A DNA stretch of 63,631 nucleotides, the filler included, from Octopus bimaculoides (Eukaryota): NCBI RefSeq assembly GCF_001194135.2. It is 5 parts of 5 records of this genome, joined end to end, with 100 filler letters (N's around TTAATTAATTAA, not from the genome) between each part and the next. Parts side by side here need not be neighbours in the genome. Positions count along the whole stretch, not along the records: positions 12,777 to 21,435 come from NC_069001.1; 4 more parts are not named here. One strand, written 5' to 3'. This document shows, piece after piece, positions 1 to 63,631 of the stretch. Position 1 is the stretch's first letter; each line of letters begins with the position of its first letter. The translations under genes were made by a program, and so were the position numbers. The notes beneath the pieces are model-generated. The model was not told the DNA's origin. It made no database searches and saw only the letters and a program-made list of their open reading frames with translations.

Positions 1-14062: not shown

Positions 14063-14124
14063 AAACCCAAGACCCTCCCAGGAACAATGGATGGAGAAGA
14101 TGAAGGGGAAGGTGGTATCCATAC

Positions 14125-14277
14125 CTGTTCAACACGTGGGTCATCAATAATTGCTTTATGAACAATCGCCATCACAGTATTTTCACAGCCTTTTTGAAGA
14201 TAAGGTTCACCAAACCAGTAGATGTTATCAAAAGCAATGGTTCCTCGTGGGGCCAATATGTTATTGTCCAACACTGA
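14125..14277 (-). CDS. O-methyltransferase coding exon 4 (DN metal-binding motif)
   Basis: Acceptor aaattttag|TCA; 153 bp, phase 0 to 0; SVLDNNILAPRGTIAFDNIYWFGEPYLQKGCENTVMAIVHKAIIDDPRVEQ; probable donor CAG|GTATGG. Confidence 0.92.
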
Positions 14278-14374
14278 CTAAAATTTACAAAAATCAAAAA
14301 CAAAAAAGAAACACTTAAGAAAATAAAATAACCAACAAAGAATAATAATAATACTCAAATTGAATATATTAACC

Positions 14375-14560
14375 ATCATCATCATCATCATCATCATTTG
14401 ACTGGAACTGGTAAGCTAGAGAACTGCACCAGGCTCCAGTCTGATTTGGGCTGGGTTTCTATGGCTGGATGCTCTTCCTAATGCCAACCACTCCACAGAG
14501 TGTACTTGGTGCCCTTTATATACCACTGGCACTGGTCACAACTAAGCTTGACATGTTTTC
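14375..14560 (-). mobile_element. RTE/Expander-like 3' end in OMT intron 3 (another copy at ~17470-17685 +)
   Basis: Minus strand gttggcattaggaagagcatccagccatagaaacc ... followed by a (GAT)n tail. Confidence 0.55.
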
Positions 14561-14605
14561 TCAAGCACAGAAAATCACCATTTGTCTCAGACAGACAGCT
14601 TTAAG

Positions 14606-14651
<46 letters not shown>

Positions 14652-14715
14652 TAGAAAGTGAGAGATAGGAGAGCTGGACAGGTAGATGGACAAGTAGACA
14701 GAGATGCTGTGTTAC

Positions 14716-14816
14716 CTTGAAGTAATCTATGTATCCAGACTTGTCTGCATCGATGAAGATAAAGTCTGCCTTTACACCTTCCTTTGCCAGGGTCTTCAAT
14801 GTCTCCAGGGCTGGGC
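14716..14816 (-). CDS. O-methyltransferase coding exon 3 (FIDADK motif)
   Basis: Acceptor cctcacccctag|GC; 101 bp, phase 1 to 0; PALETLKTLAKEGVKADFIFIDADKSGYIDYFK; donor AAG|GTAACA. Confidence 0.95.
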
Positions 14817-15249
14817 CTAGGGGTGAGGAACAAAGAGAAGAAGTGTGAGTGAGGGGCTAGGGATGTTATTCTCATTACTACAACCCATGACCTATCGTTT
14901 TACACAAACTCACCACCATCACCATCACACTCGCGCACTCACACACACATACACCCAAGGCTTCAAAGAAGCCTTGGGTGTATGCGTGTGTGATCTGTGT
15001 CTTGATGATGACAGAAGGGGTCAGGAGACGGTAGTCATGTGACTATATTCCAACATCCTACTTGACCATGTGAACACATCCCACGTGAGTCACTCTAGTA
15101 ACACTCCAGGTGACCACATTTCACGACTGAGGAGAGTGCATTAAAGTAAATAATGCATTGACGAATACACAGGCAAGTGCAACGAAGGACATACAAGAAG
15201 TGCATCAAGGAGTGAACATATGCAGGACAGACATGCAACATGTGCTTAC

Positions 15250-15459
15250 CAATTTTGATGGTGATTTTCTTGCCATGTGGACTTTTATCAAAGAAGCTGC
15301 GAGCAGATTTCTCAAGGTAGGGTTCAATGTCACACGCAAACAGCTGCCCATCGGCCGGAAGGGCTTCAGCCATGGACAAACTTGCAAATCCAGTAAACAT
15401 GCCAATTTCTATCACAGTTTTGGCTTTCTGCATGCTGACCAGCATCTTGAGGACTTGAC
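15250..15459 (-). CDS. O-methyltransferase coding exon 2 (SAM-binding motif I)
   Basis: Acceptor ttttgcag|GT; 210 bp, phase 1 to 1; QVLKMLVSMQKAKTVIEIGMFTGFASLSMAEALPADGQLFACDIEPYL...DKSPHGKKITIKI(G); donor G|GTAAGC. Confidence 0.95.
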
Positions 15460-15814
15460 CTGCAAAAACAGAAATTATAGGGGTCAGTAATGAGAGTGGA
15501 CAAGTGGTAGGGGGATAGGATGGTGGTGGTGCTGGGGTGTAGGGGTTTGATGATTTTCTTTGTTGCAAAATTTTCGTACAAAGTTTAGTGTAACATTCAG
15601 AGAAAATCAAAGTACCCTAACATCACCTTCACCACCACCACCACCACCAACAACAACATCATTATCATCATCATCATCAACACCACCAACAACAACATCA
15701 TCTTCATCCCATGCTTACCTGAGTCAAATGGGATTTGTCAACACAGATATGCTATGACAAGATGCTCTTCCTGTCACCAACACTCATCTGTTTCCATAGA
15801 CACACACAAATATA

Positions 15815-16027
15815 TGAAGGGGTGCTGAAAAGTTACTGGCTTTGAGTAAAAGAAAATACAGGGGGATCAATTATGATTTTATTCAACATATTCCCCTCTC
15901 AGATCCATATACTTATTGCAGTAACCCTTCAGATTTTCTAAGCCCTGTAAAAGAACTCGGAAGGCTGAGCTTCCAGCCAGGCCTTCCATGATACCCCTAA
16001 AACCAGGAATTTTTCAGCACCCCATCG
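15815..16027. mobile_element. Mariner-derived MITE in OMT intron 1
   Basis: TIRs tgaaggggtgctgaaaagtt / aatttttcagcaccccatcg flanked by TA; a related right end lies at ~45670-45768. Confidence 0.75.
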
Positions 16028-16321
16028 TATATACGATGGGCTTCTTTGAGATTATATATACCAAATCCCCCAGCTTGGCACAAGTGACATCACAACTCAT
16101 TTCTACAGCTGAGTGAATTGGAGCAACGTTAAATAAAGAGTCTTGCTCAAGAACACAACACACCACCTGATCTGAGAATTGAACCCACTATCTCACAATT
16201 GTGGGCCTGACGCTCTAACCACTGAGCCATATGCACACACACACACATACAAACTATTTATGGAAGTGCCCCAGTATGGCCACAGTTCCAATGAATGAAA
16301 TGAGTAAAAGATAATAGATAC

Positions 16322-16604
16322 CTGCCCATTCTCCCGACGCCATATTAGGGCCCAGCCTATACTGTGTGACTTTCTGCTGGGCCAAAAGTTCCCAATTATT
16401 GGTGTTAGTAAACTGAAGAATTTCCTGACGAACTGGTGTCACCGGAGTGTTTAAGTTCAGTGCATAACAGTCACGCTTGATGTGCATCTGCAAGATTTTC
16501 AGAAGTCGTTCTTTGGTCCCTTTGTCTTCAGTGCTCTCATACCAAAGCTTTAGCTCCTTCAGAGCTGGGTCATATAAAGGTAATCCTTTTAAACTGTTGT
16601 CCAT
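16322..16604 (-). CDS. O-methyltransferase (CCoAOMT/COMTD1 family, MysB/MT-Ox-like), coding exon 1
   Basis: ATG at 16604-16602 in context aaacaATGG with an in-frame TAA two codons upstream; encodes MDNSLKGLPL...YRLGPNMASGEWA(G); donor G|GTATCT at 16321, phase 1. Confidence 0.85.
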
Positions 16605-16715
16605 TGTTTACTGTTTGGGTGTTGGATTGGTCAGTTGGCTGGTCAGGTTAGAGTTGGTCAAAGTAGGGAACAGGTAACCAGAGAAGAAAAAAAGGAAAGA
16701 AATGAGAGAAAAAAT
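16605..16715 (-). promoter_or_regulatory. Probable 3' splice site upstream of the OMT start codon (implies an upstream 5' UTR exon)
   Basis: Minus strand: long polypyrimidine tract, ctctaac/ctgac branch-like motifs, then cag ending at 16639, 34 nt before the ATG. Confidence 0.5.
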
Positions 16716-16745
16716 TTATTATAAGATACAATACACACACATATA

Positions 16746-17240
16746 CAGGGTGTGGTCAATAAACTGTTGTCTAAATTATGCAAAAATGAAAATAACACTG
16801 ACATCTCATTTTAACAGATATATTTACCAAAATTATATAAAAATATCTTGAAATATGAAAGAGTAAATATATTCAATAAAATCGCCATTGGCATTCGGAA
16901 TCTCCTGCAACTCTTCTGGGTGGTTTCTTTGTTTAAGTTGGTGAATGCTGCCATAATCCTTGCCTTCAGTTCATCTTTGGTGTGTTACAAGGTGTTCAAA
17001 TGCACCCCACACATCATAATCAAGGGGGTTGCAGTGTGGGGAATTAGGTGGCCAGATGTTAGGGGTGATATGGTCGCAGAAATTGCCTGACAACCATGAA
17101 TGGGTTCTCCTGCTTGTGTGGCATGGGGCAGAGTCCTGTTGCCAGACATAGGGTCTCCCAGAAGCCACCCTCTTCACTCAGGGCAGCACTACCTCCTCCA
17201 AGCACTTAATGTAAGCCTTCTCTGTTGAGTCTGAGGCCAT
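16746..17240 (-). mobile_element. maT (DD37D) Tc1/mariner transposon, 3' fragment
   Basis: WQQDSAPCH...WPPNSPHCNPLDY with 37 residues between the catalytic Ds; terminal cagggtg preceded by TA at 16744-16745. Confidence 0.85.
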
Positions 17241-18533
17241 GATTCTGAGCAAAAATTAGAAACAGTTCTTTATATTCTGAGTTCAAATCTCACAGAGGTC
17301 ACCACTGTCTTCATCGTAGCCAATGAAGGTGTGGGCGAAGAGTGTTAATAGTATTATTAATTATTACTGGCTGAAACCTGTTCTGCCCTGGACACTTCTC
17401 TTATAATTTTACCCGTGCCTCAACTCCTAGCAGAAAGCTTCCTGCTCTGGGTTTACAATTGCGCAAACTGCATGATAGCCTCGGTGGTGCGGGTGGCACA
17501 GTAAAAAGTACTTGGTACGCACATTAAAATGTTGGGTGGCAGGAAGGGTGCCAGGCTGTAGGAACTGTGCCAAAGCGGACATTGAAGCACAATGCAGTCC
17601 TTCGATCTATAGGATCCTGTCAAACCGTTCAACCCATACCAGCACGGAAAAAGGGACATTAAAAGATGAGGAGGAGGGGGAGGATATTTACACTCCATGT
17701 TTTCCCTTTTCCAAACTTGCTGCTTAGGTATGAGAAATTTATTCGCTGGCTTAACTAATCAACAATAGACCCAGATAAACTGGTTAGGACAGGTTGTGTA
17801 TAACTTAGGAAGGGGGTTAAGTTTGCGGTGTGGTGTAAGCAAATTTATGTTTTCAATTTTTCTTAAAAACTCTGTCAGAAATTATTTATCATATATTGTT
17901 ATCGTGGCATTTCGTTTTAATAATTTAATCCTTTATTTCATTTTTTTTAGAATTATTTCCCTTACATCTGAAGCAAAAGTTAAACTGAATTTTCTCCCTT
18001 GAAAGTCTTATCTCTGAATTTGCGATTCGTTGGAAGAGATGAGAAACTGAGGGAATCCTCTAAGATTTGAACTTGGGTCATGAATAGTAGCATTTGTTCG
18101 ACTAAAGGCGGTGCTCCAGCATGGTCGCAGTCAAATGACTGAAACAAGTTAAAGAGTATATCGCACAGAAACTTTTAAGAGTGTCCTTAATTTTTAACTA
18201 GGGCAGTATTTGTAATTATAGGGATTTATCTAGCAGACTCAAATAGAGTTATTTGTTATGATTAATGATACTGGATATCACTACCAGGTATAACTCTTTC
18301 GACTAACACCGCTGGTCAACTGGTCATTTTCCCCACTCACTGCTCTATTCATCTACGTGAAGCAACTGTACACGTACATGTTATCTTCTAAGGTTTTGCA
18401 AAAATTTAAGCCTAAAGACCTGACGAACCTTTCCCTTTTTTCTTTCCCTTTTTTTCTTTCCCTTTTTTCTTTTCCTTTTTTCTCCTGTCAACCCTTCACC
18501 TCCTCTCAAAATTTTCTTTTTCAGTCACATATT

Positions 18534-18917
18534 GTTGTTGGCACTCCGTCGCTTACGTCGTCGAGGGTTCCAGTTGATCCGATCAACGGAACAGCCTGTT
18601 CGTGAAATTAACGTGCAAGTGGCTGAGCACTCCACAGACACGTGTACCCTTAACGTAGTTCTCGGGGGATATCCAGCGTGACACAGTGTGACAAGGCTGA
18701 CCCTTTGAATTACAGGCACAACAGAAACAGGAAGTAAGAGTGAGAGAAAGTTGTGGTGAAAGAGTACAGCAGGGTTCGCCACCATCCCCTGCCGGAGTCT
18801 CGTGGTGCTTTAGGTGTTTTCGCTCAATAAACACTCACAACGCCCGGTCTGGGAATCGAAACCGCGATCCTATGACCGCGAGTCCGCTGCCCTAACCACC
18901 GGGCCATTGCGCCTCCA
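18534..18917 (-). mobile_element. tRNA-derived SINE family C, full length, young
   Basis: A box tggcccggtgg and B box ggtttcgattccc on the minus strand, (CAA)n tail, 12-bp TSD cagtcacatatt at 18522-18533 and 18918-18929. Confidence 0.92.
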
Positions 18918-19244
18918 CAGTCACATATTATATATGAATGAAAGCTCATTAAAAACTCTTTTTTAGTGTGCTAGAAATAGCAGCGATCACATAGTTATTA
19001 TTGTAAAGTTTATAGCGTTCCAGGTGGCCAAACCAACAAAATCACTTCTTCATTTGAAAGGGAAAAATATGTATTCATATGTTTAATATATAACTATGTC
19101 ACAAGTGAAGCGTTAACTTCTATTATTTCGATAGAATAATAGATGTTTTATAGAATATTAATGTATTGTATTGTTATGTTTAATATATCACTGTCACGCG
19201 TGAAGCAACGTGAGGATGGCTACAATTGTTTTGTTTATTGTTTA

Positions 19245-19650
19245 CAATTGTATGTATTATCTTTGACTTTTTCGGTCATTGGACGGCGTCCTTGCTGGGG
19301 CACATCATTGACTGGTTTTAGTTGAACAAAACGACCTTTGTAAGTTTTTGTTCTTTAAAATCTGGTACTTAGTCTATCGGATTCTTATTGCCGAACCACT
19401 AAGTTACGTGGACGTAAAGAAACCATTACTAGTTGTCAAAACGAGAGATTGAAGGGCAAACACGCACGCACGCACACACATATACGACGAGCTTCCACGC
19501 AGTTTCCGCCTTCTACTAAATTCACTCGCATGGCTTTGGTCAGAGCTATAGTAGATGACAAAATCTCCCAAGGTGCCACGCAGTAGGACTGAACCAGAGA
19601 CCATATGGGCGCAAAGCGAACTCCGTAACCGCACAATCATACCTGATGCA
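19245..19650 (-). mobile_element. SINE family A, diverged
   Basis: gccgaaccactaagttacg, tatacgacgagcttc, ccaaggtgccacgcagtaggactgaacc. Confidence 0.75.
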
Positions 19651-20175
19651 CAATTCTGAAAAAAGAAACTACTTATTTATATTTCCACCCAACCCACCAA
19701 AGTAAAAAATCAAGTATTTTATACTAATTGCCATCGAGCTTACGATAATGTTTTTCCTATCGTTATGTTGATGCGCGTACATAATAATTAAATATCATAA
19801 TAATTAAATATCATAATAATTAAATACGCCCATCAATCACGGACTGTAATCCTAACTTGGCTACGTCCATCATTAGAGCGGTTGCAGCTTAAATAATTTC
19901 GATGAATTTTAACATGTTTACACATTTTCTAGATTTCGTATTTAAAACTGTGTTGTTGTCTTTGCTTTTTATCAATCATTGAAGCAACATCTGGAAATCT
20001 TTTTTAGAGGGGAAAATATTTAAGACTACACCGTTCCCATTTTGAGGAATGTTTGCTATTGTCCGTGTTTTGTTAGAAAAACGTGACTCTTATGTAACAC
20101 AGCAAGAAGGAGGAGCCTGTACGTGACTGGTTGTTTGATTTGCTAGAAATAACAGCCAAATCTGCTACAAACTAC

Positions 20176-20556
20176 TAGGTACAGGTATGGGTGTGTCGTA
20201 AGAAGTTTACTTCCCAATCACATGGTCCTGGGTGTGGCTCCACTGCGTGACACCTTCAGCAGATGTCTTCTGCGATAACCTTAGGCTGATCAAAGTCTTG
20301 TGAGTGCATTTGGTAGGCTGAAACTGAAAGCCTGTCGTGTGTGTACATTTGTGTTTATTTGTCCCCTTCCACCGCTTGACAACCCCTGTCTGTTTGTTTA
20401 CGTCCCCCGTAACATTAGCAGCTCGGCAAAAAGAAAACGATAAAATAAGTACTAGGCTTTAAGAAAAAAGCTAGTCTTAGGGTCGATTTGTTCGTCTAAG
20501 CCCTTAAAGGCTGTGCCCAGCAGGGTCGCAGTCTAATGACTGAAACAAGTAAAAAG
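20176..20556 (+). mobile_element. SINE family A, diverged
   Basis: Head gtgtcgtaagaagtttacttcccaatcacatggtc through tail gtcgcagtctaatgactgaaacaagtaaaa. Confidence 0.75.
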
Positions 20557-21122
20557 TCTTTGTAAAAAAAAAAAAAAATGTCATTAAATATTGAAGTCCT
20601 AGATGTCCTAAATAGACAGGATAGCCATGGCTAGAATGCCTTTAGGACATAGGTCTGTTTCTTCGCGATTGAACTAGGACAAAACAACGACCACGAAAGT
20701 CTCCGTGTTTTATTCGTGCGACAATTAACCTTTGTATTACGTATGCATTTCTATGCTTGCGTGTCTGTGTGTGTGTTCATTTATAATCTATAATTGCATA
20801 TATTTTCTTCACTACAAACAACTCCCGCATGTCAGTAAACGTAGGATTCAAGTTGCACAGATACATTTCAGCGTATGTCAAAGACAGTCACTGATACTTG
20901 GCTATTAATGATGTCGGTAAGTGCGCCACAGACTTTGGAACTTCAGGTTTGAGTCTCCCTAACGGTCACACGCTCGAAATAGGGAGTAGTAAAACAGTCG
21001 ACAACTGACGAGGAGTTATCTTCTTTCGGTACTTTGTCCTCTGCTTATCTCTCGTGTGCTTACGTATGTTTCACTCGTTGGTGATGTCCTGTACTTAATG
21101 TGTATTTTATATACATACATAC

Positions 21123-21237
21123 ATTAAATCTCTGAGCGAGATGTAAACAGTAGCAATACGGAATCGTAACATATAATTGCCAATTATATGTTACGATTCC
21201 GTATTGCTACTGTTTACATTTCGCTCAGAGATTTAAT
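21123..21237. repeat. 115-bp near-perfect palindrome
   Basis: 57-bp arms, 1-nt centre (21180), one G-T mismatch (21140/21220). Confidence 0.97.
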
Positions 21238-21332
21238 ATAGCTTATTTCTCCTTTTTCGAGATCAGCGACGGTTCGTCGCTGGAAAAACCATATAGTATT
21301 TTGCGAGTGAGATGACTTTTCATCACTAGCTG

Positions 21333-21391
21333 GTGATTAACACACGCTGAGGACGGGTAACCACTCAGAAACTCGGGTCCGTGTGTATCAC
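21333..21391 (+). ncRNA. Minimal type I hammerhead ribozyme-like motif (probably decayed)
   Basis: ACACACG-CUGAGGA-[14 nt]-GAAA-C-UCGG-G-UC-CGUGUGU; stem I is perfect, stem II is imperfect. Confidence 0.5.
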
Positions 21392-21548
21392 GTAAGGCTA
21401 GAGATGGGAGCGATGACTTCCCCTCACAAATACTANNNNNNNNNNNNNNNNNNNNNNNNNNNNNNNNNNNNNNNNNNNNTTAATTAATTAANNNNNNNNN
21501 NNNNNNNNNNNNNNNNNNNNNNNNNNNNNNNNNNNTATAGATATATAG

Positions 21549-21586
<38 letters not shown>

Positions 21587-22101
21587 ATATACATATATAT
21601 ACGAAGTATGCACGTGTGTATGTCTTTGTTCCAGCGTCTGTCTCCTTATCAGCTTGACAGCTGGTGTTGATGTTTTTATGTCTCTGTAACTTAGCGGTTC
21701 GGCAAAAGAGACGATAGAATAAGTACCAGACTTAAAACAAAATGTACTGGGGTCGATTTATTGGACTAAAATTCTTAAAAGCGTTTCCCAAACATGGCCG
21801 CAGTCTAATGAATGGAACAACTGAAAAGTAAAAAATAAAAGCTAAATCATTACCGATGCCAAAGAAAACCCCCATCAAACTACGCACCGCCTTGAACATG
21901 AGCCGTATTCTGACGGAACACTTACAAGCCCTCTCTATCATCGATGACTTTTACTGTCGAAAGTACAGCATTAACATAGTCAGGACCATATTGCAAAGAC
22001 AGTGCAATCTGTTCAGGTTGCAATATTTCAGATATTAACAAAAGCCGACTCTAATTCTACAAAGCTTATGTGTGAATGTGACAATCGAGGATTACTACAA
22101 C

Positions 22102-22183
<82 letters not shown>

Positions 22184-22189
22184 AAACAG

Positions 22190-22450
22190 GATTTCTAGCT
22201 CAGTTCCACCGTGATGCAGTGACTTGCACATTGTGTTTTTGCAGGGCAAATTGTTAGATATACTACTATTATTAATAATGCTAATACATTTTTGGAAAGC
22301 ATAAATAAACTGTTAAGACATTTAGTAAAAGAAGGGTATAAATATGGTAAATTGGTTAAAACTTTTAATCGCTGTTTAGGTAGGAAACTTGAAATTTTAA
22401 ATAAATATTGGGAAATATCGAGTCTTCAACTTAGCAAATATTTGTAAGGA
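22190..22450 (+). mobile_element. Penelope-like element RT C-terminal fragment
   Basis: VFAGQIVRYTTIINNANTFLESINKLLRHLVKEGYKYGKLVKTFNR resembles the PLE SQLIRY...L..QGY...L...F motif. Confidence 0.55.
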
Positions 22451-23284
22451 TTTGGAATGTTTACGATTCCAGTTATTTACTATGTCACTAATATTGTTTA
22501 TGACAATTGAGAAAGTAGTAATTACGCTCTACGTCATCAATAGTTAAGTTAGTCCTTTAAAATCTTGGAGATGGTACCGCGTGTCTGATAAAACATATGT
22601 ATTAATACTTGTAGTTCTATTATCTTTTTAACAGCTTTGATTAGTTTTAAACATAGCATGGTTTTATATAATAGTTAATTACAAGCATTTTTATTAGTTC
22701 CAATTTAATAAAATTTAATGTTTCTATTAGTTACTGTTATTTTAATATTATAGCTTGTAGCGGTGATATATTAATGACTATGTAGAGTTTAATCATAAAC
22801 TTTTGAATGATGAAATTATGTATTTCACTCATAATTATTATATTATCAATTAAATTAAATTCAATCGTGTTTCTTTTGGTTTGGAGAGATTTATAAGCTT
22901 TAACTTTTATTGCAGTAGTAACTATGGAATACTGATAGAATTATTATTTGTATAGACTTAAAGATTGGTCGTGATTTAGCATATGATTTAGTTATTGCAG
23001 GTTTACTATTAAGATCGATACGATGTACATTGGTTTATATGTTTCTTTGTCGTAGTTTTATTAAAGTTAGTGTTTAATCCTGCCTATAAATTGATTGATT
23101 GTATGAATGTAGTTATTAAGCTTTCACTTTTATATTATACTATGGAAGACGGTAGGGGTTATAATTTTTGTATGACTTAATAGATTGGTCGCTGTTAAGT
23201 TACGTATTTAGGAGTTCGTTGTAATTTACTTATTGAATTTATTTTTCCGATTCGGTTGTACTAGTCAGTCTTAGATCTGGCTGC

Positions 23285-24310
23285 TACTCCCTGCTTCTTC
23301 CTTCACTTTCTTTAACCATACTGCATCTCCGTTATGATTGATTGGCTTATCCCAAATATTACTCCAGAACTTTCTAGATTCTTCTGCCTTAGGTTTCTCG
23401 TCTTCAGTACTTCTTTCTCCACTATTTATTTGGTTATAAACTTTCCTATCGCCCTCTCTAATGGTCTATACTGTTGATACTGATCTATTCTTTTCTGATA
23501 TCTGGAAAGTTTATCTGCTACTGCTATGATATGCTGTTTCAACTCTTGAATGATTGTCTCAAATCCTTTCTCTTTGACTAATACATTTTCTCAAGTGAAG
23601 GTGAAGATCTAAATCTTGTGTTTCCTAACTTGTTCAGTTTCCAGGCTTCTATTCTACTCAGATCTTGTCTTAAAAGTTTTCACTTTATTTTGTAGTCTCC
23701 TTTTCCACTTTTGCTCTTTTTAAATCTTTCCTGTGAAGTGAAATATCTAATCTTCTAGTAACTACCACCTCTTCCTGCATAGATCAATAAGGTAGTATCA
23801 CCTATATTTTCAGTATATTCCCTACTGATAAAAGAACCTACTTTCCTAGCCATATCTAGCAACTTCCTTCTGTTAGCACCTTTCAATGCTGACAGTCTTT
23901 TTCTTACGTCTTTACTCATTACTTCCTGCAACTCGTCTGAACTCTTCTGATCTTCTTCTCTTAAATCACTTAAGTCACTGGTGCCAGTTGTTCTTTCCTT
24001 ACTGGTAGCGCTATTATTAGTTTTTCCTTTAGGTTCTTCTTTGGTTTGAATTGCACCTCTTATGCTGTTGTTGTTTGTCATTCCTATTGCCTGGTCTTCC
24101 TTCTCGAGTTCTCTTGTGATCTCTTCTATCTCCAATTCTGTCATCCACTGTCTTCTCCAAATAGCATTAGCTTGATCTACTTGTCTCTGTTCAGTTACTT
24201 TAAACATACCCTTCTCTACCCAAAGTGTTAACACCTGTTTCCCATAACCCCTTCTTGCTGTTCTATTTGCGGTTGTTCTTTACTTGAAAGCAGGCAGTAA
24301 CAAATCACCG
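23285..24310 (-). mobile_element. R4/Dong-like non-LTR retrotransposon, N-terminal ORF fragment
   Basis: LWVEKGMFKVTEQRQVDQANAIWRRQWMTELEIEEI and PKAEESRKFWSNIWDKPINHNGDAVWL, motifs typical of R4-clade ORFs upstream of the RT; disrupted by stops and frameshifts. Confidence 0.75.
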
Positions 24311-24319
24311 AAGGTTTCA

Positions 24320-24430
24320 AGTATTGCCTTTTCCTGTGACTCAAGAGACAATACTCTCCTTAGAATGTGAGCTGTATCCAACAATGCCGTCTTCTGGATC
24401 ACTTCAGACTGGCAGCAGCTTCAGTATTTT
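24320..24430 (-). mobile_element. R4-like element C-terminal fragment
   Basis: Minus frame IQKTALLDTAHILRRVLS, the conserved end of the REL endonuclease ORF. Confidence 0.7.
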
Positions 24431-24534
24431 TCTTCTTCTTCTTCTTCTTCTTCTTCTTCTTCTTCTTCTTCTTCTTCTTCTTCTTCTTCTTCTTCTTCTT
24501 CTTCTTCTTCTTCTTCTTCTTCTTCTTCTTCTTC
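24430..24534. repeat. (TTC)n microsatellite
   Basis: ~35 perfect units. Confidence 0.97.
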
Positions 24535-24535
24535 A

Positions 24536-24618
24536 TTTTATCATGTGCCTTCACTGCACTACCAAGCGCAGCTCTGTGTGCCTTGGGTGTGTGCTGTGGT
24601 TTGTTGTGATGCTCTTAT
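24536..24618 (-). repeat. ~80-bp 3'-UTR-like unit, second copy at 25118-25192
   Basis: accaagcgcagctctgtgtgccttgggtgtgtgctgtggtttgttgtgatgctctta is repeated with few mismatches; each copy is followed on the minus strand by a GAA/TAA tail. Confidence 0.75.
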
Positions 24619-24847
24619 TTTTACTGTATTGAAAATGTTTTACGTAGAATGTATGCGGTGCCTAGTAGTACTATTTTCTGTATGTTATATATACTTGTTA
24701 GCCCTGGTGTTTTTGTTATGCATTTGTTTGAATATTTTTTTTTATCATTCCTAATGCGTCTACTATGATAGGAATTGTTTCTGTTTTTTAAGACTCCACA
24801 TTCGATTTACCTCTATGTCCAGATATTTATTATCATTATTATTATTA

Positions 24848-36505: not shown

Positions 36506-38310
36506 ATTTATCACTGTGATCAGAAACCATAATCGTTTACACCATCTTAAATTGCAAAAAAAACAAAAGCTGAGTAGAGAAATAACAGATCATTTATAGT
36601 TCTCGGATATGGCTATAGGGTTTCATCTCTGGATGGAATTTGATGGTTATTACTATTTTACACAGAAGTGGTGGCTCAAAATTGCCTTCTTTTCGTAAAA
36701 CAATGTGGCTGGTTGATAGCAGTCACGCGATCAAGAGATGGTTCTTTTTTCTTTTTCTTTTTTTTTTAAGGTGGTTTAGAATTGCTTCCCTTTAAGAACA
36801 GTATAGGTGGTTGATAGCAATCACATGATCAGAAGATAGTTCACGATTGTTCTGATTTCAAATAGTTGTTGTGGAGCTAAGATAGGCTTGTTTGCTGAAC
36901 TAGTTCTGTTGTGGTTCAGTAGTTTTGGTCGGTGTTTTGGGGTTTATACGTATGAACCTTGAGTAAAGAATGACATGTATTTGTATGTAAGTGCATGTGT
37001 ATATGTATGTGTGTGTTTTTTCTGAGAAATGCGAATAGCTTGTTTACGTGTGTGTGTGTGCGTGAGTGCGCTTGTGTATATGCGAGCATGTATGTACATG
37101 TGTACGTGTATGTGGATATTCTATTTGTGTGTGTGTGCCTGTGTGTCTACGTACGTGTGCACGCATGTGTGTGTGTGCATGTTGCGGTTGTCAGTGCGGT
37201 GTGTGTGTACGTGTGTATGTGCGTGTGTATGCCTGTGTATGCGTGTTATATTTGTTAGAGTGCTCTGTGTGTGTCCGTGTGTGTCCACTCATGCGGAGGT
37301 ATAGACACAAACACATACACACGTACACACACACCACTCTGACAACCGCAACACACACATACACCACCCTGACAACCGCAACACACACATACAGAGGCAC
37401 ACACACACAGACGTACACACAAACGCACACATATGTAGATACACACACGTACACACACACACACAAAGAGAACACCCACATAAGCGCACACATGTACGCA
37501 CACACATACATACACACATACACTTACACACAAATACACACTATTTTTACTTATGAGTCATACATATAAACCCCCAAAACACCAGCCAAAACTAATGAAT
37601 CATAACAGAACTAGTTCACCAAAGAAGTCTTTCTGAGCTCCACAAAATCTATTGATCATGTTACTGCCATCAACCACCCATACTAAGACACATTTAAAAA
37701 AAAACAGAACAGTCTCTTGATCACGTGACTGCCATCAACCAACCAACCAACCACATTGATTTTTCAAAAAGAAGGCAATTTTGAGCCACCACGTCTGTAT
37801 AAAATAATAGTAACTGTCAAATTCCATCCAGATGCGTGACTCTACAGCCATATCCGAGAACTATAAATGGTCTGTTATTTCTCTACTCACCTCTTTTTTC
37901 GATCTAAGATGCTGCAAACAATTATAGTTTCTGATTACAGTGAGACTAAAACTTTAGTAACCACTGATTGACAAACCAGACACGTTTTATCTTCTTGTCA
38001 AAGACTATTACGTGATTTTGATATATTTATGTAAGCTAATTTTTATCTTATCATTGTAAAGAAATTTTATTGTCTGGTCTTAATGTTTTTATGTAAACTA
38101 TTTTTGACTCATCACAGAGAATACACAAATCCTTAAGCTTCTTCTTATCATTGTCAAAGACTCTATCACTTGATTTGTATACATTTATGTAAACTCAATT
38201 TTGATATCACAGAGGATACAGAAAACCTCAAACTTTACTTTTGAAGATCTTTTTAAATAAGTGAAACTGGTTAAGTTAATTAATACTTTTAAAAGAACCC
38301 TGCATTTTCA
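35982..38310. repeat. 2.3-kb foldback (long diverged inverted repeat)
   Basis: Colinear inverted matches, e.g. aaccagtttcacttattt (~36021) vs 38255-38275; gtggtggctcaaaattgccttc (36669) vs 37772-37792; gttgcggttgtcag (37180) vs 37340-37382; spacer ~37236-37295. Confidence 0.88.
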
Positions 38311-39525
38311 GATTTTTTCTGTATATATATANNNNNNNNNNNNNNNNNNNNNNNNNNNNNNNNNNNNNNNNNNNNNNNNNNNNNNNNNNNNNNNNNNNNN
38401 NNNNNNNNNNNNNNNNNNNNNNNNNNNNNNNNNNNNNNNNNNNNNNNNNNNNNNNNNNNNNNNNNNNNNNNNNNNNNNNNNNNNNNNNNNNNNNNNNNNN
38501 NNNNNNNNNNNNNNNNNNNNNNNNNNNATATATATATATATATATATATATATAAACAAATAGTAAAGGAGTATATGCATATATACGTACAGGTATGTGC
38601 GTACCGACATCCACCTGTATGTATAGGTGCATATCTGAGTACAGGACATTGCAAACAAAATGTAGACGAGAAAACACACAAGCCACATAGAGAACATTCT
38701 ACTTCATCAGCTACCCCCGTTTTAACACCGGCGTATGTATGTATGTATGTATGTATGTATGTATGTATATATTATATATGTAAATATATATATATAATCA
38801 TAGATATATACATGCACACAAACAGAAACACGCGCATATATATATACTGTTTGTTTGAGACGGTCCAGAGTGCCTGTTACTCTGGACAGATTTAAATAAA
38901 TTACTTCAGTGTGTGTTTGTATTGAGTACTCCCCCGGATTGTTACCCAATAACTGTTTTCTCTTTTTCTTTTTTCCCTCCCCCCCTTCTCTCTCTCTCTC
39001 TCTCTCTCTCCCTATATATATATTTACACACACACACACACACACACACATGTATATATATATATATATATATACATGAGTCTATATGTGTGCCTGTGTG
39101 TGTGCGTATGTTGTGTATGCTTGTGTGTGCTTGTGTGTGTACATATGGACAATCGCTACTTACTAGCTTCAGAGTCTCCGAGTATTGTGTTTCACTGAGG
39201 TGCTACAATATACATCATATTGGATCCAACTACGAAAAGCTAAAGTCACGTCTAAATTTAGTAGTACACGTTAAGAGTTGATACATATCTCGTTGTTTTA
39301 ATTCTCACTGTTTTCCATGTCCTCAATAATGTAATAGCAGATTTGCAGACTTTATAAGGCACCACAGGATATTATTGTTTTCTGAATTTAGTAGATAAGA
39401 ATTGTTTTTGTCCAGCTTCAATATTCCCGGTGACAACTCTCACTGAGAGGACATAAACATGCCAAACTACTTGTGTCTTTGTCTTAGACTCTTCTGACGT
39501 CATATATACACATTTATATATATAC

Positions 39526-39568
<43 letters not shown>

Positions 39569-39600
39569 CATACATACATATATAGATATATATATATATA

Positions 39601-41268
39601 TCACCTTGACCGACCAGTCCGTCGGGCGTCCATTTGACACCGCTGGTCACAGCACGCTGTCCACTCCTCTCTGGATCACGCCTTCCTCATCCATGTGGTC
39701 CCAATCGCCCTCCTAAAATCGTAACTCCACCGTCGTGGAGGCCTTCCGAGTGGTCATTTCCGCTCACGCGGGTACCACTCGACAACTGCACAGGTCCACT
39801 GATTATCCGTCAGCCGGGCGACGTGTCCAGCCCATCTAAACTTGCTGCCTGTGTATTCTACGATGACATTCCTCACGCCGGACTTCTGTCTGATGACCTC
39901 GCTACCGATGTTCTCTCTCAACGAGATTCCAAACATTGACCTCTGCATGGCTCTTTGAGCCGGTACCAATCATTGCTCTTCTCTCTTTGTTGTAGCCCAT
40001 GTTTCACTACCATATGACATTACAGGTAGAACTGTGCTATTTATGAGGTGGTCCTGTCCAACCTTCCCTTGAGCACATCCTTTATGCCATTAAACGCCTT
40101 CCATCCGGCCCTTATTCTCCGCGAGATCTCCTTTTCGATGTCTCGGCACATGTTCACTTCATGTCCTAGTTAGACATATTCCTTTACTTTCTCTATTTCA
40201 TCACTGCCGACCACCATTCAACCTGTTGATACGTTGTCGGTCCGCATGAACTTCGTTTTCATGCGCTTCATCTTGAGACCTACTGCAGAGCTTTTGATGT
40301 CGAGCTCCGTCAGCATGGTCTGAAGCTGATCCGTGGTTTCAGCGATGATTACGATGTCATCAGGAAACAGAGGTGGGTAAGTAGCTCGCCATTGATGTTG
40401 ATACCGCCTTGCCAGTATGATGATCTGCTCAAGACATGCGGTGAAAAGGGACATGGCACTATATAAATCGGAGATGACGGCCCTGAAGAATACGGATGGA
40501 TTACCGGTTGACGATAAGAGCGAGATGGAAAAAGTTTGCGAAGACTTCTACACCAAGCTCTTTAAGTCTACCAGAAATGTCCAGCCGTTACCACCACTCC
40601 AGCGGGAAGAAAAAGTGCCACCTATCCTTGTCAGTGAGGTCGAAAGAGCCATCGGCTTGATGAAAAACGGAAAGGCACCAGGGAAAGACGGTATAACATC
40701 GGAGGTGTTAAAGTCAGGCAGAGAGCAACACTGGAAAATCCTCGCTGAGCAATTCACGCACTACCTTGACGAGGGAAGAACTCCCTCGCAGTAGAAAGAG
40801 TCAAATACTATCCTGCTATATAAGAAGGGTGATAGAAAATATCTAAAGAACTACCGACCCATATGTCTGCTGTCTCACGTGTACAAGCTGTTCACAAAGA
40901 TAATTCTGAATAGGTTGTCACGTCATCTCGACGAAAAACAACCGAAAGAGCAAGCCGGCTTCCGGAAGAACTACAGCACAATGGACCATATATTTACTCT
41001 AACACAACTACTTGAGCGAGCGAATGAGTACAACCTGCCTCTTTGCGTTGCGTTTGTAGAATATGAGAAGGCTTTCGAGATCGTCGAAACCAACGCAGTG
41101 CTGAACTCACTGTAGAGGCAAGGAGTCGAGGCGAAATATGTGCAACTGCCAAGGGAAGTAAATTCCGGATGCACCACCGACATAGCTCTGCTGTCATTAC
41201 CCGTACGCGTGCCGGTCGAGAAGGGAGTGAAGCAAGGAGATACGATCTCTCCAAAACTTTTCACCGCA
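39601..41268. mobile_element. RTE-clade LINE, 5'-truncated with 5' inversion, decayed
   Basis: Plus 40449-41268: RT N-half (KAPGKDGI, NYRPICLL, QAGFR, AFVEYEKAF, GVKQGDTISPKLFTA) with 2 in-frame stops. Minus 40448-39601: RT C-half (F.DDIVIIAE, YGSETW, WAGHVAR, WYPRERK) to the terminal TGA. Both ends abut (TA)n. Confidence 0.93.
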
Positions 41269-42249
41269 CATATATATATATATANNNNNNNNNNNNNNNN
41301 NNNNNNNNNNNNNNNNNNNNNNNNNNNNNNNNNNNNNNNNNNNNNNNNNNNNNNNNNNNNNNNNNNNNNNNNNNNNNNNNNNNNNNNNNNNNNNNNNNNN
41401 NNNNNNNNNNNNNNNNNNNNNNNNNNNNNNNNNNNNNNNNNNNNNNNNNNNNNNNNNNNNNNNNNNNNNNNNNNNNNNNNNNNNNNNNNNNNNNNNNNNN
41501 NNNNNNNNNNNNNNNNNNNNNNNNNNNNNNNNNNNNNNNNNNNNNNNNNNNNNNNNNNNNNNNNNNNNNNNNNNNNNNNNNNNNNNNNNNNNNNNNNNNN
41601 NNNNNNNNNNNNNNNNNNNNNNNNNNNNNNNNNNNNNNNNNNNNNNNNNNNNNNNNNNNNNNNNNNNNNNNNNNNNNNNNNNNNNNNNNNNNNNNNNNNN
41701 NNNNNNNNNNNNNNNNNNNNNNNNNNNNNNNNNNNNNNNNNNNNNNNNNNNNNNNNNNNNNNNNNNNNNNNNNNNNNNNNNNNNNNNNNNNNNNNNNNNN
41801 NNNNNNNNNNNNNNNNNNNNNNNNNNNNNNNNNNNNNNNNNNNNNNNNNNNNNNNNNNNNNNNNNNNNNNNNNNNNNNNTATATATATACATACATACAT
41901 ACATATATATCATTGTTTAGTTTTATTTCAAACTTTCTTGCCAATAGAGAAAGAGCCGGTGTTTCGAATCAGGATCTAAGGCTCTTTCATTTGAATTTCA
42001 ACATCAATAACATGGTATTTTTGTTCGTAAATCTGTATGTATGTATGTAAGTATGTATGTATATGTGAAGATTTCTATGTTTTGTTTTATGTATGTATTT
42101 TCATGCATATAGTTGCATATCTAGACATGTTCATACATATTTAATTGATAAACGTCTGGTAAGTTTTACACATTTTTGCGGTTCCAATGAGGGACACGAT
42201 CTGTAGTTTTTGAATTAGCTTTCTCTTTTCTGGTTTTGATTATTGTATG

Positions 42250-42280
<31 letters not shown>

Positions 42281-43262
42281 TTATGTATGTATGTATATAT
42301 TATATATATATANNNNNNNNNNNNNNNNNNNNNNNNNNNNNNNNNNNNNNNNNNNNNNNNNNNNNNNNNNNNNNNNNNNNNNNNNNNNNNNNNNNNNNNN
42401 NNNNNNNNNNNNNNNNNNNNNNNNNNNNNNNNNNNNNNNNNNNNNNNNNNNNNNNNNNNNNNNNNNNNNNNNNNNNNNNNNNNNNNNNNNNNNNNNNNNN
42501 NNNNNNNNNNNNNNNNNNNNNNNNNNNNNNNNNNNNNNNNNNNNNNNNNNNNNNNNNNNNNNNNNNNNNNNNNNNNNNNNNNNNNNNNNNNNNNNNNNNN
42601 NNNNNNNNNNNNNNNNNNNNNNNNNNNNNNNNNNNNNNNNNNNNNNNNNNNNNNNNNNNNNNNNNNNNNNNNNNNNNNNNNNNNNNNNNNNNNNNNNNNN
42701 NNNNNNNNNNNNNNNNNNNNNNNNNNNNNNNNNNNNNNNNNNNNNNNNNNNNNNNNNNNNNNNNNNNNNNNNNNNNNNNNNNNNNNNNNNNNNNNNNNNN
42801 NNNNNNNNNNNNNNNNNNNNNNNNNNNNNNNNNNNNNNNNNNNNNNNNNNNNNNNNNNNNNNNNNNNNNNNNNNNNNNNNNNNNNNNNNNNNNNNNNNNN
42901 NNNNNNNNNNNNNNNNNNNNNNNNNNNNNNNNNNNNNNNNNNNNNNNNNNNNNNNNNNNNNNNNNNNNNNNNNNNNNNNNNNNNNNNNNNNNNNNNNNNN
43001 NNATACAATGATAACTATAATAATCTATCATAATAATAATATATATATACATATATATATTCTCCGATTTAAAGCGGCATGTATATTGGGTGAACGTGTG
43101 CATGTAGCCGTAAGTGTTGTTATATGAGTTGGATTCTGGCAAGGGCTAGCTCATTAATTTTCAGTCACTTTGTTTATATATAAATGTCACAGTTATTATT
43201 GTACTAATAGACTTCGATAGTCGCTTTCTCTCCGTAAATTTGAAGGGCCTTCTGGTTTGTTT

Positions 43263-43294
<32 letters not shown>

Positions 43295-43358
<64 letters not shown>
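43295..43358. repeat. (GAAA)n microsatellite
   Basis: Direct inspection. Confidence 0.95.
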
Positions 43359-43359
<1 letters not shown>

Positions 43360-43611
43360 GAAACTGAGAAAGACAGAGACAGGACTTGATAACTTTCTAA
43401 ACCAGTCTCAGAGGTTTGGAAAATTGTCATGATTACTAGTTTTCTTCTACTAAACAATATACATACATAAGTATATATACGCAAAGAGAGAGGGAGAGAG
43501 ATGAATAGATGGATAGAAATAGATATAGATATATGTCTATATACAAACACATATAAATGCATCTTTATATATGTGTATGCACACATACACATACAACGAC
43601 ATATGTATACA

Positions 43612-43832
43612 TATATTATGGCAGCATTCACCAGTTTAAACAAGGACCCCATCCAGATGAGTTACAGGAGATTCCGAAGTCGTCTGGAGGCTGTGGTTGA
43701 AGCCAATTGCGATTTTATTGAAATAAATTTACTCTAGTTTTTCATGATATCTTTATGTAATTCTTAAAATGAGATATGAGTGTTATTTTCATTTTTGCGA
43801 AATTTAGACGACAATTTAATCACTGCACCCTG
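43612..43832 (+). mobile_element. maT transposon 3' end (same family as 16746-17240)
   Basis: IMAAFTSLNK...RRFRSRLEAVVEAN matches the C-terminus at ~16880-16960; ends in gcaccctg followed by TA. Confidence 0.75.
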
Positions 43833-44800
43833 TAAATATATATATATATATATATATATANNNNNNNNNNNNNNNNNNNNNNNNNNNNNNNNNNNNNNNN
43901 NNNNTTAATTAATTAANNNNNNNNNNNNNNNNNNNNNNNNNNNNNNNNNNNNNNNNNNNNTATATATATAGCAATCCTTCAAGTATCACAAGTGTTGCAT
44001 TCCAAAACAGCCCGCGATATGTGAAAATTCGCGAAGTAGAAACAGTACTGTACTATATATATTTGTATACATTTATTTTAATATAAATGCAAAACAACAT
44101 CACAGAGGAATCTACACACCGCGGTAGGTGAACCGCGATATGGCGAGTGATTACTGCTTATATATAACATATTATTTGAATGTTTAACGGCAAGATTTCA
44201 TTTCATTGAAGTGAAGCAGAAAAGAAGTAGGTTACCTTAATCTCCACAGCTTCGAAGCTCGCGGCAGCAGGCCAACTGGGGGCAACTAGTACAGGTGGCA
44301 ACGTGTTGGCATACTGGGCTTTAAGCCATGATGGAGAGCAAATGTTTTAAACAATTGTTTTGCAGTCTGGACGCACATCAAGAGAGATGGCACTGCTTGG
44401 TTTGGAAATCCCCTCATCCGCTTTGGCAATTCTCTGTATTCTCAACTGTCTTGACTTCCTCTCTCCAACTCGTATCTCTCTCTCGCTTTTTGTACTTGTA
44501 TATTTTATTGGCAGCTGTTTGATCACCACAAAACACATACATTCATACATGCATACATACATACATACATACATACATACATACATACATACATACATAC
44601 ATCACGCGCATATATTAATGAATATCAGAACAGAGATTCACATATCCAGGTTTGTGATACAGTTAATCACATCTTTCTTTGTCAGTACCTACACATATTC
44701 CCACTGCAAGCCGGTGCACACTGCATATAGTGCACCTTGATGTGAATCTGGGTGAGGATTAACCGAGTATAATAAATTTAACTAACTAGGGTTCATCTAC

Positions 44801-44881
<81 letters not shown>

Positions 44882-44884
44882 CCT

Positions 44885-45188
44885 ATTTTACTCTTTTATT
44901 TTTTCAGGCGTTTGACTGCGGCCATGCTGGAGTACCGCCTTTCAGTCGAACAAATCGACCCCACGAGTTATTCTTTGTAAGCCTGATACATATTATATCA
45001 GTCACTTTTGCCGAACCACTAAGTTACGGGGACGTAAACACACAAACATCGGTTGTCAAGCGATGGTGAAGAGACCGACAATAAGACCTAGTACTTATTC
45101 TATTGGGTACTTTTTCCAAACCGCTAGGTTAAGGGGATGCAAACACAGACACAAAGATGCACATGCAGAGATACATACATACATACGT

Positions 45189-45238
<50 letters not shown>

Positions 45239-45385
45239 GACGGGCTTCTCTCAGTTTCCGTCTACCAAATCCACTCACAAGGCTTTGGTCAGCCCGCGAT
45301 TATAGAAGAAGACACTTGCTCAAGGAGCCACTCAGCTGGATTGAACCCGGAACCATGTATGCAAGCTTCTTACCATTCAGCGCCT
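44885..45385 (-). mobile_element. SINE family A with internal duplication
   Basis: Tail, duplicated ctagtacttattctat segment, (TA)n core, head. Confidence 0.82.
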
Positions 45386-45629
45386 AAATATATATANNNN
45401 NNNNNNNNNNNNNNNNNNNNNNNNNNNNNNNNNNNNNNNNNNNNNNNNNNNNNNNNNNNNNNNNNNNNNNNNNNNNNNNNNNNNNNNNNNNNNNNNNNNN
45501 NNNNNNNNNNNNNNNNNNNNNNNNNNNNNNNNNNNNNNNNNNNNNNNNNNNNNNNNNNNNNNNNNNNNNNNNNNNNNNNNNNNNNNNNNNNNNNNNNNNN
45601 NNNNNNNNNNNNNNNNNNNNNNNNNNNNN

Positions 45630-45671
<42 letters not shown>

Positions 45672-48600
45672 AATTTTTCTAAGCCTGTAAAAACAACTCG
45701 GAAGTTTGAACCTCTAGCACGGCCTTTCGCGACTCCCTTAAGCCAGGAATTTTTCAGCATCCCCTCGTACATACATACACACAAAAGAGGATTTCCCAGC
45801 AATTTCTGTTCAATATATTCACCGCTCATAATGAACTGGTCTGTGCCGGGCAGTTATAGATGACACAATCCAAAATACTGCAGAGTGGAACTGAATTCGC
45901 AACCCCATGTTTGGGAGGCGAAGATTTTTTTTTTACCACACGTCCATTCCTCAACATTTATTTCTGCAATCATTTACCCTACCTATATATATATATTGAC
46001 GTTTTCTTGGTTGATTATGCAGCGAAAGCGCGTGGCTTGGTGGTGAAGGGTATTTGTCTTACAATCGCAAGACCGAGAGTGCGATTCTCGGTGGTGCGAT
46101 GTGTCCTTAAGTAAGACACTTTATTTCCCGTTACTCCAGTCCACTCAGCTGCCAAAAAAATGAGTTTTACATGTAGTTCAACGGGCCAGCTTTCTCACAT
46201 TCTGTGTCTTGCTAGATCTCAGGCGGATTATGTAAAGGTATCGCTTGTGTGTAGAGTGCTCATTAATTTCACGAGCAGGACGTTCTGTTGATCGAATCAA
46301 TTGGAAGGCTCGTCGTCGCAACTGACGGATTGCCAGATTTTAATACTATAATTAACGCAGCCTATGAAAAATTCATTCAAAGAATTAAAATCATTGACTC
46401 CCATGATATGCCAAATATTTGGTTTTAAGATTGATTGGTCTTACGAAAAGTTATACGTTTTTGGTGCAAACTTCAAGTATGGCAGATTATATGATGTTTG
46501 ATTAAACATTGCTGTACTTGAAAACTGACGTAACAAAACAATATCGTCCGAGAATTCTAGGAACTGTATAACTAAACTTAAACTGCTCTGAATTTAAAAA
46601 CCTATATAGAAACTACATACAAGTCATAAGATATTTAAATATTCATAACAAAATTGGCTTCAGAAATCTCTCTCCTCAAGATATATTAAATAGTGCAGCG
46701 ATCTGAGGAAAACCTGTTCTTATTGAAGCAAACTCTTCCTTGCATTGAAGAAGAAATTAATTTCCGGTATCTGATTAGTGAAGTTTAGACTGAAATCAAA
46801 AGTCCCAAAGAGAATTCGTTATCGATTTTTATTCGGAGTGCTATGAGTACAGAGAAGTTATGGGGCGGAATATGACCAGAATTTAAACTTTCAAATAAGG
46901 CATATGTTTCCTTTCTAACTTCTACTAACTTGAAGAAGCTTATGTATTGTGAATATAAGCATTATAACATTGCTTACATGCAGTGCTTTTTTTTTTTTTT
47001 CAAAATGAACATTGCTGCTAAGTTCTGTTTATAGCAAGAATCCTAAGTATACTGTCCTTTGTGAATATAATAACTCATTACTTTCTTGTAGTGCTGTTGT
47101 CTTTTTTATTTCAAAATATTTGTTATTTCGTCCGTTTCCGATTTCGCGATCATGCTGCAATCTACTACGTCCTATTATAAAGCGTTGACAATTTGCAAGG
47201 TCGGTTAGCACAAGATAAAAAAAAAATCAATCTTAACCGATTTTCATCAAATCAACGATTTGACTAGCTTTAATGCCTAGCTACATTCGTAAACGGATTC
47301 ATATGTATTATATCAAGAAAGAAAATTCTCAGTTAGTAGAATTTAAAGCTCTGCTTTCTGTTCACTGTTGTCATGCACAAGATTACTAATAACCTCGCGA
47401 AAAACTTCTTTTCCTATTATCATTCGTTGATACAAAGCCAGATACTGACATTATCAAATGTAGTTCAAATCAAATTCTCTGCTGATGGATTAGTTTATCG
47501 ATCACGGAAAGATCGCTAAAATAACGTATCATAACTGCTGATAGTATATTAGAGTCAAGTAGATCGGCGTTAAAAGATAGACTTTACCTGCACAAACGTG
47601 TTATATTTAAATGTTATCTAAGACAAGCGATAGTTTGAATGTCAAGTAATCATTCGGAGTTTCTAGATTGAAGGAAGATCCAAGTACCTATTCACAATGG
47701 CAGCTGTCTAATGTATATTTCTGTGTTCTGTAGAACATCGGTAGAAATGGTTGAATCGTAGAAACTTGGAAGGAGTGGGAGAATTGTAAAACGTTAGACC
47801 AATTAACTTACGATATTTAGTTGCGGCTATTTATGTTTTGAATTCAAATGTCAGTGAGTTTGGTTTTGTTTTTTTGTTTCTAGGGTCAATAAAAAACAGT
47901 CACAGTCATCTACTGGGGTTGATTTCATATCCTTATAAATCGTTCTAAATGTGAATTGAATTACTGTGTAACTGAAGTCGAGGAAAACATAAGGTATTTT
48001 AGCCATCCTTTGAAGAGAGCTCGATGAAATAAGATAAAGATTGATGCAATTACTTGAATCGATATGGTCGAATAAAAAAAATTGAAATCGGTGCTCCAGC
48101 ATGGCAGCATTATATGACTGAAACTGAGTAGAGATTGTATACCTAAAAATATATTTGTATAATATTTTATTGAACGACTCCGAAATTGTATCTGTGTTAT
48201 GCTCGGACCGAAAACCTCCGTAAATTGTTTTCATTTTTGTTCCTTTTGTTCTATTGAAGCGTTCGGGGCAGAGAGCCCCCAATATGGTTTTTGCTTCCAT
48301 ATATATTGCAGTTAAGTCGTCTACCATGGATGCTGATAAAACAGTTCTATATTCAAGAGATGAGGAATTATGTACATTATTTATATTATTTACATTTGAC
48401 GGATATTTGTCCTCATTTTGGTATTATTTTAATTCGATTAGCATTGTCTCTTTTTTTATTCATGGTTATTGTTGATATTTTGCATAATGCGGTGAGCCGG
48501 CAGAATCGTTAGCAAGCTGGACAAAATGCTTAGCGGAATTTTCTTCCGTCTTTACGTTCTGAATTCAAAATCCGCCGATGTTGTCCTAATTTCTTCTATT

Positions 48601-48999
48601 CTTTCGGTGTCGATGAAACAAGTACAAATTGAGCTTTGAGGTTGTTGTAATCGACCAAAATTTGAAACCATCATTAATAGTCTGCGTTGCTATGAAAACA
48701 GCTTTTTCTTTAGTTTGTATTCTGTGTGGGAAATGTGTTTTGTACCTTTTCAACTTTTCTTAGTTTGCTGTGAAAAATTCACAACCATTTTTTTAGGGGT
48801 TGTCAGTAATGTGAAGCAAAGAGGAAACAATATTCAAAAACCTGTCTAAGGGTAAACTCCAAACTTCAGGAACTTATCTGTACTCTAGTGATTTTTTGTT
48901 AAAACAATATTTCATTTAATAAAATACTTTTCTTCAGAGCGAGTGGTAGACATCGCCTACTTTATCTACATATAATCATGACGTGGGGGAGGTAGATGA

Positions 49000-49746
49000 T
49001 GATGATTATGATGAGGAGGATGATAATGATGATGGTGGTGGTGATGATGATGGTGGTAGTGATGATGTTGATGATGATGATGATGATGATGATGGTAGTG
49101 ATGATGAGAGCTATTACAGATAACGTGGATAGTGCAAAACGGATTTCAGAGAGATTTACCAAGCGTGAGGGTTAATGATATTTACGAAGTAATAAACCGC
49201 AACGAAATCGGTTTATAAAAAAAGCATTGATCAGATAAGCTATGATAATGTAAGATATATTCGATAATTTCTTTTGGAGAAACCTGTTAAATACCATTAA
49301 AGAAACACGTACAGAACACCACTAGCACAACCAACACCACCGACAAGAGCGGCGACACAGCAGCAATACTGCTCTTATTACAATTAGTCAAGAAAAGAAA
49401 ACTCTACGTGGTTGATCGTAGTAAAACCTCTCTTATATCAGGTAGCAGCAGCGGCGGCAGCGATAGCGGTGGCAGCGGTGTCAGCGGCGGCNNNNNNNNN
49501 NNNNNNNNNNNNNNNNNNNNNNNNNNNNNNNNNNNNNNNNNNNNNNNNNNNNNNNNNNNNNNNNNNNNNNNNNNNNNNNNNNNNNNNNNNNNNNNNNNNN
49601 NNNNNNNNNNNNNNNNNNNNNNNNNNNNNNNNNNNNNNNNNNNNNNNNNNNNNNNNNNNNNNNNNNNNNNNNNNNNNNNNNNNNNNNNNNNNNNNNNNNN
49701 NNNNNNNNNNNNNNNNNNNNNNNNNNNNNNNNNNNNNNNNNNNNNN

Positions 49747-49788
<42 letters not shown>

Positions 49789-49915
49789 CAGTAGTAGTAG
49801 CAGTAGTAGTAGTGGTAGTGGTGGTGGTAGTAGTAGTGGTGGTAGTAGTAGTAGTAGCAGCAGAAGCAGCAGCAGTAGTAGTAGTAGGAGGAGGAGGAGG
49901 AGGAGGAGGAAATGG
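49000..49915. repeat. Triplet-repeat mosaic (GAT/GGT, GCA/GCG, TAG, GAG) spanning a gap
   Basis: Direct inspection; gives only poly-S/T/I pseudo-ORFs. Confidence 0.9.
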
Positions 49916-50254
49916 CGAGATAGGTAGCTGTCCTGCAGATTTCATGGAAGGTATATGCGATTGAACAAAATGCTCCTTATTAAATTATTCTTACAGATGC
50001 ATTTAGCATTCTTAAGCAACCTAAACGTCTTTGTGGGCATACAATTTAGGATAACTCGAGTCACCCTATATTGCTCTTTCTCATTTTGGGAAGATTTCCC
50101 TTAATTTTGCTTCTGGTTTGTAAGATTCTTTATGGGAATTTGTGTTTTGAAATAAATTTTGTTTTGTCTAGTGAGACTCATTATGTCAATATTATTAACA
50201 CACGAACTGTCAATATTATGTCGATATTATTATTGACCACACGGTATTTCGTCT

Positions 50255-51010
50255 GTCTTTATGTTTGGAGTTCAAATTCCGCCGTGGTCGATTTTATCTT
50301 TCATCCTTTCGGGGCCGACTAAATAAGTACCAGTTACGCAATGGTGTTGATGTAATCGACTTAATCCCTTTGTCTATCCTTGTTTGTTCCCTCTATGTTT
50401 AGTCCCCTATGGGCAATAAAGAAACAAATATTATTATTCAGCACAAGGCTGTGAGCTGGCAGAATCGTTAGCACACCGGGCGAAATGCTTTACTGTATTT
50501 CGTCTGGCTTTACGTTCTGAGTTCAAATTCCACCGAGGTTGACTTTGCCTTTCATCCTTTCGGTGTCGACAAATTAAGTACCAGTTGCATACTGGCATCA
50601 ATCTAATTTCGGGCCTTGTACCTAGAGTAGAAAAGAATATTATTATTGAAGACGCACTGGTTCAATTCCACTTTATTATCGGTCACTTATCACTTGATAA
50701 TTTGTCCTTATTGTATTTTGTTGCTCAGTGCGAATCTGTTTTTATTGTTTTTATTCCACATTTAGTCCACATAGTCTTCCTAAGTGTTGAGTGGTTGCGG
50801 TGGCCTTGTGACTAATATATTATTTATAATATGTTTAAGAGAGTGAGGTGGTAGAATCGTTACCGCACCAGACAAGATGCTTAGCAGCATTTTTTTCATA
50901 TTTTACACTCTGAATTCAATTGCTGCCGGGATCGATTGTGCCTTTCATCATCTTTTCCCCGTGGATAAAGCAAGTACCAACTGAACACTGGGATTAATGT
51001 AACTTGACTC
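50255..51010 (+). mobile_element. Cluster of three SINE family B copies
   Basis: Copies at ~50255-50430, 50448-50600 and 50843-51010 match 62482-62710. Confidence 0.85.
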
Positions 51011-51617
51011 CCCCACGCCTTGATTGATACCACCTCCTCCCTACACGCACCACTTCTCCTCACAACCACCCAAAGACACCCCACACCTTCAATCATAAAA
51101 AAGACCCTTGGATCATAAACGACCATGGATTGCATGTTGAAAGGAACCCTCCAAGGCACGCGTCCTGGCAAGGTTATTCATGGAAGACCAGCAGTCACCC
51201 ATGCATGCCGGCCTCTCCTCTCCATACCACTGATATTATCCAAGGGAAAGGCAAAAACCGATACAGCTTGGCACCAGTGACATCACAACTCACTTCCACA
51301 GCTGAATAAACTGGAGCAATGTGGAATAAAGTGCCTTGCTCGAGAATACAAAACGCAGTCCGATCTAGGGAATCGAACTTACTACTTCATGATTGTAAAC
51401 CCGATGTTCCAACCACTGAGCCATGTACCTTCAAACACACGCGCGCGAGTAAGTATATACATACATACATACACATATATACATATACATACACTCATGT
51501 ATGTACACAGATAAGCAGATACAAAAGTAAAAAATTAAAATGGGATACATATATATATATTCCCAACACGACTAAAGTAAAAGAATATATATTTATTTAT
51601 AAACGTATGTACGCATG

Positions 51618-51654
<37 letters not shown>

Positions 51655-52843
51655 TATGTATATGTATCTATTCATATATATATGTATATATGTATGTATA
51701 TATGTATATATGCCTGTATATATATNNNNNNNNNNNNNNNNNNNNNNNNNNNNNNNNNNNNNNNNNNNNNNNNNNNNNNNNNNNNNNNNNNNNNNNNNNN
51801 NNNNNNNNNNNNNNNNNNNNNNNNNNNNNNNNNNNNNNNNNNNNNNNNNNNNNNNNNNNNNNNNNNNNNNNNNNNNNNNNNNNNNNNNNNNNNNNNNNNN
51901 NNNNNNNNNNNNNNNNNNNNNNNNNNNNNNNNNNNNNNNNNNNNNNNNNNNNNNNNNNNNNNNNNNNNNNNNNNNNNNNNNNNNNNNNNNNNNNNNNNNN
52001 NNNNNNNNNNNNNNNNNNNNNNNNNNNNNNNNNNNNNNNNNNNNNNNNNNNNNNNNNNNNNNNNNNNNNNNNNNNNNNNNNNNNNNNNNNNNNNNNNNNN
52101 NNNNNNNNNTATATATATATATATATTTAATCATATTTATATTAACGATTTGAAAACTCTGTTGCTTATTTATATGTCACGTAATTGAATAGCATTGAGA
52201 AATAGAATTTAATATCTGACGTTATTATTTGGCTGCCAACATGGCTACAGTGCAATGACTGGAATTACTGAAAGAAATAAACTAATAACTGAATATGTAC
52301 TTTCTAACACAAATAATGACCTTATAATAATACATTTGTTTTAGTTTCGGCTCACGATTTTCGCACATCAAGTTACTTGCCAAACAATTACATCACTGAA
52401 AGAAATTATAATTCTTGTCAAAACTGAAGTCGAATTTACTCTATATTCATATATGTTGATAATTTAATAAAATATGCAATATGTGAGCCTGACAATAATA
52501 TTGCTTTCGAATTTTGGCCCAAGGCTGACAATTTCGGCGGAAGGAGTAAGTCGATTACATCAATTCCCAGGGATCAATAGTTACTTATTTTTATCGACCC
52601 TGAAAGGATGAAAGGCAGAGTTTGCCTCGGTGGAATTTGAATACTCGGAGCGTAAAGAGGAATGAAACTCCGCTAAGTATTTTACCTGGTGTACCAACGA
52701 TTCTGACAGCTGGCCGTTCGAGAAAATTACCTAACTGATGCAGATCTCGCTTCATATATGTGTGTGTGTGTGTGTGTGTATGTTTGTGTGTGTGTAATGC
52801 AGATTGCCATCTCGATTCATATGCATACACACACACATATATA

Positions 52844-52980
52844 TGCAGGGTGTCCACAAAGCCTGGGTACATGGGGATTAACACATACTTTAAGAAATTA
52901 TTATTATTATTTCTTATATTAAACTGTTTATGTTATGATTTTATTTACTCCGTGTACCCAGACCTTGTGGACACCCTGCA
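52844..52980. mobile_element. 137-bp Tc1/mariner-type MITE
   Basis: ~30-bp TIRs tgcagggtgtccacaaagcctgggtacatgg / ccgtgtacccagaccttgtggacaccctgca flanked by TA. Confidence 0.85.
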
Positions 52981-52985
52981 TATAA

Positions 52986-53705
52986 GCGCAGGTATTGCTG
53001 TGTGGTAAGACGTTTGCTTCACAACCACTAGGTCCAGGGTTCAGTCCCACTGTATAGCACCTTGGGCAAGTGTCTTTTACTATAGCCTCGAGCTGACCAT
53101 ATATGTATGTATATATCTCTATCTATGTGTGTGTGTGTCTTTGTGTCTGTGTTTGTTCACCCCACCCCATCCCACTTGCCAAACGGTGCTGTTGTTTTTA
53201 CGTCCCTGTAACACAGCGGTTCGGCAAAAGATACTGATAGAATAAGTACTAGAGTCGATTTGTCTGACTAATAACTTCCAAGGCGGTACTCCAGCATGGC
53301 CACAGTCAAATGACTGAAACAAGTAAAAGATAAAAGAAGAGAAATAAAAGAATGTGTGTGAGTGTGTGTCTTTGTGTGTGTGTGTATTTGTGTGCGTGTG
53401 TATGTGTATTTGTGTGCGTGTGTGTGTATGTATATGCGTGCATTTATGTGTGTGTATATTTATATATGTGTGTGTGTATGTGTTTATGTGTGTCTTTGTC
53501 TGTGTTACCCCCCGCCACCATCGTTTTACAACCGATGTTGGCGTATTTACGTCCCCGTAACATAGCGGTTAGGTAAAATAAACCGATAGAATAAGTACCA
53601 GACTTTAAAAAATAAGTCCTAGGGTCGATTTCTTCGACCAAAAGTCGGTGCTCCAGCATGACCGCAGTCACATGACTGAAACAAATAGAAGAATAAAGAA
53701 GAAAA
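52986..53705 (+). mobile_element. SINE family A with tandemly duplicated 3' half
   Basis: Head gctgtgtggtaag...gggttcagtcccactg, then two copies of gcggttcggcaaaa...ccagcatg.ccgcagtca.atgactgaaacaa separated by (TG)n. Confidence 0.85.
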
Positions 53706-56396
53706 GAATATACACAGACATTCACACGAGATAGTGAAGGAACGAAAAGAGTGCTATTCAAAACATTTGGTAGGAGTTAAGTGAGTTATTTAATATCAGT
53801 TTCACCCAGCTGCACGGTACTTAAAGTTTCTTAAGCGTGTACACCGAAACTAGCACGTCAGGCATTCAGATGTTAGGAGTCTTTTGGTCATCTAAGTTCA
53901 CATAGTGTTATTGGTCTGGAGTCGACATCAGTTCATACGTTTTTTCATATATGAACGGCGAGAAAATGAGAAGCAAGAGGGTCAGCAATGTCTGAAGGGC
54001 ATTTTAGAGGACGTCAGAGACTGAGGGTTCGTTCAACAGGATATCTGTAGGTAACTGTCACTGCTATGTCTCGAGACTGCGGAACAGTTTATTTAGTGAT
54101 ATCCCTTGGCTGCATTTGCCGCTTTCCATGCAGAGTGAGAGAAGAAAAGTTTATTATATGTATGGGTTTTAAGTAAGTATAAGCTGAATCAAGAGGAAGC
54201 CAGTGTCTAGTGAAGAACAGATTGATAGTGAGAAATAAATAAAACGTAGTTGGTTGTCGATACAAAGGAGCAAGTAGGCGGAGAGTATTCCGTTATTATG
54301 GTCGGTCAAGGAAAAGAAAATAAAGTATCAATTAAAAAGATACGAACGGAGTATCAGTCACACTGCTCAGATCGCTCGAAATCTGCCCGTGCTGATTCAT
54401 AAACATACAATATAAAAATCTCACAATAACGTATAAGTAGATATAACACGTGTAGGCATGTCTATGGGGATAAAACATTCAGTTCGCAACCACGTAGTTT
54501 AGAGCATAATCACTTCACTAAGCAAGTGTCTTATTTTAGCTTTGGATTGACTTGTTGACTAATATCTTTTTAGAGGAAAGTGTTAGGCAGAATCTTATAG
54601 AAGCTCGTCGTGTATATATTTGTACATACACTCAAGCACATAATAAATATATAGGTATTTGTGCATATAAGCAGAAAAGGCAGATAAACAAATATAAACA
54701 TAAACAGATAAACATAATGAGTATATTTACGGAAATGGAAATTTACGTATACGAATAGAATGAATGACCTCACCAAGTCTTATCCTTACAGCTGTTTCGG
54801 GATTATTTAGTTGCAAAGTTTTTTATTGAGCATCTCCTACTTATTCAATCCTAATGTTTCAATGTCGGGAGGAGGAAAAGGTGATTAACATTTCGGACAA
54901 GTGTTCTTCTTCGTGGGGAGAAAGAGAAAAAGAGAAACGTTGTTGCTTGTGTTCCCAGGTCCTAATCAGGGAGTGAATAACGAAGAGTTGTGTTGTGTAG
55001 ATTTTGTTGGGAGAAAAGAGGCAGAAAACGACTGAGAGATGTTGTCAGTAGTTTGCAGACACTACGGTAAAGGAGAGGAGTGTTAAAGAGTGCTATGCTG
55101 TTTGTGACTGGTTCCATGATAGTTGTAATGAAAGAAATATACTGGTAGCAAGGTGAATTAAAAGTGTAAACAATGAATATACAAGATAGAAAAACATATA
55201 TCATTATACAGATTTACACACAAAGAAAGGAGAATTATCGGAAGGGCAGAAAGAAGGATAAGAATATAAAATGAATAAGAATTTAAAACAAAAAAAATTT
55301 TCAAGAATCAAGAGTATATAAGGAGTGGCAGAAATTATGAAACAAAATTGGGATGAAAAAAAATTTATAGTAACTTCTGACAAGATGTTACAAAAATGAA
55401 GAACAGAACACATGAATTTCTTATCGCATAAGCTTCTGGTAATTATCCAAAATCATGCCACTGGTCACATTACGTTATTTACCGTATTTAAGGTTTATTT
55501 TTAACTTCGTAAATCCTTTTTCGTCAGAAATATAGGTAAATATTCTTCTGTATATAAAATCATATCCATTGATCTTTAAGCTCGTTTACAATGTAACAAG
55601 TAATATATTTCTATTTGTCTCTCACTCGCAAAGAAAGACCAGACACGTCCCTTCCTGAAACAAGTAAATGAAGTGGTGAAATATATTATTAATGTCTTCT
55701 AACTATATCCCTTCTCTTTGAGAATCGCTAAGCGAGATTTTTGTTTTCTGTCCCCGTCTCTGAGGGAAACTTCAGTATATGAAGAATCTATTGAGTACTT
55801 GCATAAGACATTCAACGCAACAATCTCGCTGCACATATGTTGTGCTACTTATTGCTTTTTTTAAATAATATTATGGCTCCATTCTATACATTTTATGTTG
55901 GCCATAAATCACCAATCTGAATTTACTGCAATTTTCGCTATTCATCGAGTGGTGAAAAGTAATGCTTTAAGGGTTTTTACTATCTATTCAACATTTACGA
56001 TCCTCCACATCCCATTGTACATATATTTGCAGTTATATATGTATGAATGCGCGCACGCGTATGTGCGTATATCTGAGTATGTTCATGTATATATATTTAT
56101 ATATATNNNNNNNNNNNNNNNNNNNNNNNNNNNNNNNNNNNNNNNNNNNNNNNNNNNNNNNNNNNNNNNNNNNNNNNNNNNNNNNNNNNNNNNNNNNNNN
56201 NNNNNNNNNNNNNNNNNNNNNNNNNNNNNNNNNNNNNNNNNNNNNNNNNNNNNNNNNNNNNNNNNNNNNNNNNNNNNNNNNNNNNNNNNNNNNNNNNNNN
56301 NNNNNNNNNNNNNNNNNNNNNNNNNNNNNNNNNNNNNNNNNNNNNNNNNNNNNNNNNNNNNNNNNNNNNNNNNNNNNNNNNNNNNNNNNNNNNNNN

Positions 56397-56436
<40 letters not shown>

Positions 56437-56442
56437 ATGTCA

Positions 56443-56486
<44 letters not shown>

Positions 56487-57084
56487 GATTTTTCTTTCTC
56501 TTGACTGTTTTGTGTGGAAATTTTATTGCTGTTGCCGCCTCAGAGTCTGTTTTGTATTTTATTGTGGAGGAGAAGCAAATCGAAGTCGCTGGTCCAATAT
56601 ATACACATGCACAGAAAAATGATATGCCTACACATACGTGTGTAGCATATAGTTAAATAAAGAGAGGGAGAGAGAGGGAGGGTGGGCGATGAGAGTGGAC
56701 AGACAGGAGAGGCAAAAGTAGGATAGTTCTGATTCCATAATTCTGGATCTTCCGAATGTATTGCGATATCCAGGCCAAGATCTTTCATCAGCCCTTCGTA
56801 TTCGGTGCATGGTCGTAGAAGCTTTCTTTACGATGTTGTTCTTCTAATGTTCGTCATACATTTCCCATACAATCCATTCTGCATATTTTATATAATGTTT
56901 TGTGGGACTAGCATCCAAACTTTTTCAGATACTGTATTTGAGACTTAATGATTCTCTTCAGACAGTCGAAATATATAATTTTAATACAGAAATCGTACCA
57001 TTTTGTTAAATATATTTTTGTCAAAATATTTGCTTGATTTCCATGACATTGAATTTAATGAGCTTTTTTCTAAAATTATTTTTC

Positions 57085-57300
57085 CGTCTTCTGCTCCTTC
57101 TCTTTCTCCTCCTCCTATTCCTTCTCCTTCTCTTCCCTCTACCCATATTCTTCTACCTACTCCTTTACCTTCGTTGTCTTCTGCTTTTTTCTCCTCCTTT
57201 GTCATATGTTTCTTCTCCTCTCTCTCAATCTTTTTCTCCTCGTCCTTGGGGGCGGGTTGACTTTCATAGGAAATAACTTTTAAACTTTTGTTAATTTTAC
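57085..57300 (+). repeat. ~215-bp pyrimidine-rich unit duplicated at 60518-60740
   Basis: Shared ctcttccctctacccatattcttctacctactcctttaccttcgttgtcttctgc ... ggttgactttcata.gaaataactt.aaacttttgttaat. Confidence 0.85.
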
Positions 57301-57522
57301 CACATAAATTTACCACTCTCTCTCTCTCCCTTCTCTCTCTTTCTCTNNNNNNNNNNTGGCAACTACTAGGCAATTCAGACCTGATAATTATTCCGACTCA
57401 CTGCATTCGGAGTTCAAATACCTCTGAAGTTAAATATAACTTTCATATTCTTTGGAGCAATAAATAAAGTATCAATCTAGCGCGATGGCCTGGATGCTTT
57501 ACGGTATTTGTTCCACCTCTTT

Positions 57523-57721
57523 ATGTTTCCGATTCGTTCCGATATGTTTCCTCTTTATCTTTTTTTTTTGTGTGTAAACGAAATTTGCATTTAGATGATA
57601 AACTGTTAGATGTGCTTCCTACGTTCACGAGATAGATGCAACATTTTCTATCTATGGAACGTTGGAATATTGCGTTTAATTGAATTCAATATTTGATTTA
57701 TTGAACCACAGCGTAGGCGTA
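57523..57721 (+). repeat. 199-bp local duplication of 58218-58417, inserted in a SINE remnant
   Basis: One substitution and one T-run length difference versus 58218-58417; flanked by a 24-bp direct repeat (57504-57527, 57719-57742). Confidence 0.95.
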
Positions 57722-60700
57722 TTTGTTCCACCTCTTTATGTTCCGAGTTCAAATCCTGTTGCGACCTGTTTAGATATAGACTTAATCCATTTCCCGCTTT
57801 AACTCCATTCAGCACGGAACACTCAAACGAGTTGCCTGTTTGACAATACCTATTTCCCTCAGTCACTGAGGTCCTCTAAAACGCCCTTTAATTTTGAATA
57901 AATTAAATACATAAAACCAACAAAGACACTGCAGACCCTCTCGCTTCTCTTAATCTTGTCTTCCATTTAGAGTTCACATTTTCGAAAACAACAAATGAAT
58001 ACTTCGCTCTTTACTTCCAACCCAAAATGTATCCACTTTTTTTTTTAATTCTCATTCCATGTTTTCCCTGCAATCATAGTTTTTGGAACTATTCATAAAG
58101 AATAATAACTGTTTCGTGGTGGTCAATCTTGGAGGAACGAGTAAGAAAGGCAATAAGCTGACCACCCTGAAGAACAAACCGATAAAAAAGAAAATTTTAA
58201 TTGCGTTCTCTATCTGAATGTTTCCGATTCGTTCCGATATGTTTCCTCTTTATCTTTTTTTTTTTGTGTGTAAACGAAATTTGCATTTAGATGATAAACT
58301 GTTAGATGTGCTTCCTACGTTCACGAGATAGATGCAACATTTTCTATCTCTGGAACGTTGGAATATTGCGTTTAATTGAATTCAATATTTGATTTATTGA
58401 ACCACAGCGTAGGCGTAAAAGAAATATTAAATCTACAGTGGCTTGAATAAAAGGTACTGCATTTTGGACAGCCTGAACCAGTTCTTACATTCAATTACTG
58501 TAGCAGCCATTTATATTCCTTGACAGAATTTTCATGACATATTCACTATATTTTGTATTTGGATCTGAGATTCAATCTAACTCAAAACCTGAACTGAAAT
58601 CTTAAATTTTCCATGTAGACATTTTGGAATTTGGTTTGTAATCTTTAGTTTCTTACTCGAAATATAAAAAAAAAATATTCCACAGACTGATTCTATCCAC
58701 TATGCACTCATCCAAAATAGGTGCCCTAAGGTGGATATACTATACAACAATGTTTCAATTAGCAGATAAAGTGGTGACGCCTGTCTCTTTTCAACTACAT
58801 ACTACCCTTCTCAAACTGAATTTGGCGAAAAATAGATCAATATTTTATATCCCGTGTGACAAACAAAATCAGTTACTTGACCTTTTTCTTATGTCTGTCA
58901 ACGGATAGTTAATATAATTGAATTCGCAAGAAGAAGGATGTAAGATGTTAGGATTTTGTCCAACCTTTCTCAAGTGAATGGTAAAGTAATTTGAAATAAA
59001 GCATTGTACTACTTGATCGAGGATTCAGCTTGCCTTGAACTCGCGTTCTACCCTACGGCGATCGCACATACAAATCTTGATTCAATAAGTAAAAATGGTT
59101 TCTGCGGAAAACATTAATTAAAGTAAGTGGCTTCTTTTTACCTCGGGTCATATAACATAGTGACTTACCTAAATGTTATTTCAAATAGTAAAATAATGGT
59201 ATTCTAGAAAAGCTATGCAGGAATATTATTGCTAGGTATATATTTATTTTTTGGTAATACGGCGCAATACTTTCTGGAGGATGAGAAAAAGAAAAAAAAA
59301 TATATTATTAAATACGTTGATGACAACTTCGGAACGGAGGCGGTCAAAGTAAATATCTATATTCGAGAGAGCAAGACATTAAGGTGATCAGATTGAGTGC
59401 TTGTACATGAGCAGAATTTATAAAATGGAAAGAGAAAAATTAGAAAAATAAGACAAACTATAATACAGCTATCGTGAAGTAGAAGATGCTGAATCAAACA
59501 GATACCGTTATTAGATATTTTACGACGATATTCAAATTCTCACTTTTACTTTCAGATTCTTATTGATGCATACGATTAGTATTTGTTTGTTTTGTTTTGT
59601 TTTTGTTTTTGTTTTTGTTTTTCTTAATCCAGAGGACACAATCTTTTGATATCAAAACGTATTAAAAGGGACAGCAAGGGTTATAACCCACACCGAGGAT
59701 GTCCACTAATATGATTAAATTTAAACCGGTTTGCGTTGGCTGCATAAATCATAATATAAATACATAATCCCTGCGTGTGGGTGGATGGACGGTTGACAGA
59801 CTTAGAGAAAGACATAGAATGAAATATATANNNNNNNNNNNNNNNNNNNNNNNNNNNNNNNNNNNNNNNNNNNNNNNNNNNNNNNNNNNNNNNNNNNNNN
59901 NNNNNNNNNNNNNNNNNNNNNNNNNNNNNNNNNNNNNNNNNNNNNNNNNNNNNNNNNNNNNNNNNNNNNNNNNNNNNNNNNNNNNNNNNNNNNNNNNNNN
60001 NNNNNNNNNNNNNNNNNNATATATATATATATATATATATATATAATAGAGAGAGAGAAAGAGAGTAAAAATACGCAGGATAAGTGGGTAGACAGAAAGG
60101 AAGGGATAGAGAGGCACGTAGGCAAGAATATGGTAGAGAGACAGATAAAACGATAGGTTGGTGGGTGGGTGGGTGGATGGATGGATGGATGGATGGATGG
60201 ATGGATGGATGCAAGAATGGATGGATTGATGGAGGAATGGATGCAAGAATGGATGGATTAGCACTTTTGAAGTATATCCAAAATGCATGAAGGAGTATAC
60301 TAATAAACATTGATGTATTCATGAAGAATGCATGAAATGCTTTTGCAGCCATACCCAGTTTATATGCATTTGTTAAAATGCTACTAATTTATGTATTACC
60401 AACAACCTGCTTGTGCCTTAAACCCAACCATTCTTTTACTCTTTTACTTGTTTGTCATTTGACTGCGACCATGCTGGAGCACCGCTATACACATACCTTT
60501 TACCTTTCTTTTTTTACGTCTCATCTTCTGCTCCTTCTGTTTATCCTCCTCCTCTTCCTTCTCCTTCTCTTCCCTCTACCCATATTCTTCTACCTACTCC
60601 TTTACCTTCGTTGTCTTCTGCTTTTTCTCCTCTTTTGTCATATGTTTCTTCTTCTCCTCTCTCTCTCAATCTTTTCTCCTCGTCCTTGGTGGGAGGTTGA

Positions 60701-62002
60701 CTTTCATATGAAATAACTTCAAACTTTTGTTAATCTTACCAGAATTCATGTTATATTTTTGATATCAAATGGACGTTTCTTATATCATACCCACCTCGTA
60801 AAGAAGGATGCTGTCATACAAACGATACAGGCAGAGCACTTGATGCAATCTGTCTACGCCACAACTGGCGGAACTTCGAAGTCATTTTCAATATAAGGAT
60901 TATATAGTTAGATAGAAATGTATACCGGTTATTAAGACACATTCATATCTATGTTATTTGATCTTCGATTATTACATGACTGTTGTTGTCTTACAGAAAA
61001 TTGTTCATCAAATGTTTAAGGCATTGAACAGCCATCTCTTTTTCACGTGGAAAAAGAAGCATATCAGACCGCCAATCTTAATGTCACCTCCTAGCACTAT
61101 ATGCGTTAGCGGAATTCATGCAATTGCGAAAGGTCAATGGTGCAATGACATTCTCTCTATTTTTCTATGCGCTAAAATGTAATACTAAATCTTCTGGAAA
61201 ACTCTTCCATCTTTCCTCAAATATCCCCGGATTCCATTGCATCAGAGATTTCATAATTCACCTATTATTAACAAGCCAGCAGCACTTCCTTTCTCTTGTA
61301 GAAAAGGCAAATTTCATGCCAGATTCAATCAGTCTCTTATCCACCTACTCGCTAGATCGTGCAATAATCCCTAATATGAGTCCTCTTGAATTATTTTACT
61401 TCCCATGATTTTTCTTACAGCCATCAACTAGCAGCTGTTCAAGAGCTGCATCGATCTAACCGATATACACCACCATCTGACTGAAGTATGTACCACAATT
61501 AGTCACGAAGCGTTAAAGAAATACATAATTCCTTGCTTTTTATTACTTTTAATTTTATTTCTTAATTTTTAATTTTTACCGTTTCCAGAAACTTATCGAT
61601 AAGCATTTTTCAATATATATTCTAGAAGAGATGTTCTCATGATAGTTACTATTATAAGGATAGTTTCTCTAAGATATTTTAAAGAATCTCTTTGATATTT
61701 GATAATTTCATAGCATACTTATCTAATAAACCTAAAGGATGTAAATTACTCAAAGAACACTTTTAAATGAATAGCCACGCCTTCTATCATTTTTAGCGCC
61801 TACTCATCCGGCGGGTGCTGACATTACTCTTTTATGTACACCGAGTGTGTAGAAATTTGATCCTAGATTTCACAAGATTAATGACATAGTTGCGTGTCGC
61901 TTCGGCGAGTATACAACGTTAAGAGTTAACAATGAATGCAATAACTACACAAGCATTCACGCGTGCGCGCGCACGCACGCACACATCTATCTATCTATCA
62001 AC

Positions 62003-62286
62003 CCTACCATCACCAAACTGGAACGCATACTCTTCTGCTTCTTGTGGAAGGGAAGCGTTCCGATGGTTAGGCGATCCATTTGCTGTCAACAGCCGCTAAA
62101 TGGAGGGCTGGGTATGCCGTGGTTGATGATGCGCAGACATGCGCTGAGACTGCGACATCTCCGGCGCTTCATAGACGACGGTGAACAGGTGTGGTCGCCG
62201 TTTGTGCGGCGCGCTTTCCCGCAGCTCGTCTCCTTAGCCGAACTGCAGTCGTGGATTAAACAGAGACCTAGGCTCGGCGAATGGCA
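62003..62286 (+). mobile_element. L1/Tx1-clade LINE fragment
   Basis: ITKLERILFCFLWKGSVPMVRRSICCQQPLNGGLGMP..., the post-RT FLW...GGLG motif; runs into a gap. Confidence 0.8.
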
Positions 62287-62481
62287 NNNNNNNNNNNNNN
62301 NNNNNNNNNNNNNNNNNNNNNNNNNNNNNNTTAATTAATTAANNNNNNNNNNNNNNNNNNNNNNNNNNNNNNNNNNNNNNNNNNNNTCTCTATACGTTAC
62401 AGGGGATAAATTTCCATTTCTTAGTGGAGAAGCGTAGACCTTGCTAAAACCACAATGCTATGTACCCCTCAATATTTCTGA

Positions 62482-62925
62482 GGTGAACTGGCAGAATCGT
62501 TAGCACGCCGGGCGAAATGCTTAGTGCTATTTCGTCTGCCGTTACGTTCTGAGTTCAAATTCCACCTAGGTCGACTTTACGTGTTATCCTTTCGGGGTCG
62601 ATTAAATAAGTACCAGTTACGCACTGGGATCGATGTAATCAACTTAATCCCTTTGTCTGTCCTTGTTTGTCCCCTCTATGTTTAGCCCCTTTGGGCCGTA
62701 AAGAAATGAATATTTCTCAGTTCATATATGAAGGTGAGCTGGCAGAATTTTTAGCACGCCGGGCAAAATGCTTAGCGGCTTTAGTTCTGAGTTCAAGTTT
62801 ACTGAGGTTGACTTTGCCTTTCATTCTTTCGGGGGTCAATTAAATATGAATCGGTTGAGCACTGGGGTCGATGTAAGCGACTAACTCACGCCCCGAAATT
62901 ACTGGCGTTGTGCTAGGATTTGAAA
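62482..62925 (+). mobile_element. Two tandem copies of SINE family B
   Basis: gagctggcagaatcgttagcacgccgggcgaaatgcttag...gagttcaaattcc (B-box-like)...ggggtcgat; copies at 62482-62710 and 62733-62925. Confidence 0.88.
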
Positions 62926-63631
62926 CCAATTTCTGGTCTCGTGCAAAAAGTCAAAACCAGTATTTCTAAGCTGACAGGATACTGCTGATTATTAAATTGT
63001 CACAAGGCAACTTATAGTGCATTATATTCTCTCCTCTTCTCTCTTCTTCTTTATGATATCTCTTTAAGCGTAAATGCCAGTTAAGTTATACTTGGGACGA
63101 CATAACAGAAAGAACAGTGAGTGCATATAAACTTTGACAGGTAGGCTACATGAGAACGGAATTAACGCAATATATAACCGACATTATATAAAATCGGATA
63201 AACTAATCCATTAATAAGCTATAACAGCCACAAAAATACACTCGATCCAATGAAGTTCTGTAATAAATTTCATAGCATGAGTTTAATGCGAATTAAATAC
63301 GAAAATAATATAAAATGATTTCGAATGCTATGTTGTCTCTAAGGGTTAACTCCGAATATAAAGCACGTCTCTTACAGCTACCGTGCAAAATGAATATATA
63401 TTTAATAGAGATCGTTCGGTCAATGACTTTCATATTGAAGTCTTACGTTCCTTCTACACATCAACACAATATCTAACGTACACGAACTCTATAAAGTATA
63501 CGCATGAGTTGTGGGTAAAAAAAACGCGGGGAAAATAAATTTGAATGTGAACACAATTGTGAACGTACGGATATTTATTGTTAAGAATAAGATCAAAACA
63601 ATTAGGATCCTAAAAGCACAGAACGAATACA

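What the first reader, a model, noticed from the sequence alone, without database searches (positions are those of the whole stretch)
14125..16604. Octopus O-methyltransferase resembling the MAA/gadusol sunscreen-pathway enzymes (MysB / MT-Ox MT domain)
Seen: four cleanly spliced exons give a 249-aa protein with an intact SAM motif (VIEIGMFTG), an acidic residue after beta-2 (ACDIEP), FIDADK and DN metal/catalytic motifs. Recalled from family sequences, not searched: a ~70-aa helical N-terminal extension, W...T.YRL...M.SG..GQ.LKM, SPHG.KI and DPRVEQ are signatures I associate with cyanobacterial MysB (methylates demethyl-4-deoxygadusol) and the methyltransferase half of vertebrate MT-Ox, more than with human COMTD1. 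No DDGS/EEVS cyclase or SDR (Ox) exon is visible in the window. Inference: a stand-alone remnant or co-option of a UV-sunscreen pathway enzyme, possibly of horizontal origin and since intronised. It might act on dietary or symbiont cyclitols, or on catechols in ink or skin pigments.
Basis: partly seen in the sequence, partly recalled or inferred. Interest (0 to 1): 0.75.

Follow-up and report, generated by a model that had tools for sequence, protein, structure and literature searches.

The report
Octopus sunscreen-pathway-type O-methyltransferase gene
An intact, spliced octopus gene encodes a methyl-transfer enzyme whose nearest relatives make the natural sunscreens gadusol (fish) and mycosporine-like amino acids (cyanobacteria); shared introns show it is an old animal gene also found in other molluscs, sea cucumbers and the fish gadusol gene, but its partner enzymes and substrate remain unknown.

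Summary
On the minus strand, four GT-AG exons (16604-16322, 15459-15250, 14816-14716, 14277-14125) give 249 codons of a class-I, metal-dependent SAM O-methyltransferase (Pfam PF01596, E 7e-43). The CDS is incomplete: there is no stop codon, and the last 18-codon exon lies beyond the piece's edge.

The closest non-mollusc relatives are cyanobacterial OMTs inside mysA-mysB-mysC-mysD clusters (41-46% identity) and the MT half of fish MT-Ox (45%, next to an EEVS gene). Human COMTD1 is far (E 6e-17).

The gene is not a recent transfer. Orthologues occur in four mollusc classes. All four intron positions and phases are shared with a sea cucumber stand-alone OMT, two with fish MT-Ox, and none with an alveolate MT-Ox. 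dN/dS against Octopus sinensis is 0.21.

No cyclase, ATP-grasp or SDR lies in the window piece or within 10 kb in seven other invertebrate loci. Whether one exists elsewhere in the genome could not be tested.

Cephalopods have changed one loop next to the metal site (HxEG to xWAG). The substrate (a gadusol-type cyclohexenone enol or a catechol) is inferred, not shown.

Verdict: a real, ancient animal member of the MysB/MT-Ox clade. Its function is open and it is moderately interesting.

The parts
16322..16604 (-). Exon 1 (coding part): Met1 to the first base of codon 95. It encodes the helical N-terminal extension and the M-x-S-G loop.
   Evidence: Translation and splice sites. Identical exon boundary in O. 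sinensis. AF2 helices at 13-76.
15460..16321 (-). Intron 1 (phase 1, GTATCT...TTGCAG). Its position and phase are shared with Lottia, Pecten, Gigantopelta, sea cucumber and fish MT-Ox.
15250..15459 (-). Exon 2 (210 nt). It holds the SAM-binding motif VIEIGMFTG, the acidic residue in ACDIEP, and SPHGKKI.
   Evidence: The exon length of 210 nt is identical in four mollusc genes.
14817..15249 (-). Intron 2 (phase 1). Shared with other molluscs and sea cucumber, but not with fish MT-Ox.
14716..14816 (-). Exon 3 (101 nt). It holds FIDADK: metal ligand Asp187 and catalytic Lys190, assigned by alignment to CCoAOMT Asp163/Lys166.
14278..14715 (-). Intron 3 (phase 0). Shared with other molluscs and sea cucumber.
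14125..14277 (-). Exon 4 (153 nt). It holds the metal ligands Asp215-Asn216 and ends at DPRVEQ249.
12777..14124 (-). 5' part of intron 4 (phase 0, donor GTATGG). Its position is shared with molluscs, sea cucumber and fish MT-Ox. The final exon (about 18 codons plus stop) is outside the piece.
   Evidence: No VLLP.RDG-coding frame occurs in 12777-14130. The O. sinensis exon 5 is at L005 16291-16344, whereas window 12781 aligns to L005 15466.

Best explanation
The region holds the first four of five exons of an intact, selectively maintained octopus gene. It encodes a stand-alone class-I (cation-dependent, Rossmann-fold) SAM O-methyltransferase of the MysB / MT-Ox clade.

Mechanism (inferred from the family): SAM binds at the G-x-G motif (109-117) and the acidic residue after beta-2. 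A divalent metal is held by Asp187, Asp215 and Asn216, with Ser90 nearby, and chelates two neighbouring oxygens of the substrate. Lys190 deprotonates the hydroxyl that attacks the SAM methyl group.

Origin (shown): the gene is an old animal gene. It is present in four mollusc classes. It is orthologous by intron structure to a holothurian stand-alone OMT. It shares ancestry with the methyltransferase half of vertebrate MT-Ox. It lacks the oxidoreductase half and any linked cyclase.

Most likely substrate (inferred): a cyclohexenone enol of the gadusol / 4-deoxygadusol type, made by an unlinked enzyme or taken up from diet or microbes. The product would be a UV-absorbing antioxidant. A lineage-specific shift to another vicinal-dioxygen substrate is the main alternative.
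For: - Gene model with canonical splice sites. PF01596 at E 7e-43.
- AF2 model with pLDDT 91; Foldseek top hits are all class-I OMTs such as SafC, SynOMT, CCoAOMT and COMTD1.
- D187, K190, D215 and N216 are conserved.
- The nearest non-mollusc relatives are cyanobacterial 277-aa OMTs at 41-46% identity. Two were checked and both lie in DHQS-like / OMT / ATP-grasp / D-Ala-D-Ala-ligase clusters.
- Fish (Channa) OMT+SDR protein: 45% identity, E 2.7e-49, lying beside a DHQ_synthase (EEVS) gene.
- Profile scores for the octopus protein: other molluscs 279 bits, MysB 219, MT-Ox MT domain 216, short bacterial OMTs 183, COMTD1/CCoAOMT 118.
- Orthologues occur in cephalopods, gastropods, bivalves and a chiton.
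- Introns: 4/4 are shared with sea cucumber (P ~1e-9 uniform model, 1e-5 conservative). 2/4 are shared with fish MT-Ox (P 2e-4 uniform, 0.02 conservative). 0 are shared with Vitrella MT-Ox.
- dN/dS is 0.21 against O. sinensis.
- Intron-free contigs of 1.2-1.75 kb, read here as mRNA assemblies, carry a related cephalopod protein (54% identical). The index lists it in 35 blocks of the sequencing-run assemblies, and 24 contigs were read.
Against: - No enzyme assay exists for any animal stand-alone member.
- No cyclase, ATP-grasp or SDR lies in the window piece or within +-10 kb in seven other invertebrate loci. Whole-genome presence could not be tested.
- All cephalopods replace the conserved G-H-[IV]-E-G-Q loop by G-x-W-A-G-Q. 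The Glu aligns with CCoAOMT Glu67, which from memory is a metal-site residue, so substrate or metal handling may have changed.
- The family is retained in a deep-sea vent snail, a chemosymbiotic clam and a freshwater snail, which argues against a purely UV role.
- The NJ tree backbone is unresolved (bootstrap <5%), so clade relations rest on similarity ranks and introns.
- The held literature says nothing about EEVS or DDGS in molluscs or echinoderms.
Confidence: 0.6

Rival explanations
1. The protein has the same ancestry, but in cephalopods it has been co-opted for a different vicinal-dioxygen substrate. Candidates are catechols (DOPA/dopamine-derived ink or cuticle precursors), ommochrome or flavonoid-like dietary compounds, or xenobiotics. 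It would no longer be part of a cyclitol sunscreen route.
For: - There is a cephalopod-specific W93-A94 replacement in the loop that lines the metal/substrate site.
- No cyclase or SDR is linked to the gene.
- Structural neighbours are all catechol-type OMTs.
- The family has tandem duplications in molluscs, typical of detoxification or secondary-metabolism families.
Against: - Overall similarity to MysB and MT-Ox is far higher than to any characterised catechol OMT.
- The N-terminal extension with T66/W71, and Y224, are retained as in MysB/MT-Ox.
Confidence: 0.3
2. It is a decaying or functionless remnant of a lost sunscreen pathway.
For: - The gene stands alone with no partner genes nearby.
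- The CDS in the piece has no stop codon.
Against: - The missing stop codon is explained by the piece's edge.
- The ORF is intact, dN/dS is 0.21, and catalytic residues are kept.
- The gene has been conserved across Mollusca, whose classes have been separate since the Cambrian by general knowledge.
- A related protein is found on intron-free contigs, taken to be transcripts, in other cephalopods.
Confidence: 0.05
3. It is the ordinary octopus orthologue of vertebrate COMTD1.
For: Same Pfam family and same fold.
Against: - COMTD1 scores E 6e-17 and aligns only to residues 85-223.
- The COMTD1/CCoAOMT profile scores 118 bits against 216-279 bits for MT-Ox, MysB and mollusc profiles.
- COMTD1 falls among the outgroup lineages at the base of the tree, rooted on CCoAOMT.
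Confidence: 0.02
4. It is bacterial contamination or a recent bacterium/alga-to-octopus transfer.
For: The closest named non-mollusc hits are cyanobacterial.
Against: - The gene has four spliceosomal introns.
- It is embedded in octopus repeats and microsatellites and is collinear with the O. sinensis chromosome.
- Orthologues with the same introns occur in other molluscs and in a sea cucumber.
Confidence: 0.01

Closest known systems
MysB, the O-methyltransferase of cyanobacterial mycosporine-like amino acid clusters (demethyl-4-deoxygadusol to 4-deoxygadusol)
   Same: - Similar size once the missing exon is added (267 aa in O. sinensis, about 277 aa in MysB), and it stands alone like MysB.
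- 41-46% identity over 82-93% of the protein.
- Same helical N-terminal extension (T66, W71), SAM motif, DADK and DN, Y224 and the C-terminal RVEQ-V-L-P-x-RDG.
   Different: - It is a eukaryotic gene with introns, not next to a DDGS/EVS or ATP-grasp gene.
- Cephalopods have W-A where MysB has [IV]-E in the GH[IV]EGQ loop.
- Activity is untested.
Methyltransferase half of vertebrate/algal MT-Ox (gadusol synthesis together with EEVS; Osborn et al. 2015, PMC4426668)
   Same: - 45% identity to Channa MT-Ox residues 40-256, E 2.7e-49.
- Two introns are identical in position and phase: before Q-[TV]-L-K-M, and between RVEQ and V-x-x-P.
   Different: - There is no C-terminal SDR ('Ox') domain; the O. 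sinensis orthologue stops 18 residues after RVEQ.
- No adjacent EEVS, whereas the fish locus has one 1.7 kb away.
- Two mollusc introns are absent from the fish gene, and the fish MT region has other introns of its own.
Stand-alone 'O-methyltransferase MdmC-like' genes of other molluscs and of the sea cucumber Apostichopus japonicus (automatic annotations only)
   Same: - Same architecture.
- Exon lengths of 210 and 101 nt are shared by all four mollusc genes. The sea cucumber has 101 and 153 nt exons in common with octopus.
- All four introns are shared.
- The mollusc group clusters together in the NJ tree.
   Different: - Only 38-50% identity to non-cephalopod molluscs and a distant match (108 bits) to the holothurian.
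- The cephalopod-specific loop.
- The holothurian has lost SPHG and has DCQK in place of DADK.
Structurally solved class-I cation-dependent OMTs (Legionella 3r3h, Synechocystis SynOMT 3cbg, SafC 5log, alfalfa CCoAOMT 1sui, human COMTD1 2avd)
   Same: Same fold (target-normalised TM-score 0.70-0.77), SAM site and metal/catalytic residues.
   Different: They lack the first ~50-75 residues of the extension. Sequence similarity is much lower (E 1e-31 to 6e-17). Their known substrates are catechols or phenylpropanoids.

Membership tests
Class-I cation-dependent SAM O-methyltransferases (Pfam PF01596, Methyltransf_3) | Significant match to the family profile | tested here: met
   E 7.2e-43, 146.7 bits against a cutoff of 22; residues 74-248
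Class-I cation-dependent SAM O-methyltransferases (Pfam PF01596, Methyltransf_3) | Rossmann-type OMT fold | tested here: met
   AF2 pLDDT 91, pTM 0.85. The top 50 Foldseek PDB hits are all class-I OMTs, probability 1.00
Class-I cation-dependent SAM O-methyltransferases (Pfam PF01596, Methyltransf_3) | Metal ligands Asp/Asp/Asn and catalytic Lys (DxDK ... DN) | tested here: met
   D187, K190, D215 and N216 align with CCoAOMT D163, K166, D189 and N190. The equivalent of Glu67 is Ala94 in cephalopods.
MysB (MAA-pathway OMT) | Closest similarity to OMTs that lie in mysA-mysB-mysC clusters | tested here: met
   41-46% identity, E ~1e-46. P0073 and P0036 are flanked by DHQS-like and ATP-grasp genes. 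The MysB profile scores 219 bits.
MysB (MAA-pathway OMT) | N-terminal helical extension of about 75 aa with conserved T...W | tested here: met
   Helices at 13-76. T66 and W71 are invariant in the 50-sequence alignment.
MysB (MAA-pathway OMT) | Genomic linkage to a DDGS/EVS cyclase and an ATP-grasp ligase | tested here: not met
   No tblastn hit at E<=0.1 in the window piece or within +-10 kb in O. sinensis, Lottia, Pecten, Gigantopelta, Patella and two Apostichopus loci. The fish locus served as positive control.
MysB (MAA-pathway OMT) | Methylates demethyl-4-deoxygadusol | not testable with these tools
   Needs an enzyme assay.
MT-Ox (gadusol pathway, vertebrates and some algae) | MT domain homologous to that of MT-Ox | tested here: met
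   Channa MT-Ox at 45% identity, E 2.7e-49. Its identity was confirmed by its Pfam architecture and its EEVS neighbour. Two introns are shared.
MT-Ox (gadusol pathway, vertebrates and some algae) | C-terminal short-chain dehydrogenase ('Ox') domain fused to the MT domain | tested here: not met
   The O. sinensis orthologue ends at residue 267. No SDR coding sequence lies in the window piece or within +-10 kb of the O. sinensis gene.
MT-Ox (gadusol pathway, vertebrates and some algae) | Adjacent EEVS gene | tested here: not met
   None in the piece or within +-10 kb in seven other invertebrate loci. The rest of the genome was not searchable.
COMTD1 | Closest similarity to COMTD1 rather than to other class-I OMTs | tested here: not met
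   E 6e-17 for 2avd, which ranks 12th among PDB hits. It falls among the outgroup lineages at the base of the tree, rooted on CCoAOMT. Profile score 118 bits.

The most novel reading that the evidence does not exclude
Molluscs and holothurians keep a bilaterian-age orthologue of the methyltransferase half of vertebrate MT-Ox. If so, the gadusol-type methylation step was already in early animals and did not reach vertebrates by a late transfer from algae, as proposed in 2015. Octopuses would then complete or modify a gadusol/4-deoxygadusol-type UV-absorbing antioxidant themselves, using an unlinked cyclase or a dietary or microbial precursor. This would help explain the UV-absorbing compounds reported in cephalopod eyes and mollusc egg masses.
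Probability: 0.3. Interest if true: 0.8.

Novelty: new member of a known kind. Interest (0 to 1): 0.6.

Why it matters
[quoted passage not shown] Whether non-cnidarian invertebrates make them or only eat them is unresolved. The origin of the vertebrate EEVS/MT-Ox pair was attributed to horizontal transfer from algae (PMC4426668).

This gene family is shared with other molluscs and holothurians, and its intron structure overlaps with fish MT-Ox. That gives a concrete handle on both questions. It dates the methyltransferase to before the protostome-deuterostome split. It also names a candidate enzyme to assay and knock down in animals where MAAs or gadusol are reported: cuttlefish eye, mollusc egg masses and echinoderm eggs (PMC3083659; 10.1101/2023.01.30.526370).

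If the enzyme turns out to use catechols, it is instead an example of a sunscreen-pathway enzyme re-used after the pathway was lost.

Tried and rejected
- NCBIfam gave no hit.
- ARAGORN and Rfam found nothing in the piece.
- The last exon was sought in 12777-14130 in three frames and is absent. It lies outside the piece.
- An NJ tree (Scoredist distances, 200 bootstraps, 162 sequences) gave solid terminal groups: cephalopods 100%, MysB 95%. The mollusc clade reached only 45% and backbone nodes were <5%. The question of whether it is sister to MysB or to MT-Ox is therefore unresolved. Mean distances are equally uninformative: cephalopod to MysB 0.86, to MT-Ox 0.93, to gastropods 0.91. No ML program was available.
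- A search with the sea cucumber protein returned only holothurian relatives because of the word prefilter.
- The third protein-database search was not spent on a cyclase. With any available bait (fish EEVS, cyanobacterial MysA) the 120 listed hits would be filled by vertebrates or cyanobacteria, so mollusc hits could not surface.
- No tool here can scan mollusc genomes.
- Literature searches for EEVS/DDGS/MysB in molluscs or echinoderms found only reviews.
- One assembly look-up failed and was repeated.
Full report
**Observation**

The piece (window 12777-21435) carries four coding exons on the minus strand: 16322-16604, 15250-15459, 14716-14816 and 14125-14277. Each is bounded by GT...AG with pyrimidine-rich acceptors. 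They total 747 nt = 249 codons. The ATG at 16602-16604 has an in-frame TAA two codons upstream.

The model is incomplete at its 3' end. After Q249 comes a GTATGG donor, not a stop codon. The Octopus sinensis orthologue (P0001, 267 aa, 94% identical) has a fifth exon encoding VLLPVRDGIALVRRVEDI*, 2.6 kb downstream of exon 4. No such exon exists in 12777-14130. The piece is collinear with O. sinensis chromosome CM016879.1 at 80-94% identity, and its left end corresponds to a point about 0.8 kb short of that exon. The CDS is therefore cut by the piece's edge, not broken.

CDS identity to O. sinensis is 95% and dN/dS is 0.21, which indicates purifying selection.

**What kind of protein**

- Pfam gives Methyltransf_3 (PF01596) at E 7e-43.
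- An AlphaFold2 model built on a 50-sequence alignment is confident (pLDDT 91, pTM 0.85). It shows a Rossmann OMT core preceded by four helices in residues 13-76.
- Foldseek against the PDB returns only class-I cation-dependent OMTs such as SafC, SynOMT, CCoAOMT, norbelladine OMT and COMTD1.
- By alignment to alfalfa CCoAOMT, the metal ligands and catalytic lysine are conserved: D187, K190, D215, N216. The CCoAOMT sequence was verified against 1sui. The residue roles come from my knowledge of that structure.

**Nearest relatives**

In the 5.8-billion-protein search the order is:
- O. sinensis (94%) and Argonauta (67%);
- unnamed cephalopod-like sequences on short, intron-free contigs taken to be transcripts (54-56%);
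- then, interleaved at 38-49%, other molluscs and a large set of cyanobacterial ~277-aa OMTs.

Two of those cyanobacterial proteins were looked up. Both sit in the canonical order DHQS-like cyclase, OMT, ATP-grasp, D-Ala-D-Ala-ligase-like, so by context they are MysB.

The exhaustive search of 50%-identity representatives adds a 551-aa protein from the fish Channa striata (45% identity, E 2.7e-49). It is OMT+SDR by Pfam and lies 1.7 kb from a divergently transcribed DHQ_synthase-family gene. That is the vertebrate MT-Ox/EEVS pair. The same architecture occurs in Vitrella and Pycnococcus. DHQS-OMT fusions are also among the hits.

Human COMTD1 reaches only E 6e-17 over residues 85-223 (sequence verified). 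Profiles built from each group score the octopus protein as follows:

| Profile | Bits |
|---|---|
| Non-cephalopod molluscs | 279 |
| MysB | 219 |
| MT-Ox MT domains | 216 |
| DHQS-OMT fusions | 183 |
| Short bacterial OMTs | 183 |
| COMTD1/CCoAOMT | 118 |

However, SPHG.KI and DPRVE also occur in short bacterial OMTs. The features specific to the long-form group are the N-terminal extension (T66, W71) and Y224.

**Age and origin**

Named members of the mollusc group come from four classes:
- cephalopods;
- gastropods: Haliotis, Gigantopelta, Babylonia, Pomacea, Lottia, Patella;
- bivalves: Mytilus, Pecten, Argopecten, Pinctada, Crassostrea, Solemya;
- a chiton: Liolophura.

Several of these have tandem copies.

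I mapped each protein exactly onto its locus. The four octopus introns (after residue 94 phase 1, 164 phase 1, 198 phase 0, 249 phase 0) fall in the same alignment columns and phases in Lottia, Pecten and Gigantopelta. The internal exon lengths of 210 and 101 nt are identical.

A stand-alone 276-aa OMT of the sea cucumber Apostichopus japonicus has all four of these introns plus two more. Fish MT-Ox has two of them: the phase-1 intron just before Q-[TV]-L-K-M, and the phase-0 intron between RVEQ and V-x-x-P. Both lie in gap-free, strongly conserved alignment. The alveolate Vitrella MT-Ox has none.

Under a uniform-site model these coincidences have P about 1e-9 (sea cucumber) and 2e-4 (fish). 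With only a tenth of sites permissive, they are 1e-5 and 0.02.

The octopus gene is therefore an old, vertically inherited animal gene. It is orthologous to the holothurian gene and probably shares an intron-bearing ancestor with the MT half of vertebrate MT-Ox. A recent transfer or contamination is excluded. A transfer, if any, predates the protostome-deuterostome split.

This sits uneasily with the proposal that vertebrates obtained MT-Ox from algae (PMC4426668). I examined only one fish and one alga, and did not examine COMTD1 introns. The distance tree does not resolve the deep branching.

**Context and function**

No cyclase (cyanobacterial MysA or fish EEVS baits), MysC-type ATP-grasp or MT-Ox-type SDR is encoded in the window piece. 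None is encoded within +-10 kb in O. sinensis, Lottia, Pecten, Gigantopelta, Patella or two Apostichopus loci. The fish locus served as positive control. Whether such genes exist elsewhere in these genomes could not be tested with the tools at hand. The held literature does not mention them.

The chemistry of the two characterised relatives is the same. Both perform metal-assisted O-methylation of an enolic hydroxyl on a C7-cyclitol-derived cyclohexenone: MysB acts on demethyl-4-deoxygadusol, and MT-Ox acts en route to gadusol (PMC4426668, PMC7826186). That is my best guess for this enzyme.

MAAs are reported in the cuttlefish lens and cornea and in mollusc egg masses. Gadusol is reported in echinoderm eggs (PMC3083659; 10.1101/2023.01.30.526370).

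Three points argue against a simple sunscreen role:
- Partner genes are not linked to it.
- The family persists in a vent snail, a chemosymbiotic clam and a freshwater snail.
- All cephalopods replace the conserved G-H-[IV]-E-G-Q loop by G-x-W-A-G-Q. This removes the Glu that aligns with CCoAOMT Glu67.

A shift to catechol-like substrates is therefore a serious rival.

**Expression**

A related cephalopod protein (P0005, 54% identical) is encoded without interruption on 1.2-1.75 kb contigs. The index lists it in 35 blocks of the sequencing-run assemblies, and 24 contigs were read. I read these contigs as mRNA assemblies. The protein aligns without gaps across the octopus exon junctions. Expression of the octopus gene itself was not checked.

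**Verdict**

The horizontal-origin idea is pushed back to before Bilateria. The function is inferred only.

The gene carries only an automatic 'O-methyltransferase MdmC' label, and I found no study of it. I rate it a new member of a known kind, interest 0.6.

Noticed in passing
window 21120-21240: A near-perfect 121-nt palindrome: 60-nt arms, 97% complementary, 1 nt between them. It lies in intergenic DNA upstream of the gene. The surrounding block (20465-21435) is conserved at 87% in O. sinensis.
   Followed up: partly
window ~18780-18900 (minus strand); also 18116-18153/20517-20554 and 13943-13975/17267-17299: A tRNA-like, SINE-looking segment (…GGTGGTTAGGGCAGCGGACTCGCGGTCATAGGATCGCGGTTTCGATTCCCAGACC…) and short repeated SINE-tail-like pieces. 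ARAGORN and Rfam call nothing here.
   Followed up: partly
window 15810-15843 / 15999-16032: 34-nt inverted repeats, 85% complementary and 155 nt apart, inside intron 1. They look MITE-like.
   Followed up: no
window 12777-12815, 14608-14650, 14375-14400, 15620-15710, 13542-13551: (AT)n, (GA)n and (CAT/CAC)n microsatellites in the introns, and a 10-N assembly gap in intron 4.
   Followed up: no
window 16322-16345 (codons 88-96 of exon 1): A cephalopod-only replacement in the metal/substrate loop. MysB, MT-Ox and most molluscs have G-H-[IV]-E-G-Q. Octopus, Argonauta and the three cephalopod-like sequences taken to be transcripts have G-x-W-A-G-Q.
   Followed up: partly
window 16605-16620: The sequence CCCAAACAG|TAAACA directly upstream of the ATG looks like a 3' splice site. 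A non-coding first exon may lie further upstream. Sea cucumber and fish genes have an intron after codon 4-5 instead.
   Followed up: no
L009 (Channa striata) 4590-8303 and 10001-19351; L011 and L012 (Apostichopus japonicus): The fish EEVS and MT-Ox genes are divergent neighbours 1.7 kb apart. The sea cucumber has at least two stand-alone paralogues of the OMT. One has lost SPHG and has DCQK in place of DADK.
   Followed up: partly
P0121 (Rhodosporidiobolus ruineniae, 593 aa), P0168 (547 aa), P0128/P0133/P0135 (about 520-530 aa): Other architectures occur in the same OMT clade: tandem OMT-OMT proteins (a basidiomycete yeast, and others including a eukaryotic transcriptome sequence) and an OMT-TauD dioxygenase fusion. 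None was followed up.
   Followed up: no
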